Program-made: the position numbers and the translations under genes
From: an uncultured Elusimicrobia bacterium
Lineage (GTDB): Bacteria > Elusimicrobiota > Elusimicrobia > 2-01-FULL-59-12
NCBI GenBank assembly: GCA_963702895.1
Contig: OY969767.1
Span: 512,001 to 576,000 of the forward strand
Length of the DNA: 64,000 nt
Direction: 5' to 3'
The notes under the pieces: generated by a model
What the model was told of the DNA's origin: nothing
What the model saw: only the letters and a program-made list of their open reading frames with translations
Databases searched by the model: none
In this document: positions 1 to 64,000 of the stretch, one piece after another
How the letters are laid out: every line of letters starts with the position of its first letter
Numbering within the stretch: the first letter of the stretch is position 1

Positions 1-1
1 T

Positions 2-433
2 GAAGGAGCCTTTCTTTTTCGTGGATTGGCCAAATATTCCGGGAAAATCGTCAAGAGCAGGACCTCCAGCCCTAAAATACTCCCGATGTGCCCGGCGCTC
101 TATACGCTGGCGGCGGGCCCCCGAGCCCTCAATGACCCGGAAAAAAGAGGCCATCTCTTTGAGGCCGTGGTGGGGATGGATCTGCTGCGAATTCCGGGGG
201 CCCGCGTGTTTTATTGGCGCGACGGCGCTCACGAAGTGGATTTTGTCGTTGAGCAGGAGGATCGGCTGTATGCGGTCGAAGTAAAGTCCGGGCGCCGCCG
301 AGCGGTGGCGGGGCTGTCCGTCTTTCAGACACACTTCCGTGCCGCCAAAGTCTGCCTGATTAGACCGGAAAACTATATCGCGTTCTCCCAATCCGCCGCC
401 GCGTTTTTACAATCGATGTCGGCGGAATCATAG
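2..433 (+). CDS. ATP-binding protein, AAA_14/DUF4143 family, C-terminal part (5' truncated by window)
   Basis: Frame open from position 2; G-LFE, FYWRD..EVDFV..AVEVKSG motifs typical of the DUF4143 C-terminus. Confidence 0.8.
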   Translation, partial: EGAFLFRGLAKYSGKIVKSRTSSPKILPMCPALYTLAAGPRALNDPEKRGHLFEAVVGMDLLRIPGARVFYWRDGAHEVDFVVEQEDRLYAVEVKSGRRRAVAGLSVFQTHFRAAKVCLIRPENYIAFSQSAAAFLQSMSAES

Positions 434-622
434 AGACGCGATAGAGGGCAAGTCCAGCCCTCAGTCAATCGCTCAGTTCTCCATAAAGAGCTCCTCGCCA
501 GGCCTATGTCGGGGACCGTGAAAACAAAGATACCAGCCAGGCCCTAGCGCCTCGGCCTATTGTGAACGGCCATCGCCCTCCTTCAAGTCATGGAGAGCGG
601 TGGCCGGCGCTTTTGTTTGGAC

Positions 623-762
623 GAACCGGCGAATCGGCGAACCGGCGAATGGAAGGAACGGCAGTGCAGAGCGAACAGAGAAGAACGAGCAGCTGAGAGC
701 TTTGCGCTGTTCTCTGCGCGATGCCATATCGCCGGGACGCCGGTTCCCCGTTTCGCCGATTC
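623..762. repeat. Inverted octamer array (GAACCGGC/GAATCGGC x3 ... GCCGGTTC/GCCGATTC) with an internal imperfect GCAGAG..CTCTGC hairpin
   Basis: 623-646 gaaccggc gaatcggc gaaccggc; 739-762 gccggttc cccgtttc gccgattc; lies just past the macB stop. Confidence 0.7.
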
Positions 763-771
763 CTCGATGCT

Positions 772-2745
772 TTATTCGTACCGCAGGGCTTCTATGGGTG
801 AGAGGAGCGAGGCTTTTCGGGCGGGCCAGAAGCCGAAGAGAACGCCTGTCCCAGCCGAAAACACAAATGCCAACACGACCGATGAGGTCGTGACGTCCGT
901 TGCCCAACCCGCAAAAGAGGTCATGACCATCGACACCCCGACGCCCAGGCTGATGCCGATGAGTCCTCCCAGGGTGGATAGGACCACGGATTCCATCAGG
1001 AACTGGGCCAGGATCGCCCGCCGGGCCGCCCCGACCGCCTTGCGCAGGCCGATCTCCCGGGTGCGCTCGCTCACCGAGACGAGCATGATGTTCATGATGC
1101 CGATGCCTCCCACCAGGAGCGAGATCGCCGCCACAATACCCAAAAGAAGCGTGAAGGTCTGCGTGGTCCCTTGCAGGGCCGCCTGGATATCGGCCATATT
1201 GCGCAACTCAAAATCATTATCCTTGTAAGCCGGAAGGCGGTGCTGTCTGCGCATGAGCTGCGTGACCTCTTCCATCACACCCGCCATGCTCTCCGGAGAA
1301 GCGCATTCGATATAGATATTGCTGAAGTATTTCCTGCCCAGGACGCGGTTCATGGCGGTGTTGACCGGAATGAGAATCATGTCGTCCTGGTCCCGCCAGC
1401 CGCCCGCGCCCTTGAGCGGCAGAACGCCAATCACACGGAAACCGATGCGGTTGATCTTGATGGTTTTATCCACAGGGTTTTCTTTGTCGAAGAGGTTGTT
1501 CACCACGGTCTGCCCGAGGAGGCACACGCGCTCCTGCCTCTGGTTTTCCTCTTCCGTAAAGAAGCGGCCATAATACGGGCGGGCGTTGCGCATGACTTCA
1601 TACACCGGCGAGGCCCCGGTGAGTTGGGTGTTGACGTTTTTGCCCGCGTAGACGGCCTGCACGCTTCCCTGGATGTTGCCATCGACATGCAGGATGTCGG
1701 GGCTCGCACGCGGGATCGCCTTGAGATCGTCCTCGGTCAGCCGGCTGAAGCTGCCCACGGGACCGGAAACGCCATGCATCATGGGGAATGCCGGATGGAG
1801 CATCAAGAGGTTGGATCCTAAGCCTGCCAAGCGCGATTCAATGGCTTTCTGCGCGCCTTTTCCGATCGCCAGCATCGCGATGACGGCGGAGACCCCGATC
1901 AAGATGCCCAGCATCGAAAGGCCTGAGCGCAGCTTGTTCGCCACAATCGCGCGCAGGGCGGAACCAAAGTTCTCTTTAAATTCCGCCCAGAGAATGAACA
2001 GGACAGAATGAGAGGAGAAAAAAACGGGTTTCGGAATGTCCCGCCCTTCACCCTTCACCCCTCGCTTTTCAGAAGACTGCTGGTCATCCGTGATTCGCCC
2101 GTCCTTAAGATGAATGACGCGCCGGGCGTGCGCCGCGATGTCCGGATCGTGCGTGACGAGAATCACGGTGATGCCGGCCTGATTGAGGAGCTGGAGGATC
2201 TCCAGGATCTCTTCGGCCTGCTCCGAAGCCAGGTTTCCAGTCGGCTCATCCGCAAAGACGATCCGCGGCCGGTTCACGAGCGCCCGGGCAATCGCGACGC
2301 GCTGCTGCTGGCCGCCGGAGAGCTGATTGGGCCAGTGGCCCATCCGGTCCCCGAGCCCTACGCGGTTTAAGAGCTCTTTCGCCCGTTCTTGGCGGTTGGC
2401 GGTGCCGGAATAGATCATGGGCAGAAGCACGTTTTCAAGGGCGCTCGTGCGGGGGAGCAGGTTAAACATCTGAAAGATGAACCCGATGGTCTTGGAGCGC
2501 AGGAGGGCCCCTTCGTCATCGGAGAGCTGGGAAACATCGCGGCCGTCAAGCTTGTAGGTCCCGCAGGTGGGCCGGTCGAGAAGCCCCAGGATCTGCATCA
2601 GCGTGGACTTGCCGGAGCCGGAAGGGCCCACGATCGCGACGAATTCGCCTTCCTCAATAATCAGGGAAATGTCTTTAAGAACGTTCAGCTCGCCATCGGC
2701 GACCTGGTACGAGCGGCCGATGCCCCGGAGCTCGATTTGAGACAT
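772..2745 (-). CDS. macB: MacB-type fused ABC ATP-binding/permease
   Basis: [67 protein letters not shown] terminus. Confidence 0.93.
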
Positions 2746-3740
2746 TAAGGACGTCCACCACCGGATGAGCGCTGGCTCTGTTGACTGCTTTGTCGGGGGC
2801 CGCCCATGATGAGCGGGCTCTGGGAGGCGGCCTTCTGAGGCGTGTAGCGCTTTTGAACGATGAGCACTTTTTCTCCCGCTTTGAGGCCGCTCGTGATTTC
2901 CACCTGGTCCGCCGTTTGCAGCCCGACTTGAACGGGTCGCAGGCCCGGCTTGCCCTCCGGCCCTGGCACCATCACGTGATGTGCTCCCGCGGAGGACTCT
3001 TGAACGGCCGCCGCGGGCAGGATCACGACGAGGTCTTTTTTCTTCGAGATCAGCCGGATATTGGCTGTCATCTGAGACCGGAAAAAGGCGGGGACATTCT
3101 TCGGCTCAATCTTGACCCCGTAGGTGATGACGCTTGACACATTCTTGCCCTCGAACAGAATTTGAAAGACCTTGCCCTGGATCGGATGTTCGGGATAGGA
3201 GTCGAGCGTGATGGTCGCGGACATGCCTGGCTTGACCCGCCCGATGTCGGATTCGTCGACATCGGCCTGGACGATGAGCTTATCGGACATGGCGTAAAGC
3301 ACGGTGCTTGCGTCGACGGTCTGTCCGACCACCACATTGCGCAGAATGATGACGCCGGACAAGGGCGCCACGATCGGAGTGGGCTTGTAAGCGTCCTGCC
3401 ATTTCTGCACTTTCTTGGGTCCTTGCGCGCGCGCGGCATCCAGGATCGCGGCGCGGTCGGAAGAGCTCATCCAGGCGAGAATGTCTCCCGCCGCGACGTG
3501 GCCGCCTTCATCAACCAAGAGTTGTTCCACGCGGCCCGAGATCGGCGGTTTGATCTCGACGCGGTTGAGCGGCTGCACCGTCCCGGTCGCCTCCACCGCG
3601 TCTTCGATAGAACCCAGGACGGCCTCGACGACTTGCGTTCGCTCCACCATCTTCTGGCTGCCGGCCTGGGTGCGATACACCATCACACCCGCCAAGCCGA
3701 GGATCAAGAGGAACACGAAGAAGACCAGTATTCGTTTCAT
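2745..3740 (-). CDS. MacA-type periplasmic adaptor (MFP)
   Basis: N-terminal TM after ATG 3740 (MKRILVFF), lipoyl-like SGRV..L.V.EG..V..GD.L, ADVDESDIG; coupled to neighbours. Confidence 0.85.
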   Translation of the reverse strand: MKRILVFFVFLLILGLAGVMVYRTQAGSQKMVERTQVVEAVLGSIEDAVEATGTVQPLNRVEIKPPISGRVEQLLVDEGGHVAAGDILAWMSSSDRAAILDAARAQGPKKVQKWQDAYKPTPIVAPLSGVIILRNVVVGQTVDASTVLYAMSDKLIVQADVDESDIGRVKPGMSATITLDSYPEHPIQGKVFQILFEGKNVSSVITYGVKIEPKNVPAFFRSQMTANIRLISKKKDLVVILPAAAVQESSAGAHHVMVPGPEGKPGLRPVQVGLQTADQVEITSGLKAGEKVLIVQKRYTPQKAASQSPLIMGGPRQSSQQSQRSSGGGRP

Positions 3741-4990
3741 CACAGGTGCTCTCCAAGCGGCTCGCCCAGCGCCAGGCGCCACCTTGCTTCGGCAAGGACC
3801 GCGTCACGGCGGGCCCGCAAATCCGAGCGTTCCGAGTTGGCGTAGTCGATCACGATCAACTCCCAATCATTGAAGGAAAGAAGGCCGCCTTCGTAGCGAA
3901 TGTCCGATTCCTCGCGCCGCTGCCGGGCGGCTTCCAGAAAAGCGCGCTGCACTTGCACTTGGTCCTGGGCGCCCGCGTAATTAGACCAGGCCGCTTCCAT
4001 CTCCGTCCGGACTTGAAAGCGGGTGGATTGTAAATCGTACTCTGTTTTTTCGACATTTTGACGGGCTTCCGACATCGCAAAATAAGTCGCGGTAGGGCCC
4101 TCCCCGAAAAGCGGATAGCTCACCACTCCCGCCGCGGTCCAGGAGGGGTTCGAAGGGAAAAAGCTCTCGCCTGTGAAGCTCCGCGTATAGGAAGCCGAAA
4201 GCGTGGGGAAAAGGGGGCTCTCGGCCGCAAGGAGCGCGGCCTTCGCTTGAGCGAGAGCCGCTCTTTGAGCGATCACCTTCGGGTGGAGTTCCATCAAAGG
4301 CGTGATATCGTGCGGAAATTCAGGAAGGCGTGCAGCGGCCAATGCCCCTTTGGCGGTGAGTTCCGTAAAGTTCTCCCCGCCGAGCACTTCGTTCAAGGTT
4401 TGCCGCGCAACCCTAAGATCCCGAACGGACTGGGAAACGTCCGCTTCCGCTTGGGTGAATTCAGCGGAGGTGCGCATGCGGTTGCCTTTGGACTCGCGGC
4501 CTGATTTGTATCGCAAACTGATCAGGTCCGCGTTGTGTTTCCAAACCTCCCGAATGCGTCGCGCGACGCCAATTTGTTCCTGAGCAAAAAGAAGACCGGC
4601 AAAGGCCTGATGAAGATCGGAAAGAACATTGGAAGAGGTGAGATGATAGCGAGCGAGGCTCTGATCCAGGCTGGCCGAGGCCGAGCGTATGGAAGCGTAA
4701 TCGTCGAGATTGAAGAGGTTGAGGCTGGCGGTGCCGCCTGTCCTCCAACGCGAGAGGGGCGACGTATCGCTGCCATCGGAGAGGCTCGCGTTGAGCGACA
4801 ATTTTGGCAAAATACCGTTATAGCTTCCGGAATATTGAGAGCGGCTGGCCTCAGCGCTCTTCCGCGCGGAGAGGAGATTCGGATTGCGAAGGTTTGTCAG
4901 GCGCATGCAGTCCTTCCAGGTGAGCGGTTCCTGGGCGCTGGCCAGAGCGGTCAAGCTAAAAATATAAAACGCTATTAAATAACGAATCAT
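3740..4990 (-). CDS. TolC-family outer membrane efflux protein
   Basis: Signal peptide, NP.L and P.LS repeats of the OEP family, operon with macA/macB. Confidence 0.85.
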   Translation of the reverse strand: MIRYLIAFYIFSLTALASAQEPLTWKDCMRLTNLRNPNLLSARKSAEASRSQYSGSYNGILPKLSLNASLSDGSDTSPLSRWRTGGTASLNLFNLDDYASIRSASASLDQSLARYHLTSSNVLSDLHQAFAGLLFAQEQIGVARRIREVWKHNADLISLRYKSGRESKGNRMRTSAEFTQAEADVSQSVRDLRVARQTLNEVLGGENFTELTAKGALAAARLPEFPHDITPLMELHPKVIAQRAALAQAKAALLAAESPLFPTLSASYTRSFTGESFFPSNPSWTAAGVVSYPLFGEGPTATYFAMSEARQNVEKTEYDLQSTRFQVRTEMEAAWSNYAGAQDQVQVQRAFLEAARQRREESDIRYEGGLLSFNDWELIVIDYANSERSDLRARRDAVLAEARWRLALGEPLGEHL

Positions 4991-5138
4991 TTTGCATTAG
5001 ACGGGTCGTCAAGAAAATTTGTTCCTTCAACCCCAACCTAACAGATAGAGTCTAATAGTCCTATGATTTCCGTGCAAGGGGAAATCCAGAAAGAGGATGG
5101 TCCCGATCATGGAACCATTAGCCGAAATTCTTCAGTTC

Positions 5139-5221
5139 GTCACCCCGGAGATCCGTAATCCGGGGTCCATCATCGACGTAAAAGACATGATGGATCCCGG
5201 CTGACGGCATGCCGGGATGAC
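5139..5221. repeat. REP-like palindromic doublet, family A (GTCA[C/T]CCC..hairpin..TCCA / TGGA..hairpin..GGGATGAC), long-loop type
   Basis: gtcaccccggagatccgtaatccggggtccatcat ... atgatggatcccggctgacggcatgccgggatgac. Confidence 0.9.
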
Positions 5222-5279
5222 GGCACAAAGAAGGTCCGACGTCTCAGTCGATAAACCACGTCCAATAGAACTTTTCCGA

Positions 5280-8200
5280 TTAGGAATGCGGCTCCCCGAG
5301 TTCCTTGAGGGCCTCTTTGAGATCGCGGTCGTGCCGGTGGGATTCCAGGTGGGACAATAAGCTGTAGGCGGCCGGGACGACAAACAGCGTTAATAGAGTC
5401 GACAAAAGCACACCGCCGATGACGACCTGAGCCATCGGAGCGCGTATTTCGGCCCCTGCGCCCACAGCCATGGCCGTAGGGATGGCTGCCGACATCGTGG
5501 ACACAGAGGTCATAATGATTGGACGCAGACGGATGGGACAGGCTTCCAGAAGGGCCTCGCGCACGCCAAGGCCTGCCTTGCGGCGTTCATTTGTGAAATC
5601 GACTAGCAAAATAGAATTCTTTTTGACGATTCCCATGAGCAGAATGAGCCCTATCGCGCTATAGAGGCTGAGCGAGCTTCCTGTCATCCAGAGAGCCAGA
5701 AAAGCTCCCACGATGCTGAAGGGCAAAGCCAGAAGCACCGTGAAAGGATGGATGAAACTGTTGTACTGGCTGGCGAGGACCATATAGGCGACAAAAAGCC
5801 CAAGAACGAAAACGAAAAGGAGTCCTTTGTTCGACTCTCCATACGTGGCCGCGCTTCCGGAGAACACCATCCGGCTGCCTTCGGGTAAGAGTTGTGATGC
5901 GATCTCCTGCATTTTCCCGAGGGCTTCTCCTTGCGAGTGGCCCGGGGCGACATTGGCAAAGAGCCGAATCGCTCGCTGACGGTCTTTGCGCGTGATAGAC
6001 ACAAGGGAAGGCTTTTCTTTGAGCGTGACAACCTCGTCCAGGGGCACGACTTCCCCGCGGTTGTTGCGCACCCAGATGTTCCGGATATCTTTGGGCTGCT
6101 GCCGGTCTTTGTCCACGAGGCGCACGCGGATGTCATAGCGCCTTCCGCCGCGCGTGTATTTGCCAATCCGAACGCCGCCGATCATGGCGTTGACAGCATT
6201 GCCAATGGACTCCATGGTCACGCCGCGAGCCGCCGCTTTTTTGCGGTCCGGCTCGACACGGATTTCAGGCTGGCCCAGGCGATAGTCCGTGTCGACATCC
6301 ACCATGAACCCGGACTCCTTCATGCGACTCTGGAATTGTTCCGAAAGATCAGCCAGGACGTCCCAGTCCCGTCCCAGAAGCGCGACTTCGACAGGAAATC
6401 CTCGTTGGGCAGAGAATCCCTGCTGAGAGAGATCCTGCACAATCGTACGTTTCACGCCGGGGACCTGACTGAACTCGTTTCTGGCCCAGCCCATCACGTC
6501 CGCCTGCGTATAGCGTTTCTTTGTTTTTGGATTGAGAGGTCTTTCGGATTTAGGCTTGAGCGTCATAAAGAGATTTCCGGTGTCTGTTTCTCCTCCCCCA
6601 AAACCGCCGACCGCGCAAAAATAACGAGCGAGCGCCGGGTGCTCGAGCGCTTTGGACTCGATCTGCTGGAAAACGCGATCCGTGAAATCGATCGAAGACC
6701 CTACGGGGGCCTGAATCCGAACGAGGAACCGGCTTTGGTCCTGGGAGGGGACAAACTCTTTCTTGACCACGCGCGCGACGTAAAACACGGACGAAAAGAT
6801 CGCGGCCGACACCAGGACCGTCGTCCATGGAAAATCCAAGACCCGGATGAGCGTCCGATGATAAAGGGCGCTCAGGCGATCCATCGACCGGTCCAAGGCT
6901 TGACCGATTCGCGTGGTATGACCGACTTCGAGAAACTGGGAGCAACGCATCGGCGCAATGGAAAGCGCCTCGACCAGCGACAGAGCGACCGCGACGGACA
7001 TCGTGACGCCGAACTGATACAAGAACTTGCCCACAATGCCCGGCATGAAGATCACGGGGATAAAGATCGCGAGGATCGCGGTGGTGGCCGCGATCGCCGC
7101 TGACGTGATTTCTCTGGCCCCCGCGATCGCGGCCCGCATGCGAGAGTGACCCTGTTCTCGGTAGCGCACGATATTTTCGAGCACCATGATCGCATCGTCG
7201 ACCACAATGCCAATCGCAAGGGTCAGGCCGAGCATCGTAAACGTGTTCAGTGTAAAACCCAGGAAATAAAAGATCGTAAAGGCCCCCACGATGGAGACCG
7301 GTATGGCCAGGAGAACATTCACCGTCGAACTCCAAGACCCCAAAAACACCCAGCAAACCAGTCCCGTCAGAAGGGAGGCCAGGATCAGATGCAGCTTGAG
7401 CTCATGCGTCGACTCCTCAATAAACTGGGTCGTGTCAAAGACGACATTTAAGTCCGTGTTCGCCGGGAGCGACTTTTTGAGGGCCGCGATCCGGTCTTTG
7501 ACCGCGCGGGCGACCTCCACGGCGTTGGAGCCGCGCTGCTTGCGGATGCCCAGGCCCACCGCCGATTCACCCTGGCTTCGCGAGATGCGCCGAATATCAT
7601 CCAACCCATCTTCCACCGATCCGATATCTCGAATCCGGAACGTCCGCCAAAGAGGAGAGCCTCCTTGGCGGGCGGGGATGATGATGTCCTCAAACTCTTC
7701 GACTGTTGCCGCTTCACCCATGACCCGGATGTTCAGCTCTTGTTTTGGTGTTTCGATGCGGCCGGCTGGCACCTCGGAATGCTGAGTCCGTACAGTCTGG
7801 ATGATGTCATCGACGGTGAGCTCCCTCGAGCGCATCTGGTCTTGATCCAGCCAGACCCGGAGGTTCGGTTCGATATAACCGCCTAAGAAGACCTCGCCGA
7901 CGCCCGGCACGGTGGTGAACGCATCTTTCAAGCGGTCTTTGGTGAACTCCATCAGGAACTTGCGGTCCCGCTGGCCCGTGAAGGCGACCCACATAATGGG
8001 TTGGTCCTCCGGGTTGTTTTTGGTGACGACCGGAGGATCGATTTCAGCGGGAAGATTTCTCTGGGCCTGTGCGATTTTGGTTTGCACTTCCTGGAGCGCA
8101 ACATCAATATCACGGTTGAGGTTGAATTCGATGTTGAGGTTGGCTTGGCCTTGGCGGGAAGACGATGAGATTTCTTTGACCCCTTCGACCTGCACCACCG

Positions 8201-8408
8201 CGTCTTCGAGGGCGTCCGTCACTTCCGTCTCCACGACTTCAGGCGCCGCCCCCTCCCATGTCACGCGGACATTGATGACGGGAAAATCAACATCCGGCAG
8301 CTGGCTGATGCCCATGCGCTGGGAACTGATCGCCCCAAAGACGATCAGCCCGATCATGAGCATCCAAGAAAAGACAGGGTTTTTAATGGAGACGTCGGAA
8401 AGGGTCAT
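5280..8408 (-). CDS. AcrB/AcrD/AcrF-family RND efflux permease
   Basis: 1042 aa; GIVVDDAIMVLENI, GIVKKNSILLVDF, RLRPIIMTS motifs. Confidence 0.95.
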   Translation of the reverse strand: MTLSDVSIKNPVFSWMLMIGLIVFGAISSQRMGISQLPDVDFPVINVRVTWEGAAPEVVETEVTDALEDAVVQVEGVKEISSSSRQGQANLNIEFNLNRDIDVALQEVQTKIAQAQRNLPAEIDPPVVTKNNPEDQPIMWVAFTGQRDRKFLMEFTKDRLKDAFTTVPGVGEVFLGGYIEPNLRVWLDQDQMRSRELTVDDIIQTVRTQHSEVPAGRIETPKQELNIRVMGEAATVEEFEDIIIPARQGGSPLWRTFRIRDIGSVEDGLDDIRRISRSQGESAVGLGIRKQRGSNAVEVARAVKDRIAALKKSLPANTDLNVVFDTTQFIEESTHELKLHLILASLLTGLVCWVFLGSWSSTVNVLLAIPVSIVGAFTIFYFLGFTLNTFTMLGLTLAIGIVVDDAIMVLENIVRYREQGHSRMRAAIAGAREITSAAIAATTAILAIFIPVIFMPGIVGKFLYQFGVTMSVAVALSLVEALSIAPMRCSQFLEVGHTTRIGQALDRSMDRLSALYHRTLIRVLDFPWTTVLVSAAIFSSVFYVARVVKKEFVPSQDQSRFLVRIQAPVGSSIDFTDRVFQQIESKALEHPALARYFCAVGGFGGGETDTGNLFMTLKPKSERPLNPKTKKRYTQADVMGWARNEFSQVPGVKRTIVQDLSQQGFSAQRGFPVEVALLGRDWDVLADLSEQFQSRMKESGFMVDVDTDYRLGQPEIRVEPDRKKAAARGVTMESIGNAVNAMIGGVRIGKYTRGGRRYDIRVRLVDKDRQQPKDIRNIWVRNNRGEVVPLDEVVTLKEKPSLVSITRKDRQRAIRLFANVAPGHSQGEALGKMQEIASQLLPEGSRMVFSGSAATYGESNKGLLFVFVLGLFVAYMVLASQYNSFIHPFTVLLALPFSIVGAFLALWMTGSSLSLYSAIGLILLMGIVKKNSILLVDFTNERRKAGLGVREALLEACPIRLRPIIMTSVSTMSAAIPTAMAVGAGAEIRAPMAQVVIGGVLLSTLLTLFVVPAAYSLLSHLESHRHDRDLKEALKELGEPHS

Positions 8409-9679
8409 AGGCCTTGTCCCATGGCCACACGGAGGTTGACGGCGTTGCTCTTGGCCACCGCGCGGGCGCGCTGCCGTTTGATTCTTAAGTCTTCCAGTTG
8501 CGTGAGGGTCCTGAGCACTTCCAGGTTATTGATGAGCCCCAGGCGGTACTCCCGTTGTTGGACCGTGTAGTTGCGCTCCGCCAGCGTCACCGCCCGTTCA
8601 AAAAACTGAACCTGAGAAAGGCTGTTACGGAGATCCTGATGGGCGTTCTGGATCTCTTGTCGGCCAAGACGCCTGGCTCTTGAGGCCGCAAGCTCAGTTG
8701 CGATGGCCTGTGACCTCGCTTCCTGGACTTGACCCTGGGTCGAGAGTCCTTCGAAAATGGGGACATAGAGCGTAAACATCGCATCCCATCGAACCTCAGA
8801 GAGAGACCCTTCGCGCTCCGTCCAGTAGTCCCCCGTCAAATCCAGGCTGGGTAAATAGCCCCCTTTTGCATAGGCAAGACGATGCTGAGCTGCCCGTTGT
8901 GCGTCTTCTGCGGCCAAGACACTGGGTCGCTTGCTGAGCTGGCCCAAGGCTTCCTCGAGCGTGATGGATGTTGTCTCTGGAAGGGTGTCTAAAAGCGGGA
9001 CCTCCGGCTTCACTTCCGTAAGAAATTGAAGGATTTGACGGGCATTGGCATGGCTCCGGTTGGTTTCTTCGATCTGAGCATCGAGGGAAGCCAGGTCGAC
9101 TTGGGCGCTGAGGACTTCACTGTCACGGGACTTGCCCAATTGCACGCGGCGCTCAAGTTCGTCGAGGCGCTCTTGGGTGAGACCCCGCTGGGACTTTAAG
9201 ATGCCCAGTTCTTCCTGTAAGTCGAACGAGGTGAAATAGATCGTTGCCAGATCCTTGAGAAGATCAAGCTCCGCTTGCTGGCGCTGCCGGCGGGCTTCCA
9301 TGGTCATGGCTTTGACGGCGGCTATCGCACGAAATTCCTTGAAGCCGTGAAAAAGAGGCTGCGTCAGCTGGAAATAGGACTCGTGTTGACTCGTCCGCTG
9401 CGCATCGAAGGACGAGGAGCCTCCCCCGGGATCATCCCGATAGAGCTGCTTTTTCGTCCACGACAGATGGGGAAGGATCGCTCCTACGCCTTGCTTGTAT
9501 TGAGCTTCGAGTTGACGAATGGTTTCATCGTCTATAGCCAGGGTTTCACTGACCTGGACAGCTTTCTTGAAGCACTCCGCTAAGGTGATGCCACTCGGGG
9601 AAGACTGAGCCTCCATCCCAGGCACAAAGCCGAACAGGAGAGCTTCCCATAAGAGGGCATGGAAGATAAGGCGATTCAC
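8405..9679 (-). CDS. TolC-family outer membrane efflux protein
   Basis: OEP repeat pattern; probable GTG start at 9679 with AAGGA RBS; stop overlaps the RND start. Confidence 0.82.
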   Translation of the reverse strand: MNRLIFHALLWEALLFGFVPGMEAQSSPSGITLAECFKKAVQVSETLAIDDETIRQLEAQYKQGVGAILPHLSWTKKQLYRDDPGGGSSSFDAQRTSQHESYFQLTQPLFHGFKEFRAIAAVKAMTMEARRQRQQAELDLLKDLATIYFTSFDLQEELGILKSQRGLTQERLDELERRVQLGKSRDSEVLSAQVDLASLDAQIEETNRSHANARQILQFLTEVKPEVPLLDTLPETTSITLEEALGQLSKRPSVLAAEDAQRAAQHRLAYAKGGYLPSLDLTGDYWTEREGSLSEVRWDAMFTLYVPIFEGLSTQGQVQEARSQAIATELAASRARRLGRQEIQNAHQDLRNSLSQVQFFERAVTLAERNYTVQQREYRLGLINNLEVLRTLTQLEDLRIKRQRARAVAKSNAVNLRVAMGQGL

Positions 9680-9795
9680 CGTCAAATTCCTTTTTGGCTT
9701 GTCAACTAAGCAGCCGCTCGACGCATCATCTGTTTCCCCAATGACGAGGAAATATACCATAGAAGTAATCCCGTTGATTCACAGCCAAGGACAGA

Positions 9796-10290
9796 GCAGG
9801 AAATCTTTAGGGGTGGGTTTTCTCCTCTTTCCCTGGAGCAGGCGCCTGCTCGCTCCAGCGAAATTTCCCCTCCATGGCCCAGGCCTTGCAGCATTGTGGA
9901 GGGTCAGCGTTTTGGTTTCGGGCAGCCTGCGGAACTCGGACCCTCCCCCGAAAGCGCAGCGGTGGGTCCTCAAACCGTCCTCGGCTGGGCACGCCCTCAC
10001 CAAAACGCTTGAAATTTCGAGTCGCTCGCCAGGCTCCTGCTCCAGGGAAAGAGGTTCCTCCCCTTGAAAGCGTGAAGATTGCTTGTTGTGGGGGAGGGAG
10101 GCAGCGAACGACTCGCGGACGGCGGCTGGGTGGTGAGCGCGTCCAGCCGAGGATGTGTGAGCCTCAACCTCTGGCTTGCAGGGAGGAGGCGAGTTCCGCA
10201 GGCTGCGCGAACTACCCAGCCGGGGTGTCCGGGAGCGCCGGAGTGAGTCGCCTCCCTCACCCACAGCAAGGACCCCGAAAGATTTCCTGC
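9796..10290. repeat. 495-bp composite inverted-repeat structure (MITE-like or structured RNA)
   Basis: Terminal IR 9796-9814 vs 10272-10290 (18/19); internal IR 9824-9848 vs 10030-10054 (24/25); second long hairpin approx. 10094-10258. Confidence 0.7.
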
Positions 10291-10366
10291 ATCGGCCAGG
10301 ATTTCCGGGTGGCGTCTCTTCGGGATATAAGATACACTGCCCGCAAGCCTAGGAGGCAGACCCGCC

Positions 10367-11527
10367 ATGTTCAAACCCAAGTATCCCTTACACTGGCCGA
10401 ATCTTCTCTTTTTGACCCTTTCGCCGCTTGCGGCCATCGCGGGAGCGATCTCTTACATCCCCCGTTTTGGCGTGCACCCGTTAGAAGTCACTTCCTTTAT
10501 TGTGATGTTCTTCGCCACAGGTCTGAGTATTACAGCGGGCTACCATCGCCACTTCGCGCACGTCGCTTACAGAGCACATCCCGCCGTGCGGCTTTTTTAC
10601 TTGGTCTTTGGGGCTTGCGCGATGCAGAACTCCGCCCTTTACTGGGCGTCCGATCATCGCCTCCATCACCGCTACACCGATACGGACCTTGACCCCTATA
10701 ATGCGGGCAAAGGGTTCTGGTGGTCTCATGTCGGGTGGATTCTCTATCAATCCAGGCAGGAAAAACAGCTCTCCAATGTCGGTGATTTATTGAGGGACCC
10801 GCTGGTGCGGTGGCAGCATCGTTACCATGTGCCGATTGCCATCGCGGTCGGGCTTCTCGTGCCGACCCTCATCGGCAGTTTTGTGGGCAGGGCCTTCGGG
10901 ATGCTGTTGTGGGCCGGAATCATCCGGGTCGTTTTTGTCCACCACATGACCTTTTTCATCAATTCTTTGGCGCATATGTACGGCACGCAGCCCTATGCCC
11001 GGAAGGACACCTCGCGGGACTCCTGGTGGCTCGCTTATCTGACGAACGGGGAAGGTTATCACAACTTTCATCATATGTTCCCATCCGATTATCGTAACGG
11101 TATTCATTGGTATCACTGGGACCCTACCAAATGGCTGATCTGGGGGCTCAGTCGCTTCCGCATGACGCGCAAATTGCACAAGGTCTCGCCTCATCTCATC
11201 TTGCGCGCCAGGGTGGACGTCGAGGCCCTGGACGCGGAAAAGCGTCTGCAGGCCATCCCGCAGGAGTTGGGTCAACCCTGGCGAGCGCGGCTTCAGACTT
11301 CGAAGGAAGGTTTCGAAAAGGCCCTCGCGGATTGGGCCGTGACGCGCGCCCGCTATTGGGAACTCAAGAAAACGGCCTGGGCCAATTCCGAAGGCGCCCA
11401 GCATTGGAAGGGAACACTCGCAACGTGCGAATCTCGCCTGAACGAAGCTCACTTGGCGTGGCGATCCTCCTTTCGGGCCTCCAAAAGAGCCCTCTCATCC
11501 GCTCGCTTGAATCAGGCGGTTGGCTAA
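10367..11527 (+). CDS. Acyl-CoA (delta-9-type) fatty acid desaturase
   Basis: His boxes GYHRHFAH, HRLHH, GEGYHNFHH; FINSLAH; DPTKW; AGGAGG RBS. Confidence 0.93.
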   Translation: MFKPKYPLHWPNLLFLTLSPLAAIAGAISYIPRFGVHPLEVTSFIVMFFATGLSITAGYHRHFAHVAYRAHPAVRLFYLVFGACAMQNSALYWASDHRLHHRYTDTDLDPYNAGKGFWWSHVGWILYQSRQEKQLSNVGDLLRDPLVRWQHRYHVPIAIAVGLLVPTLIGSFVGRAFGMLLWAGIIRVVFVHHMTFFINSLAHMYGTQPYARKDTSRDSWWLAYLTNGEGYHNFHHMFPSDYRNGIHWYHWDPTKWLIWGLSRFRMTRKLHKVSPHLILRARVDVEALDAEKRLQAIPQELGQPWRARLQTSKEGFEKALADWAVTRARYWELKKTAWANSEGAQHWKGTLATCESRLNEAHLAWRSSFRASKRALSSARLNQAVG

Positions 11528-11539
11528 GGTGTTTGGGGT

Positions 11540-12943
11540 TCAGGGCCAGGGTGTCGAACTTGGAGATATTTCCTGCCAGGACTGACGCGATAGGACGACA
11601 TTGAGGGCTGGAACCTCAAGAGTGTCGTCATAAAAGATTCCGCAAGAATTCGACAAACTTCCGCCACTGGCTGTGACATTCCCGTTCACCCATACAGCGC
11701 CGTGAAAGTCAAGGTATTTAAGAATCGTGAGATTGCCGCCTACGTATGTAAAGCCTTTGATGCCTACTGTGTTGATATAGGGGCCTGTGCCGAGACCCGG
11801 AACGCCGAACGTATCTGTTCCAAACTGAAAGGTGGCGGCTGTGGAGTGGTATCCTGTATCCGCGGGGTATTGTCGGGTGGCTGCCGTGTCGAAGGTGGTC
11901 TTTGTGAATTTCTGATGTTCCTGCCAGGCATTCGTCGGGACATGTCCCGTATACTTAAATTCGCCGGGGGTGTCGATTGTGAGATTTCCCCGGACGATGA
12001 CCATCCCGCGCAACCCACAACTTTGATTCGCCGATGATCCTCCGCTGAGGACGACATCGCCATCCCAATACCAGACATAATCCGTGTCGGGATTTAAGCG
12101 AGCGGACCTCGTGTGGCTCCACGGATTGCCAAAATGCGTGGTGTGCAAACCTGCCGAAGCGCAACTCGCCCGCGTGTCCCATCTCGTGGCGTGAGCCAAG
12201 CTCCCTGCGCCGCCTTGTGTCGATCGACATCCGTAAATGTTCAGTGTGCCTGTGGCGGCAGCGGAGGAGCGCAGCGCCACAAAATCAAGAATGGGGACTT
12301 CCGGAACGCCAGAGTACTGGGACCACCATTCAACATTGTCCGTGTTGGGGGTTGCCAACCCATTGGTATCGCGAGGATTGACGGCAGTTCCGATCACAAC
12401 TCCCTTTGCATACTTTCGGGGGTAGTAAATACCACCCACAACATCGTCCATCACTTGCATGTTTCCCTGTGACAGGATCGCTCCCCAGAATATGAGCAAT
12501 CCTTTGGCCCATGTGACGCTTCCTCCAGCCATTATTGGGCTGTAAATGGTTTGGTTTCGGTAGACGGCCGAAATCGCTCGAACTTCGTTGGTCGAGGAGT
12601 CCCTCCCTTCAGCGACGATGGTGACCGAATTGTTGGCAGCACTCGAGAATCGTATTCGATAGCTTCCCCCGGGAATATCACGATACGTCGTGTCAAAGTT
12701 ATAACCTGCGATGACGGTTCCAATCGAGGCGTTTTCCCAAGTGGTGGTTGTGCTTTGAAGTTTCCACTGTCCCCGGTCCAGCCCCGCTTCAGCCAGATTC
12801 ACGGCGGAAACACTTTTCTGTTGCTTGACCGCCCATCTCATATCGTGCTGCAACCAGCTCACCAGGCCATAGGTCATGATGGTCATGACAACCAATAACC
12901 CAATCACAACTGGCAATATTTGGCCACGGCTGGTCATATTCAT
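11540..12943 (-). CDS. PilX-like minor pilin / pilus assembly protein
   Basis: RG-QILPVVIGLLVV cleavage site and TM, A.NLAEAG motif, G.V.V.GNLTI repeats. Confidence 0.7.
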   Translation of the reverse strand: MNMTSRGQILPVVIGLLVVMTIMTYGLVSWLQHDMRWAVKQQKSVSAVNLAEAGLDRGQWKLQSTTTTWENASIGTVIAGYNFDTTYRDIPGGSYRIRFSSAANNSVTIVAEGRDSSTNEVRAISAVYRNQTIYSPIMAGGSVTWAKGLLIFWGAILSQGNMQVMDDVVGGIYYPRKYAKGVVIGTAVNPRDTNGLATPNTDNVEWWSQYSGVPEVPILDFVALRSSAAATGTLNIYGCRSTQGGAGSLAHATRWDTRASCASAGLHTTHFGNPWSHTRSARLNPDTDYVWYWDGDVVLSGGSSANQSCGLRGMVIVRGNLTIDTPGEFKYTGHVPTNAWQEHQKFTKTTFDTAATRQYPADTGYHSTAATFQFGTDTFGVPGLGTGPYINTVGIKGFTYVGGNLTILKYLDFHGAVWVNGNVTASGGSLSNSCGIFYDDTLEVPALNVVLSRQSWQEISPSSTPWP

Positions 12944-13434
12944 CAGTTCATCACCCGGACTTTCTCAGATGCCATATGGAGTGCCTTGAGCGCGCCTCCA
13001 TAAATCTGTTGTTGTAAGGTCAGCGCTACCGACACGATCGTCATATCATCAGAGCGCGGGAACGTAAACGACAAATACGAAAGGTTTTGTGTCATGGTGG
13101 AGACGTGAATCCCTTCCGAAAAGATCAAGGATCCTCCCTGCTGACGAAGCGTGATGTTCGAGCCTTGGGCCTTCGTAAAGCGGATACGGGAATAATAGGG
13201 TTGGTTGGAACCTTGATCGATCACAACGGTGCTGGATTGGGCTTGCCGGAGTTCGCGGGTCACGTTGTACATGATGGCACGCGCTTCCCGCTGCAGCTCG
13301 AGTTTTGTACGCCCGAGGACAAACAGTTGTGTGGATTTCGTAACAAGACTTGGCGCAATCAGCGCCAGGATGCCGAGGATGGCGACCACGATCATGAGTT
13401 CCATAAAGGTCATGCCGCGCTGATTGTTCACCAT
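12943..13434 (-). CDS. Type IV pilin-like protein (N-methylation motif; PilW-like)
   Basis: QRG-MTFMELMIVVAILGIL prepilin motif; TRELRQA. Confidence 0.85.
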   Translation of the reverse strand: MVNNQRGMTFMELMIVVAILGILALIAPSLVTKSTQLFVLGRTKLELQREARAIMYNVTRELRQAQSSTVVIDQGSNQPYYSRIRFTKAQGSNITLRQQGGSLIFSEGIHVSTMTQNLSYLSFTFPRSDDMTIVSVALTLQQQIYGGALKALHMASEKVRVMN

Positions 13435-16058
13435 GAGAAATTCACGCCCGACGTTGTCATCCCGGCGTTCACCGTAACCCCGGAGACGGTTCTTGAGCTG
13501 ATGACTGGAGTACTTCCATTCAAATACATATAGAAAGCATGCACCGAGTAGGCGGTGGTCGTACTGCCGCGTACATCAACGGAGTAGGTGCCGTCTTCGC
13601 CGCTCGAATCGGCATAAAATGCGGACGAATTGAGCGTGTTGCTGCTCAGGGCAGGCGGTGGAAGTGAAATGGCCCCGGTGCTTACAATCACGAGCACTCC
13701 GCTCTTGATGGTCGATCCGCCGGATGTGACAGACCCCGTCACCGTTCCCATGGCGCCGGTAATGGTAAACGTGCTGGACCAGGTCGTCACTCCCGCAGTT
13801 ACGGTCACGGATGCATTCGTCGGGCTTGCGCTCTCTTTCAGATCAAGAACAGGCTCAATGGTGTAGGTGCCGGTGGTGAGATTGACGAGCAAAAAGGATC
13901 CATTGGAACCCGACACTTGAGAATCGCGGACATACCCAGTGGAGTCTTTTGCAACGACGGTCATCCCGGGAAGAGGATTCGTTCCATCGCGCGTCATCCA
14001 GCCACTGACTTTGCCGCCCTTGGGAAGATTGAAGTCGGTGTCCGAGGTCAAGTCTCCAAGTGTCACGGCGACTCCAGTTTGCGTCGCGGAAGCGTACATG
14101 GAATTTCCTAGCCCCATATTCGAGATCACATCGTAGACTCCAGTCGAAACTCGCAGGTAGTAATAGCCGGACGCTCCAATCGTCGTGACCGCGCTTCCTG
14201 CCGTGACCGACAGGCTCCCGATGATGGGTTGGCCAGCGGCGTCCTTGACAGTCCCGCAGATCATTCCCGTTACTCCTTCCGTGGACAGAATGCTCGCGAA
14301 AGACCCAGGGGCATTCCAGGCGGGTGACGTCGCGGAATTGGGTATCCAGGTGACATTGTTGGCTGTGACCGATACGTTGCTGATCTCTGCTGAAGCTGTC
14401 CCGCTGTCGATGAGAACAACCCAAGTTCCAGAGGCGACACCCGGCACCGAGAACAAAGCATAGGGCGGGCTTCCCATCGAGATGGCAGCGGTCGCAACAG
14501 AAATGCCGTCGCTGATGGACACAAGCGCGCCAGTGGCGGGAACTCCTGAAAGGGGTGCCAAGGTTGTTGTGTTGGTCCGGGGAGCGAAGGGGGGGGATGC
14601 GTACGAAATGAAATCGACACTGTTATTCCCCGAATCGTAGGCATTGCCATAGCTCGAGCTGATGACCGTCGTCGTGTCCGCTCGGCGCACGAAGGCTTCG
14701 CCGACCGCCATGCCGCTCATCGAGGAAGCGGCGGCCGGAGAAGTCTCGTAATACGCAGGTGTTGTCCCAGCCCCATTCCAAGACACGGCATCGATCTTTT
14801 GCACAGAGGCTATTCCGGACCAGGGAGACCCTCCATTGGTCCCGATTCCAAATCCCCCGGCGCTCTGAGTCCACGCGCATCCGCCTGCTCCGTAGGGGTG
14901 ACACTGAAGAGCGTGGTTCGGCATTCCAACATAACGCCAGCAAGCGTCGGGGTTCACGGTGGTGCCGGCAATGGTAATGGGATCGCATGTGATTCCGGAT
15001 CCACCGCCATCACCGGTGTTTGTAATAAGGAAGTACCCGTTTGCCGGGACAAACGTACTGATGTAGACAAGCTGCATGTCTTGCGCATTCCCGTCCGCAT
15101 CGAACACGACAGTCCATACAGAGGGGGCGTGGGGTGCTGCATTGCTTCCAATGGTGATGGCGGAGGTCGTGGGATTATAAAGCTCGACATATTCAAGATT
15201 GTTCGTTGCCCCAGTGCTGGCGACCACCTGGCTGATGAGAAGGTGATTATTAATCCAAGCTGTCCCTTTCACGGTGCCGGAACTGATCGGCGTTAATGAA
15301 AAATCCTGAACAAGCGATGCGTAGGGCGCGAGCGTCAGTACCGTGGTTGCTGAATAGAAGCCGGGGGCGCTTGCCATAAAACTGAATGTCCCGGGCGAAA
15401 GATTAATCAGGTAACTGCCCGTCGCGCTCGTCGAGTCTTGCCATCCCACGTTTTCTGCCGCGTTAACAAGAGCAGAAGCAATAGCTTCTCCCGTATTGGC
15501 GTTTGTGACAGTGCCTCGTAAAATGGAGCGTGTCATCACGGTGCTCGGGTTGTTCAAGATGCTTTTCATCGTGATGAAACTTTCTCCCTTGTTGGTTGAC
15601 CATAAGATGGTCACGGTCAGTTGGCGCATTCCAGTATCCGGGGTGGTGGGCGGCAAGATGACGATATTACCAGAATTCTCCTGAACGACTTGGACATAGG
15701 TGTATCGCGTGAACAGCATGCCGCCTTCCATGATTGTCTCTGGAGGGAAATAAGAAGGGTCATAAGGGATACTGGTGGATCCCACCACGCGGTAGGCTGG
15801 GTCCGTCGTGACGAGGACCTCGTAATAACTTTTCTGCATAATGACCTGCATTTTTTCCTGACCAATATTGGTTGCCAGAGTTCGCCCCTTTGAAGCCTGA
15901 ATCCCCTCGTGAACTTTCGAGAACGTTTGGACGGAAGCCAGCACCCCGATGCCGATCAGAGCGGTCGCGATCATCAGCTCTGCGAGGGTTGCTCCTGTGC
16001 TGTTCTTGAAAGTGGTCACAAGAAGTTGCCTGATCGAGAGGCCGCAATGGTGTTGCAT
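13428..16058 (-). CDS. Giant pilin-like protein with carboxypeptidase-regulatory-like repeats and a lamin-tail-like domain
   Basis: G-ATLAELMIATALIGIG prepilin motif; repeated G.V..A.G..I..A.V beta-sandwich starts; LLISQV..EYVELYNPT; start codon uncertain. Confidence 0.75.
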   Translation of the reverse strand: MQHHCGLSIRQLLVTTFKNSTGATLAELMIATALIGIGVLASVQTFSKVHEGIQASKGRTLATNIGQEKMQVIMQKSYYEVLVTTDPAYRVVGSTSIPYDPSYFPPETIMEGGMLFTRYTYVQVVQENSGNIVILPPTTPDTGMRQLTVTILWSTNKGESFITMKSILNNPSTVMTRSILRGTVTNANTGEAIASALVNAAENVGWQDSTSATGSYLINLSPGTFSFMASAPGFYSATTVLTLAPYASLVQDFSLTPISSGTVKGTAWINNHLLISQVVASTGATNNLEYVELYNPTTSAITIGSNAAPHAPSVWTVVFDADGNAQDMQLVYISTFVPANGYFLITNTGDGGGSGITCDPITIAGTTVNPDACWRYVGMPNHALQCHPYGAGGCAWTQSAGGFGIGTNGGSPWSGIASVQKIDAVSWNGAGTTPAYYETSPAAASSMSGMAVGEAFVRRADTTTVISSSYGNAYDSGNNSVDFISYASPPFAPRTNTTTLAPLSGVPATGALVSISDGISVATAAISMGSPPYALFSVPGVASGTWVVLIDSGTASAEISNVSVTANNVTWIPNSATSPAWNAPGSFASILSTEGVTGMICGTVKDAAGQPIIGSLSVTAGSAVTTIGASGYYYLRVSTGVYDVISNMGLGNSMYASATQTGVAVTLGDLTSDTDFNLPKGGKVSGWMTRDGTNPLPGMTVVAKDSTGYVRDSQVSGSNGSFLLVNLTTGTYTIEPVLDLKESASPTNASVTVTAGVTTWSSTFTITGAMGTVTGSVTSGGSTIKSGVLVIVSTGAISLPPPALSSNTLNSSAFYADSSGEDGTYSVDVRGSTTTAYSVHAFYMYLNGSTPVISSRTVSGVTVNAGMTTSGVNFSW

Positions 16059-16160
16059 GGCTCTTATTCCTACACTACTTAAGATACATTTACAATGGAA
16101 AAGTCGGCTGGAGAACACAAATTTACATCGCAATATAAGCCTGTTATGACGGCGCGTTTT

Positions 16161-17879
16161 TTACTGAAGAGGGGCCGCTGGGGAGGTGCTGGAAGCCAGG
16201 ATTCTCTCGTAGAGCTGCCGGGTCTGTTGAACGGTGCGCGAAACGCTCACCTGGGCCTGAGAAGCCAGCGCTGAGCGAATCATGGCGGCGTGCAGGGCAT
16301 CATTTTTCAGGGCTTGCTGGAGTTGTTTGCAGGCGCGTAAAAGCCCGTCCGCGCGGGGATGACTGTAGACATAGGGCACCTCAAACCCATTGGGCGCTTG
16401 CCCTTCATTTTCGCGTCCTTGAAAGATCACGGATTCGGGAATGGCCCCGTCATCGGAGGCGATGATGAGGCCCCCATTGACCTGGGCCTTCATGAAACCG
16501 GTCGCTGAGGCCTCCCGTCCATCATCGGCCAGCATGATTGCGGCATCGGTGCCCTGAAACAGCTTCGGGGCCATCCAAACGTTGAAATTATCCAGAAAAA
16601 CAATGCGTTCCTGAAGCTCCGCGTCCTGACTGATGATGTCCAGGAGGTTGTAGATCATGGTTTGAGCCTGGTCATCATGTTGATGGATCCGGCCGCCTAC
16701 CAGCAGGACGATGTTGGTGTCGACAAACTGCTTCCTCAGCGACGCGTCTTTACACAGCGTGTCCAGGATGTCAATGCGCTTGTAGCCCGTGATGCGCCTC
16801 GTCCAGAGAACGACACCCTTGTCGATCACGTGTTCCTTCCAGGTGTGCCACAAGCCATATTGGCGCCAAACCCAATCCAGGAGCTCCTCTTTTTTCCTTT
16901 TTTTGAGTTTGAGCAGCTCGCTGTCTGGCAACGAGGCCGCGCCGAGATAATCCGGCGACTGCCAAATTCCGACATGGACGCCATTGGTGATGGCCTCAAT
17001 TTTGTGCTCATAATCTTTTAAGGACGCCATGGCGCGCATCACGCGCGCGTGTTTTTGGGCGACGCCGAAAACCCCTTCGCTTCGGGCGATCAGCAAGCGA
17101 GTCACATCGACATTGGTGCGGTCATTGGTCCCGGGCGATGGAACATAAGAGGATGAATCGATTTGAAGCCTGGCGATGGTCTGCTCCGACCAGATGGGGT
17201 GGGCATACTCCATCGGGGTGTGGTCATTAAAAATATAGCGGGTGTTGCTGAAAAAAGGGTCGTTTTGCAGCTCATCTTTGACCAGGCGGTGTTGGGCAAA
17301 AAACGTGGGCGTTTCACTTTGAACGATGATGTCCGCTTGAAACCCGAGCGCTTTCGCCAGGTGGAGAGCGCCCCGGCCGGCCAGCCAGCTCTGCTTTTGT
17401 CTCGCCTCGACAGCCCAGGACCAAGGGTTGGGATGTTTGGGAGGGGCATCTTCTTCGCTGGGGTAGACCACATCGGTCATTTCCGGGCAATCAAGAAAAT
17501 AGACCTTCGATTTTCCGTAAGCAACTTCCCAAACGTGGGCTTTGGCGACCGACTTGTCAAAAAGGTTGATCGAAAGGATGAGGTCTGTGTCTTTGAGGAA
17601 CGGGCGCAGCACGGGAGCCACATGGCGCTTTTCAAGGTGCAGCTGGCCCCAGTCAAACCAGCTCTGGATCCAGGTGTACTGGTAGAGAAGCGTGACGCCA
17701 ATCGTTTCGATTCCTTCCTCTCCATGGGTGATAATGCGGTCGCGGAGCAGAGGGCCAATCCCGCCCACCGAAGTCGACATGGCGGCATCACGGGTCGGCC
17801 GGTACCCGTGCCGGGCGTAAACAGCGTCCAGCACGGCCGCAGGGAGAGCGATTTCCATAGCGACTTCCATGATTCGCAT
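16161..17879 (-). CDS. Alpha-glucan (glycogen/starch) phosphorylase family protein, short form
   Basis: GGIG loop, GVAQKH, ITNGVH..W, RRITGYKR, EASATGFMKAQVNG PLP-lysine motif. Confidence 0.75.
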   Translation of the reverse strand: MRIMEVAMEIALPAAVLDAVYARHGYRPTRDAAMSTSVGGIGPLLRDRIITHGEEGIETIGVTLLYQYTWIQSWFDWGQLHLEKRHVAPVLRPFLKDTDLILSINLFDKSVAKAHVWEVAYGKSKVYFLDCPEMTDVVYPSEEDAPPKHPNPWSWAVEARQKQSWLAGRGALHLAKALGFQADIIVQSETPTFFAQHRLVKDELQNDPFFSNTRYIFNDHTPMEYAHPIWSEQTIARLQIDSSSYVPSPGTNDRTNVDVTRLLIARSEGVFGVAQKHARVMRAMASLKDYEHKIEAITNGVHVGIWQSPDYLGAASLPDSELLKLKKRKKEELLDWVWRQYGLWHTWKEHVIDKGVVLWTRRITGYKRIDILDTLCKDASLRKQFVDTNIVLLVGGRIHQHDDQAQTMIYNLLDIISQDAELQERIVFLDNFNVWMAPKLFQGTDAAIMLADDGREASATGFMKAQVNGGLIIASDDGAIPESVIFQGRENEGQAPNGFEVPYVYSHPRADGLLRACKQLQQALKNDALHAAMIRSALASQAQVSVSRTVQQTRQLYERILASSTSPAAPLQ

Positions 17880-17926
17880 ATCCTTGATAATACACGATTG
17901 AAAGCTTTTAAGTATAATCCGCCCCT

Positions 17927-18529
17927 ATGGCGGCTTTCATCGATTCGGGCCTTTTGCAGGCCCAATCCACCCCGTCACTGGCCGATAAGATCAAAGAGAT
18001 TCTGCTTGATCTCGGAGAAGATCCTGGCCGGGAAGGGCTCCTCAAGACCCCGGAACGAGTCGCCAAGTCGCTCCGTGAATTAACCGCCGGTTATCGAGTG
18101 GATGTCGATCGACTGGTCAACGAAGCGCTCTTTGAGGTCCCCTATAGCGAAATGGTTTTGGTCCGGGATATCGATTTCTACTCGCTTTGCGAGCATCACC
18201 TGTTGCCCTTTTTCGGGAAGTGTCACGTGGCCTATATTCCTAACGGAAAAGTGATCGGCCTTTCGAAAATCCCCAGGCTCGTGGAGGCCTTTTCGCAACG
18301 TTTGCAGGTGCAAGAGCGCCTGACCTCTCAGATTGCCGAGATCCTGCTAGCCAAGGTGAAACCGTTGGGGGTTGCCGTGGTCATGGAGGCCCGTCATCTC
18401 TGTATGGAGATGAGGGGCGCCCAGAGCAAGAACGCCCCTACCGTGACGAGCGCCATGCTGGGATGTTTCCGGTCGGACGCCCGTACGCGTGAGGAATTTC
18501 TTGGCTTTGTCAACAACCATCAACGATAA
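17927..18529 (+). CDS. folE: GTP cyclohydrolase I
   Basis: [46 protein letters not shown]. Confidence 0.97.
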
Positions 18530-18546
18530 GGAGTGGAGTCCTCATC

Positions 18547-19686
18547 ATGAACGAACCCTTAGACGGCCTTGAAGATGTCGTGATCGCCAATTCCTCCATC
18601 TGCTTCATCGATGGGGACAAGGGGATCTTGCGTTACCGCGGCTATGACGTGCAAGAGCTGGCCGACAAGTCGACCTACGAGGAAACGGCCTATCTTCTGA
18701 TCTTCGGCGAGCTCCCTGAGGTGGACCAGCTTTCCAATTTCCAAAAAGAGCTCCACAAAAACCGCGGAATCACACCGGGACTGGCCAAAATGCTTCAGGA
18801 TATTCCCAAGGCCACCGACCCCATGGCCTGGCTGCGCACCGGCGCATCGGCCTTGGCCGCCTATGACCCCGAGTCCGAAGACAATAGCGACGCCGCCAAT
18901 CTCCGCAAAACGATCCGGTTGACGGCTCAACTCGCGACCATCGCCGCGGTCCTTGAGCGCACCCGTAAAGGGCTTTCTCCCGTGGCGCCGGACGCGAACC
19001 TTGATCACGCCGCCAATTTCCTCTACATGATCACGGGCAAGAAGCCGGATGAGCTTTCCCGAAGAGCCATGGACATGGCGATGATTCTCCAAGCGGACCA
19101 TGAACTCAACGCTTCGACCTTTGCCGCGCGCGTGACGACCTCGACGCTTTCGGACATGTATTCGGCCGTCACCAGCGCCATCGGCACCCTGAAAGGCCCC
19201 TTGCATGGCGGGGCCAATCAGCGCGTGATGGAAATGCTTGAAACCATCGGAACACCCAAGAAAGCCGAAGCCTTTATTCGAGAGCAGCTGGCGGCAAAGA
19301 AGAAAGTCATGGGCTTCGGTCACCGCGTCTACACGACGGTCGATCCGCGCGCGGCCGTTCTGAAGAAAAAATCGAAAGAGTTGAGCCAGAAGGTGGGACC
19401 GGCCGTGTGGTTTGAGATGTCTGAAATCATTGAGAAAATCATGATCGGGGAAAAGAAGATCAACCCCAATTTGGATTTCTATTCAGCGACGGTCTTTCGC
19501 TATCTCGGGATCGATACGGACCTCTACCCCGTGATTTTTGCCATCAGTCGTATCGTCGGATGGTGCACGCATGTCATGGAGCAATACAAACACAATCGCT
19601 TGATCCGTCCCTTGTCGCACTACACAGGCCCTCAGGGGCTTCATTATCAACCCCTCTCGTCTCGCCGGGCGTCCCCCGCCGGCTAA
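18547..19686 (+). CDS. Citrate synthase (short type; citrate/2-methylcitrate synthase family)
   Basis: LRYRGY, DHELNASTF, LKGPLHGGAN, GFGHRVY, PNLDFYS, LIRP. Confidence 0.95.
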   Translation: MNEPLDGLEDVVIANSSICFIDGDKGILRYRGYDVQELADKSTYEETAYLLIFGELPEVDQLSNFQKELHKNRGITPGLAKMLQDIPKATDPMAWLRTGASALAAYDPESEDNSDAANLRKTIRLTAQLATIAAVLERTRKGLSPVAPDANLDHAANFLYMITGKKPDELSRRAMDMAMILQADHELNASTFAARVTTSTLSDMYSAVTSAIGTLKGPLHGGANQRVMEMLETIGTPKKAEAFIREQLAAKKKVMGFGHRVYTTVDPRAAVLKKKSKELSQKVGPAVWFEMSEIIEKIMIGEKKINPNLDFYSATVFRYLGIDTDLYPVIFAISRIVGWCTHVMEQYKHNRLIRPLSHYTGPQGLHYQPLSSRRASPAG

Positions 19687-19690
19687 AGCC

Positions 19691-20926
19691 TTGCGTCTTC
19701 ACGAATATCAAGCCAAAGCCGTCCTGCAGCAAGCAGGTCTTCCGGTTCCCGCTGGTGTGCCACTCCTTCAGAAGCAGGAGATGGCCTCTGTTTTGACCCG
19801 ATTGCCGCCCGGTCCCTGGGTGGTGAAAGCGCAAGTCCACACCGGAGGACGCGGCAAGGCAGGAGGCATCCTGAAAGCTCAAACGAGCGCCGATATCGAA
19901 AAGGCAGCCCAGGCCCTCTTTGAGAAAAAGCTCGTGACACACCAAACAGGACCGGATGGCATCCACATCCGAAAGCTTTATATCGAACAAGCCCAAAGCG
20001 TCACGCGAGAGCTCTATTTAGCCTGCGTGATGGATCGGGTCAAAGGACGTCCCGTGATGATGGCGTCACCGGAAGGGGGCATGGACATTGAGCAGCTCGC
20101 GCGCACCCGGCCCGAAGCTCTTTTTTATGTCGATGTCGATCCTTGGCAAGGACTTCCAGACTATCTTGCTCGCGCTCTCGCAAAACGCATGGGACTGAAG
20201 GGAGCGTCCTTAGGGGCGGTGGCTTCTGCTGCCTCCAAGGTGGCCAAGGCGTTTCTCGCATGGGACGCATCGCTCATCGAAGTGAATCCTCTTGGCCTGA
20301 CGGCGGATGAACGGGTGATCGTCATGGATGCGAAAATGAGTTTGGATGATAGCGCCCTTTACCGACATCCGGAAGCCCGAGCCTGGCGTGATCCGTCAGA
20401 AGAAAATCCTCTGGATGTGAGGGCCCAGGAAGCGGGTGTGAGTTATATCGCCCTCGCCGGCGACATTGGCTGCCTCGTCAATGGTGCGGGTCTGGCGATG
20501 GCGACGATGGACCTGATCAAGTTTCATGGCGGCGAGCCGGCCAACTTCCTTGATGTTGGCGGAGGAGCCGATGCCAAGCAGGTGACGGAGGCCTTCCGGA
20601 TCATCCTGGCGGACCCGAAGGTGAAGGGGATTCTCGTGAATATCTTTGGCGGCATCATGAAATGCGATGTGATCGCCGAAGGGATCGTGACCGCCGCCAG
20701 GGAAGTCGGCAAGGAAGTGCCGCTCGTGGTACGCCTGGAAGGTACGAATGTCGAGCTCGGGAGGAAAATCTTGCGGGATTCGGGCCTCAAGCTTGAAACC
20801 GCAAAAGATTTAACCGAAGCCGCTAAGAAAGTGATTACTGCAACTCAAAGATGTCATCCCCCGCGGTTGTCAGCGGGGGACGCCACACGACAGGCGTCCG
20901 ACCGTAGTGTGTCGGATCCATCATGA
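19691..20926 (+). CDS. sucC: Succinyl-CoA synthetase beta subunit (C-terminus runs into a REP element)
   Basis: [53 protein letters not shown] start. Confidence 0.96.
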
Positions 20927-20957
20927 TGGATCCCGGCTTACGACGTGCCGGGATGAC
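20853..20957. repeat. Family A REP-like doublet with a nested 36-bp hairpin insertion
   Basis: gtcatcccccgcggttgtcagcggggga [cgccacacgacaggcgtccgaccgtagtgtgtcgga] tccatcatgatggatcccggcttacgacgtgccgggatgac. Confidence 0.88.
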
Positions 20958-20970
20958 GTCGTAGATTGGT

Positions 20971-21870
20971 ATGAGCATATTAGTTAACAAGAATACGAAA
21001 CTCCTCGTTCAAGGGATCACCGGCACCGCCGGCGCCTTTCACGCGCGGGGTTGCCGGGACTACGGCACCAACGTGGTGGGAGGAGTCACGCCTGGCAAGG
21101 GGGGGACAACCCTGGACCAGATTCCCGTGTTTGATACCGTGTCTGAGGCGGTGGCTGCGACGGGGGCCCATGCGACGATGATTTTTGTTCCGGCGCCTTT
21201 TGCCGCCGACGCGATCCTCGAGGCGGCCGATGCGGGCCTGGAGACGATTGTGGCGATAACAGAAGGGATCCCGGTGTTGGATATGGCGCGCGTGAAAGCG
21301 GCGCTTGCCGCTTTCGGATGGAAAGGGCGGCTCATCGGCCCGAACGGTCCCGGCCTGATCACGCCGGGGGAGTGCAAAGTCGGGATTATGCCTGGGTATA
21401 TTCACAAACCGGGTTCCATCGGTGTCATTTCCCGTTCCGGGACGCTGACTTACGAGGCGGTGTGGCAGTTGACCCAACGGGGGATCGGCCAGTCGACCGT
21501 GGTCGGTATTGGCGGGGATCCCATTACGGGCTCAAGCTTCCTTGACCTCCTGGACCTCTTTGAGAAAGACCCACAGACTGAGGCGGTTCTGCTCATCGGC
21601 GAAATCGGTGGTCGACAGGAAGAAGAGGCGGCCGACTATTTTAAGAAATGCATGAAAAAACCTATGGCGGCTTTTATTGCGGGCCAAACCGCGCCGCCCG
21701 GCCGCCGCATGGGCCACGCGGGAGCGATTATTGAAGGAGCCCGTGGCACGGCGGAGCAGAAAATGAAATATTTGGAGAACGCGGGCATCCGGGTCGCCGG
21801 AACGCCTGAGGCGCTGGGGGAGACCGTGGCGGCGATCCTTCCCAAGGGCGCCGGGAGGGAAAAAGTGTGA
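20971..21870 (+). CDS. sucD: Succinyl-CoA synthetase alpha subunit
   Basis: [39 protein letters not shown]. Confidence 0.97.
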
Positions 21871-22442
21871 TGCGTGATTTTATCTACAGTTTTATTCCCA
21901 TCTTTGTGGCCATGGACATCGGCGGCCTGATCCCGGTGTATCTGTCTCTTACGAAAGATCTCACCGCGAAAGAGCGGCGTCATGTGAGCCTTCAGGCGCT
22001 CATGACCGCTTTTTTCATCAGCATTCTTTTTGTGCTCGCAGGTCAATTGATCTTCCGTGTCCTGGGCATTACAGCCTCGGACTTTCAGATCGGCGGCGGC
22101 CTCCTGCTCCTGGTGCTTGCCATCATCGAAATGGTTCGCGGTGAACACCCCTTCGGGCCTTCCGGTCTTCAGGTCGGGGTTGTTCCCTTAGGGATCCCCC
22201 TCATCGTGGGTCCGGCGGTGCTCACCTCGCTTCTCATCCTCATTGATCTTCGGGGCTACACGATGACGCTGTCGGCCCTGATGGTCAACCTTGCCCTCGT
22301 GGCCCTGGCCTTTCGTTTCAGCCAGCGGCTCGTCAAAAGGATGGGACAGAACGGTCTGCGCGCGACCTCTCAGGTGGTGAGTCTCTTCCTGGTCGCGATC
22401 GCTGTCAGCATGATTCGCCGCGGCTTAGAGTCCCTTCGATAA
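21870..22442 (+). CDS. MarC-family membrane protein
   Basis: F.IGGGLLL, VVPLGIPLIVGP, six hydrophobic segments. Confidence 0.9.
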   Translation: MRDFIYSFIPIFVAMDIGGLIPVYLSLTKDLTAKERRHVSLQALMTAFFISILFVLAGQLIFRVLGITASDFQIGGGLLLLVLAIIEMVRGEHPFGPSGLQVGVVPLGIPLIVGPAVLTSLLILIDLRGYTMTLSALMVNLALVALAFRFSQRLVKRMGQNGLRATSQVVSLFLVAIAVSMIRRGLESLR

Positions 22443-22484
22443 GTCCTTGACTTCCGTCTAAAGACCTGTCAGTAAACAATCGCC

Positions 22485-23264
22485 ATGATTTTGAAGCCAT
22501 GCCCCTTTTGTCACAAAGAAATTCCCCGCTCGATCACGGTCTGCCCGTATTGCCACCGAGATGAAAAGGGCAAATCCATTGTGATGGACTCCGCGCTCGT
22601 CGAAATCCCGGAGTCTGATCGGCGCTTGCAGGAGGATCTTGCGGCCCTTTCGAGCGATGATCCCTATACGCGGGAGCAGGCCATTGTTCAGCTGTCCCAG
22701 CGCGGCTCAGCGGCTGTCCCGGCGCTGATGTCTATCTTGAACGACTTTTCAAAGCCCGGATTGGCGGGGGTGGCAAGAGCCCTCGGAAAAATTGGGGAAA
22801 AACGGGCGGTTTCTGTCCTTGCCCATGCGGCCAAACTGGGCGATGAAGAGCTCCGCATGGGGGCCGTTTGGGCACTGGCCCAAATCCACGATCCGGAGTC
22901 TCTTCCGTCTCTACTTCGGGAAGCCGAGCGCCCGCATCCCGTCGTCCAAAGCTTTATTGCGTTTACGCTGGGGACGTTCCAGGACGCTCGGGTGGTCCCC
23001 GTCTTGTCCAAACTCGCGATTCACCCGAATCGAGAGGTCGCGTTTCAAGCGTCTTGCGCTCTGGGGGAAGTGGGGGGGCAGGACAGCATTAGGGCCCTCA
23101 AGAAAGCGTGGCGCAAAGGAGATAACCTCGTTCGCGCGGCCAGCGCTTCGGCCTTGCGGCGTCTCGGGGCGCGTCCTTCCAGAATCCCCATCGGGCCATG
23201 GTTAGTGTGTGGGATGTTTTTCGCGTCACTTGGGGCGGGGCTTGCCTTCTTTTTCTACAAATAG
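22485..23264 (+). CDS. HEAT-repeat protein with N-terminal zinc ribbon and C-terminal membrane anchor
   Basis: CPFC..CPYC; repeated A..ALG.IG/VR..AA.AL units; hydrophobic C-tail. Confidence 0.8.
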   Translation: MILKPCPFCHKEIPRSITVCPYCHRDEKGKSIVMDSALVEIPESDRRLQEDLAALSSDDPYTREQAIVQLSQRGSAAVPALMSILNDFSKPGLAGVARALGKIGEKRAVSVLAHAAKLGDEELRMGAVWALAQIHDPESLPSLLREAERPHPVVQSFIAFTLGTFQDARVVPVLSKLAIHPNREVAFQASCALGEVGGQDSIRALKKAWRKGDNLVRAASASALRRLGARPSRIPIGPWLVCGMFFASLGAGLAFFFYK

Positions 23265-24217
23265 AATTCCCTTAAGACCATCTCCGTACGTTTAAGAATC
23301 TGTTGTGGGTCAAGGGGTTTCCTTAGGAAACCGTTGGCTCCAATTTTCAGCGATTGTTGCACAACCTCACCCGTCGTTTGTCCCGACATGGCGATGACCG
23401 GGACTTGCGACATGGAAGGATCGGCCCGCAGACTGGTCAGGAATTCCCAGCCTGTTTTCCAGGCCAGATCAAGACTGAGAAGAATCAGATGAGGGGACCA
23501 GGTCCCCATGGAGACGGTCGCCTGGTTTTGATTAAAGACGAAGAAGGCGTCAAAGCGGTTTTGAGAGAGCGCTTTTTTCAGGCTGCTGAGGGTCTCCAGC
23601 TCCGGTTCAATGACAAGAATTCGTGCGGGCTCAGGCATCTTGCGCGCTTTGGAGGTCGTCGCCCTTCCCTCGGGCGCCAGGTCATAGACGTTGGTGCCCA
23701 AGGCGGCGTTCCACCCCATACGCTGGAATTGTTTCGCCTGCTGCCCGAGGAGCGAGACGGTGGCTTCGGAAAACCAGGCGTGATTGGCCAAGGCCCCCTG
23801 CTGGAGCTTGGCCGTGATATCCAGCGTACGCGAGATGATTTCGCCCGAGGACATATGTTCACTTTGCAGCACCTGGCCTGTATGAACGCCGAGACGAAGC
23901 GTAAGAGGACGTGTGAGGTGGTTTTGTTTTCTATTGAATTCGGGCAAAGAGCGAAGAAGTTCCCCGGCCATCCGCAGCGCGTCATCGGGTTTTTGGAAGC
24001 GGCACATGATGCCGTCGCCTGAAATCGTCGCCACCTCGCCATGGTGGGTATAAGCGAGCCCCGAGACCAGCTTGTGATATGCTAAAAATGTGTAGATAAT
24101 ATCTTGCTCGTTCTGGCCGTTTTTGAGTTGTGTGGAGCCCGCGACATCAATGGACATAAAGGTGCAGATCTGTGCGGAAAGATTGAGGAGTTCAGAAAGG
24201 TTTGCCTTAGAATCCAT
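23255..24217 (-). CDS. Class III nucleotide cyclase-like domain fused to a degenerate receiver domain
   Basis: IDVAGST, GDG, LRLGVHTG; C-terminal ILVIE..LILLS..GWEFL..GANGFLRKP. Confidence 0.8.
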   Translation of the reverse strand: MDSKANLSELLNLSAQICTFMSIDVAGSTQLKNGQNEQDIIYTFLAYHKLVSGLAYTHHGEVATISGDGIMCRFQKPDDALRMAGELLRSLPEFNRKQNHLTRPLTLRLGVHTGQVLQSEHMSSGEIISRTLDITAKLQQGALANHAWFSEATVSLLGQQAKQFQRMGWNAALGTNVYDLAPEGRATTSKARKMPEPARILVIEPELETLSSLKKALSQNRFDAFFVFNQNQATVSMGTWSPHLILLSLDLAWKTGWEFLTSLRADPSMSQVPVIAMSGQTTGEVVQQSLKIGANGFLRKPLDPQQILKRTEMVLREFYL

Positions 24218-24253
24218 GCGTCAATTGGATATATCTAAAACGGGGCTCTTGCA

Positions 24254-24772
24254 ATGGGTAAACTCTTAAGCGGCCGGTATGGTTCCAAGCCACAGGCGGA
24301 GTCCTTCTCTCTGTCTCTTACGGAGTGCGCTCAAAAACTGAACTTAAAGCCCTCTGATTTTGTCTCCGAAGGACCTCCTCAATTCTTTGAGAAGAGTTTC
24401 GGTTCCTCCAGTCACTATTTGCTTTTCTATGTCTCGTCCGAGGATGTGAAAGATAAGCCGATCTGGAAAACCGGGTATTATCTTTTGCCGCTAGAGGCCA
24501 AGGAGGTTCTGGCAGCCATTGAGCGGCGTCGTCGTGGGGCCAGCGAAGAAGAGAACCTCCTTCCTCTCGAGTGGGAGGAAGAGGCAGAGGCCCCGCCCCC
24601 CATCAAGGACAAAGCCATGGCTTGGGGCAGAAAGTCCCAACCCCTTTTCTTTCTTTGTTCCTGCAAAAGCCTAAAAATCCGTCTTTATCCGCCCTGGGCC
24701 ATGCGTACAAAATGGAAGGCACGCCTACGCTGCGCGGGCAAATGCCAGCCGCCCATCACCACCCTCCTCTAA
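24254..24772 (+). CDS. Hypothetical protein with C-terminal Cys cluster
   Basis: 172-aa ORF filling the gap before the tRNA; CSC...C..KC. Confidence 0.55.
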   Translation: MGKLLSGRYGSKPQAESFSLSLTECAQKLNLKPSDFVSEGPPQFFEKSFGSSSHYLLFYVSSEDVKDKPIWKTGYYLLPLEAKEVLAAIERRRRGASEEENLLPLEWEEEAEAPPPIKDKAMAWGRKSQPLFFLCSCKSLKIRLYPPWAMRTKWKARLRCAGKCQPPITTLL

Positions 24773-24782
24773 AGAGGCTAAA

Positions 24783-24791
24783 TGATATAAT
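24783..24791 (+). promoter_or_regulatory. Extended -10 promoter (TGnTATAAT) upstream of the tRNA
   Basis: tgatataat, 24 nt before the tRNA 5' end. Confidence 0.55.
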
Positions 24792-24815
24792 TACCGTCGA
24801 TTTTGAAACATTTTT

Positions 24816-24889
24816 GGCAGGGTAGCTCAGCTGGTTAGAGCGTTCGCTTCATAAGCGAGAGGTCGAGGGTTCGAGTCCCTCCCCTGCTA
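24816..24889 (+). tRNA. tRNA-Met(CAT), probably elongator; CCA not encoded
   Basis: GGCAGGG/CCCTGCT acceptor, TAGCTCAGCTGGTTAGAGC D-arm, TTCGC-TTCATAA-GCGAG anticodon arm, GAGGG-TTCGAGT-CCCTC T-arm; lacks initiator features. Confidence 0.93.
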
Positions 24890-25030
24890 CGTTTTGAGTG
24901 CAGGAAGAAAGCCTCGGCTTGCATAATCCATGACCAGCACATACTCATTGCTCATCCCCCATACGAACGGGGGATTGTCCCACCCTATGATCTCAAAGGA
25001 ATGGGACGTCGCTCGTTGCTCGTTGCTCCC

Positions 25031-25798
25031 ATGCTGACGCTCTGGCCGCATCGAGCACCGGCGCTCGTGATCGGACACCGCGGCGCGATGGGCTATGCTC
25101 CCGAAAACACCCTGGTATCCTTTGAGGAAGGGATCCGCCGGGGCGCAGACCTGATTGAGCTGGACGTCCAACTGACCCAGGACGGCAAGATTGTGGTCAT
25201 GCATGATACCTCTGTCGACAGGACCACGGACGGCTCCGGAGTTGTCCGCGATTTGCCCTGGCGAAAAATCCAGACCCTTGATGCAGGGATCTGGTATGGG
25301 CCGGATTATGCCCAGGAGGGCGTCCCTTGCCTGGAGGATGTGATTGCCCGTTTCCGGGATAAGAAGACCGCCAGTCGGAACGATCTCGGTTTTGTGATTG
25401 AACTGAAGACCATTCGCGGCAGTGGGGGGTCTCTCGCGGATGCGGTCGTCGAGCTCCTGATGAAGGAGAACTTCACTGACCGCTGCATGATAATCTCGTT
25501 TGATACCGTGGCGCTCCAGGAAGTCCGGTCCGCGCACAAGACCCTGCCCACGGGCCTTCTCTTTAACGAAGAATCCGAAGAGGGACGTATCGATCAGGCG
25601 AAAGCGATCGGCGCACAGGCCATTTTCCCCAGGAAAACATGGGTCACCTCCAAGGGGATCTCTGTTGCCCATAAGGCTGGACTCACGGTAGGGACTTGGA
25701 CCTGCAATACGAAAAATGAGATGAAGCGCATGATCGAGTGCGGCGTGGACGCCATCGCCACCAATTATCCAGACCGCCTGCGGTCTTTAATGGAGTAA
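25031..25798 (+). CDS. Glycerophosphodiester phosphodiesterase
   Basis: IGHRGA...PENTL, IELDVQLTQDG..VVMHD, IELK, GVDAIATNYPD. Confidence 0.93.
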   Translation: MLTLWPHRAPALVIGHRGAMGYAPENTLVSFEEGIRRGADLIELDVQLTQDGKIVVMHDTSVDRTTDGSGVVRDLPWRKIQTLDAGIWYGPDYAQEGVPCLEDVIARFRDKKTASRNDLGFVIELKTIRGSGGSLADAVVELLMKENFTDRCMIISFDTVALQEVRSAHKTLPTGLLFNEESEEGRIDQAKAIGAQAIFPRKTWVTSKGISVAHKAGLTVGTWTCNTKNEMKRMIECGVDAIATNYPDRLRSLME

Positions 25799-25819
25799 TG
25801 GACGTGATTAAGTGATTAG

Positions 25820-25963
25820 CAGGGTGCCGAAAAAGGATATCGACGCCTCTTTTGACGTCACCCCGGCGGAAGCCGGGGTCCAGTTCGTCGACGATGTTCT
25901 GGATTCCGGCTTTCGCCGGAATGACGGCCAATAAGACCTTCTGAAGGGTTTTTCGGCAGCCTG
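25820..25963. mobile_element. 144-bp MITE with 15-bp TIRs and TTAG target duplication
   Basis: CAGGGTGCCGAAAAA ... TTTTTCGGCAGCCTG (14/15); TTAG at 25816-25819 and 25964-25967. Confidence 0.75.
25857..25925. repeat. Family A REP-like doublet, short-loop type
   Basis: gtcaccccggcggaagccggggtccag ... ctggattccggctttcgccggaatgac; arms match the flanks of the GIY-YIG gene at 31327 (26/27 and 27/27). Confidence 0.92.
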
Positions 25964-26066
25964 TTAGGTGATTAAGTGATTGGGGGATGCCAAGAGGAAA
26001 GCGATAAATAATCACTTAATCTTGGCCGCCCCCCTAATCACTTAATCACCTAATCACGACCAATTT

Positions 26067-26756
26067 ATGCTAAGAGCCATTATTTTCGACATGGACGGCG
26101 TCATCTGTGACTCCGAACCCCTCCACATGCAGGCCTTTCAGGATATTCTTAAGGCGGAGGGCGTCTCAATCACGGACCAGGAATACTATGACAAGTACCT
26201 CGCCCATGATGATCGGGGGAGTTTCGAGGCTGCCCTCCAAGCTCACCAGCGTCCGCAGCCCGATCCCAAGCGTATGAAAGCGCTTCTGTCCGCCAAGGCC
26301 CGCGCCTTCGAAGCGCGCATGAAGAATCACCTGGTGATCTATCCCGGCGTGGATGCGTTCATCAGGAAAGTCAGCCAACGATATTCTCTGGCGATCGCTT
26401 CCGGCGCGCGCCGCCTCGAGGTTGAATATGTTCTCAAAAAAGCCAAAATCCGAGATGCCTTTGCAGCGATTGTGAGCGCCGATGAGGTCAAGATTGGGAA
26501 ACCCCAGCCGGAGGCGTTTCTGCGCGCCCTCGAGCTCCTCAACCAGGTTCGGCTCGAGGGCGCGCCCGCCCTCGAACCCGCACAAACGCTGGTGATTGAA
26601 GACTCTCCACGATGCATACGAACGGCCAATGCTCTTGGCATGAAGACCGTGGGAATGGCCAGTTCCTATAGCGCGGAAGAGCTTCGCGAAGCCAATCTTG
26701 TCGTGAATACGCTCGCCGGTCTTGAGTTAGACGCCCTGGAGAAGCTCTTTGCCTAG
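26067..26756 (+). CDS. HAD-family phosphatase (beta-PGM/CbbY-like)
   Basis: FDMDGVICDSE, GKPQPE, VIEDS. Confidence 0.92.
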   Translation: MLRAIIFDMDGVICDSEPLHMQAFQDILKAEGVSITDQEYYDKYLAHDDRGSFEAALQAHQRPQPDPKRMKALLSAKARAFEARMKNHLVIYPGVDAFIRKVSQRYSLAIASGARRLEVEYVLKKAKIRDAFAAIVSADEVKIGKPQPEAFLRALELLNQVRLEGAPALEPAQTLVIEDSPRCIRTANALGMKTVGMASSYSAEELREANLVVNTLAGLELDALEKLFA

Positions 26757-26757
26757 C

Positions 26758-27660
26758 ATGGTTCAAAACCGTCAATGCCTTCCACCGGAGGTGGCAGCAG
26801 TCGCTCAGCGCACGTGGACCTTAGAGGAATCCCTGGCCTATTGCACGCGTCTGAGCCTGGGCCATTACGAGAATTTCCCAGTAGGCTCCTTTCTGGTTCC
26901 CGCAGGACTGCGCCCGGCCATTCACAGTCTTTACGCCTTTATGCGCACAGCTGACGATTTCTCTGATGAGGGCCGGCGCCCCGGCGATGAGGAGGAACGG
27001 CTGGGCTACCTCCAGACCTGGGACGAGATGCTCACGGATTGCGAGCATGGAAAAGCGGAGCATCCGATCTTCATCGCGCTGCGGGCAACCCTTGAAAAGC
27101 ACCAGCTCCCCACGGTCTGGCTGCATGATCTGCTCAGGGCCTTCATGATGGATTGCACGGTCCGGCAATACCCAACGTTCGGGGATCTTTTAGAGTATTG
27201 TCGTTATTCCGCAAATCCTGTTGGCAGGCTTATTCTCACGCTTTTTGGGTATCGGGAGGAGGAGCTTTACCGTCTGTCAGATTTGATTTGCACGGGGCTG
27301 CAGCTGGCGAACCATTGGCAGGATGTGGCCATCGACCTGGAAAAAGAGCGTGTCTATGTGCCGCAGGAAGATTTACTTCGTTTCGGCGTTCTGTTGGACC
27401 AGGAAGCAGCAAAGCCCATCAGCGCTTCGTTCGGCAGGCTCATGGCCTTCGAAGTCGAGCGGGCACGCGAGTTTTTTCTTCAGGGGCAGTCCTTGCCGGA
27501 TCGTGTGCGCGGCCGCTTGCGCCTGGAGCTCCGTTTCACCTGGAAAGGAGGAGTCCGGATTCTCGAGAAAATCAAGCAGGCAGACCATGACGTGTTCCGT
27601 CACCGTCCGGAGGTGACCAAGCTCGACTGGCTTTCGATCGCCGTGAGCACCCTCTTTTAA
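26758..27660 (+). CDS. hpnC: Squalene synthase HpnC
   Basis: HYENFPVGS, ADDFSDE, YCRYSANPVGR, LQLANHWQDV. Confidence 0.92.
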   Translation: MVQNRQCLPPEVAAVAQRTWTLEESLAYCTRLSLGHYENFPVGSFLVPAGLRPAIHSLYAFMRTADDFSDEGRRPGDEEERLGYLQTWDEMLTDCEHGKAEHPIFIALRATLEKHQLPTVWLHDLLRAFMMDCTVRQYPTFGDLLEYCRYSANPVGRLILTLFGYREEELYRLSDLICTGLQLANHWQDVAIDLEKERVYVPQEDLLRFGVLLDQEAAKPISASFGRLMAFEVERAREFFLQGQSLPDRVRGRLRLELRFTWKGGVRILEKIKQADHDVFRHRPEVTKLDWLSIAVSTLF

Positions 27661-28491
27661 ATGGACCATCACTACGTCAACACCGTTGCTCGGCAAAGCG
27701 GCAGCAATTTCTATTATTCGTTTTTCGCTCTCCCCAAGGAAAAGAGAGAAGCGATCACGGCGGTGTACGCCTTTTGTCGGGAAGTCGATGATGCGGTGGA
27801 CGCTCCGGGTCAGGCCAACCCAGCGGCCGAAGTGGAAAAGTGGAAACAAGAGATCGCCCGCACCTACGAGGGCAGACCCACCCTCCCTCTGACGCGCTCG
27901 CTTGCCCATGCCATTGAGCGGTTCGATTTGTCCCGCGTCTACTTTGATGGCGTTCTGCAAGGTGTTTCCATGGACCTGGGGCGCAGCCGCTACGCCACGT
28001 TTGAAGAACTTTCCACGTATTGTTATCACGTGGCTGGCGAAGTGGGCCTTTTGTGCATGGAAATCTTTGGCTACAGGTCCGAACGCCTGAAATCCTACGC
28101 CATCAAACTCGGCACCGCTTTTCAGCTCACCAACATCCTTCGTGATGTGGGGACCGATGCCGACCGGGGCCGCCTTTATCTCCCGGGAGAGGACTTGCGT
28201 CGTTTTGGGGCCGAGGAGGCCGATGTCTTAAACAAGCGCCTAACGCCCAATCTGCGTCGTCTTTTGGCCTTTGAGGCCCGTCGCGCGAGAGGCTTCTATC
28301 GGGAAGCCTCTGAGCTTCCGACGCAAGAGGAGCGTCCTGCGCTTCGTGCCGCCGAAATCATGCGTGCTGTTTATGAGAACATTCTTGAGCGCCTGGAGCG
28401 TAAGAACTATGACGTCTTTGCCGGGCGCATTCGCGTGCCAGCGCCCCTCAAAATCTGGTTGGCTCTCAAGACTTGGTGGGATTGCCGATAA
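27661..28491 (+). CDS. hpnD: Presqualene diphosphate synthase HpnD
   Basis: SGSNFYYSF, YAFCREVDDAVD, QLTNILRDV..D..RGRLYLP. Confidence 0.92.
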   Translation: MDHHYVNTVARQSGSNFYYSFFALPKEKREAITAVYAFCREVDDAVDAPGQANPAAEVEKWKQEIARTYEGRPTLPLTRSLAHAIERFDLSRVYFDGVLQGVSMDLGRSRYATFEELSTYCYHVAGEVGLLCMEIFGYRSERLKSYAIKLGTAFQLTNILRDVGTDADRGRLYLPGEDLRRFGAEEADVLNKRLTPNLRRLLAFEARRARGFYREASELPTQEERPALRAAEIMRAVYENILERLERKNYDVFAGRIRVPAPLKIWLALKTWWDCR

Positions 28492-28582
28492 TGGATCGAA
28501 CCGGAGAGGCGGCGCACCGGCGGATCGGCGAAGCGATCACGTCGCGGCTGTGCGGTATTCCCGAGTCGCCGGAACGAATTTC

Positions 28583-29953
28583 ATGACCAAGAAAGTCATT
28601 ATCATTGGCGGGGGCTTTGCGGGGCTCTCTGCCGCGACGGCGCTGCTGGAAAAAAAATATGACGTGACCTTGCTGGAAGGCCGGCAAACCTTGGGTGGCC
28701 GGGCTTTTTCTTTTGAGGACACCGTGACGGGTGATTCCGTCGATAATGGCCAGCACCTTTTCATGGGTTGCTACCGGGAGACCCTCAAGTTTCTCGAGCG
28801 CATCGGCGCGGAGAAAGGCCTGACTTTTCAGCAGGCCTTGACGATCCCCTTTGTTGGATCAGGGCGCCTGCGCGGGCATCTTCGATGCTTCCCCCTGCCC
28901 GCCCCCTGGCACCTTTACAGCGGACTCCTGCGCCTCAAAACGTTGTCTTGGTCAGACCGCTGGCGTCTGCGGCAGGTCGAGAAGGAGTTGCATAAGAAGA
29001 CCGCTCCAGAAGAGTTGGACCGCATCACGGTGGAGGAGTGGCTGACCCAATGCCGCCAGTCCGAGCGCGCGCGTCGGCATTTATGGGACCTGCTCACGAT
29101 TGCCTGTTTGAATGAAGTCCCGCAGGTGGCCTCGGCCCTGCCGTTTGTCGCGGTGCTCAAGCAGGCATTCTTTGAGGATTCCAAGGGCTCTCAACTCGCT
29201 TTTGCCAATGTCGGGCTTTCCGATCTCTATGTGAAAGACGCTCTTCACTATATCGCGTCGAGGGGCGGGAAAGTCTTTGCGAAATCCCCCGTGCAGCGTC
29301 TTGAAATGCACGCCGGCAAAGTCTCCGGGGTGCTGTTGAGGAATGGCGAAAGTATGGAGGCCGACGCCGTGGTGAGCGCCGTTCCCTCCTGGGCGCTTTT
29401 AAAACTTGTACCGCAGGAGGCTCTCGACCGCGAGCCGTATTTCCATAATTTAAACAGGCTTTCTTACTCGCCGATCCTCTCGATCCATCTCTGGTTTGAT
29501 CGAGCGATCACGCGCGACCTCTTCGCGGGGCTGCTCGGTACGCAAATCCAGTGGCTTTTTAACCGGTCCCGCATGCACCGCGACCCCAAAACGCGTGAGG
29601 GCTATGTGTCTTTGGTGATCAGCGGCGCGCATGCGTTTGTCGATTGGGACGAGAAGAAGATCCTGAGCATGGCGCTGGCCGAGCTCAAACGTCTTTATCC
29701 AGAAGCCAGCTCAGCGGCCTTGGTGCGCTCCCTTGTGATGAAGGAATCACACGCTACGCTATCGCCGAAAGTCGGGACAGAGCGATGGCGCCCCACGCCC
29801 CAATCACCGCTTCCAAATCTCTGGGTCGCTGGCGATTGGACCAAAACCGGACTGCCGGCCACCATTGAAAGCGCCTGCCTGAGCGGGCATGCCTGCGCCG
29901 AGCTGATTGCGAAGACGATGGAGCCCGCGCCGCGAGAGAGCGTCTGCGCCTGA
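28583..29953 (+). CDS. hpnE: Hydroxysqualene dehydroxylase HpnE
   Basis: GGGFAGLSAA, GGRAFSF, DNGQHLFMGCY, AGDWT.TGLPATIESA. Confidence 0.92.
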   Translation: MTKKVIIIGGGFAGLSAATALLEKKYDVTLLEGRQTLGGRAFSFEDTVTGDSVDNGQHLFMGCYRETLKFLERIGAEKGLTFQQALTIPFVGSGRLRGHLRCFPLPAPWHLYSGLLRLKTLSWSDRWRLRQVEKELHKKTAPEELDRITVEEWLTQCRQSERARRHLWDLLTIACLNEVPQVASALPFVAVLKQAFFEDSKGSQLAFANVGLSDLYVKDALHYIASRGGKVFAKSPVQRLEMHAGKVSGVLLRNGESMEADAVVSAVPSWALLKLVPQEALDREPYFHNLNRLSYSPILSIHLWFDRAITRDLFAGLLGTQIQWLFNRSRMHRDPKTREGYVSLVISGAHAFVDWDEKKILSMALAELKRLYPEASSAALVRSLVMKESHATLSPKVGTERWRPTPQSPLPNLWVAGDWTKTGLPATIESACLSGHACAELIAKTMEPAPRESVCA

Positions 29954-29995
29954 TCAGGCTGGACAGGCAAGGGAGAGTTCAGGAGTAAAACGGCT

Positions 29996-30058
29996 GTCAC
30001 CCCGGCGGATTGTTAGCCGGGGTCTATCATGATGGATCCCGGCTTTCGCCGGGATGAC
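29996..30058. repeat. Family A REP-like doublet (long-loop left arm, short-loop right arm)
   Basis: gtcaccccggcggattgttagccggggtctatcatgatggatcccggctttcgccgggatgac. Confidence 0.9.
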
Positions 30059-30069
30059 GAAAGAAAAGG

Positions 30070-31281
30070 ATGAAACGCACCATTTATCTCGATCATAACG
30101 CGACCACGCGACCTCGACCGGAAGTGGTGGAGGGGATGCTTCCTCACCTGCGCAGCCATTACGGCAACGCGTCCAGCCTCTATGCGCTCGGTCAGGAAGA
30201 GCGCCAAGCGATTGATGTCGCGCGCGCACACGTTGCGCGTTTGATTGGGGCGCAAAGTCCAGAAGAGGTCGTCTTCACCAGCGGCGGCACCGAGTCGATC
30301 AATTGGGCGATTCAGGGGGTGGCCCATGCGAACCGTTCCAAAGGGCGGCATATCGTCACGACGGCCATCGAACATAGTGCGGTCCTCAAAACCTGCCAGT
30401 ATTTAGAAACGTTGGGCTGGCAGGTGACGTATGTGGGGGTCGATGGGCGTGGACGCGTGAGCCCCGCCCAGATCCAGGAAGCGCTCACGCCAGAGACGGT
30501 GCTCGTCAGCGTCATGCATGCCAATAACGAGATCGGCACGATGGCCGAGGTGGATAAAATTGGCAAGCTCTGCCGTGCGCAAGGCGTTCCCCTGCATGTT
30601 GACGCGCTGCAAACCGTCGGGAAAATCCCTGTTTCGGTCGAAACGCTGCCGTGCGACCTTTTGTCCATCGGTGCCCACAAGTTTTATGGCCCCAAAGGTG
30701 TTGGAGCCCTCTATCTTCGCCCTGGGACCAAGATCCACCCGCTTCTGTATGGAGGAACACACGAGCGCAACCGGCGGGCCGGAACAGAAAATGTCCCCGG
30801 TATTGTCGGGATGGGTATCGCATCGGCACTGGCCGCCAAAGACATGAAGAACGATGAAAAGCATGTCTGCCACCTCCGTGATCGGTTGGAGAAGGCGCTT
30901 CTCGCGAAGCTGGAGTGTGTGCAGTTGAACGGCGATCCTGAACATCGCCTCTTCAATACGTCCCATCTGAGCATCGAGGCTCTCGAAGGGGAGGGGCTCA
31001 TCATGGGCCTTGATATGGAGGGCCTCTGTGTGTCCTCCGGGAGCGCCTGTTCTTCGGGTCAAACGGCGCCCTCCCATGTCCTGCGAGCGATCGGGGTGCC
31101 CCTCGAGCTGTCCAAGGGATCGGTCCGTTTCTCTCTTGGTCGAGACAACACCGAAGAAGAAATTGAGCGGGTCCTGGAGGTCTTCCCCAAGGTGGTCGAG
31201 CGCTTGCGCCATCTTTCGCCGCTTTGGGGCGATTATCAGAAGGGACTTCGAAAGTCGGTAATCACCAAACTGGAGGTGTAG
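30070..31281 (+). CDS. iscS: Cysteine desulfurase IscS/NifS type
   Basis: YLDHNATT, FTSGGTES, HKFYGPKG, SSGSACSS. Confidence 0.92.
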   Translation: MKRTIYLDHNATTRPRPEVVEGMLPHLRSHYGNASSLYALGQEERQAIDVARAHVARLIGAQSPEEVVFTSGGTESINWAIQGVAHANRSKGRHIVTTAIEHSAVLKTCQYLETLGWQVTYVGVDGRGRVSPAQIQEALTPETVLVSVMHANNEIGTMAEVDKIGKLCRAQGVPLHVDALQTVGKIPVSVETLPCDLLSIGAHKFYGPKGVGALYLRPGTKIHPLLYGGTHERNRRAGTENVPGIVGMGIASALAAKDMKNDEKHVCHLRDRLEKALLAKLECVQLNGDPEHRLFNTSHLSIEALEGEGLIMGLDMEGLCVSSGSACSSGQTAPSHVLRAIGVPLELSKGSVRFSLGRDNTEEEIERVLEVFPKVVERLRHLSPLWGDYQKGLRKSVITKLEV

Positions 31282-31291
31282 TGCGTTTGTC

Positions 31292-31644
31292 GTCACCCCG
31301 GCGAAAGCCGGGGTCCAGAGCACACCATGGAAAAACGGCCTTGCGTCTACATCCTAGCAAGTCATAGGAATGGCACACTGTACGTTGGCGTTACCTCAGA
31401 TTTGCTTAAACGAATTTGGGAGCACAAATATGATGTTGTTGAGGGATACACTAAGAAATACAAGGTTCATACGTTGGTTTGGTATGAAATGCATGTGACA
31501 ATGGATGCCGCGATCCGGGCGGAAAAGGCTCTCAAAGAGTGGAAGAGATCTTGGAAATTAGAGCTGATTGAAGAAAAAAATCCCGAGTGGAAAGACTTGT
31601 ATGAAGAACTGCTTTGACTGGATTCCGGCTTTCGCCGGAATGAC
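31292..31644 (+). mobile_element. REP-flanked GIY-YIG cassette 1
   Basis: Left arm 31292-31318, ORF 31327-31617, right arm 31618-31644 starting at the base after the stop codon. Confidence 0.75.
31327..31617 (+). CDS. Small stand-alone GIY-YIG nuclease
   Basis: VYILAS.RNGTLYVGVTSDL.KRI.EH, EK.LKEWKRSWK..LIE..NP.W.DL; AT-richer than flanks. Confidence 0.93.
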   Translation: MEKRPCVYILASHRNGTLYVGVTSDLLKRIWEHKYDVVEGYTKKYKVHTLVWYEMHVTMDAAIRAEKALKEWKRSWKLELIEEKNPEWKDLYEELL

Positions 31645-31649
31645 GATTT

Positions 31650-32948
31650 GTGAGTAGCAAAGTGGTCGTGGCTATGTCGGGCGGGGTCGATAGTTCTGTG
31701 GCCGCGGCGCTCCTCAAGGAGCAAGGCTATGACGTCTACGGCGTTACCATGCGCCTGGCCGATTGGCAGGCGACAGAAGGCCCCTCCTCCGCCAAGGCTA
31801 CGGAGGGCCAGCCCTCCATAGCCTCTGCGACGGAGGGCCAGCCCTCCATAGCCTCTGCGACGGAGGGCCAGCGGACCTTTGGGGGCTGCTGCGGTTCCAA
31901 GGATTTCTACGACGCGCGCTCCGTGGCGCAAACGCTGGGTATACCCCACTACAGCTTTGATTATGTGGAGAAGTTTCGGGGTTCTGTGATCGGCTATTTC
32001 AAGGACAGCTATTTAAAAGCGGAGACCCCCAATCCCTGTATCGCCTGTAACCGGCATGTGAAGTTCGGCGCGCTCCTGGAGAAGGCGCTCGCCCTCGGGG
32101 CGGATTACCTCGCGACGGGACATTACGCAAGAATCGACAGCCGTCCGAGGTCCGACGTCCGAGGCGCCGCACAACAGGAGCCCACCAGCCGTGTGGCGGG
32201 GCCGGAATCTGGCGTCGGACGTCGCACGTCGGACGAGTTTGTTCTGAAGAAAGCTGTTGATCCCGCCAAAGATCAATCCTACGTCCTTTACGGACTCGGC
32301 CAGAAAGAGCTGTCTCGGTTGCTCTTCCCCTTGGGGGGGCTTATGAAGCAGGATGTTCGCAAGATTGCCAGGCGCTACAATCTCCGCACGGCTGATAAGC
32401 CAGACAGCTATGAGATCTGCTTTGTGCCGAATGAGGATTATCGTCAGTTCTTGACCGAAGAAGTGCCGGAATCGCGTCGTCCCTCCGGCCCGATCCGTCA
32501 TGTGGACGGGAGGGTCTTGGGCACCCACCACGGGCTTCCGTTCTATACAATTGGCCAGCGCGAGGGACTTGGGATTTCGGTCGGACGGCCTCTTTATGTC
32601 ACAGCGCTTGAGCAGGCAACCAACACCCTGGTGGTGGGGTCCAAAGAGGATGTGCTCTCAACATCTTGCGTTGTTCGGGAGCTGAGCTGGGTGAGCGGCG
32701 AGGCGCCCAGCATGCCGGCCGAGGTAACGGCCAAAATCCGTTCACGTCACGTGCCCTCACCCTGCACCCTCTCCCGCGTGCACGCGGGAGAGGGAGAGTC
32801 CGACGCGAAGCGGAGCGGCGAGGGTGAGGGTAGAGTTTTTCTGACTTTTGGCAGCCCGCAGTCCGCCGTCACCCCCGGTCAGGTTGCTGTGTTCTATCAG
32901 GGTGACGAAGTCTTGGGAGGAGGAGTTATCGATCATGCCGAAAAATAA
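31650..32948 (+). CDS. mnmA: tRNA 2-thiouridylase MnmA with three in-frame repeat insertions
   Basis: SGGVDS, GCC, PNPCIACN, ATGHYAR, KDQSY, EICF, YTIGQREGLG, TPGQ. Confidence 0.96.
   Translation: MSSKVVVAMSGGVDSSVAAALLKEQGYDVYGVTMRLADWQATEGPSSAKATEGQPSIASATEGQPSIASATEGQRTFGGCCGSKDFYDARSVAQTLGIPHYSFDYVEKFRGSVIGYFKDSYLKAETPNPCIACNRHVKFGALLEKALALGADYLATGHYARIDSRPRSDVRGAAQQEPTSRVAGPESGVGRRTSDEFVLKKAVDPAKDQSYVLYGLGQKELSRLLFPLGGLMKQDVRKIARRYNLRTADKPDSYEICFVPNEDYRQFLTEEVPESRRPSGPIRHVDGRVLGTHHGLPFYTIGQREGLGISVGRPLYVTALEQATNTLVVGSKEDVLSTSCVVRELSWVSGEAPSMPAEVTAKIRSRHVPSPCTLSRVHAGEGESDAKRSGEGEGRVFLTFGSPQSAVTPGQVAVFYQGDEVLGGGVIDHAEK
31770..31872. repeat. 30-bp tandem hairpin repeat in frame within mnmA (ATEGQPSIAS)
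   Basis: gcgacggagggccagccctccatagcctct-like units at 31797 and 31827, with degenerate/partial units at 31770 and 31857. Confidence 0.9.
32143..32234. repeat. Inverted heptamer array (GTCCGAS x3 ... GTCGSAC x3) in frame within mnmA
   Basis: gtccgag gtccgac gtccgag ... gtcggac gtcgcac gtcggac. Confidence 0.88.
32754..32830. repeat. Family B palindrome (CCCTCACCC..CTCTCCC..GGGAGAG..GGGTGAGGG) in frame within mnmA
   Basis: Shares 30 identical nt (ctctcccgcgtgcacgcgggagagggagag) with the copy at 38871-38900. Confidence 0.9.
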
Positions 32949-34194
32949 ACTGACAACCGTCCGACGTCCGGCGTCTGAGGCCCAAAGTCCCATGCCAGGC
33001 GTCGCACGTCGCACGTCGGACGGTCACCGTGAAATCTATTTTGATAACGCCGCCACCAGCTTCCCCAAACCTGCTGGTGTTGAGGCGGCCCTTCTCCACT
33101 ATCATCACGAACTGGGGGCTTCCGCCGGTCGAGGCGCTTATCCCCGTGCTGTGCTCACCAGTCGTCTTCTCGACGATACACGGAAGCTCTTGGCCTCCTT
33201 TTTTAATATTCGGATACCCAGCCAGATTGTGTTTACGCTCAATGCCTCAGATGCCTTGAATCTGGCGATCAAAGGCTTCGATTGGAGAGTGGGCGACAAC
33301 GCTGTGGTGAGCGCGATGGAACACAACTCCGTCCTCCGACCCCTGCATGCGCTCAAAGCCCGCAGAGGCATCAAAGTGATCAAGGTCAAGGCATGCCCCG
33401 AGGGCTTGATCCGTCCTCAGGACATCGCCAAGGCGATCACCGCGCGCACGCGACTGGTTGTGGTGGTCCATGCGTCGAACGTCACGGGCTCCATTCAGCC
33501 TATTGAGGAAATCGGCCGGATCACAAGCCACAAGGGTGTTCCCTATTTAGTGGACGCCTCCCAGTCCGCCGGGGTGCTGCCGATTGATGCGGAGGCGATG
33601 AAGATCGATTTGCTCGCTTTCCCGGGGCATAAGGCTCTCTTGGGGCCGCTCGGAACAGGTGCACTCTATATTCGGAAGGATCTCGATCTTGAAACCATAC
33701 GCGAGGGTGGTACAGGCAGCCAATCGGAGCAGGAGGTGCAGCCGGATTTCCTGCCGGACAAGTTTGAGTCGGGATCCCATAATGCGTTGGGGATCGCGGG
33801 GTGGAAGGCAAGCCTTGAGTTTCTGGCCAGAGAAACGCTGGCCAAAGTCCGCAGCCATGAAGTGCGGCTGACGGAAATGTTCCTCGAAGGGCTGCGGTCC
33901 ATCGGGAGCGTCCAAGTTTATGGGCCAAAAGACGTTGCCAAGCAAATGGCGGTGGTCTCGATGCGAGTGGGAGAGTTCGCGCCCCCCGAACTCTCGCATA
34001 GGCTTTATGAAATGGGAAAACTGATGACCCGTTCGGGTCTTCACTGCGCGCCGGGTGCCCACCAGGCGATCGGCACCTACCCGCTGGGCACCACGCGATT
34101 TTCCTTTGGCTACTTTAATACTCCGCAGGACATCGACCAAGCACTTCAGGTCCTGGGCGACATCGCTAAGAACAGTTCGATTGCCATGAAATAA
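32935..34194 (+). CDS. Aminotransferase class V / cysteine desulfurase family protein
   Basis: IYFDNAATSFPKP, HASNVTG, VDASQSAG, PGHKALLGP, RSGLHCAP; start uncertain (32935 or 32992). Confidence 0.9.
   Translation: MPKNKLTTVRRPASEAQSPMPGVARRTSDGHREIYFDNAATSFPKPAGVEAALLHYHHELGASAGRGAYPRAVLTSRLLDDTRKLLASFFNIRIPSQIVFTLNASDALNLAIKGFDWRVGDNAVVSAMEHNSVLRPLHALKARRGIKVIKVKACPEGLIRPQDIAKAITARTRLVVVVHASNVTGSIQPIEEIGRITSHKGVPYLVDASQSAGVLPIDAEAMKIDLLAFPGHKALLGPLGTGALYIRKDLDLETIREGGTGSQSEQEVQPDFLPDKFESGSHNALGIAGWKASLEFLARETLAKVRSHEVRLTEMFLEGLRSIGSVQVYGPKDVAKQMAVVSMRVGEFAPPELSHRLYEMGKLMTRSGLHCAPGAHQAIGTYPLGTTRFSFGYFNTPQDIDQALQVLGDIAKNSSIAMK
32959..33021. repeat. Inverted heptamer array in the 5' end of the aminotransferase gene
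   Basis: gtccgac gtccggc gtctgag ... gtcgcac gtcgcac gtcggac. Confidence 0.82.
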
Positions 34195-34231
34195 GCAACT
34201 TCCCGGGGACGTCAAGGAGCACTTTGTGAGG

Positions 34232-35482
34232 ATGGGACGCAAAAAGAAAAACGCGGTGTTCGGTCTGATTCTTGCGGGGGGCAGCAGTTCGCGTCTTTTC
34301 CCCTTCAATAAGGTCCTCTCGGATTTCACGGGTTCCGGAAAATCCCTCATCCAGCAGGCGTATGAGCGCCTGGAACTGCCTGCGCAGAGGATCTTCGTTC
34401 TTACCGCCAGCGACATGCTGGCTCCGATCTCCCGTCAGCTTCGGGTCCCCCGCCAAAACATTTTTGTCGATCCGGCCCGGCGCGGGACCTGGCCGGCCAT
34501 TCTTTGGGCGATGGCCCATTTGCGCCAACAGGACCCTGAAGCGCTGATCGCGCTCGTGACCGGTGACCCTGTCATCCAAGGCAAGGGGGCCTTTCGAAAG
34601 TCGATGCATGGAGCGCTTGCGGTGGCCCGGGATCATCGCGCGTTTGTGATGATCGGGATTGCTCCGAGCCAGAATGCGAGCGACTGGCGCAGCTTCGGGG
34701 TGTTCCGCTCCGATGCCCAAGGCCGAGTGACGGATTTTGAGGAAAAGCCTTCCCTTGAGCGCGCCCAAGAGATGATGAAAGATGGGCATTACCTCTGGAA
34801 TTCCGGTATGTTCTTCTTCCGGATCTCCACCGCGGAAGAGGCCCTGGCGCGATTCCAGCCGGACATGTTCCGTGTGTATCAAGCCATGGCCGCGGCAATC
34901 GCCTCGGGGAAAAAGGACGAGGCGGCTTTTCTGTTTCAGGATTTTCCGGAGAAAGTCACGCACCCTCTGGACCCCACCCGTTACGTCGACAACTCGATCG
35001 ACTATGCCATCATGACGCCTCTTGTGAGCCGGCAAGGTTCGGGACTTGAGGCCCGGGCCGTTCAGGCCGCCCGTTTCCAATGGACCGACCTCGGGCAATG
35101 GGACGCCCTGCGTCAAGTGATCAAGCCGGACCGGGCGGGCAACATTCGACTCGGTTCTGTGAGCCTCAAGAGGGGCGTACGCCATTGTATTCTCGTCGCT
35201 GAGAAAGCACATCGTGTTCAAGTGGGCGATGTGGAGGGCCTGGTCATTGCCTTTGCGCGCAACACAGCCCTGGTCGTGTCGATCGAGCAGCTCTCCCGGA
35301 TGAAGGAGATCGTCCAGGAGGCCCTGAAGCATCCCGACCGCATCGTGATTGAACAGGATGTGACAGAATGTGAGATGGAGGTTTCTGAAGGCAGGCTCTT
35401 GGCGATAGGGCTTTCGGGCTTGCGGATCCAACTCCAGAAGAAGCAGCTTTTCGTCTCCTGCAAGCCCGGTTTTATACAATAA
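34232..35482 (+). CDS. Mannose-1-phosphate guanylyltransferase-like nucleotidyltransferase
   Basis: ILAGGSSSRLFP, F.EKP, WNSGMF, SIDYAIM, WTDLGQW. Confidence 0.82.
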   Translation: MGRKKKNAVFGLILAGGSSSRLFPFNKVLSDFTGSGKSLIQQAYERLELPAQRIFVLTASDMLAPISRQLRVPRQNIFVDPARRGTWPAILWAMAHLRQQDPEALIALVTGDPVIQGKGAFRKSMHGALAVARDHRAFVMIGIAPSQNASDWRSFGVFRSDAQGRVTDFEEKPSLERAQEMMKDGHYLWNSGMFFFRISTAEEALARFQPDMFRVYQAMAAAIASGKKDEAAFLFQDFPEKVTHPLDPTRYVDNSIDYAIMTPLVSRQGSGLEARAVQAARFQWTDLGQWDALRQVIKPDRAGNIRLGSVSLKRGVRHCILVAEKAHRVQVGDVEGLVIAFARNTALVVSIEQLSRMKEIVQEALKHPDRIVIEQDVTECEMEVSEGRLLAIGLSGLRIQLQKKQLFVSCKPGFIQ

Positions 35483-35487
35483 CACCC

Positions 35488-36654
35488 ATGAGTATTCCGA
35501 CGGAGCATTGGCACAAGCTCACGCGCAGCTGCGCGGAAATCATTTCGGAAGAGGAGCTCAGGAACAAGCTCCAAAAAGCCAAGCCGCTCCGGGTCAAGCT
35601 CGGCGTCGACCCCACGGCGCCCGACCTTCATCTGGGGCACCTGGTGGTGCTGCGCAAGCTCAAGGCGTTTCAGGACCTGGGTCACCAGATTGAATTCATC
35701 ATTGGGGATTTCACGGCTCGCATCGGCGACCCTTCCGGTCAGTCGGTCACCCGTCCCGCGCTCAAGGCCCAGGATATCTGGGAACATTCCAAAACCTATC
35801 AAGATCAGGTCTTTCAGGTGCTCGACAGGAGTAAAACCCAGGTGCGCTTTAACAGCTCCTGGCTCAATGCCCTGGGAGTCCAGGGGCTTCTTGAGCTCCA
35901 GTACCGCTTCTCCGTGGCCCAGATGCTTGAGCGGGCGGATTTCGCCGAGCGCTTCGCGAATCATAAGCCGATTTCCATGATTGAATTTATGTATCCCCTC
36001 CTGCAGGGCTACGACTCCGTGGCCATCCAGGCGGACGTCGAGCTGGGCGGCAGTGATCAGAAGTTCAATCTGCTCATGGGGCGCGAGATGCAGATCAAGT
36101 ATTCCCAGGAGCCGCAGGTGGTGGTCACGATGCCGCTCCTCGAAGGCCTCGACGGCGTCAAAAAAATGTCCAAGTCCTACGGCAACTTTATTGCCTTTAA
36201 TGACTCGCCCCAGGATAAGTTTGGAAAACTGATGTCCATACCGGATGCGCTCATGCTCAAGTACGCGGAGCTTCTCACGGAATTGGATCTGGCGGCGCTC
36301 AAGGCGATGCACCCCCGGCAGGCCAAAGAGCTCTTGTCCAAAACGATCACGGCATTCTTTCATGGCGAAGAAGCTGCCCGGGAGGCTGCGGAGGACTTCA
36401 CGCGTGTCTTCACCAAGAAAGAAGCCCCTCATGAGGTGTCTGAATTTAAAGTGCCAAGAGCTTCCCATCGGCTCGTCGATCTTCTGGCCGCCTCAGGCGT
36501 CGCGCCGAGCAAAAAGGAGGCCCAGCGGCTGCTCGCCCAGGGGGCTGTCGAGGTGGACGGCAAGCGCGTGGGCGAAAAGGACGTGCTGGATTTGCAGTCG
36601 CCTGTTCTGGTGCAGGTTGGCAAGCGGCGTTATGTGCGCGTAATACCGGAGTGA
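35488..36654 (+). CDS. tyrS: Tyrosine--tRNA ligase
   Basis: GVDPTAPDLHLGH, YPLLQGYD, GGSDQKFN, KMSKS, C-terminal S4 domain. Confidence 0.97.
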   Translation: MSIPTEHWHKLTRSCAEIISEEELRNKLQKAKPLRVKLGVDPTAPDLHLGHLVVLRKLKAFQDLGHQIEFIIGDFTARIGDPSGQSVTRPALKAQDIWEHSKTYQDQVFQVLDRSKTQVRFNSSWLNALGVQGLLELQYRFSVAQMLERADFAERFANHKPISMIEFMYPLLQGYDSVAIQADVELGGSDQKFNLLMGREMQIKYSQEPQVVVTMPLLEGLDGVKKMSKSYGNFIAFNDSPQDKFGKLMSIPDALMLKYAELLTELDLAALKAMHPRQAKELLSKTITAFFHGEEAAREAAEDFTRVFTKKEAPHEVSEFKVPRASHRLVDLLAASGVAPSKKEAQRLLAQGAVEVDGKRVGEKDVLDLQSPVLVQVGKRRYVRVIPE

Positions 36655-37604
36655 AACTCTTTCGCGTCATTGCGGCGAAAGCCGCCCCCCTTCCACCCGG
36701 GGGACTGTCCCGACCCATCCTTCCAAAGATACGGGACGGAATCGATGAGTTCAAAGGGTGGGGCCCGGCGTGCGCCGTGATGACGGCCATCTTTCTTTCT
36801 GCTCCTTTGGCCCACGCTTTGCCCCCTACCCTCCTGCTCTCCACCACCACCCTCCTTCCTGGCGAAACACTCCGCATCGAAGTGGATGGCGCCTCCCCCG
36901 AAGCGAGGCTTAAAGTCCGGTGGATGGGGAAACTCTTCCCATTTTATTTTGTGGGGCCCAACGCGCAGCGGGCGATCATCGGCATGAAGCTCGATACACG
37001 TCCGGGCCGCTACGACCTTGTGTTCAAGGACCAAAGAGGCGTTGTACCGGAAATCCCTGCGGCACGTGTCGAGATCGCGACCAAAGTCTTTACCACCGAA
37101 CATGTCAACTTTTCGAAGGACAAGACCGCCTTGATGAAAGCGGAACACCGGGAAAGCCAGATCATCGGGCGAGCCAAGATGTATTTATCCCGAGATCAGC
37201 AGTGGGAGGGCCCGTTTATGTACCCGGTGAGCGGTGAGAAGATTGGCGAATTCGGTTTGAAGAGAATTCGAAATGGCCATATGGACGCGGGCTTCCATAA
37301 GGGGATTGATCTTCGCGGCAGTAAAGGAACGCCGGTCCTTGCGGCCAACTCCGGCACGGTGGTGCTCGCTTCCAATTTTAAAGCCCACGGGAAAACGGTC
37401 CTGCTCAATCATGGACAAGGGGTGATGACCATCTACTTACACCTGCAATCCATCTCTGTAGACCTTCGTCAAAAAGTGCGCAAGGGACAGGAAATCGGCA
37501 AGGTGGGGTCCACGGGACTTTCAACCGCTCCCCATGTTCATTTTCAGGTGTATGTGCATGGCGTTCCCGTAGACCCTGATCAGTGGGTCAACCATGAATT
37601 CTAA
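36651..37604 (+). CDS. M23 family metallopeptidase
   Basis: HKGID, YLHL, GSTGLSTAPHVHF, PVDP; start uncertain. Confidence 0.88.
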   Translation: MKLFRVIAAKAAPLPPGGLSRPILPKIRDGIDEFKGWGPACAVMTAIFLSAPLAHALPPTLLLSTTTLLPGETLRIEVDGASPEARLKVRWMGKLFPFYFVGPNAQRAIIGMKLDTRPGRYDLVFKDQRGVVPEIPAARVEIATKVFTTEHVNFSKDKTALMKAEHRESQIIGRAKMYLSRDQQWEGPFMYPVSGEKIGEFGLKRIRNGHMDAGFHKGIDLRGSKGTPVLAANSGTVVLASNFKAHGKTVLLNHGQGVMTIYLHLQSISVDLRQKVRKGQEIGKVGSTGLSTAPHVHFQVYVHGVPVDPDQWVNHEF

Positions 37605-37938
37605 AGCGGGACCTTCCCTCACTCCGAAAAAGGTGAGCTCCAAAGAGGGGCGTATCGAGATTGTTTGGAGCGACGCTCACCTGAGCCAGTATCGCGCTCG
37701 AGAGGTGAGGTTGGCGTGTCGATGTGCTGGCTGCGTGGAGGAGTGGACGAACGTCTCTCTCGTCAAGCCAGAGCTGGTGCCGGTGGATCTTCAGGCCAAA
37801 GCCATCGAGAGCGTGGGTCATTATGCCCTTCATATCGACTGGTCGGATGGGCATAACACGGGCCTCTATACCTATGACTACTTGCGGGAGTTGTGTGCGT
37901 GCGATGAGTGCAGGGCCACGAGAAGTTTTGCCGTTTAA
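37594..37938 (+). CDS. DUF971 / gamma-butyrobetaine hydroxylase N-terminal-like protein
   Basis: I.WSD.H, R.ACRCAGC, VGHYAL.I.WSDGH.TGLY..DYL. Confidence 0.88.
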   Translation: MNSKAGPSLTPKKVSSKEGRIEIVWSDAHLSQYRAREVRLACRCAGCVEEWTNVSLVKPELVPVDLQAKAIESVGHYALHIDWSDGHNTGLYTYDYLRELCACDECRATRSFAV

Positions 37939-37945
37939 ATGTGAC

Positions 37946-38025
37946 GTCATCCCCCCCGGCCGTAAGGGGGGGATCCATCATCCAAGAAGGCATCATGGAT
38001 CCCGGCTGACGGCCGCCGGGATGAC
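37946..38025. repeat. Family A REP-like doublet, long-loop type
   Basis: gtcatcccccccggccgtaagggggggatccatc ... atggatcccggctgacggccgccgggatgac. Confidence 0.9.
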
Positions 38026-38785
38026 AGTATGGATGGTAGTTTGCGTATTTGTTCCGGTGGGGCTTTCCACCCGGCCGAATTCCGCTACACGTGCCTTCAA
38101 TGAAGGGGTCAAGCTTTTCAACGCTCGTCAGTTCAACCAGGCCGTTTCCTCCTTTGATGAGGCGATCTCAAGCGATCCTGACTTTGCGGAAGCCCTCTAC
38201 GCTCGCGGGTCTTGCAAGTACTACCTGAAGTCTACGGATGCGGCCCTCATGGATTTAAACGCGGCGCTGCGTCTTAAGCCCGATTACCTGGAAGCGCGCT
38301 CTCTTCGCGGCGCCCTTCATTACGAGGCGGACCGCTGGGATGAGGCGATACAAGACTTTAACGCGGTACTCAACAAGGATCCGAGCGAGGCGCAGGCGCT
38401 TTTGGGTCGCGGTATTATTCGACTCAAGCGCGAAGAGCTGGATGGGGCGGAACGCGACTTCCGCAACTTCCTGCGCGTTCGACCGGACGACCCCGTGGCC
38501 CCACAGCTGCGCAAGGTGCTCGCGTCCCTGCATCCGAAAGAAGGGTCGGGCGGCGAGGGGTCTCGGCCAGTCAGCTCGCGTGCTCCCTCGAGGCCAAGAA
38601 CGCCTCCCGTCGACTACCAAAAAATGGCGGATGGGCTTCTCGGGCCATCGATGTCCGAGTCCTATCACCAAAAGGTCATGCGCGGCGAAAACCCCCAGGC
38701 CGTAGGGGATATCCATTCCGTGCCGAGCGTCTCCAAGCCCCCAAAGCCCGCGGACTCTGGTTACGTCATCGTTGATCCGGAGTGA
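38021..38785 (+). CDS. Tetratricopeptide repeat protein
   Basis: About four TPR units (A..FN.G, ALYARG, A..D.NA.L..P); start at 38021 or 38033. Confidence 0.82.
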   Translation: MTVWMVVCVFVPVGLSTRPNSATRAFNEGVKLFNARQFNQAVSSFDEAISSDPDFAEALYARGSCKYYLKSTDAALMDLNAALRLKPDYLEARSLRGALHYEADRWDEAIQDFNAVLNKDPSEAQALLGRGIIRLKREELDGAERDFRNFLRVRPDDPVAPQLRKVLASLHPKEGSGGEGSRPVSSRAPSRPRTPPVDYQKMADGLLGPSMSESYHQKVMRGENPQAVGDIHSVPSVSKPPKPADSGYVIVDPE

Positions 38786-39975
38786 GGGCTCACCGGCACA
38801 TGGCCCGTTTTGTCATGCCCTCACCCCCACCTCGCCAGAAGTCCGGCGAGTCGCCGGCAGTCTTGGCGACCTCTCCCGCGTGCACGCGGGAGAGGGAGAG
38901 GCCAAGCGAAGCGAAGGCCGAGGGTGAGGGCAGAGTGGTTTCACGATCCCTCTTCAGATCCCCCGTTTCATCGCGTCTGCTCCTTGGGCTCATAGCTATC
39001 TTTCTATTCCATGCTGTGCTCTGCCGTGCTGCCGATGTCCCACGGGGATTCTTTGTCGAAGACCTCAGCCAGAAGCCCCCGGTCCCCGCCTTTTATAACA
39101 TCGAACGGCATCAGCTGGAATCCTTTCACTTCAAACAAACCTACACACAATTTATCGACGTGGTTCTCGACCGGGAGCATGGCAGGGTGTTCTTTTCCGC
39201 GCGCCAGGGGCCGAAGGACCCCTTCCGCGTCTACCTGAAACCTTGGCCCAATGGTGAGGAAGCTGTGGTTTATGAGAATCCCCTGGGGCCGTTCCGATTT
39301 CTGCTGTCCCCCGACAGTAAGCACTTGGCACTCCAGGTGATGGGACCTTCCGCCTGGCCGATTCTGGCGGTTCACGAGTGGGAAAGCGGAAAGACAACGC
39401 TTCTGGGACAGGGTTTCTCGCCGGATTGGTCGGAAGATGGAGGCCGTCTCCTCTTTCTTCAAATTCCGGGATCTCTTCCGAGCTATCTCGCCGAATATCG
39501 GGTGGACTTGGCGACCAGCACCGTGATTCTGGAGGAGCCGGTGACGGAGGCGGTCTACTCCGAAACGGCAGACAAGATCATCCTGAAAACGGTCAAACAG
39601 TCGCAGCGGTGCGATGAGTTCCAGGTTTGGGACCGGAGGCGGGAGTCGCTCATGCCCTTTTCCACAGGACCCGCCAAGAAGACCATGAAGCACTGCACGT
39701 GTCAGCGGGAGATGAACGCATTCCCCGGCCACCGCTTCTTCTATTTCAAGGAGAGTGAGTCCGCGACCGATTTGGCCGACCAGACGGTCGTGATCAGTGA
39801 CGCCGAAGGCGGCCGCCTTCAGGTGCTGCCGAACGAAGCTTGGAACCCCAAGGTCACGGCGGTGGAATCGGCGACGCTGGCGATTGGCGAGGACCCGCTC
39901 TCCGTGATGAGCGCGGATGGCACGGGTGGCGCCCAGGCGATATCCGGGGCCCGCTTCATTCGGTTTCAGAAATGA
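38782..39975 (+). CDS. Exported protein, TolB-like beta-propeller motifs (true start possibly GTG 38935)
   Basis: Signal-like LLLGLIAIFLFHAVLCRA; LSPDSK.LA, PDWSEDG..L. Confidence 0.6.
   Translation: MRAHRHMARFVMPSPPPRQKSGESPAVLATSPACTRERERPSEAKAEGEGRVVSRSLFRSPVSSRLLLGLIAIFLFHAVLCRAADVPRGFFVEDLSQKPPVPAFYNIERHQLESFHFKQTYTQFIDVVLDREHGRVFFSARQGPKDPFRVYLKPWPNGEEAVVYENPLGPFRFLLSPDSKHLALQVMGPSAWPILAVHEWESGKTTLLGQGFSPDWSEDGGRLLFLQIPGSLPSYLAEYRVDLATSTVILEEPVTEAVYSETADKIILKTVKQSQRCDEFQVWDRRRESLMPFSTGPAKKTMKHCTCQREMNAFPGHRFFYFKESESATDLADQTVVISDAEGGRLQVLPNEAWNPKVTAVESATLAIGEDPLSVMSADGTGGAQAISGARFIRFQK
38818..38930. repeat. Family B palindrome with a nested extra hairpin
   Basis: ccctcaccc ... ctctcccgcgtgcacgcgggagagggagag ... 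gagggtgaggg. Confidence 0.88.
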
Positions 39976-40002
39976 AATTGCTATTATGATGCTCATCCCG
40001 TC

Positions 40003-40860
40003 ATGCTAGGCACCTATCACCTGAACGCCCTTTTTGAAATCCTCAGCAAGCTCCATTTCGTCTATGAGCCGCGAAAACTCTGGCAGTTTGTTCTTGAGCA
40101 GGCCTGCAAAACGATACAGGCTGAGGCCGGCACATTCTTTGAGGTTTCGGGGGACGAAAACGAGATGAAAGTCAGCGTGGCCACCGGTATCAGCGAGGAG
40201 CGTTTACAAGAAATTCCTTTCCGCATAGGTGTCGGCATCAGCGGATGGGTGGCCCAATACCATCAGCCGGCTCTGGTAGCCGATATCCGCCAGGACAATC
40301 GTTTTAACCGACAGGTGGACCTCATTACGGGGTTTACGACGCGCTCGGTTTTGTGCGTCCCTGTGTTTTCACAGAAGCGCAATTATGGCGTAATCGAGAT
40401 CCTGAACCGCAAGAGCGGTCAATTCAGCCCCCAGGACCAGGAATTTATGATGCTTCTGGGACGCCAGGCGGCGGTCGCCTACCAGAACCTTGTGCTCGTC
40501 GATGAGATTTCCCATACAAAAACGCTCCTGGAGAGTATTCTGGTCAATCTTACCGGCGGACTCATCGCGGTGGGGGTGGATTCGAAAATTATGGTCTTTA
40601 ATCCCGCCGCCGCTTCGATTCTCCATCTGCCGGCCGGATCCTATACCGGAAAGACCGCCGTTGAGGCGCTCAAGGCTTTCCCATGGCTCGCCAAGACGCT
40701 CTCCGATACGCTCGCCACCTCCTCGACCGTATCCCGTCAGGAAACGACCATGGACATTGAAGGGCAAGCGGCGACCATCGGATACACCACCATCCTCATC
40801 AAGGACCCCGCCGGCAAGCTTCTGGGTTCCGGCATCATCTTCCAGAGGCTGTCCAAATAA
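40003..40860 (+). CDS. GAF + PAS domain protein without output domain
   Basis: GISGWV, D.RF..VD..TGF.TRSVLCVP, EILNRK..F...D; FNPAA..IL PAS start. Confidence 0.85.
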   Translation: MLGTYHLNALFEILSKLHFVYEPRKLWQFVLEQACKTIQAEAGTFFEVSGDENEMKVSVATGISEERLQEIPFRIGVGISGWVAQYHQPALVADIRQDNRFNRQVDLITGFTTRSVLCVPVFSQKRNYGVIEILNRKSGQFSPQDQEFMMLLGRQAAVAYQNLVLVDEISHTKTLLESILVNLTGGLIAVGVDSKIMVFNPAAASILHLPAGSYTGKTAVEALKAFPWLAKTLSDTLATSSTVSRQETTMDIEGQAATIGYTTILIKDPAGKLLGSGIIFQRLSK

Positions 40861-40861
40861 G

Positions 40862-41209
40862 ATGCTCGAAAAAGGAAAGCGCATCCCGAACTGGCAAGTG
40901 AAGGACATGGAAGGCCGGCAGCATGATCTTTGGGAATACCGGCAGAAGTCGCACGTCGTGGTGCTCTACGACCCCAAGGCCACGCGCGAAACCATCGGTC
41001 ATTGGCAAAAGGCCATTCATGCCGACCGCAAGCAGTGGGAATGGCTCAACACGGTCATTCTCATCGCCCAAGACGTGCCACCGGAGGTGGTCCCGGGCGC
41101 TTACGTGGTGGACCGCTACGGCATGTTCTGGAACTATTTCTCGCCTGACCAATGGTCCTTTGACGGCCTCGAGCGCGACCTGGTCTATTACGAGGCCCGC
41201 CACTGCTAA
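40862..41209 (+). CDS. Thioredoxin/AhpC-fold-like small protein lacking the redox Cys
   Basis: G..IP.W.VKD..G...L..Y......VVL and YVVDRYG, typical of AhpC/TSA edges. Confidence 0.6.
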   Translation: MLEKGKRIPNWQVKDMEGRQHDLWEYRQKSHVVVLYDPKATRETIGHWQKAIHADRKQWEWLNTVILIAQDVPPEVVPGAYVVDRYGMFWNYFSPDQWSFDGLERDLVYYEARHC

Positions 41210-41219
41210 GCCATAAGCC

Positions 41220-41254
41220 GTCACCCCGGCATGTAGTAAGCCGGGGTCTATCAT
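41220..41254. repeat. Family A left arm only
   Basis: gtcaccccggcatgtagtaagccggggtctatcat with no adjacent right arm. Confidence 0.85.
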
Positions 41255-41270
41255 TTATTCAAATAGTTTC

Positions 41271-42200
41271 ATGAAAAAGTATTTTCTTTGTCTCTTCCTT
41301 TCGTCATTATGTCTGGCTGCCAAATATCCACGGCCAGAAGGCTACGTCTCCGACTTTGCCAACGTGATTGACCTCTCCACACGGGAGTCACTGGAATCGC
41401 AACTCCGCGACTATGAGCAAACCACCACCCACGAAATCGCGGTGGTGACTGTTCCATCCCTGGAGGGTGCTTCGGTGGAAGAGTATGCTGTCAAACTCTT
41501 TCAGGAGTGGGGTATTGGCAAGAAAGGGAAAGACAATGGTGTGCTCATTTTGGTGGCACCGAGTGAGCGGAAAGTCCGTATTGAAGTAGGTTATGGTTTG
41601 GAGCCAATCTTGCCGGATGGTCGTTGCGGCCAGATCATCCGAGAAGCGATGGTGCCGTCTTTTAAAACGGGAGACTACGCGGGCGGCATACAAGCTGGGG
41701 CAGAGGCGATTAGGAATGCTCTAACCGGTCCAAAGAAAGATAGCGGATCCCGACAGCCCGTATTTCGCTATACATTTGAACAATGGTTCTTCTTGTTTAT
41801 GGGGGGGGGTGTGCTTCCTCTGCTCGCGGCTGTAGCCACACGCAGGAGGGAGGTCGGTTTACTAATAATGTCACTGATTGGCATCGTTCTTATATTTGAT
41901 CAAACGTCTCGCATGTTCTCATTATCGACATTTGCTGTGCTCACCATTGTTGCAGTTATAGTATTTCGCATCGCTTATTACTTAACTAAAGGTCTCTCCG
42001 CGATCAATCAGAGGCGTGGCGGAGGCGATGGATTGAGTTCTTCGGGATGGAGCTGGGGAGGACATGGAGGATTTGGTGGCAGTGGGGGAGGGTTTGGAGA
42101 GATGGGGGGCGGCGGATTCGGAGGCGGTGGTGGCTTTGGCGGTTTTGGTGGCTTTGGCGGTGGATCCAGCGGTGGCGGTGGCGCCTCCGGAGGGTGGTGA
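41271..42200 (+). CDS. TPM-domain (YgcG-like) membrane protein with Gly-rich tail
   Basis: V.D.ANVI, EIAVVTV.SL, WGIG.KGKDNGVLILVA..ER.VRIEVGYGLE, GGGGASGGW. Confidence 0.93.
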   Translation: MKKYFLCLFLSSLCLAAKYPRPEGYVSDFANVIDLSTRESLESQLRDYEQTTTHEIAVVTVPSLEGASVEEYAVKLFQEWGIGKKGKDNGVLILVAPSERKVRIEVGYGLEPILPDGRCGQIIREAMVPSFKTGDYAGGIQAGAEAIRNALTGPKKDSGSRQPVFRYTFEQWFFLFMGGGVLPLLAAVATRRREVGLLIMSLIGIVLIFDQTSRMFSLSTFAVLTIVAVIVFRIAYYLTKGLSAINQRRGGGDGLSSSGWSWGGHGGFGGSGGGFGEMGGGGFGGGGGFGGFGGFGGGSSGGGGASGGW

Positions 42201-42228
42201 CGATGCTGCGCCCATAAGAGCGCGCCTC

Positions 42229-42602
42229 GTCATCCCGGCACGTTGTTAGCCGGGATCCACGGATGACCAATGAAAAGGCCCTGCGTATACATTCTGGCAA
42301 ACAAGCGAAACGGAACTCTTTACACGGGAGTGACTTCAAATCTGTCTCAACGCATTGAACAGCATAAGCGCAAATCAATGCCAGGGTTTACGGACAAATA
42401 TGCTGTCGATAAGTTAGTCTGGTATGAAGCTCACGATACGATGGAAGCGGCTATTGCCAGAGAACATGCGATCAAAGAATGGAAAAGGAAGTGGAAGTTA
42501 GAGTTGATCGAAAAGAAAAATCCGTACTGGAACGACTTAAGTGAAGAAGCAGCATCAATTTAATAACGCCGCTGGGCCCCGGCTGACGACCGCCGGGGTG
42601 AC
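42229..42602 (+). mobile_element. REP-flanked GIY-YIG cassette 2
   Basis: Left arm gtcatcccggcacgttgttagccgggatccac 42229-42260; ORF 42270-42563; right arm ctgggccccggctgacgaccgccggggtgac 42572-42602. Confidence 0.75.
42270..42563 (+). CDS. Small stand-alone GIY-YIG nuclease (paralog of 31327..31617)
   Basis: VYILANKRNGTLYTGVTSNL; about 62 of 94 aligned residues identical to the first copy by manual count. Confidence 0.93.
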   Translation: MKRPCVYILANKRNGTLYTGVTSNLSQRIEQHKRKSMPGFTDKYAVDKLVWYEAHDTMEAAIAREHAIKEWKRKWKLELIEKKNPYWNDLSEEAASI

Positions 42603-42623
42603 GGCATGTGGGAGGTGCTTCTA

Positions 42624-43316
42624 ATGTGGTTCTCATTGCCTTTTCGTCCAAAGCGTAACCCCGACAAGGACCTCGACAGGTTGAGCATATCCCTTCGTGA
42701 CGCGCTCGGGCCTCGCCTTAAGAGCGTGATCGTCTTTGGCTCTCACGCCCGGGGTGAGTACGATCCCAAGCGCTCCAACGTGAATGTGCTCGTGGTGTCG
42801 GATCTTTCGTACGAGTCGCTGGAGCTCATGGGGCCGGCGGTCCGGGACTGGATTCGCCAGGGGCATATCTTGCCGGTCCTCGTGGCGCCGGACGATTTGG
42901 ACGATTTCGCGCGGGACTTCCCGATCGAGTTCCTGGACATGCAGGACCATCGGCGTGTCATTTGGGGAGAGGATGTGCTGGCGAATCTCAAGGTCGACTC
43001 GAAACACCTGGAGAGCCAGGTGGAGCATGATCTGGCGCTTCTTCAGCTTCGCCTGCGCCAGTCACTCGCACTCGCCAACCGTGACGTCGGCATCGTGCGC
43101 AGGGCCTTAGAACGATCGGCCTCAAGCCTGCGGGTTCTGCTTGCTGTCGCGCGCCGACTGGGTGACGAAAGGGCGGCGGGTCTTGATAAAATGCGGGCGG
43201 ATATTCCGGATCTGGCAGCGGTACGAGTCGGGAATAAGGAAGTAGAAGTTCGTGATTTTTCAAAACGGTATCTTTCAGTCATTGATGCGGTGCTAGGGCA
43301 CCTCAGAAGGAAATAA
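42624..43316 (+). CDS. Nucleotidyltransferase-fold protein
   Basis: LKSVIVFGSHARGE....SNVNVLVV (D-to-N at the usual DxD); GGAGG RBS. Confidence 0.75.
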   Translation: MWFSLPFRPKRNPDKDLDRLSISLRDALGPRLKSVIVFGSHARGEYDPKRSNVNVLVVSDLSYESLELMGPAVRDWIRQGHILPVLVAPDDLDDFARDFPIEFLDMQDHRRVIWGEDVLANLKVDSKHLESQVEHDLALLQLRLRQSLALANRDVGIVRRALERSASSLRVLLAVARRLGDERAAGLDKMRADIPDLAAVRVGNKEVEVRDFSKRYLSVIDAVLGHLRRK

Positions 43317-43322
43317 AACACG

Positions 43323-43381
43323 GTCATCCCCGTGGAAACGGGCCCCCCACACAACTGGCGGGCCGCTTTCGCGGGAATGAC
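43323..43381. repeat. Degenerate family A doublet, short-loop type
   Basis: gtcatccccgtggaaacggg ... ccgctttcgcgggaatgac. Confidence 0.75.
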
Positions 43382-43395
43382 ATCAAGGAGGATGT

Positions 43396-43965
43396 ATGCG
43401 AGGACAAGCGAAAGTAGGGCTTTTGGTTTTCTTGGGCGTGGTGTTGTTTGCTGCCGGATACGGCATCTCGACCTACAACAGATTGGTCAAGTTGAACGAG
43501 CAGATCCCAGCAGCCTGGTCTCAAGTCGAAAACGTCCTCCAGCGCCGCAATGACCTCATCCCGAATCTCGTCAACACGGTCAAAGGGTATGCCAAACACG
43601 AACAGCAGATCCTCACGGCGGTTACGGAGGCCTTGAAATCGTTCAACCGGGCGACCACCGTCTCTGACAAGATCGCCGCGGATAACACGATCTCGTCGCT
43701 CCTAGGGAGAATCCTCGCGGTTTCCCTTCAGTACCCCAACCTGAAAGCGGACGCGCAGTTCATGCGCCTCTCGGATGAGCTCGCCGGGACAGAAAACCGC
43801 ATCGCGGTGGAGCGTATGCGCTTTAACGACACGGTCAAAGACTACAACACCAAGGTGAAAACGTTCCCCACAAATCTCATCGCCAGACTTGGCGGATTCA
43901 AGGCTTCCGAAGACTATTTCAAGGCTGCCGAATCCGCAAAACAAGTCCCGAGCGTCCAGTTCTGA
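43396..43965 (+). CDS. lemA: LemA family protein
   Basis: YNRLV, WSQVENVLQRRNDLIPNLV.TVKGYA.HE, YPNLKA, ELAGTENRI. Confidence 0.95.
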   Translation: MRGQAKVGLLVFLGVVLFAAGYGISTYNRLVKLNEQIPAAWSQVENVLQRRNDLIPNLVNTVKGYAKHEQQILTAVTEALKSFNRATTVSDKIAADNTISSLLGRILAVSLQYPNLKADAQFMRLSDELAGTENRIAVERMRFNDTVKDYNTKVKTFPTNLIARLGGFKASEDYFKAAESAKQVPSVQF

Positions 43966-43970
43966 ACTCT

Positions 43971-44522
43971 GTGCGCAGGTGTGGTTGGGCAGATGACGAC
44001 CCCATCCTGCGGGAGTACCATGACAAAGAGTGGGGTGTTCCGCTTCACGATGATCGCAAGCTTCTGGAAGCGATCATTTTAGATGGCGCTCAGGCGGGGC
44101 TTTCGTGGCGGACCATCCTCATCCGTCGGGAAGGGTATCGCAGGGCCTTTCACCGATTTGATGCCGCCAAGATCAGCCGGATGGGGTCTCAGGATGTGGC
44201 GCGCCTCATGAAGAACCCGGAGATTGTTCGCAATCGCGCCAAAATCTATTCCGCCATCCAGAATGCGAAGGCCTATTTAAAAATTCGAAAGGAATTCGGG
44301 AGTTTTGACCGGTATCTCTGGTCCTTTGCGCCGGCCTCCGACACGCGCGCCCGAAAAACGGATTACCGCCAATTACCCGTGAGTTCCCCCGAAGCTGTTG
44401 CGATGAGCCAAGACCTGCGCCGGAGGGGTTTTTCGTTTGTCGGGCCGACCATTTGTTATGCTTTCATGCAGGCAGCGGGTCTTGTGGATGATCATGTGAA
44501 GGGTTGTTTCCGTTCTGGCTGA
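43971..44522 (+). CDS. tag: DNA-3-methyladenine glycosylase I
   Basis: RCGW, YHDKEWGVP, QAGLSW, FVGPTICYAFMQAAGLVDDH..C. Confidence 0.95.
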   Translation: MRRCGWADDDPILREYHDKEWGVPLHDDRKLLEAIILDGAQAGLSWRTILIRREGYRRAFHRFDAAKISRMGSQDVARLMKNPEIVRNRAKIYSAIQNAKAYLKIRKEFGSFDRYLWSFAPASDTRARKTDYRQLPVSSPEAVAMSQDLRRRGFSFVGPTICYAFMQAAGLVDDHVKGCFRSG

Positions 44523-44555
44523 TGGCTTCATTCATTAATCAAGAGGAGGTCTTTC

Positions 44556-44747
44556 ATGGCTGTCAAAGCGAACTATGTCGTGAAATCAATCGTGAAGGAA
44601 CGCATCGCGAAAGGAAAGTGTCACAGTGCTTCGGACGTCACCGTTGCCCTTAATGGCCTGGTGGAATGGTATTTGGATGAAGCGGTGAAACGCGCCAAAG
44701 CCAATGGCCGCAAAACGGTCCGCGGACACGACATCTGTTTAGGGTAA
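44556..44747 (+). CDS. Bacterial histone-fold protein (singlet)
   Basis: 63 aa, VV.S.VK..I, long alpha2 helix, RAKANGRKTVRGHD; strong GAGGAGG RBS. Confidence 0.85.
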   Translation: MAVKANYVVKSIVKERIAKGKCHSASDVTVALNGLVEWYLDEAVKRAKANGRKTVRGHDICLG

Positions 44748-44832
44748 GAGCGGGGGATAGGAAAAAGGGTGCGGGGGATCAATCATCGAGGGACATGGAA
44801 AGTCTTTGTCGTTGCCTGTCCCCTGGTGCTTC

Positions 44833-46158
44833 ATGAACACGATGGATCATTCTAGACCATTGGCTCGAGGAAAAACGCGCGCGTTGCTTCTGGTCGCAGG
44901 GGAATTGTTCTTGCTTGGACTCGTCGGAGCGGGCGTGTCCTGGGAATTTGCGCGCATGAACCAAGCGGTCGATGAGCTCTCGGAACTGAAAGATCCTTCC
45001 CCGTTCCGGTCAGTCTTGATGGGAAACCTTGAAAAGGTCCATATCGCGTTGCAGGGATTCCTTCGCAGCGCTGATCCCGCGATGGAAGAACAGATCGCGA
45101 AGAGCCTTCAAGAGTTCCAATCCTCGATCCCAGAATTTCAGAAGCAAAACGCGAAGCTTTTCCCGAAACAGGCGGTCGAGGAAATTGGCCTCGCGTTCTC
45201 AGGCTTAAAAAAATCCATCGAGGAACTCTTGAAACTGAATGTTCGCCGCCAGGCCTCCCGGACGAAGCTGGAGGCCGGCTTTGCCCGTATCATCACGCTC
45301 CTTGAGCAAAATGTCCGTCCCTTGATTCGAGACCATCAGCCGGACGCGGCGGAGAGGCGTGAGGCAGCGCTCAATATTGAAAATCAAGTGCGTGCCTGGC
45401 AGCAGTCCCTGATGAGGTCCTGGACGGCGCCGGCCTCCCAGGACGCTGCGACGGTCTATGAGATTGAAAACCGTGGCGCGTCCTACCTGGAGCGTTATTC
45501 CGGGATGCAGCTCCTCGCCCGAGAGCGCAAAGTGGTCAAAGCCATACAAACCTTATGGGATGAGACCGGAAGCATGATGCCGGCCAGCTTCGCGCTAGAA
45601 AAGACTGTTCTCGAGATGGCTTCCTTTGTGAGCGCGCAGCGCGAACAGGTCGTCCTCGCCTTAAATAAATACCTTCCTGCCTTATCACCCGCGGAGTTGG
45701 AGGACCTTAAGCAAGGTTTTATCCGTTCGATGCGCATTCATGGTGTCGTTTCGGTGATCCTGGTGCTCTTGGCCCTGGTGTCCGTGTATTTTTCAGTCGG
45801 CGTTGTGGGTCGGACGCTTCGCAGCATACCGTTGAGACCTGCCAAGCCCGCCCCGGTTTCGGGCGTCATGCTCAAAATGAATCTCAAGGGGGTGCTGACC
45901 GGCTGGAGTGCCGAGGCGGAAAGACTCTACGGCTATACTTCCGATGATGTTCTGGGTGAGACGATCGACAAACTCTTTGAGTCCAAAGAGGATCTCGAGC
46001 GTCTCTCTCAAGAGCTGGCCAAGTCGCACAGCACATCCTTCGTGAGCACGCACAAGGATCAGAATGGGGTTTTCTTCAGGGCGCGTATGGACTTCCATCC
46101 TGTGATGGACGCCCAGGGGCATGTTTCAGCGATTGGAATTACCTGCCACAAAACCTGA
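44833..46158 (+). CDS. Membrane sensor: two TM helices, large helical extracytoplasmic region, C-terminal PAS, no output domain
   Basis: TM segments near both ends of a helical region; WS.EAERLYGY...VLG PAS motif at the C-terminus. Confidence 0.7.
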   Translation: MNTMDHSRPLARGKTRALLLVAGELFLLGLVGAGVSWEFARMNQAVDELSELKDPSPFRSVLMGNLEKVHIALQGFLRSADPAMEEQIAKSLQEFQSSIPEFQKQNAKLFPKQAVEEIGLAFSGLKKSIEELLKLNVRRQASRTKLEAGFARIITLLEQNVRPLIRDHQPDAAERREAALNIENQVRAWQQSLMRSWTAPASQDAATVYEIENRGASYLERYSGMQLLARERKVVKAIQTLWDETGSMMPASFALEKTVLEMASFVSAQREQVVLALNKYLPALSPAELEDLKQGFIRSMRIHGVVSVILVLLALVSVYFSVGVVGRTLRSIPLRPAKPAPVSGVMLKMNLKGVLTGWSAEAERLYGYTSDDVLGETIDKLFESKEDLERLSQELAKSHSTSFVSTHKDQNGVFFRARMDFHPVMDAQGHVSAIGITCHKT

Positions 46159-46193
46159 GAGAGACCAACGTCCTCCATTTTGGACGAGACCCA

Positions 46194-49100
46194 TCAGGGC
46201 TGGAGCATGGTCGGATAAAGAGCTCCACCTTCCTGAGTGCGTAAAGTAAAGCGACTGCCGAGGTCGGCCGCATCGGGCGGCACCGTCCCCTGGACGAGCG
46301 TCTTCGACCAGAAGGAGATCCCGGCGTCGCCGTGATTGCAGGGAATCGTTCCGGGCGGGTTGTCGTGGCAGGGTGCAGGATAAAACTGAAATGTTCCCGG
46401 AGTGTCGCCCAGCTCGCTGCCCTGAAGCGTAAATGTCTTGCCCGAGGATGTGGTCAGGCTCGGTGGCAGCGGTGCTGCTTGAAGCACAAAATCAGCCCGA
46501 TTGCTGGTGCCTCGCGTCGTTTCCACAAGGATCGATGCCAGACCGGCCGGGAAGGACGTGTTCAGGGCGGCGCGGATCAAGCGATCTGACCAGGACAGGA
46601 CGGGTATGGGCACGCTGTTGCAGCTCAGGCGCGACCCGTTTTGGGCCACGCCGAAATTCCATCCCTCCACCGTGAGGGTTTGGCCGGGCTGCGAAACACT
46701 GGGTGAGACTGAAAGAATCCCCGGTTTTCCATCGGAGGCGGCTTGCAGATCAAGGCCCTTGGCTTGCAAGAGCTCCTGGATCGCGACGGTCGGAGCGTGA
46801 TAATCCGCCGTCGAGTACTTGGACAATTTCCTCTCAAGGACATCGTAGGAATCATTCCCAAAGTTCGGAAGCGCTTCGTCATAACCGGCGTGTGCGACCC
46901 ATCCCCATGTGGAGGGGCTGTCATGGTGCTTGGAGGACCAGGAGGTCCAGCTCCATCCGCGCGAATTGAAACTGGTCAGATAATAATCCCAGATTGATTT
47001 CATGTTGAATCCGTAAAATTCGCCGATCATCAGCGGCACGTTGTAATCCGGCTGGGCGACCGCCGCTGCGGCCAGCTTCTGGTCGATGAACGCTTTATGC
47101 GAGTCGAAATTTTCGTCCGTGTTGATCCGGTTGCCCTCCGCATCGGTGTCATACCAGTGATACCAATGGAATTGGTACATCACATTGGTCCAGTGGCGCT
47201 GCTTCGGCGGCGGCAGGGTGTCCCAATCAACGTATTCCGGGTCCTTCTTCCTGGGCTTAGGATTGGTAAACCAGACGCCTTCCATCACGATCAGATGATG
47301 GGGGTCCACGCTGCGGATCGTACGGTAAAGTCGGTCGTACATGTTTGCCAGAGAGGCAATCCGCGGCGTCGCGCCGATGGGCTCATTGAGCAAATCGTAC
47401 CCCAGCACCCAGGGATTGTCCCGGTAATGGAGGGCGATCTCCTTCCAGAGCTGCTCGGTGCGTTTCCGGTAGAACTCCCCGCCGGAGGCGAAGAGCTGAT
47501 TAAACCCAGCGCGACCGGTCGTTGCCTCTGCGCTCTGGAGCCCCGGTGCTCCGTGCATGTCGAGCAGCGTGTAGATCCCGCGATCCGCGAGCGCGTTCAC
47601 CACCGCATCGAGTTGACGAAAGGTGTTCGGGTCGGAAGGCGGCGAGATCCACTTGCCGTTGTCATCCTGAAAATTGCGGTAATAGAACGGCAGCCGGACA
47701 AGCGTGATCCCCCGGTCAAGAAAGCGATCGAAATCGAAGGTATTCCCATAGCTCTGTTCATAGTGTCGCAACAGTTGTTCAGTTTTGGCGGCGCCGAATC
47801 GCGCGCCCAGACGTTCGCGAATGCTCCAGTCATCGGGAAGCGGTGGGGTGTCGCCGTTGCCCAGCCCGGTCATCCAGGGTTCAATCACGAAGGCGCCCCC
47901 GAGATTGACGCCACTGAGCACAAGCGTGTCGCCGGTCCCGTTGGCATCTTTGATGACGGTTCCGGTCGAGCGGACGAAGTTTTCACCAGGGGCGTACACC
48001 TGCGGGCGGCTCCAGGGCGTCAGCGTGTTGACGACGCCGCCCGTTTCGCTGATTCCTCGAATGCGATACCACGTCCGGAGTTCCGCCTTGAGCGGAAAGA
48101 AAGGAACGCCGCCTTTGTGCACGCGGGTCCACGGTCCTGATTTGGCCGGCGCCTTCTCGACTTCGTAAAGATCCGTTTGCGAAACGGCGGTCCACGTCAG
48201 AGATCCCTGCGCCAGGCGGTTGTAGGTGAGCACCACGGCTGGTGGAAGATACTCCGTCACATCCGACCAGTCCGAGGTGTAAGGCAGACTGTTGCGATCT
48301 TGAAAGGCCTCCTCCCAGCGCACGCGCAGCCAAGATTTGGAGAGGCGCGTGGTTCGGAAGCTGGTCTGGGGGCCGCTGAAGATCGTTTTCCAGGGACCTT
48401 CCGGGCCGCTCAGGCTTTCCTGCAAGCGGTAGCGGGCGGCGCCGGGCACAGGCCTCCACTCGATCATGCCCCGTGCAAAGGAGGATTCCAGAATTTTCGT
48501 CTGAGGCCCTGCGGCGCGAATATCATCCAGGAAATAAGTGCCCGGCCAGTAGGCTTGGAACTGGATTTTGTTGATGTCGCGAAGGTTCAGATCCGGCGCT
48601 TGTGTTCGCAAATCGCTGAAGAGCACCGTGAGCCGCGACCATCGGCCGACCGTGGCGGCTGTCTTGGTCCACACTTGAACCTTGGTGTCATCCGTGAAAT
48701 GGGCGCCATTGTCATAGAATTGAACCCCGATGTTATTGTCCATCGCGTTTTCCGGAAGCCCATACATCCAGAAAGTCAGGCGGTCGTTGTTGTCCGGATC
48801 GAGGTCCACAGACCAGAAGCTCTGCTCTGCCGTCCCATTTTTGTTGACATAGCGCTTATCCTGGGATTGAATGCCGGTCCCGCCCCATCGAGCGGTGGAG
48901 AGCAGCTTCCAAGAATGCCGGCCATCATAAGACGGCTCGCTGGCCGTCGAAACGGCCACGGTGTCGTTCGAATTCCACTTCCAGCCGTACTCATGCTCGG
49001 CGGATCCGCTGCGCTCCTCTGGTTCGAACGCCTGGTACACGCGGTCTTCTCTGACGGCATGAATGTCGTCGAAATAATAGCGGCCGGGCCAGTAATTCTT

Positions 49101-49622
49101 AAACTCCACCCGGACCACCTGCCGCAGGTTGAAGTCGGGCGGGAGCTGACTGAAGAGGACTTTGAGCTTGCTCCACTGTCCGTAGCGCGCCGTCTGGGTT
49201 GTCCACACCTCAAACCCGTGGACGCGGTAGTTGGATTGGTCATAGAAGGTGACGCCGACATTGTTGTCAGTACCGGGCTCGCATCCCACGATGGTGCAGT
49301 TGCGGTTGGGGAGCGCATAGATCCAGAAGGTGAGGCGGTCGTTGTTGACCCCTTTCAAATCGGTATTGCCTCCGTTCACTTGGCCCATCACGCCGAAGCC
49401 GGTCCAATAATCCGCGCTGGAGGCTTTGACCGCCTTGACCCCGAGATGAACGGCTTCGGCCCGGTCAACGATCAGGACGGTCGCGCTTCCGACAGGATTG
49501 AGCACTGGTGGTGCGCCGTTGTCTGGCTCAAAATTCTGAAAGATTAATCCAGCCGACGCTGGCGTCGTGACGGCCATGACGAGGGAAACGATCAGAAGGT
49601 GGTTGAAATTCTTGAAGTTCAT
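46194..49622 (-). CDS. Secreted multidomain glycoside hydrolase family 5 (tandem CBM-like domains, Fn3-like, GH5, IPT/TIG)
   Basis: Signal peptide after ATG 49622 (AAGGA RBS); GVNLGG....EPWM, DMHGAPG.Q, YDLLNEP, IGEF; duplicated NNDRLTFW domain. Confidence 0.85.
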   Translation of the reverse strand: MNFKNFNHLLIVSLVMAVTTPASAGLIFQNFEPDNGAPPVLNPVGSATVLIVDRAEAVHLGVKAVKASSADYWTGFGVMGQVNGGNTDLKGVNNDRLTFWIYALPNRNCTIVGCEPGTDNNVGVTFYDQSNYRVHGFEVWTTQTARYGQWSKLKVLFSQLPPDFNLRQVVRVEFKNYWPGRYYFDDIHAVREDRVYQAFEPEERSGSAEHEYGWKWNSNDTVAVSTASEPSYDGRHSWKLLSTARWGGTGIQSQDKRYVNKNGTAEQSFWSVDLDPDNNDRLTFWMYGLPENAMDNNIGVQFYDNGAHFTDDTKVQVWTKTAATVGRWSRLTVLFSDLRTQAPDLNLRDINKIQFQAYWPGTYFLDDIRAAGPQTKILESSFARGMIEWRPVPGAARYRLQESLSGPEGPWKTIFSGPQTSFRTTRLSKSWLRVRWEEAFQDRNSLPYTSDWSDVTEYLPPAVVLTYNRLAQGSLTWTAVSQTDLYEVEKAPAKSGPWTRVHKGGVPFFPLKAELRTWYRIRGISETGGVVNTLTPWSRPQVYAPGENFVRSTGTVIKDANGTGDTLVLSGVNLGGAFVIEPWMTGLGNGDTPPLPDDWSIRERLGARFGAAKTEQLLRHYEQSYGNTFDFDRFLDRGITLVRLPFYYRNFQDDNGKWISPPSDPNTFRQLDAVVNALADRGIYTLLDMHGAPGLQSAEATTGRAGFNQLFASGGEFYRKRTEQLWKEIALHYRDNPWVLGYDLLNEPIGATPRIASLANMYDRLYRTIRSVDPHHLIVMEGVWFTNPKPRKKDPEYVDWDTLPPPKQRHWTNVMYQFHWYHWYDTDAEGNRINTDENFDSHKAFIDQKLAAAAVAQPDYNVPLMIGEFYGFNMKSIWDYYLTSFNSRGWSWTSWSSKHHDSPSTWGWVAHAGYDEALPNFGNDSYDVLERKLSKYSTADYHAPTVAIQELLQAKGLDLQAASDGKPGILSVSPSVSQPGQTLTVEGWNFGVAQNGSRLSCNSVPIPVLSWSDRLIRAALNTSFPAGLASILVETTRGTSNRADFVLQAAPLPPSLTTSSGKTFTLQGSELGDTPGTFQFYPAPCHDNPPGTIPCNHGDAGISFWSKTLVQGTVPPDAADLGSRFTLRTQEGGALYPTMLQP

Positions 49623-49883
49623 AAAGTTCCTTTCGCTGCCTGTGAACATGGGCAATCTGCTTGGGCAGACAAACGTATCGAAGTTGGCAACGGCCCAAAA
49701 ATATCCTGTTGAACAAACAAATGTGATTTTCATTTTATGTTGGCGTTCGCTTGTTGCCAAGAGGCCTTCCGGCTCAATAGGCGTGGGTGAATCGGTCTGG
49801 GTCCAACGGTCCCCGAGAGCCGGGTCTCCCCATCCTCTGGGACTTTGGACTGGAGCTCCTTAGTATAATCAAGAGAGAAATAA

Positions 49884-50333
49884 ATGAATTTATCGAGCAA
49901 CAAGGGCGTTACCGCCCTCGAGACGGTGCTGGCTGTGGCGATTCTATCCTGGGTCGGGCTGGTGATCAGCGAGGTTTTTACCAGAACCTATCGCATGGCG
50001 GACAACAACCTGCAAGCGTCTAAGGCGTTTGCCTTGGGCGAGATGGCGCTGGAACAGTACAACGCCTATGCCGCTCTCAGCGCTGAGCGCCTGCCGTCCT
50101 TCGACAAGACTCGCGCAAAACCGCGCGAATTCTTTGGTACGAACGATGATTTCGGATATGACCGTCTTCGCCTCACGACGCGTGCGGATCCCATCCCGGA
50201 GGAGTCGCTCACCCAGGTGACGATTCGCATCAGCTGGGGAAGCGGTCTGTTCGCCCCCGTATTGACATTTACAAAAATCTATCCGCATTGGATGAGCGGT
50301 GAATCAAGCGATCTTCACGCACGTGGGATATAG
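49884..50333 (+). CDS. Pilin-like protein (PilV-like)
   Basis: KG-VTALETVLAVAIL; VTIRISW. Confidence 0.7.
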   Translation: MNLSSNKGVTALETVLAVAILSWVGLVISEVFTRTYRMADNNLQASKAFALGEMALEQYNAYAALSAERLPSFDKTRAKPREFFGTNDDFGYDRLRLTTRADPIPEESLTQVTIRISWGSGLFAPVLTFTKIYPHWMSGESSDLHARGI

Positions 50334-50889
50334 CCACTGCCCAGGCGCCACACGTCTGGCCACGTCGGTTCGATATCAACGAGGCGTGACCCTCATCGAG
50401 ATCCTCCTGTTCGGGTCTATTTCGGCGACGTTACTCTTGTGGCTCAGCTCCTGGCTGACGAAGCCAACCCTGATCCAGCAGCAGATGCTGGCGACGTTTG
50501 AAGAGCGGGAGGCTTTGCGCTTGACCGACGCCCTGGTGAATGATTTGAAACAGATGATTCCGGGCACCCTTCGCCTGGAGAGTTCCACAGGCCAAGGGCC
50601 GCTCACTTTTCAGATCGCGGGACCCGCAACCCCGCCGGGGGAAAGCCCCGGAACGCCGGTTACGATTCGCTACAGCTATGAACCTCCGACACCGGGTTTG
50701 AGCGGGTCATGGACTCGCATCGTTGATGGCACGCCGACCGTCGTTCTGAACGGACTCGAGCCGCCGATGCCCATGGAACCTATGATTCAACAGGATCCAG
50801 CCCTCCGAATCATCACGATGAGTCTCCGATTGAAAATGATGAACGGGAAACCCTTGCGTGTGGTGCGCCGTGTGGCCGTCCCGAATTAA
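50299..50889 (+). CDS. Pilin-like protein (PilW-like)
   Basis: RG-VTLIEILL; L.NDLKQ; start uncertain. Confidence 0.7.
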   Translation: MNQAIFTHVGYSHCPGATRLATSVRYQRGVTLIEILLFGSISATLLLWLSSWLTKPTLIQQQMLATFEEREALRLTDALVNDLKQMIPGTLRLESSTGQGPLTFQIAGPATPPGESPGTPVTIRYSYEPPTPGLSGSWTRIVDGTPTVVLNGLEPPMPMEPMIQQDPALRIITMSLRLKMMNGKPLRVVRRVAVPN

Positions 50890-52129
50890 CTCCGAGCGTG
50901 GTGGGGCGCTCATCGCGACGACCGTCATCAGTGTCCTCATGCTGGGACTGCTCGTTTGGTATCTCTCGCAGGCCAGTCTGACGGCGAGGCTGCAAACCCA
51001 TGAGCACTCCGCGGTGGTCGCCCTCCACTATGCGGAAACCGGGCTGCTGCTGGCCGAACAGGCGCTTCAATCTCCCAGCGTGCTGGCGGGGACAGGCACG
51101 GTGACGGAATCGCGTGAAATGCCGAATGGCCGCTGCGCCTATACCCTCTTCAGGTCATCGCCTCTCAAGGAGGATCCGAGCGGGGTCAACCCCTTCCAAC
51201 AAGTGTTGGTCGATGCGTATGCGACGGGATATTTCTATTTGGGCCAAGGCGCGGTGGTCGATCCCACCAATGGGCGTGCTGCGCAGTTGGCCGTTCTACG
51301 GGCCAAGATTGGCTTTCAGGCCGCCGGTAGTTTTCTTGTCGCTTCTCCCGGCCGCCTGCGGGTCGCCCAAGGAACGACCGCTCATTATGGCCCGATGTAC
51401 GCGCGCGAACTGATCTTCGCTCAGGATCCTGACCCTCTTCAACTCAACACCGTTATCGACGGGGCCTTTTTCGGGGACACGGTCAAACGCCATGACGGTT
51501 TCTTCGAGCCTTCCCCTGACTATGTTATTTTTGATTCGACCGGCGGCGCTCAACCCATTGGCACGATTCCTCACTTTCCGGCTCTTGGTGGGACCATCAG
51601 GGCTTATTACAAATCCCTGGCGGCCAGCGAAGGCAGCCGGCTGGCGGACGGAGCGAGCCTTGACGGGCGCACAGCGCCTCCCATCAACAACCCCTTCCCG
51701 ATCTATTACTGCCAAGGGGACCTGCATCTCGGCCGGGTGATGGGATTTGAGCCTGCCCGGAATATGATCGTTTACGTCGAGGGTGATTTGTTCATCCACA
51801 ACTCCATGCGCGAAGTGAGCCATTCGTGGGCGGCGTTTCTGGTCGAAAAAGATATTCGATTGGAAGTGTCTGCATCGGCTGCAGAGTTACTCTTGAGAGG
51901 GACCTTTATGGCCAACGGTGCTCTGCGATGGGACGGGAGTCAACCGCCTTCCAGGTCGTTCACCATCAGTCTCACCGGGAGTTTGCTCGCCGGAAAGGGC
52001 TTCGATGAATTCGCCGGCAGGACTCCCATGAAATTCATCCGCTGGCAGGTCGATGACGCCATCCTTCCGCTTCCTCGCTTGACCCAGCTGCTGGAGACTG
52101 AAATCGTGAAGGGCAAATACCGGCGATAA
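50858..52129 (+). CDS. PilX-like protein
   Basis: RG-GALIATTVISVLML; A.HYAETGL; VYVEGDLFI. Confidence 0.65.
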   Translation: MWCAVWPSRINSERGGALIATTVISVLMLGLLVWYLSQASLTARLQTHEHSAVVALHYAETGLLLAEQALQSPSVLAGTGTVTESREMPNGRCAYTLFRSSPLKEDPSGVNPFQQVLVDAYATGYFYLGQGAVVDPTNGRAAQLAVLRAKIGFQAAGSFLVASPGRLRVAQGTTAHYGPMYARELIFAQDPDPLQLNTVIDGAFFGDTVKRHDGFFEPSPDYVIFDSTGGAQPIGTIPHFPALGGTIRAYYKSLAASEGSRLADGASLDGRTAPPINNPFPIYYCQGDLHLGRVMGFEPARNMIVYVEGDLFIHNSMREVSHSWAAFLVEKDIRLEVSASAAELLLRGTFMANGALRWDGSQPPSRSFTISLTGSLLAGKGFDEFAGRTPMKFIRWQVDDAILPLPRLTQLLETEIVKGKYRR

Positions 52130-52230
52130 ACGGCCATCTCGTAAGCGCCTCAACAAGTTAGACGTCCTGGTTGAACGGGTTGGTCTCACCGGCGGCCCGC
52201 CGGAGGCGAGATCCGCCATGGGCGACTCGC

Positions 52231-52590
52231 TTAGGCTGCTTGATTCGATTGGTCGATCTCGTAGGCGGCCGCGTCACGCAACATGCGGGCCGTCACGAAG
52301 TGTTCGAGGTCTCTGTACAGGGTGATGCTCGGCCATTGGGGGCCATTTTCGGGCTTGCCGCGGAACGTCAAGTGGACGACGGCGAATTCGGCGATCGGGT
52401 GACCTTTGAGCTGAAACAGAATGTCGTCCGCGTGGCAGGTGCGCCCCACGGCTTTCACTCGCACGCCGTATAGAGGATGGTCGAGACTCACTTCCATGCG
52501 AAGCTCGTTCTCATAGGCTTCGCGCCCGCGCTCGGAGACGGGCACCCAGGGATCTATCCACGGAAAATCTTTGAAGTTCTTCGCGTCCAC
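52231..52590 (-). CDS. Hypothetical protein
   Basis: 119-aa ORF; EL..EV..HPLYG, DDILF, VVHLTF. Confidence 0.65.
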   Translation of the reverse strand: MDAKNFKDFPWIDPWVPVSERGREAYENELRMEVSLDHPLYGVRVKAVGRTCHADDILFQLKGHPIAEFAVVHLTFRGKPENGPQWPSITLYRDLEHFVTARMLRDAAAYEIDQSNQAA

Positions 52591-52660
52591 CTTAGGGCAA
52601 GCTTACCCGAAGCCGGCAAAATATCAAGAGGAAATTTGATAACATAACCGCCGTCTCGCC

Positions 52661-52879
52661 GTGCAAGGAACTCCCAACATGTGGCGGCATCTCTACGCAG
52701 GCACAAGCCTGGCGCTCACGATCCTTTCCGGCACCTTTGTTGGGATTTGGATGGACCGTCACTGGCATTTCGGACCCTGGGGAACGCTGCTCGGCGTGTT
52801 TGTGGGAATTGGCGCGGGACTCTATAATTTTATCCGGGAATTTTCACATGAGTCTGAAAAGAACGATCGCGGGTCTTAG
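52661..52879 (+). CDS. AtpZ/AtpI family protein
   Basis: G.W.D..W...PWG.LLG..G...G.Y; first gene of the atp operon. Confidence 0.85.
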   Translation: MQGTPNMWRHLYAGTSLALTILSGTFVGIWMDRHWHFGPWGTLLGVFVGIGAGLYNFIREFSHESEKNDRGS

Positions 52880-53207
52880 CTCGCTTGCCCTTGCCACGGC
52901 CCTTTTGGCGTTCCTCTCGAAGGCCTTTCACCCGTCCGGCTTTGCATGGACGGCATTCTTGCTTCTGGTCGCTGGATTTCAAAGCATGGTGGCCTTTGGG
53001 GGTCTGGGATGGGCGCTGGAGCGGCCTGGCAAAGCTTTTTTTTCCATTTTTGTGGGCGATGCTCTCTTGAAGCTCGTCTGGCTGGGTTTTGCGGTTTACT
53101 GGCTTGGGTCACGTTCGATGCCGTACGCGGCGCCGCTTCTTTCTCTCGGGTATGCCTATTTGCTTTTGTCGATTGTTCAAATCCCATTCTTTCACAGGGC
53201 AAGGTAA
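52848..53207 (+). CDS. ATP synthase I-like four-TM membrane protein
   Basis: Hydrophobic ORF between the AtpZ/AtpI gene and atpB, stop overlaps the atpB start. Confidence 0.7.
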   Translation: MSLKRTIAGLSSLALATALLAFLSKAFHPSGFAWTAFLLLVAGFQSMVAFGGLGWALERPGKAFFSIFVGDALLKLVWLGFAVYWLGSRSMPYAAPLLSLGYAYLLLSIVQIPFFHRAR

Positions 53208-53956
53208 TGGACTTTGTCGAGATCCTCGAACATCACCTCCTGGACCATCCAATCGCGCCACTCTTTACCGTAGGAAAACTCACCTTCTACCTCACCAAAC
53301 ATAATCTGATGATGGTGATCGCGAGCGTGCTCCTCTTGTGTCTGTTGCTCTTCGCCCGCCGGCAGTCCGGCAAGATCAGCACCGGGTGGGCCAATTTCTT
53401 TGAGGTGTTCATCGTCTATCTCCGCGATGAGATCGTGCGGCCGAATCTTGGTGAGGCGGGCGATAAATATCTCTCCTATTTTCTGACCCTCTTCTTTTTT
53501 ATTCTCTTTTGCAATCTGCTGGGTCTGGTTCCCTATGGCGCGACGGCGACCGGCAATATCGCGGTCACCGCGGCCATGGCCATGATGACGTTTCTCTTGA
53601 TCAACGTTGCTGGGGTTCGGGAACTGGGTTTTGTTCATTACGTCCAGACTTACATTCCTCGCGGTCTCCCGTTTTGGCTCGTGCCGCTCGTGTTTTTGAT
53701 TGAAATCCTCGGGCTCTTCACGAAATCCTTTGCTTTGTGCATTCGTCTTTTCGCGAACATGATCGCCGGCCATATTGTGATTTTGGCCTTTGTCGCGCTC
53801 ATCTTTATCTTCAAGTCGATCTTGATCGCGCCCATCTCCATTGCCGCCGCGGTGGGACTGGGGCTGCTCGAGCTTTTTGTCGCTTTTTTGCAGGCGTATG
53901 TCTTTACGTTGTTGACGGCTGTATTTGTCGGAGGAGCTGTAAACCCTCAACACTGA
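53207..53956 (+). CDS. atpB: ATP synthase F0 subunit a
   Basis: LCIRLFANMIAGH, LELFVAFLQAYVFTLL. Confidence 0.96.
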   Translation: MDFVEILEHHLLDHPIAPLFTVGKLTFYLTKHNLMMVIASVLLLCLLLFARRQSGKISTGWANFFEVFIVYLRDEIVRPNLGEAGDKYLSYFLTLFFFILFCNLLGLVPYGATATGNIAVTAAMAMMTFLLINVAGVRELGFVHYVQTYIPRGLPFWLVPLVFLIEILGLFTKSFALCIRLFANMIAGHIVILAFVALIFIFKSILIAPISIAAAVGLGLLELFVAFLQAYVFTLLTAVFVGGAVNPQH

Positions 53957-53962
53957 AGAGCT

Positions 53963-54035
53963 CCTTCCCCCTTGATGGGGGAAGGTGGGGATGGGGGTGT
54001 CCCCCCACCTCAGTCCTCCCCCACGAGGGGGGAGG
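53963..54035. repeat. Family B-related double hairpin between atpB and atpE
   Basis: ccttcccccttgatgggggaagg ... cctcccccacgaggggggagg. Confidence 0.8.
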
Positions 54036-54107
54036 AAGGATAAGTTGAGGAGGTCGGACCCAGGGCGGACGGCAAAGCACCTGGAATGAACATAAAGGAG
54101 ACACCCC

Positions 54108-54395
54108 ATGCTACACATCGGACTAGGTTATTTAGGCGTGACGCTTGGCGCGGGAGTCTGTATGCTCGCGGCCGCAGGCGGAATCTCGAAGCTGGCGAGC
54201 GCCGCCCTTGAAGGCACCGCACGTCAGCCGGAAGCGGCAGGAAACCTGCGGACCTCGATGCTGATCCCTGCGGCCTTGATTGAAGGCCTTGGGTTCTTTG
54301 CTCTGGTCATCTGTCTGCTCGCCGGGCTGGCCATCAACGGCGCTGTCTCGAAGGGCGCCAGCGAAGCAGTGCCAGCGGCCACTTCAAGTCACTAG
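54108..54395 (+). CDS. atpE: ATP synthase F0 subunit c
   Basis: ARQPE loop, AALIEG; AAGGAG RBS. Confidence 0.95.
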   Translation: MLHIGLGYLGVTLGAGVCMLAAAGGISKLASAALEGTARQPEAAGNLRTSMLIPAALIEGLGFFALVICLLAGLAINGAVSKGASEAVPAATSSH

Positions 54396-54412
54396 ATCTT
54401 GACACAAATCCC

Positions 54413-54508
54413 CCTTCTCCCGACACAAGGTCGGGAGAAGGTCGGGATGAGGGCAAGTGTTACAATTCTGCCCTCACCCTCCCCTCTCCCACCTGCGGCG
54501 GGAGAGGG
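54413..54508. repeat. Family B doublet between atpE and atpF
   Basis: ccttctcccgacacaaggtcgggagaagg..gggatgaggg ... ccctcaccc..ctctccc..gggagaggg. Confidence 0.87.
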
Positions 54509-54530
54509 AGTCGACTAAAGGAACTGTGAT

Positions 54531-55031
54531 ATGGAAAACCTCTTAAAACCCGACACGGGCCTCATGATATGGACGATCGTGATTTTTACGCTCCTTGTCC
54601 TTCTCTTAGGCAAGGTCGCCTGGAAACCGCTGCTCACGGCGCTTAAAGAGCGCGAAGACGGCATTCGCAAAGCGATCGAAGACGCTGCCTCCGCCAGGCA
54701 GTCGGCAGACGCGCTGAAGACCCAGTATGAGCAGGAACTTGTGCGGGCCCAGGACAAGGCCGCTGACATCCTGGCTCAGACAAAGGTCGAGGCACAACAA
54801 CTTCGTGATCAGATGATGAAAGATGCCGAAGCACAATCCCATCGGATGCTGGAGCAAACCAAGCGCCAATTGGATGATGAAAAGGTGAAGATCACGCAGG
54901 AGCTTAAGCAGGAAGTCGCGGGTCTCTCCGTGCGCGTGGCGGAAAAGCTCTTGCGTCACGCCATGAACGCCAAAGAGCAGGAGGCGCTGGTGGCGGGGTT
55001 TGTGAAGGAGTTGGAGAAGGAGAATAACTGA
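54531..55031 (+). CDS. atpF: ATP synthase F0 subunit b
   Basis: PDTGLMIWT..F..L..LL.K.AWKP...L.ERE coiled coil. Confidence 0.95.
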   Translation: MENLLKPDTGLMIWTIVIFTLLVLLLGKVAWKPLLTALKEREDGIRKAIEDAASARQSADALKTQYEQELVRAQDKAADILAQTKVEAQQLRDQMMKDAEAQSHRMLEQTKRQLDDEKVKITQELKQEVAGLSVRVAEKLLRHAMNAKEQEALVAGFVKELEKENN

Positions 55032-55043
55032 CGGGCGCAGCCC

Positions 55044-55153
55044 GTCACCCCGGCGTGTCGTAAGCCGGGGTCCACGGATGAAAAATATAGACATGATGGA
55101 TCCCCCGCTTACGACCGCGGGGGATGACGTCAAATGCGGCATGCCGGGATGAC
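55044..55153. repeat. Family A doublet (55044-55128) plus an extra partial right arm, between atpF and atpH
   Basis: gtcaccccggcgtgtcgtaagccggggtccac ... atggatcccccgcttacgaccgcgggggatgac ... ggcatgccgggatgac. Confidence 0.9.
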
Positions 55154-55164
55154 AAGCAGGGACT

Positions 55165-55701
55165 ATGAAGAACCTCGTCGTTGCAAGAAAATACGCCCAG
55201 GCGCTCTTCGCTGAGGTGCAGTCAAAAAATGAGCTCCAGGCCGTGCAGCAAGGGCTTGAGGAGTTTGTGCGCGTGGCGCGTTTCAAAGCAGAACTCAAGC
55301 AGGTGCTGGCGCACCCTTTTATTGATCTGGCAGAAAAGAAGAACGTGATTCATGCCGTTTTGGGGGGCTCCGCCATGCCGGTTCTGGAAAAGTTTCTCAT
55401 GCTTCTGGTTTCGCGGCGCAGACTCGACCAGTTGTACCCGATCGCCTTGGAGTTTAAGACGCTCGTCGGCCTATGGATGAAAGTGCAGTCGCTGAGCGTC
55501 ACGACGGCTTTTGCGCTCTCTGACACTCAGCAAAAGCTTTTACAGGAAAAGCTCGAGAAATGGTGTTCTTCCAAGGTGCATATGGACGTGCAGGTGGACG
55601 AGTCTCTCATCGGGGGGCTTGTCGTTCAGAGCCGTGACTATGTGCTGGACCAGAGTTTGAAAGGACAACTCAAGAAGCTCGAGCAACAATTGACGGCCTA
55701 G
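55165..55701 (+). CDS. atpH: ATP synthase F1 subunit delta
   Basis: VARKYAQALF, VDESLIGG, D.SLKGQL. Confidence 0.94.
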   Translation: MKNLVVARKYAQALFAEVQSKNELQAVQQGLEEFVRVARFKAELKQVLAHPFIDLAEKKNVIHAVLGGSAMPVLEKFLMLLVSRRRLDQLYPIALEFKTLVGLWMKVQSLSVTTAFALSDTQQKLLQEKLEKWCSSKVHMDVQVDESLIGGLVVQSRDYVLDQSLKGQLKKLEQQLTA

Positions 55702-55707
55702 TTGGCC

Positions 55708-55795
55708 GTCATCCCCCACGGGTGTAAGTGGGGGATCCATCGTTTCTGAAGTTGAAATCGTGATAGATCCCCCGCTGACGGCCGCGGGGGATGAC
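55708..55795. repeat. Family A doublet between atpH and atpA
   Basis: gtcatcccccacgggtgtaagtgggggatccatc ... gatagatcccccgctgacggccgcgggggatgac. Confidence 0.9.
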
Positions 55796-55820
55796 ATCAG
55801 AAAATATTTGGGAGTGAAAT

Positions 55821-57341
55821 ATGGCAATTAAGTCCGAAGAAATTACATCCGTTATTCAAAAACAACTCGAGAGCTTCGAGGGGAAGCTCGAGCTCACGGA
55901 GGTCGGCCATGTGCTGCAGGCCGGCGACGGCATCGCTCGGATCTATGGGTTGAAGAAGGCCATGGCCGGAGAACTGCTCGAGCTTCCGAACCATGTCTAT
56001 GGCATGGTGATGAATCTCGAAACGGATACGGTGGGCTGCGTTCTCTTTGGTGAGGATCACCTTATTAAGGAAGGCGATACAGTCAAGCGTACGGGCAAGG
56101 TCATGGAAGTGCCGGTGGGAGAAGCCATGATCGGCCGTGTCGTCAACCCCTTGGGCCAGCCCATCGATGGCAAGGGTTCCATCAAGACCTCCAAAACTCG
56201 TCTTGTGGAAGTGATCGCCCCTGGTATTGTGGAGCGTCAGCCGGTGAAAGAGCCGTTGCAAACGGGCCTTAAGGCGATTGACTCGATGATTCCCATTGGC
56301 CGTGGGCAGCGCGAGCTCATCATTGGCGACCGCCAGACCGGCAAGACCGCTGTGGTGGTTGACACCATCATCAACCAGAAAAGTGAAACCAGCAACAATC
56401 GACCCATTTGTATCTACGTGGCGATCGGGCAGAAACAATCCAATATCGCCCAAGTCGTGCAGAGACTCACAGATGTGGGGGCGATGGATTACACCGTTGT
56501 GGTCGCCGCGACCGCTTCAGACCCCGCGCCGCTTCAGTATCTGGCGCCCTACGCGGGATGCGCGATCGGCGAAGAGTTCATGTGGGCTGGCAAGCACGTT
56601 CTTTGTATCTATGACGACCTCTCCAAGCATGCCCAGGCCTACCGACAACTCTCACTTCTGCTTCGCCGCCCGCCCGGCCGCGAAGCCTATCCCGGCGACG
56701 TCTTCTATCTCCATTCGCGGCTCCTCGAGCGCGCCTGTAAACTCTCTGATAAGAACGGCAACGGTTCCCTCACCGCTCTGCCGATCATTGAGACCCAGGC
56801 CGGTGACGTTTCAGCCTACATTCCGACCAACGTCATCTCGATTACAGACGGCCAGATTTATCTGGAGTCCAATCTCTTCTACGCCGGCGTTCGCCCAGCC
56901 GTGAACGTCGGGTTGTCGGTTTCGCGGGTCGGCGGTTCGGCCCAGATCAAAGCGATGCGCCAGGTCGCGGGGAAGCTGCGCCTGGACCTCGCCCAATACA
57001 ATGAGCTCGCGGCTTTTGCGCAGTTCGGTTCGGACCTCGATAAGGCGTCATTGGCGCAGCTGGAACGCGGCAAGCGCATGGTCGAATTGCTCAAGCAGGA
57101 TCAATATGTGCCCATGCCCGTTGAGCAGCAGGTGGCGGTCCTTTACGCCGGGTCCAACGGCTTTGTCGATGACGTCCCGGTGGAGGCGATCCGCCGTTGG
57201 GAGGGCGAGTTCCTGGCCTTCCTCGATCGCCGCCACGCGGAGTTGCTGAAGACCGTCCGCGAAAAGAAAATCATTGATGACACGCTCAAGCCGCAGCTTG
57301 AGAGTGCGATAAAAGAATTTAAGGGAACGTTTAAAGCTTGA
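55821..57341 (+). CDS. atpA: ATP synthase F1 subunit alpha
   Basis: [31 protein letters not shown]. Confidence 0.98.
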
Positions 57342-57347
57342 AATGGT

Positions 57348-57378
57348 GTCACCCCGGCGGATAGTGGGCCGGGATGAC
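57348..57378. repeat. Collapsed single-hairpin family A element after atpA
   Basis: gtcaccccggcggatagtgggccgggatgac. Confidence 0.8.
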
Positions 57379-57392
57379 GCCAAAGGCAAATA

Positions 57393-57437
57393 ATGGCCTC
57401 GCTATGCGAAATCCGGCAGATCATTGGTCATGGTTGA
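57393..57437 (+). pseudogene. Degenerate atpG 5' fragment, copy 1 (MASLCEIRQIIGHG*)
   Basis: aataatggcctcgctatgcgaaatccggcaga vs true atpG aataatgccttccttgcgcgaaatccggcgga. Confidence 0.7.
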
Positions 57438-58032
57438 CAGACAGACTCATCCAAAGCTCTATGTGATCGCCGGGCCCAATGGCGCGGGCAAGACAACCTT
57501 CGCGAGGGAATATTTGCCCCGGTTTGCGAAGTGTGACGAGTTTGTAAATAGTGATTTGATTGCCGTAGGAATTGCTCCTTTTGATCCAAGGTCAGCAGCC
57601 CTTGAGGCGGGTCGGATTATGGTCAGTCGGCTGCGTCACTTGGCAGAACAGAACGAAACGTTCGCTTTTGAGACAACCCTCTCGGGGACCAGTCATGTGC
57701 GGCTGCTGAAGCAGGCCAAACGGTCGGGTTTTAGGGTTACCTTGATGTATCTGTGGCTGCCCCATGTCGGGCTGGCCCTTCGCCGCGTGTGGGAGCGCGT
57801 GCAAAGTGGGGGGCATGCTGTACCGGAAGTCGATGTGCGGCGGCGGTTTGGGAGGAGTCTTTGGAATTTGTTTCATGTCTATAAGGCCATGGCAGATGAG
57901 CTCGTTGTGTTTGATAACGCAGGGCGTGTGCCGCATCTCGTAGCACATTCCTCCAGCGGTCGGTTGAAAGTGTGGGATCTTGAGCGCTGGGGCCACATTC
58001 AAGAAGGGATGGAGCTTCACCATGAAAGATAA
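57430..58032 (+). CDS. P-loop ATPase/kinase, zeta-toxin-like (AAA_33-type)
   Basis: IAGPNGAGKTT, FVNSD.IA, FAFETTLSG, RV.SGGH.VPE...RRRF.RS, FDN. Confidence 0.88.
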   Translation: MVDRQTHPKLYVIAGPNGAGKTTFAREYLPRFAKCDEFVNSDLIAVGIAPFDPRSAALEAGRIMVSRLRHLAEQNETFAFETTLSGTSHVRLLKQAKRSGFRVTLMYLWLPHVGLALRRVWERVQSGGHAVPEVDVRRRFGRSLWNLFHVYKAMADELVVFDNAGRVPHLVAHSSSGRLKVWDLERWGHIQEGMELHHER

Positions 58033-58207
58033 GCCGAACAGGTTGGTGCAGGACGCTTTCAAAGCGCTCAAAATCGCGGTTGGACGTGCGCTGGCAGACC
58101 ACGCGCGCCTCGGCCATTCCGTTTATGTTTGGGAAGGCGGCAAGGTCGTGCGCATCTCTGCGGCGCGCCATCCGGCACGAAAAGCCCATCACCGGAAGGC
58201 GGCCTAG
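58022..58207 (+). CDS. Small partner protein of the P-loop ATPase
   Basis: 61 aa, AV.RAL.DH.RLG..VYVW.GGKVV; overlaps the upstream stop. Confidence 0.7.
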   Translation: MKDKPNRLVQDAFKALKIAVGRALADHARLGHSVYVWEGGKVVRISAARHPARKAHHRKAA

Positions 58208-58285
58208 TGGCATCCCTTTGCGCGCACCACTGGGGCATCGGCGGGTGTCCGCCGCGATGCAGTGGCGGACGAAATCAGGCGGAAC
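58207..58285 (+). pseudogene. Degenerate atpG 5' fragment, copy 2, split by a 49-bp hairpin (58222-58270)
   Basis: gtg gca tcc ctt tgc [49 bp] gaa atc agg cgg aac = (M)ASLC|EIRRN. Confidence 0.72.
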
Positions 58286-58304
58286 CTATGAGAGGTCTAG
58301 ACCA

Positions 58305-58640
58305 ATGATTCCCGCACTTAAGAGCAATGAAGAAATGGCTGTAAAAGAGTTGCGAGAGCGCTTGCGGGCTCTCTATGGGTCTCGTCTAAGGCAAACGATT
58401 CTCTATGGCAGCAAAGCCAGAGGTGATTCTGAGGAGGGCTCCGACATCGATGTGTTGGCGGTGATTGATAATCTGCCAGATCATCGAGCGGCTCGAAACC
58501 AGATTCTTCATGAGACAACGCCCATTGATCTGCGCCATGATGTGTTTTTGAGCGTTTTTGCTGTTGACTCTGATTATTTCAGGATGGCGGGAAAGGTCCC
58601 ATTTTACGCCAATGTGAAAGCGGAAGGGATTTCTTTATGA
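58305..58640 (+). CDS. Minimal nucleotidyltransferase (MNT) antitoxin-like
   Basis: LYGSKARGD...GSDIDVL. Confidence 0.88.
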   Translation: MIPALKSNEEMAVKELRERLRALYGSRLRQTILYGSKARGDSEEGSDIDVLAVIDNLPDHRAARNQILHETTPIDLRHDVFLSVFAVDSDYFRMAGKVPFYANVKAEGISL

Positions 58641-59044
58641 CACCTCCCTCCGTTCCAGAGCAAATTATGGATCTTTGGAAAAAAGCGAATGAGAGCCTGG
58701 ATGCCGCGGCTGAGTTGTTGGAGAAGGGGCATGAAGAGTTTTCTGTGTCACGATCCTATTACGCCATGTTTTATGTGACGGAAGCGGTCCTAATGACGAA
58801 AGGACTCGCTTATGCCAAGCATAGCGCTGTCATTGCAACATTTGGGAAGCATTTCATTAAGACAGGTATTTTTGGAGCGGAATTGCGCGAGATGCTGGTC
58901 AAAGCTTTTGAGGATCGGACGGAAGGGGATTATGGAATGACCAATACGTTTTCGCCCGAAGAAGCGAAAGCCATTCTTCTTCGTGCAAAGGAGTTTTGTC
59001 AAACTCTAAGCCAATATCTACGAAAGTCAGGGCATATTCACTAA
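58637..59044 (+). CDS. HEPN-domain protein
   Basis: A.E.L.AA..LL..G, SRSYYAMF, KHSAVI..F, R..GDYG; ATGA overlap with MNT. Confidence 0.88.
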   Translation: MTPPSVPEQIMDLWKKANESLDAAAELLEKGHEEFSVSRSYYAMFYVTEAVLMTKGLAYAKHSAVIATFGKHFIKTGIFGAELREMLVKAFEDRTEGDYGMTNTFSPEEAKAILLRAKEFCQTLSQYLRKSGHIH

Positions 59045-59131
59045 TGGTGTCCCTTCGCGCCCACCACTGGGGCGCCGGCGGGCGTCCTCCGCGTTGCAGT
59101 GGCGGACGAAATCAGGAGGAAGATTAATTCC
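59044..59131 (+). pseudogene. Degenerate atpG 5' fragment, copy 3, split by the same 49-bp hairpin (59059-59107)
   Basis: atg gtg tcc ctt cgc [49 bp] gaa atc agg agg aag att aat tcc = MVSLR|EIRRKINS vs AtpG MPSLREIRRKIKS. Confidence 0.8.
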
Positions 59132-59167
59132 ACTCTGAGATCCTATGAGTTTGGAGAGGAGATAACG

Positions 59168-59581
59168 ATGATTAAAAAGATGTCTCGTATCATTCAAGTC
59201 AAGGTGGCACTTCCTTTGTGCTTGTGCATATTCTTTTCTTCGGGGTGTACGCATTTTTCACCCATAGCCGTTTCGACGAGTTCGGTTAATCCTGAGCGTG
59301 AGATCGTCTTGGGCACCGCTCGAGGTAAGGCCACGAACATCTATTTCCTAGGGATGATTGATAGTAGCCGGATGGGGATGAAGGAAGCTATGGACGATGC
59401 TAAACGTCAGGTGGGGGCGGATAATCTGCTTAATGTGTATGTTGACCAGAAAACTACCTATTACCCTTTCATCCTGCTTCCGTTACTGGTCAAAAGTGAA
59501 ACATTTGTCACGGGTACAGCCATCCAATATAAGGACCGTTCATGGATAAAGCCCGAGCCAGCGGCTGGTAAAAAAGAATAA
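59168..59581 (+). CDS. Putative lipoprotein (TRL-like)
   Basis: Lipobox-like FSSGC; G.A.G.A....LG, NVYVD, VTGTAI; AGGAG RBS; TAATG overlap with atpG. Confidence 0.7.
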   Translation: MIKKMSRIIQVKVALPLCLCIFFSSGCTHFSPIAVSTSSVNPEREIVLGTARGKATNIYFLGMIDSSRMGMKEAMDDAKRQVGADNLLNVYVDQKTTYYPFILLPLLVKSETFVTGTAIQYKDRSWIKPEPAAGKKE

Positions 59582-60555
59582 TGCCTTCCTTGCGCGAAAT
59601 CCGGCGGAAGATAAAGTCCGTCAAATCAACTCAGCAGATCACCAAAGCTATGAAGATGGTGGCAGCGGCGCGGCTGCGCAAGGCGCAGGCGCGTATCCTT
59701 TCGGCGCGGCCGTTTGCCCAGAAGATGGAAGAGTTTATGACGGATCTCTTGGTCAGAATTGAGGGGGAAGAGACCCATCCGCTCTTTGTCCGGCGGCAGG
59801 GGGCGCGCCGGGTGCTCCTTCTCGTCACGGCCGACAAGGGGCTCTGTGGCGCCTTCAATACGAACCTGATTCGCGAGGCGACCAAATATTTGACCAAGTA
59901 TGGCGCGCCAAATGTGGATCTCTATGTGGTGGGGCGTAAGGGCCGGGACTTCTTCCGACGTATGGGCTGTCACATCAGCAAAGAATACCTCAACATGTTC
60001 AACGCGTTGAATTTTGCCCATGCGGAGTTGATTACACAGGATTTACTGAAAGCCTACGTGCCCTCACCCAACCTCTCCCATCCTTCGGCTGGGAGAGGGG
60101 CAGCAGCAGAGCCCCCTCGCCCGCCGCAGGTGGGAGAGAGAGAGCCCGACGCTACGCGGAGAGGCGAGGGTGAGGGCAAAAACATTGTCGCAGTCGATAT
60201 GCTTTACAACGAATTTAAGTCGGTGATTCAGCAGCGCTTGATGGTCAAAACGCTCTTGCCGTTAACGCCCATCGATGAGGTCGAGGTCCAAGAATTTCCT
60301 GATTTTATTTACGAGCCCGACAAAAAAGTCCTTTTCGAGGCCATCATCAGCCGCTATTTGAAGTCCCAGGTCTTTCGTGTGTTGCTCGAGTCGGGCGCCG
60401 CGGAACTCGGCGCGCGCATGGCGGCCATGGATAACGCTACCCGCAACGCCAAGGAACTGATGGAGTCGCTCACGCTTTCCATGAACCGGACGCGGCAGAG
60501 CTCCATCACCAAAGAGATTCTGGAAGTGGTCAGCGGCGCGGAAGCCCTCAAATGA
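59581..60555 (+). CDS. atpG: ATP synthase F1 subunit gamma with an in-frame palindromic insertion
   Basis: QQITKAMKMVAAA, DKGLCGAFN, RMAAMDNAT.NA, RQSSIT.EILEVVSGAEAL. Confidence 0.97.
   Translation: MPSLREIRRKIKSVKSTQQITKAMKMVAAARLRKAQARILSARPFAQKMEEFMTDLLVRIEGEETHPLFVRRQGARRVLLLVTADKGLCGAFNTNLIREATKYLTKYGAPNVDLYVVGRKGRDFFRRMGCHISKEYLNMFNALNFAHAELITQDLLKAYVPSPNLSHPSAGRGAAAEPPRPPQVGEREPDATRRGEGEGKNIVAVDMLYNEFKSVIQQRLMVKTLLPLTPIDEVEVQEFPDFIYEPDKKVLFEAIISRYLKSQVFRVLLESGAAELGARMAAMDNATRNAKELMESLTLSMNRTRQSSITKEILEVVSGAEALK
60061..60176. repeat. Family B palindrome in frame within atpG
   Basis: ccctcacccaacctctccc..gggagagggg ... gggagagagagagcccgacgc..ggcgagggtgaggg. Confidence 0.9.
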
Positions 60556-60560
60556 GGACC

Positions 60561-60639
60561 GTCCGAGGTCCGACGTCCGACGCCAGGATTTCCGCGACTT
60601 TTCATAAAATGCCGCGACGTCGGACGTCGCACGTCGGAC
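60561..60639. repeat. Inverted heptamer array after atpG
   Basis: gtccgag gtccgac gtccgac ... gtcggac gtcgcac gtcggac; right arm identical to the mnmA copy. Confidence 0.88.
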
Positions 60640-60649
60640 GATCAACTCA

Positions 60650-62478
<1,829 letters not shown>

Positions 62479-62494
62479 AGACTTTCCAGAGACA

Positions 62495-62590
62495 CCTTCT
62501 CCCGCTGTAAAGCGGGAGAAGGTTGGGATGAGGGCACAATACATGACGTGCCCTCACCCTAGCCCTCTCCCGCCGATCGGCGGGAGAGGG
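62495..62590. repeat. Family B doublet between atpD and atpC
   Basis: ccttctcccgctgtaaagcgggagaagg..gggatgaggg ... ccctcaccc..ccctctcccgccgatcggcgggagaggg. Confidence 0.88.
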
Positions 62591-62601
62591 AAGAGAGGGC
62601 C

Positions 62602-63021
62602 ATGCCTATTACGGTTGACATCCTCACCCCCGAACGCAAGGTTCTGCAGACCCAGGCAGACTCTGTCGTCGTTCCTGCTGTTCATGGCGAACTCGGCATC
62701 CTGGAGGATCACGCGCCGCTTGTGGTGCAGCTCTCGCCGGGTGAAATCCGGTTACGGACAGGAGAGGACGTCCAGCTCTTCGCTGTTTCGGGAGGGTTTG
62801 TCGAAGTCCAAAAAAATCGTGTGATGATCTTGGTGGAAACGGCGGAAATGGCGCAGGAGATCGATGTGGAACGCGCTCGCCAGGCCGCCGAACGGGCGAA
62901 AGCCGCGCTGAACGCGCCGCTAGGATCCCAAGATTATTCCCAGGCCGAGATTGCGCTCAAGCGCGCGCTCGTCCGTTTGCATGCGGCCGAAACCACCCGT
63001 CGACGAACCGGTAAACGCTGA
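62602..63021 (+). CDS. atpC: ATP synthase F1 subunit epsilon
   Basis: ILTPER, GELGILEDHAPL, VSGGFVEV, EIDVERA. Confidence 0.96.
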   Translation: MPITVDILTPERKVLQTQADSVVVPAVHGELGILEDHAPLVVQLSPGEIRLRTGEDVQLFAVSGGFVEVQKNRVMILVETAEMAQEIDVERARQAAERAKAALNAPLGSQDYSQAEIALKRALVRLHAAETTRRRTGKR

Positions 63022-63027
63022 TATAAT
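63019..63027 (+). promoter_or_regulatory. Extended -10 (TGnTATAAT) overlapping the atpC stop
   Basis: tgatataat 11 nt upstream of ATG 63039. Confidence 0.45.
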
Positions 63028-63038
63028 CCGAAGGTATC

Positions 63039-63533
63039 ATGATATACCTTGAACTATTCCGCGCATTGGAACGACAGAACATCCAATACGTGGTCGTTGG
63101 CGGGCTGGCGGTCATCTTCCATGGATTCGCGCGGATGTCTATGGATTTGGATCTCGCCGTTTCTCTGGAATCTCAGAACCTCAGACAGTTTGTTGATCTG
63201 GCAGAGCACCTCGGCTACCGACCTAAACTCCCCGTATCGTTCCGGGACTTACTCGACAAAAATAAGCGAAAAGAATGGGCTGAACAGAAGCATATGTTGG
63301 TTTTTTCTCTTTATCATCAAGAACGCCCTCAAGAGCTGGTCGATGTATTCATCCATGACCTGATTCCATTTCACGAGCTGTTCAAGAGGCATGTCCGCAT
63401 TCCTTTGGGCGAAGACATTGTGCGCGTGGCTTCAATTGAAGACTTAAAGACGATGAAGCGGATGGCGGGCCGACCTCAAGACCTGCAGGATATTGCGGCG
63501 CTGGAAAATCTCGAAAAGAAGAAATTGACGTGA
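63039..63533 (+). CDS. Nucleotidyltransferase-family protein (TA-like)
   Basis: YVVVGGLAV..HG..R.S.DLDL, L..MK..AGRPQD.QD. Confidence 0.82.
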   Translation: MIYLELFRALERQNIQYVVVGGLAVIFHGFARMSMDLDLAVSLESQNLRQFVDLAEHLGYRPKLPVSFRDLLDKNKRKEWAEQKHMLVFSLYHQERPQELVDVFIHDLIPFHELFKRHVRIPLGEDIVRVASIEDLKTMKRMAGRPQDLQDIAALENLEKKKLT

Positions 63534-63751
63534 AGGTATACCCGTATCCTGAGCCTATTCGTGTACTCCAGATTTATTCACCTGAGGCCCAGGCTCAGTG
63601 GGTCCATACGACGCCGCTGGAGCGCCTTAAATGGTTAGATTTTGCATTGCAGGCGGCCTGGGCCGGGGCTGCTTATCGTACGAAAGACTTCAACCTTGCG
63701 TGTCTCCCACGCGTCGGCAAAATCACCCGTCGCCAAAGAAGACGTTCATAG
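63530..63751 (+). CDS. Small hypothetical protein, probable partner of the nucleotidyltransferase
   Basis: GTGA overlap; TP.ERL.WL motif. Confidence 0.55.
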   Translation: MKVYPYPEPIRVLQIYSPEAQAQWVHTTPLERLKWLDFALQAAWAGAAYRTKDFNLACLPRVGKITRRQRRRS

Positions 63752-63821
63752 CCCACTCCCTCATAAGCGGTAGCGAGGTAACAACGAAAGATGTTGCAGG
63801 TTGGCAACAGGATTGAGCAGG

Positions 63822-64000
63822 CTAATCCAGCACCACCTCATCTCCAAAGTTCGGGCTTTCGACTTGTGTCATCCCCATCGTTTTAAGCTTTTCCGATAAG
63901 ACGTTCCTGTCGGTGGCGTCGCCGTGCACAAGGAAGATTTTACGCGGGCGGGGCTTGAGCCCCTCGATGAACCACAGGAGATCCCCCTGGTCGGCATGCG
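63822..64000 (-). CDS. MBL-fold beta-CASP metallo-hydrolase, C-terminal part (5' beyond window)
   Basis: Manual translation: HADQGDLLWFIEGLKPRPRKIFLVHGD...EVVLD*; HAD and LVHG motifs. Confidence 0.82.
   Translation of the reverse strand, partial: HADQGDLLWFIEGLKPRPRKIFLVHGDATDRNVLSEKLKTMGMTQVESPNFGDEVVLD

Follow-up and report, generated by a model that had tools for sequence, protein, structure and literature searches.

Two hairpin-framed GIY-YIG nuclease genes and their repeat family in an Elusimicrobia genome: a probable Ssn/SRM system

Introduction

The locus described here raises a simple question: why does the gene of a very small nuclease lie exactly between the two arms of a palindrome that recurs throughout its surroundings, and does the nuclease have anything to do with the spread of that palindrome? 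We address this for the window, namely the whole 64,000-nucleotide stretch analyzed (contig OY969767.1, positions 512,001 to 576,000), and for the genome to which it belongs (2.72 Mb, one contig; G000 in our numbering).

A nuclease that has hairpin repeats as its targets is the subject of a paper by Chenal et al. (Nat Commun 2025, PMC11893778). SsnA from Neisseria meningitidis, a single-domain GIY-YIG protein of 94 amino acids (aa; CDD cd10448), is reported there to bind the NTS hairpin repeat (consensus CGTCATTCCCGCGMAVGCGGGAATCYRG) in single-stranded DNA (ssDNA) only and in one orientation only, and to cut a few bases upstream (5') of it, an activity lost in the variants Y6A, Y17A, and E64A. 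Three further homologs cleave their own repeats, bringing the enzymes assayed to four in all, and the paper reports no cleavage of double-stranded DNA (dsDNA) by the family members assayed. At least one SRM occurs near 71% of the homologs (on both sides in 42%), and a homolog is present in 81% of the genomes with more than 200 SRM. In Neisseria, SsnA reduces transformation by NTS-bearing DNA and trims incoming transforming DNA. The paper's Discussion draws the parallel with REP/RAYT systems and states that the order NTS-ssnA-NTS is the very architecture of an insertion sequence. A 2026 preprint that uses the SsnA repeats as a benchmark is the sole follow-up found in a literature search.

Anatomy of the ssn1 cassette

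The gene in question, here called ssn1, is flanked by a class-V aminotransferase gene (iscS-like) and by mnmA. An earlier note on this DNA had placed it exactly between two palindrome arms, and this holds to the base (Table 1). The left arm (GTCACCCCGGCGAAAGCCGGGGTCCAG) is separated by an 8-nt gap from the ATG, and the gene ends in a TGA at 31615-31617. As ssDNA the left arm folds with -10.8 kcal/mol (z -3.9) and the right arm with -9.0 kcal/mol (z -5.0). Allowing up to three mismatches, the arm pattern is matched five times in the window vs zero times in 100 shuffles. The gene-less version with near-identical arms (25857-25925) could be confirmed as well: compared with the ssn1 arms, its right arm is identical and its left arm differs by one base (GGAA vs GAAA loop). 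Alternatively, this doublet can fold into a single long hairpin of -28.2 kcal/mol. Nine further sites had been listed (5139, 20853, 29996, 37946, 41220, 43323, 55044, 55708, and 57348), and a family member is indeed found at each of them, those at 20853, 43323, and 57348 being interrupted or fused variants.

Table 1. Features of the two ssn loci and related hairpin doublets (window positions; ssn, GIY-YIG nuclease gene; S, short-loop; L, long-loop)
Feature	Position	Strand	Remarks
Gene-less L-type doublet	5139..5221	.	Genome arm search
Gene-less S-type doublet, two convergent arms	25857..25925	.	Arms 25857-25883 (+) and 25899-25925 (-); 15-nt spacer
Mixed doublet, L arm + S arm	29996..30058	.	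Directly upstream of iscS
Left SRM hairpin arm of ssn1, S type	31292..31318	+	GTCA, 7-8 bp stem, GAAA loop, TCCAG; fits published SRM pattern
ssn1, 96-aa single-domain GIY-YIG nuclease gene	31327..31617	+	PF01541; stop codon included
Right SRM hairpin arm of ssn1, S type, inverted vs left arm	31618..31644	-	First base directly after the ssn1 stop codon
Gene-less L-type doublet	37946..38025	.	Genome arm search
Left arm of ssn2, L type	42229..42259	+	9-nt loop; fits published SRM pattern
ssn2, 97-aa paralog	42270..42563	+	67% identical to ssn1 over 92 residues
Right arm of ssn2, L type	42573..42602	-	Tail CCCA, not TCCA; outside published SRM pattern
Gene-less L-type doublet	55044..55128	.	Genome arm search
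Gene-less L-type doublet	55708..55795	.	Genome arm search

The ssn1 product matches PF01541 over residues 5-78 (E 1.3e-15; 57.8 bits vs a cut-off of 22.6) and consists of the GIY-YIG domain alone, with no extension past the 78-position domain. Y8, Y19, R29, and E66 are invariant among 16 aligned homologs, and Y8, Y19, and E66 are spaced by 11 and 47 residues, exactly as Y6, Y17, and E64 are in N. meningitidis SsnA; it is from this spacing, not from an alignment to SsnA, that we take these residues to be equivalent. Searching PDB sequences gave no match at E values up to 0.01, and among the NCBIfam profiles there were sub-threshold matches only, the best being a group I intron endonuclease model at 19.4 bits (cut-off 56).

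Database searches returned 6712 relatives of the protein at E values up to 0.001, the best 120 of which are 70-79% identical to it, come from very different phyla, and in many cases lie on short contigs. Some Ssn proteins are near-identical between bins labeled as different phyla or classes (L030 with L023 and L022 with L038; for example, Terriglobia vs Gammaproteobacteria, the branches measuring 0.012 and 0), reflecting either very recent transfer or mis-binned contigs. In one homolog (P0062, locus L013), annotated at 142 aa, the reading frame runs through the downstream repeat and the tail carries the arm translation SPRRKPGSR. Such read-through tails may serve as markers of these repeats in protein databases.

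A second gene with its own hairpin frame

Searching the whole genome with the ssn1 protein (tblastn) uncovered a second copy 11 kb downstream (ssn2, Table 1), which the earlier note had overlooked. The arms on its two sides are of a long-loop variant, in which an 8-9 nt loop takes the place of the tetraloop seen at ssn1. The genome contains ten PF01541 matches in total, of which ssn1 and ssn2 are the only ones with arms within 1.5 kb. In a metagenome search, no near kin of ssn2 above 69% identity was found.

The hairpin family in the genome

To count the repeats genome-wide, a hairpin was defined as GTCA followed by a perfect stem of at least 7 bp, a loop of 3-12 nt, and a TCCA-like tail. This definition yields 264 intact arms, namely 105 short-loop (S) and 159 long-loop (L) arms, a count that excludes 44 arms carrying an insert (see below). 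The S arms have a 7-bp stem and mostly a GAAA or GGAA loop, and the loops of the L arms end in GTAA, GTCA, or GTTA. A strict regular expression finds 266 arms in the genome vs none in an order-2 Markov simulated genome. About 300 hairpins accompany the two ssn genes, spread over the genome mostly as convergent doublets. As ssDNA hairpins, single arms fold with -9 to -13 kcal/mol. Upstream of the GTCA, positions -1 (C, 82%), -3 (G, 78%), and -4 (T, 63%) are conserved.

The 88 convergent doublets (176 arms) are regular. Their spacers measure 0-27 nt and mostly 17 or 21 nt when counted after the TCCA tail, a scale on which the 15-nt spacer of the earlier note becomes 17. Arms pair like with like (46 LL, 29 SS, and 13 mixed doublets), and the spacers themselves are conserved and occur in both orientations, as a 17-nt sequence in SS doublets and a 21-nt sequence in LL doublets. 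One 69-nt doublet is present in five identical copies, and 30 of the 88 doublets have a counterpart with an identity of at least 95%. The identical copies show that the doublets have multiplied recently. Direct repeats of 2-6 nt flanking the 88 doublets, as expected from a target-site duplication, do not exceed chance. Convergent arms are found at a larger distance (224-816 nt) in five cases, and the only ones that hold cargo are the two ssn cassettes; the other three (224, 500, and 816 nt) are adjacent, neighboring, or interrupted elements.

Association of gene and repeat in other organisms

The earlier note had linked nuclease and repeat within the window, and suggested looking for arms beside homologous genes and for repeat numbers that follow the presence of the gene. 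Both associations are borne out, the former strongly and in two independent locus sets. In an alignment-based scan of named genomes (80 loci listed, among 533 confirmed relatives), a convergent arm lies no more than 120 nt from the gene in 65 of the 80 listed loci, which come from many phyla: upstream in 45, downstream in 48, and on both sides in 28. Arm density in these 80 loci amounts to 5.18 per kb near the gene vs 0.44 per kb in the remaining flanks, and in 12 of them the stop codon is directly followed by the downstream arm, the arrangement also seen at ssn1. A metagenome replicate (80 loci, fetched with ssn2) gave much the same picture, with an arm inside the same 120 nt in 67 loci, arms on both sides in 35, and densities of 6.46 vs 0.62 arms per kb. 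Arms of the opposite orientation also occur near the homologs (upstream in 26 and downstream in 24 of the 80 listed loci) and are common because whole doublets often flank the genes. The convergent frame around ssn is thus preferred, not exclusive.

Repeat number also follows the gene when our genome is compared with 40 relatives, which are not independent of each other and include several incomplete assemblies. An ssn gene was detected (E up to 1e-10) in 15 of these 41 genomes: in all five with at least 100 arms (our own included) and in none of the 13 with zero arms. Exceptions are four relatives with arms and no detected ssn, namely G014 (80 arms), G023 (35), G009 (27), and G004 (23).

Identity of the system

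Taken together, ssn1, ssn2, and their hairpins very probably represent the Ssn/SRM system of Chenal et al. (PMC11893778). They share with it a protein of about 95 aa that consists of one GIY-YIG domain and has an identical catalytic Tyr/Tyr/Glu spacing, a gene framed by inverted CGTCA-stem-loop-stem-TCCAG hairpins (true for both genes here), hundreds of genomic hairpin copies, and an association of gene and repeat that extends across phyla. The published degenerate SRM pattern matches three of the four arms at the two ssn genes and occurs at 147 sites in the genome, three simulated genomes giving 18-29. No site in this genome matches the canonical Neisseria NTS pattern exactly. The proposal that a GIY-YIG nuclease is the cognate enzyme of the hairpin doublets was therefore right in substance, given the flank enrichment, the copy numbers, the lack of a usable RAYT (see below), and the biochemistry published for other members of the family; it is not new, however (PMC11893778).

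The differences lie in the host and in the repeats. The system as such is already published; what is new is its host, Elusimicrobiota, a phylum absent among the carriers in the paper's genome table, which holds one Elusimicrobiota genome, listed without ssnA (based on 12 of the 14 supplementary files of PMC11893778). New, and like the host only in a minor way, are the presence of two ssn genes alongside two classes of hairpin, the REPIN-like doublets including the five identical copies, the lineage-specific cassette between iscS and mnmA, and the 44 arms with a nested insert at one stem position. Two paralogs in one genome set this case apart from the described family, as does the long-loop class (8-9 nt loop), which the published pattern mostly misses: it recognizes 81 of the 105 S arms and only 33 of the 159 L arms. 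This shows that the pattern undercounts repeats in some lineages. The regular convergent doublets with conserved spacers form a further difference, the main text of PMC11893778 using none of the terms "doublet", "convergent", or "pairs of".

How, then, would the system work? ssn1 and ssn2 would encode tiny single-domain GIY-YIG endonucleases, each gene lying between two converging copies of the hairpin that its product recognizes. From the assayed members we infer, by analogy, that Ssn1 and Ssn2 cleave ssDNA: they would bind the hairpin in ssDNA only and in a single orientation, and then nick a few bases 5' of it. A possible role would be the restriction of hairpin-bearing ssDNA. Incoming ssDNA may be a substrate, since the genome encodes homologs of ComEC and DprA; such genes are widespread. 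Hypothetically, the hairpin doublets have multiplied with help from the nuclease. Whether the nuclease spreads its hairpins is a question left by the 2025 paper, and this genome offers a natural case for it, as a single complete chromosome provides filled, empty, and absent sites, identical doublets, and two paralogs with two hairpin classes.

The iscS-mnmA junction and the question of mobility

The earlier note regarded the arm-framed gene as a candidate autonomous element and suggested comparing the iscS-mnmA junction in relatives. We sought this junction in ten members of the family, in seven of which it could be read. The two genes overlap (ATGA or GTGA) in G001, G002, G008, and G009 and are about 55 nt apart in G010. 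In G004 (L105:538-1376) the junction holds a toxin-antitoxin pair of a Polbeta nucleotidyltransferase and a HepT-like RNase, and in G005 (L112:1925-2615) a DUF2204 nucleotidyltransferase and a 66-aa ORF. No arm or doublet is present at any of the seven junctions. Thus, the junction is filled in our genome, cassette and doublet are absent in seven of seven, and the empty doublet state is seen in none. The absence of the ssn1 cassette from all seven shows that it was inserted in the lineage of the present genome, into a junction where the genes otherwise overlap. The junction itself is a recurrent insertion site for small selfish modules. Elsewhere in the relatives' genomes, none of 11 ssn loci contains iscS or mnmA, and nine of the 11 have arms beside the gene.

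Insertion, however, is not the same as self-mobilization: the former part of the claim stands as a lineage-specific event, and the latter finds no backing in target-site duplications, none having been found. As an extension of the Ssn/SRM reading, arm-ssn-arm could be a self-mobilizing unit and the gene-less doublets its nonautonomous, MITE- or REPIN-like derivatives, Ssn cleaving extruded or single-stranded hairpins and host repair or annealing doing the rest. We consider this possible, though on balance rather unlikely. The gene sits exactly at the spacer position of a doublet. The 88 doublets have narrow spacers, which are conserved and occur in both orientations, and like pairs with like (46 LL and 29 SS vs 13 mixed). 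Five 69-nt copies are identical, and 30 of the 88 match another doublet at 95% identity or more. None of the seven readable relatives has the cassette at the junction, ssn occupies other loci in relatives, and proteins 70-79% identical across distant phyla (best 120 of 6712) are in keeping with movement as well. The same hypothesis was raised by Chenal et al. (PMC11893778).

Several points speak against it. If the published orientation rule (PMC11893778) applies, the two arms of a doublet would be cleavable on opposite strands, unlike the ends of IS200/IS605 elements. Direct repeats of 2-6 nt are no more frequent than by chance at the 88 doublets, and a recent gain was not caught: a 28-nt junction probe (iscS end) had no match among the metagenome contigs, and the search of sequencing runs for a close strain gave one run with a word share of 0.09. 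GIY-YIG enzymes hydrolyze DNA, and strand joining by them is not known, nor is a transposition chemistry for a hydrolytic GIY-YIG nuclease. The comparison with IS200/IS605 elements and their MITEs is split. Gene-bearing and gene-less versions with the same ends, of which some copies are identical, and arms that act as inverted ends are common to both, whereas the target-site duplication (88 doublets) and the transposase fold are absent here.

On the far side of the junction, mnmA carries a 30-nt tandem repeat (window 31768-31872; 3.6 copies, of which 2.4 perfect) that includes the palindrome GGAGGGCCAGCCCTCC and is translated in frame near the MnmA N-terminus. In most relatives, MnmA matches begin only at about query residue 70, and tblastn matches that start at residues 1-4 are shorter than the query. 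The repeat stretch therefore appears to be an insertion.

Two hairpin classes, two enzymes?

With both hairpin classes present in quantity in this genome and one ssn gene framed by each, a more elaborate version of the mobile scenario suggests itself. Two two-tier systems would exist side by side (ssn1 with the short-loop and ssn2 with the long-loop hairpins), each with an autonomous arm-ssn-arm unit, some 90 doublets in all as nonautonomous members, and an enzyme devoted to its own class. We deem this slightly less probable still than self-mobilization as such.

The relatives speak partly for it. Their class make-up was obtained by subtracting the short-arm count from that of all arms. In seven of the nine relatives with one dominant class and a typable ssn flank, ssn is framed by arms of the class that predominates. 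An L-framed ssn is found in G007 (222 L, 0 S), G001 (126 L, 9 S), G006 (71 L, 3 S), and G003 (13 L, 1 S), and an S-framed ssn in G040 (209 S, 1 L) and G024 (24 S, 0 L); G011 fits weakly, and the two exceptions are G002 and G028. Both classes are numerous in G005 (79 S, 70 L), and the one gene found in it is S-framed. Outside the bacterial family of our genome L arms are rare, making up four of the 102 flanking arms at the metagenome loci.

The proteins tell a different story. A tree built from 92 Ssn proteins on 96 columns is unresolved; it takes six changes to account for the long-loop label of six rows (of which L015 is a doubtful call), no better than in shuffles, and none of the residue columns separates the five long-loop-associated from the 68 short-loop-associated proteins. 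Separate enzyme specificities are argued against by both, as the tree does not group the L-associated enzymes and no alignment column sets them apart.

Less probable readings

GIY-YIG homing endonucleases exist, and filled and empty versions of one arm pair only 5.4 kb apart may bring to mind a classical one that cuts the dsDNA center of empty doublets, its gene being copied in by recombinational repair. We hold this to be highly improbable. The ssn1 protein is a bare 96-aa catalytic domain to which no DNA-binding domain or extension is joined, and it scores far below cut-off against the group I intron endonuclease model (19.4 vs 56 bits). Moreover, just two of 90 doublets are filled, the gene is not flanked by the two halves of the spacer that is conserved in empty doublets, and the family members assayed by Chenal et al. 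are reported not to cut dsDNA (PMC11893778).

Even less credible is an ordinary REP/REPIN family that depends on a RAYT or some other transposase and in which the GIY-YIG gene is a chance passenger. The likeness is real: short GC-rich extragenic hairpins form inverted doublets, the single-copy enzyme gene of REPINs is repeat-framed too, and the enzyme would, here by analogy, act on ssDNA hairpins. The 88 doublets with conserved spacers and the five identical copies also look like replicating units, although this is a resemblance only. The enzymes differ, a hydrolytic GIY-YIG nuclease taking the place of the HUH tyrosine transposase, and the genome contains no functional RAYT. The earlier note saw none in the window, and the same turns out to be true of the whole genome, where PF01797 (Y1_Tnp) finds an 84-aa fragment (about 23.3-25.6 bits; profile positions 10-64 of 121) and an 11.8-bit match, neither of them with arms within 1.5 kb. 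The fragment is an IS200-type Y1 remnant (L009:1456-1710; G000:C1 about 390674-390928) that has kept its HFHF motif and lacks the C-terminal part. A chance passenger is also at odds with the recurrence of the gene-repeat association in other organisms (65 of the 80 listed and 67 of the 80 metagenome loci).

The idea that doublets are landing pads for assorted small genes is just as implausible and is contradicted in this genome: two small genes do lie inside doublets in the window, but both are ssn paralogs, the ssn cassettes are the only cargo among the five wide pairs (the other three, of 224, 500, and 816 nt, being neighboring or interrupted elements), and the other cassettes at the relatives' iscS-mnmA junction carry no arms.

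A nested insert in the hairpin arms

Beyond the intact arms, 44 hairpin arms in the genome are interrupted in the descending stem by an insert, always at the same point (after GCCGG). The insert is 45-46 nt long in 34 arms, 87-89 nt in eight, and about 130 nt in two, the longer ones resembling inserts within inserts. Its ends are imperfectly inverted (CCCTCCAnAC at one end, GTGGAGAC or GGCGGAC at the other). The core sequences are nearly confined to arms: one core has 18 of its 22 occurrences there, and three of the other four fall in degenerate arms. The insert has the appearance of a second-order element with the Ssn hairpin as its target. Examples can be found at G000:C1:237656-237729, 1204593-1204665, 975195-975310, and 1113118-1113278, and the window has related interrupted arms near 20853-20926 and 43323-43400.

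Follow-up and report, generated by a model that had tools for sequence, protein, structure and literature searches.

The interval between atpA and atpG

The window analysed here, a stretch of 64,000 nucleotides, belongs to a genome (G000) assembled as a single 2.72-Mb contig. Relative genomes are designated G0xx and metagenome contigs L0xx. The window carries the genes for the alpha (atpA) and gamma (atpG) subunits of the F1 ATP synthase, and the AtpA protein is 81-88% identical to that of relatives from the same Elusimicrobiota family. The two genes are separated by a 2.2-kb interval with five cargo genes, all on the operon strand (5/5), and three short degenerate copies of the atpG start, referred to as decoys (Table 1). 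The GC content of the cargo is 0.46-0.48 (cargo 2a, 0.479; cargo 2b, 0.461; cargo 3, 0.459) versus 0.57 for the atp genes.

Table 1. Features of the atpA-atpG interval and of the flanking genes (positions in the window)
Feature	Position	Strand	Basis
atpA (F1 alpha subunit), gene upstream of the array	55821..57341	+	506-aa ORF
Hairpin between atpA and copy 1, REP/MITE-like abundant dispersed repeat	57348..57378	.	arms readable in the sequence
Decoy 1, 14-codon ORF whose first 9-10 codons copy the atpG start	57393..57437	+	78% identity to the real start over 32 nt
Cargo 1a, zeta-toxin-like P-loop ATPase	57424..58032	+	Pfam Zeta_toxin 9e-09, AAA_33 6.3e-07
Cargo 1b, small partner ORF, 75 aa from TTG	57980..58207	+	ORF list
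Decoy 2, atpG codons 1-5, palindromic repeat (58221/58223-58269), codons 6-10	58207..58308	+	
Cargo 2a, MNT-type nucleotidyltransferase	58305..58640	+	Pfam NTP_transf_2 4.6e-07
Cargo 2b, HEPN protein	58637..59044	+	Pfam HEPN 1.1e-19
Decoy 3, atpG codons 1-5, palindromic repeat (59060-59106), codons 6-13 (+1 frame)	59044..59127	+	
Cargo 3, predicted lipoprotein, 137 aa, signal peptide then Cys	59168..59581	+	ORF
Functional atpG (F1 gamma subunit)	59581..60555	+	Pfam ATP-synt 7.4e-92

A preliminary description had reported three such copies, with stop/start overlaps that chain copies 2 and 3 and the real start to the preceding genes, and all of these features are present. The copies start at ATG 57393, GTG 58207 and ATG 59044, and the real gene at 59581. 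The TAG of cargo 1b overlaps the GTG of decoy 2 (TAGTG, 58205-58209), the TAA of cargo 2b overlaps the ATG of decoy 3 (TAATG, 59042-59046) and the TAA of cargo 3 overlaps the ATG of the real atpG (TAATG, 59579-59583). Copy 1 and the real start also have the AATAATG context in common, as had been described. The decoy frames stop at or beside the cargo starts. Decoy 1 is translated as MASLCEIRQIIGHG and then stops, its TGA (57435-57437) lying 3 nt past the ATG 57430 of cargo 1a. The decoy 2 frame terminates in an ATGA that it shares with the MNT start codon at 58305, and the +1 frame of decoy 3 continues open into the lipoprotein ORF.

The decoys are not random matches. A 19-mer probe for atpG codons 5-11, searched on the two strands of the 2.72-Mb genome with a tolerance of 4 mismatches, has 25 matches genome-wide. 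Four of these, the real start included, lie on the plus strand of the 2.2-kb interval, versus 0.008 expected; in decoy 1 the probe matches at 57406, 3 bases being mismatched. Between copies 2 and 3, identity reaches 86% across 81 nt. Both are broken at the identical base by a palindromic insert of 47-49 nt, a member of a repeat family dispersed in this genome and found also in relatives. These breaks had been marked in the preliminary description; they are due to the insert and not to a frameshift. The homology of sites 2 and 3 extends to a common CCTATGA, with a 20-nt indel, and the MNT-HEPN cassette therefore lies between direct repeats of about 90-110 nt. The hairpin upstream of decoy 1 is not a decoy; it is a dispersed repeat whose motif occurs 80 times in the genome (at most 1 mismatch).

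By domain matches, the cargo includes two pairs of small genes with toxin and antitoxin domains, as in type II / VII toxin-antitoxin systems, namely NTP_transf_2 with HEPN, and Zeta_toxin/AAA_33 with the small partner. The P-loop ATPase of cargo 1a is present in one copy in the genome. Its partner, cargo 1b, which may also start at ATG 58023 (61 aa), matched no family in Pfam or NCBIfam and may be an antitoxin, judging from its position. For cargo 2a, the NCBIfam matches to MntA and HalB are weak and fall below their cut-offs. Cargo 3 likewise matched no Pfam or NCBIfam family; it has a paralogue (29% identity) at C1:367669-368127, inside a recombinase-bearing island of the same genome. Neither promoter-like sites (4 versus 4.4 expected) nor terminator-like sites (8 versus 9.5 expected) are in excess in the array.

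The junction and the atpG 5' end in relatives

The atpA-atpG junction is readable in 14 family-level loci. It is empty in five (G004, G009, L075, L076, L081), where the atpA TAA overlaps the atpG ATG (TAATG), and holds a spacer of 10-110 nt in three (G007, G010, G006). The remaining six (G000, G002, G005, G008, L079, L082) carry differing cargo, and in these a decoy occupies the native start position. The cargo of the relatives thus varies in units bounded by atpG-like fragments (G002, G005, G008, L079, L082), as the preliminary description had anticipated. The decoys of G002 and G005 comprise 24-25 codons (E 6.6e-9 and 4.7e-8), and those of G008, L079 and L082 comprise 8-13 degenerate codons, weak matches that are supported mainly by position. 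At least two classes of decoy end points are present, at about codon 9-13 and at codon 25. The decoys of G002 and G005 stop at the same codon, within 1 nt, despite unrelated downstream sequence. By our own reading no common arm lies to the right of the atp decoys, except for sites 2 and 3 with each other. In G005, the 3' end of atpA is in addition present a second time, joined to a DUF2442 gene.

Reads from strains differing in atpA-atpG content could in principle have been mis-joined, given that the genomes of the group are metagenome-derived and that the atpG start was not recovered in G001 and G003. Among public sequencing runs none contains the stretch, the best share of words being 0.06. 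Such an artefact is extremely improbable. G000 is one contig, the architecture recurs in the five independent assemblies of the relatives with intact ORFs and precise stop/start overlaps, and the decoys are mutually diverged (78-86% identity) rather than collapsed identical repeats.

The origin of the working 5' end of atpG can be read from the longer decoys. In G005, 18 of 72 nt separate the decoy from the working 5' end; the differences fall in 16 codons and are synonymous throughout, which argues against decay after insertion. The third-position GC content (GC3) is 0.79 in this decoy, 0.42 in the working 5' end and 0.72 in the rest of atpG. In G002, 9 of 75 nt differ, again all synonymously, and the corresponding GC3 values are 0.64, 0.40 and 0.56. 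In both loci the decoy matches the gene body in composition and the working 5' end, which is foreign, does not. The synonymous differences and the GC3 values indicate that the two copies derive from two different functional atpG genes, and the native composition of the G005 decoy that the working start was imported. On these sequence grounds, the working 5' end appears to be supplied by the element in G005 and G002, with the native remnant left at the far boundary as in the dusA-specific islands, a distinction that the short decoys of G000 do not allow. That cargo entered atpG repeatedly, a few codons from its start, and that a working 5' end was restored each time, had been proposed from G000; these relatives support it.

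Host homologous recombination could produce a similar picture. Circular or linear DNA of relatives, carrying cargo and a short conserved atpG 5' end, would integrate in a Campbell-type or homology-facilitated event, with an illegitimate joint where needed, and the homologous stretch would be duplicated by no dedicated recombinase. The atpG N-terminus is indeed conserved (76-100% identity across the class), the G002 copies share an identical run of 32 nt, as in a crossover or conversion tract, and sites 2 and 3 of G000 are similar enough that they could recombine. The duplicated atpA 3' end of G005 suggests that either flank can be duplicated. Moreover, no recombinase gene is present in the six fully read atp arrays (G000, G002, G005, G008, L079, L082), nor in the 800 nt of cargo visible in L078, a contig that ends short of atpA. 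However, the G005 copies, 25% divergent with a longest identical run of 6 nt, are too unlike for a RecA-type crossover, and homology of 27-40 nt is a poor RecA substrate. The end point common to the G002 and G005 decoys and the parallel array at miaB, demonstrably tied to serine-recombinase elements, also count against host recombination, which is regarded as rather unlikely.

A second array at miaB

A genome-wide scan for other genes with recurring starts, suggested at the outset, brought up a second and clearer array in G000, upstream of miaB. The miaB start is present there in seven copies, six decoys and the real one, with cargo in between; the cargo pairs at miaB are DUF4160 with DUF2442 and PIN with a small ORF. 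As at atpG, the elements are bounded by direct repeats of the end of the target gene. Three of the miaB decoys have a common right arm that is not derived from miaB. Within the class, 5 of 393 genomes have this right-arm site, and all five belong to this family; it is present in 0 of the 382 genomes of the other families, and a reversed control gave 1 match.

Full elements with CcrB-like large serine recombinases are present at miaB in G002 and G007, and they provide a surrogate miaB start. In G007 an element of about 9.8 kb lies between a right-arm decoy and miaB. It ends in a small serine recombinase, a 450-aa ORF and then a 537-aa large serine recombinase, the 3' end of whose gene overlaps the new miaB start. 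An orthologue of this large enzyme (49% identity) is present in G002; after it come a hybrid site, then a one-gene cassette and finally miaB. The large enzymes of G007 and G002 (537 and 571 aa) carry Resolvase, Recombinase and Zn_ribbon_recom domains and are accompanied by small serine recombinases of 259 and 258 aa. The top NCBIfam matches of the G007 enzyme are CcrB, CcrC and CcrA, at 126 bits versus a cut-off of 900, and with scores so far under the family cut-offs it does not count as a Ccr orthologue. In G000 an orthologue of the miaB-type recombinase is absent; the one large serine recombinase of this genome is in an island adjoining a tRNA-like sequence (tRNA judged by eye).

The miaB elements also bear on a local origin of the decoys. 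Slippage or unequal crossing-over, to which the palindromic repeats perhaps contributed, could have duplicated the atpG 5' region in tandem, with unrelated genes landing between the copies later and selection for translational coupling keeping the start-like pieces. Sites 2 and 3 are clearly copies of each other, palindromic insert included, and the genome is rich in hairpin repeats. Nevertheless, this sequence of events is very unlikely, as it leaves unexplained the foreign composition and synonymous-only differences of the G002 and G005 working ends, the decoy-bounded cargo specific to each relative, and the recombinase elements within the same architecture at miaB.

Proposed accretion at gene starts and known systems

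It is considered modestly probable that the atpA-atpG interval was built up in tandem, by accretion of mini-elements without a recombinase of their own, at an attachment site within the atpG 5' end. Small, co-oriented and promoterless mobile cassettes would enter successively, within the first 10-25 codons of atpG, through a non-homologous integration that is most likely recombinase-mediated. Each arriving cassette would bring a surrogate atpG start, so that atpG would stay intact and translationally coupled to the preceding gene (TAATG). What would be left of the displaced start is an attL-type scar further upstream, seen as a decoy. Such decoys probably serve as leader ORFs that hand the ribosomes of the operon to the cargo, because the decoy start overlaps the preceding stop and its frame ends at the start of the cargo or close to it. 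Once the insertion had taken place, a palindromic repeat would have invaded one decoy, and the MNT-HEPN cassette may subsequently have entered, or been duplicated, via recombination between two copies of the composite site. No recombinase is encoded at the locus; by analogy with the miaB array, a large serine recombinase would act there in trans. Several observations count against this reading: the lack of a recombinase gene in the atp arrays read and of a miaB-type orthologue in G000, the missing common arm beside the atp decoys, their two or more classes of end point, the 32-nt run in G002, which would permit homologous crossover, and the weakness of the short decoys in G008, L079 and L082.

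A broader possibility is put forward tentatively. The family may run a dedicated platform that functions as an integron does but relies on gene-start mimicry, in which promoterless, recombinase-less mini-cassettes with surrogate starts colonise the first codons of highly expressed housekeeping genes, the ATP-synthase operon included, and the displaced starts are selected as leaders. Translational chaining would place the expression of defence and toxin-antitoxin cargo under an essential operon, one that cannot be silenced, and serine recombinases would mobilise the cassettes in trans.

That mobile elements can pile up at a single attachment site is well established for tRNA and tmRNA genes and for rlmH. 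The present arrays are unusual in that they occupy the 5' coding end of protein genes and that one of them lies between two genes of the essential F1 ATP-synthase operon. The inserted units go down to a single toxin-antitoxin pair and are wired in by stop/start overlaps and by short leader frames from the displaced start. A literature search, judged by title and abstract, found no published description of cassettes inside an atp operon. If the cassettes are mobile and the leaders functional, the array would offer foreign genes a route into an essential operon that leaves it unbroken, and the combination of a surrogate start with a coupling leader would serve as a natural blueprint for insertion that is stable and stoichiometry-neutral. 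From the miaB site comes a family of large serine recombinases whose attachment site, of about 55 bp, is defined; the phylum itself has been little studied.

The array had been described as integron-like, a reading that is not borne out. IntI is absent from the whole genome (TIGR02249 search, best score 91.7 bits versus a cut-off of 265), and the four tyrosine recombinases of G000 are at 368, 694, 1327 and 2517 kb, with the array at 569-572 kb. An attC site is an imperfect palindrome that ends in a GTTRRRY-type core. No attC-type core is present at the cassette boundaries, which read CTA[AG]TGG and AATAATG, and the only palindromes near them are the dispersed-repeat copies inside two decoys. 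Given the lack of integron hallmarks and the Ccr-like enzymes at miaB, tandem accretion of integrative elements and their recombinase-less derivatives fits better. Like integron cassettes, those described here are small, co-oriented and rich in toxin-antitoxin genes, and they may likewise lack promoters; integron cassettes are read from an upstream promoter. A functional analogy appears to hold, in that co-oriented cassettes with no promoter excess would be expressed from the host operon. However, the repeats here are copies of the start of the downstream gene, and the gene-proximal end appears to be where new cassettes come in.

The dusA-specific islands, to which SXT/prfC is similar, share the use of a gene start. 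The available text of PMC4482086 describes islands that integrate in the 5' end of a protein gene and replace it, leaving the remnant 5' end at the far boundary, and names a MiaB-like gene (rimO) among the known targets. In contrast to the present arrays of integrase-less mini-cassettes, with serine recombinases at the sister miaB site, the islands described there are large (4.8-185 kb) single insertions, each with a tyrosine integrase (PMC4482086). No DusA-type tyrosine integrase was found in the atp cassettes with Pfam and NCBIfam. The tycheposons of Prochlorococcus, as far as the available part of 10.1101/2020.12.28.424599 presents them, use tyrosine or large serine recombinases, and successive integrations at the same site push older elements inward, with remnant elements and partial copies of the target gene strewn over the island. 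They differ in their tRNA-gene targets and replication modules, and that part of the source describes no gene-start mimicry or translational chaining.

The staphylococcal SCC/SCCmec composite islands at rlmH (CcrAB, CcrC) include large-serine-recombinase elements and ccr-less pseudo-SCC elements, placed in tandem at the end of a housekeeping gene. On the other hand, in the portions of PMC13739063 and 10.1101/336396 consulted, they target the rlmH 3' end, reach tens of kb and lie outside any operon for an essential complex. The ssrA-specific islands of Dehalococcoides, in the sections of PMC3146451 available, encode DsiB, a CcrB-family large serine recombinase, and a small DsiA. An essential single-copy gene there holds several islands in tandem, with a direct repeat of the target end at the boundaries of each, and a recombinase of about 540 aa is paired with a smaller serine recombinase (PMC3146451). 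This pairing recalls the miaB elements of G007 and G002. Recombinase-less, 'cis-mobilizable' members are also described there and explained by accretion. Those islands target an RNA gene at its 3' end and have a 20-bp repeat (PMC3146451), whereas the sites here are the 5' coding ends of atpG and miaB, with surrogate starts that span 9-25 codons. The atp cassettes measure 0.5-0.9 kb, lie within an essential operon, are translationally chained and, in the atpG arrays read, have no recombinase. Taken together, and on the best reading of these comparisons, the array appears to resemble SCC and the Dehalococcoides ssrA islands rather than an integron.

Decoy starts in the atpA-atpG interval

The F-type ATP-synthase operon is located on the single 2.72-Mb contig (C1) of the source genome (G000), an Elusimicrobiota bacterium, and its genes follow the order atpE, atpF, atpH, atpA, interval, atpG, PilZ gene, atpD and atpC. 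The preliminary description placed a degenerate copy of the atpG start (decoy) at the head of each of the three cargo blocks of the interval. These copies are present and far above chance, and the claimed stop/start overlaps (TAGTG, TAATG and TAATG) are found as well. A 19-mer probe (atpG codons 5-11, up to 4 mismatches) matches four times in the interval against 0.008 expected, and 25 times in total on both strands of the whole genome. The decoy reading frames terminate at or next to cargo starts: the frame of copy 1 meets a TGA 3 nt past an ATG, and that of copy 2 shares an ATGA with the MNT start. From this recurrent stop/start geometry, we infer that the decoys may act as coupling leaders. 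The GC content of the MNT, HEPN and lipoprotein genes is 0.46-0.48, versus 0.57 in the atp genes. Promoters and terminators are not in excess across the interval in crude scans.

Features of the atp and miaB arrays and of their counterparts in related genomes (plain coordinates are window positions)
Feature	Position	Strand	Content or context
atpA	55821-57341		just before the array interval
atpA-atpG interval	2,239 nt		five co-oriented genes, three blocks
Block 1	decoy (copy 1) at 57393		zeta-toxin-like P-loop ATPase and small overlapping partner
Block 2	decoy (copy 2) at 58207		MNT nucleotidyltransferase and HEPN protein
Block 3	decoy (copy 3) at 59044		predicted lipoprotein
atpG	59581-60555		after the array interval
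atpG in-frame insert	about 60067-60180		about 38 residues (about 163-200), Pro/Gly/Arg/Glu-rich
PilZ-domain gene	60650-61042		between atpG and atpD; ATGA overlap onto atpD
DUF6036/AbiEii-like pair	63039-63751		immediately 3' of atpC; nucleotidyltransferase and overlapping 73-aa partner
miaB	C1:947810-949117	minus	TIGR01574 above cut-off
miaB-array cargo			PIN and small ORF; membrane proteins (one such cassette duplicated); DUF4160/DUF2442 pair; secreted protein; nucleotidyltransferase and partner; methyltransferase
G007 element end (miaB)			259-aa serine recombinase, 450-aa ORF, 537-aa large serine recombinase
G002 atp junction (same genus)			117-aa ORF, then 25-codon atpG decoy, then toxin-antitoxin-like pair
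G005 atp junction			DUF559 gene, DUF4160/DUF2442 pair, methyltransferase, 24-codon atpG decoy fused to membrane protein
G008 atp junction			DUF4160/DUF2442 pair flanked on both sides by short degenerate decoys, each with ATGA or TAATG overlap
L079, L082 atp junctions			decoys of 8-11 codons where the native start lies, in fusion with secreted proteins
Epimerase-like gene loci			L019, L020, L022, L023, L029, L031, L034, L037, L038

Copies 2 and 3 are broken at the identical base by a palindrome of 47-49 nt, which is matched twice in the window and never in 100 shuffles. Homology between the two sites extends from the stop/start overlap to a common CCTATGA, interrupted by a 20-nt indel, and is lost past that point. 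Thus, direct repeats of about 90-110 nt with 86% identity flank the MNT-HEPN pair. An attC-like or otherwise structured element was considered for the palindrome and rejected, as the 87-nt site DNA folds no stabler than its shuffles (z -0.09 to -1.24) and the palindrome is a dispersed repeat, with other copies in G000 and in five relatives (G001, G002, G006, G008 and G010). The hairpin repeat between atpA and copy 1 belongs to a different family. Its inverted CCCGGC/GCCGGG arms are followed by a TGACG-type tail, and at least 80 copies occur genome-wide, for example at window position 5211 (C1:517211). A candidate fourth decoy at 57344 (MVS...) was rejected, since 57348-57378 is the hairpin of this separate repeat.

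The PilZ gene is an old operon resident, since it occupies the same position in G002, G005 and G008 (42-61% identity), and no atpD-start decoy is visible ahead of it. The DUF6036/AbiEii-like pair is a further toxin-antitoxin-like pair appended to the operon; compared with the nucleotidyltransferase pair of the miaB array, it shows no homology at E<1e-3. The in-frame insert of atpG is missing in 37 of 37 matching relatives, whose alignments stop at residues 157-166 and restart at 198-206, and looks like a translated repeat element.

The junction in relatives and the origin of the working start

The atpA-atpG junction is readable in 14 loci of the family, from nine genomes and five metagenome contigs. 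Five junctions are empty, the atpA TAA overlapping the atpG ATG as TAATG, and three hold only a spacer of 10-110 nt. The remaining six are filled, with contents that differ at each locus, the variation that the preliminary description had proposed to look for. A control set of 53 metagenome loci that are more distant and contain both genes has no cargo, the gaps measuring -3 to 109 nt. Several other families of the class have a conserved NAD-dependent epimerase-like gene (304-324 aa) in the atpA-atpG gap or immediately 5' of atpG; it looks like a stable member of the operon, and no atpG decoys were detected at these loci.

Decoy and working start were compared in G005 and G002. In G005 both encode the same 24 residues, while 18 of 72 bases differ, in 16 codons and always synonymously; GC3 is 0.79 in the decoy, 0.42 in the working 5' end and 0.72 in the rest of atpG. 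The same direction is found in G002, with nine synonymous differences and GC3 values of 0.64, 0.40 and 0.56, respectively. Synonymous-only differences together with the GC3 contrast indicate that the copies come from two different functional atpG genes. In both genomes the decoy is the resident start, and the working start arrived with the insert. The two decoys stop at the same codon, and the sequences downstream are unrelated. Homologous or homology-facilitated recombination is a serious rival explanation for the building of the atp array: it fits the 32-nt identical tract that the decoy and the real start share in G002, but not the pair of G005, whose longest identical run is 6 nt and which is too dissimilar for an ordinary crossover.

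The array of G005 is headed by a DUF559 endonuclease-like gene. The last 12 codons of its DUF2442 gene (atp locus L155 = G005:C62, q coordinates 8714-9133) copy an atpA 3' end (...AIKEFKQSFKA), and the atpA of G005 itself terminates in ...QEFKG. The 3' end of atpA may therefore be replaceable by insertions, too.

The class-wide distribution was searched with the 33-aa atpG N-terminus against 393 genomes, 26 of which gave at least two matches at E<=1. Five and then twenty of these were rechecked, G279 being left out (two full-length frames, 14% contamination). Real decoys are present in two of the first five, G002 and G005, and a second match at E<=0.01 occurs in five of the further twenty. The double matches of G381, G106 and G084 are single atpG genes split at contig ends, that of G350 lies at contig ends judging from coordinates, and G302 has two full-length frames on separate contigs. 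Of the 393 genomes, only G002 and G005 showed strong second copies, and this search, which would miss short decoys, found none of at least 24 codons outside the family.

A degenerate atpG-start pattern has no match in viral contigs. In a short-protein search with the first 45 atpG residues, the matches listed (at least 120) all span 93-100% of the query, the pattern expected from atpG genes truncated by contig ends, and are uninformative on decoys. Three sequencing runs, none of them an RNA run, contain only 5-6% of the sampled words. Among assembled contigs, one 259-nt piece matches the MNT gene exactly (58384-58642) and two fragments of 151 nt align with the zeta/partner junction at about 97% identity, all without context; the sole contig joining 57106 to 59632 has a 33-nt side of 85% likeness and was taken as conserved atpA/atpG of another organism.

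A second array at miaB

The possibility of further duplicated gene starts had also been raised, and a genome-wide nucleotide scan, which misses decoys of the short atp type, turned up a second array at miaB. A protein-level scan with repeat zones removed gave 23 upstream and 20 downstream-control targets, of which only miaB is convincing; other weak arrays may exist in G000. Six decoys of the first 8-62 codons of miaB precede the gene over about 6 kb (C1:946500-955500, locus L159), and the stop codons of four upstream cargo genes share an ATGA with a decoy start. Three decoys have a common right arm that is not derived from miaB, and the left/right relationships are mosaic. This composite site is found in 5 of 393 class genomes, all of this family, and in none of the 382 genomes of other families; the reversed pattern, used as control, gave one match. 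The miaB gene itself (L159 1311-2618) holds an in-frame tandem-repeat insert (residues ...VSEYRSIGVPEYRSTGVPEYRS...) that divides the NCBIfam match into two stretches.

Recombinases accompany the miaB site in two relatives. In G007, a miaB decoy is followed by an element of about 9.8 kb, and the new miaB start sits within the 3' end of the 537-aa large serine recombinase gene. In G002, the orthologous recombinase (49% identity over 535 residues) precedes a hybrid site, which combines a recombinase-side left half with a cassette-type right arm; next come a one-gene cassette and then miaB. Both proteins have Resolvase, Recombinase and Zn_ribbon_recom domains, and their top NCBIfam matches are CcrB, CcrC and CcrA, far under the cut-offs. 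A search of the genome contigs for this family returned G002 itself and one weak match, and the G000 genome has no orthologue. This architecture is the textbook picture of tandem accretion by site-specific integration, where cassettes that lack a recombinase keep both arms.

An island of G000 (C1:366500-376500) contains a tyrosine-recombinase fragment, a primase-like gene, a 29%-identity paralogue of the atp-array lipoprotein and a 563-aa large serine recombinase (C1:372976-374667) adjoining a tRNA-like sequence identified by eye. This recombinase was rejected as the array enzyme: it shares only about 21% identity with the miaB-type enzymes and has a tRNA-like neighbour, and so is linked to neither array.

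Proposed serial integration and its closest known systems

The atp array displays the hallmark of 5'-end-replacing integration, namely a native remnant and an imported working start, as in G005 and G002, and its architecture is that of miaB in the same genomes. For these reasons, it is read as serial integration of mini-elements. These elements would integrate one after another at an attachment site inside the first 10-25 codons of atpG, and decay, repeat invasion and recombination between site copies would follow. By analogy with the miaB array, the enzyme at atpG would be a recombinase; none of the atp arrays read holds a recombinase gene. The right arms of the atp decoys are not conserved, except at sites 2 and 3, and the decoy end points fall into at least two classes.

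The preliminary description had proposed an integron-like array. Its observation and the serial insertion with a restored start are upheld, whereas the integron is not: the atp array differs in lacking IntI, which was not found in the whole G000 genome, and attC-type sites at the cassette boundaries. A literature search for cassettes inside an atp operon found nothing relevant. The closest described systems include the ssrA islands of Dehalococcoides, which are tandem and have a CcrB-like recombinase, a small serine recombinase and cis-mobilizable members (PMC3146451), the SCC composite islands (PMC13739063, 10.1101/336396), the dusA-specific islands, where the dusA 5' end is replaced and a remnant left (PMC4482086), and the tycheposons (10.1101/2020.12.28.424599). 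The atp array is read as tandem accretion at an attachment site, a known process; new are the target, where a gene midway in an essential operon is hit at its 5' coding end, the very small inserted units and their chaining through putative decoy leader frames.
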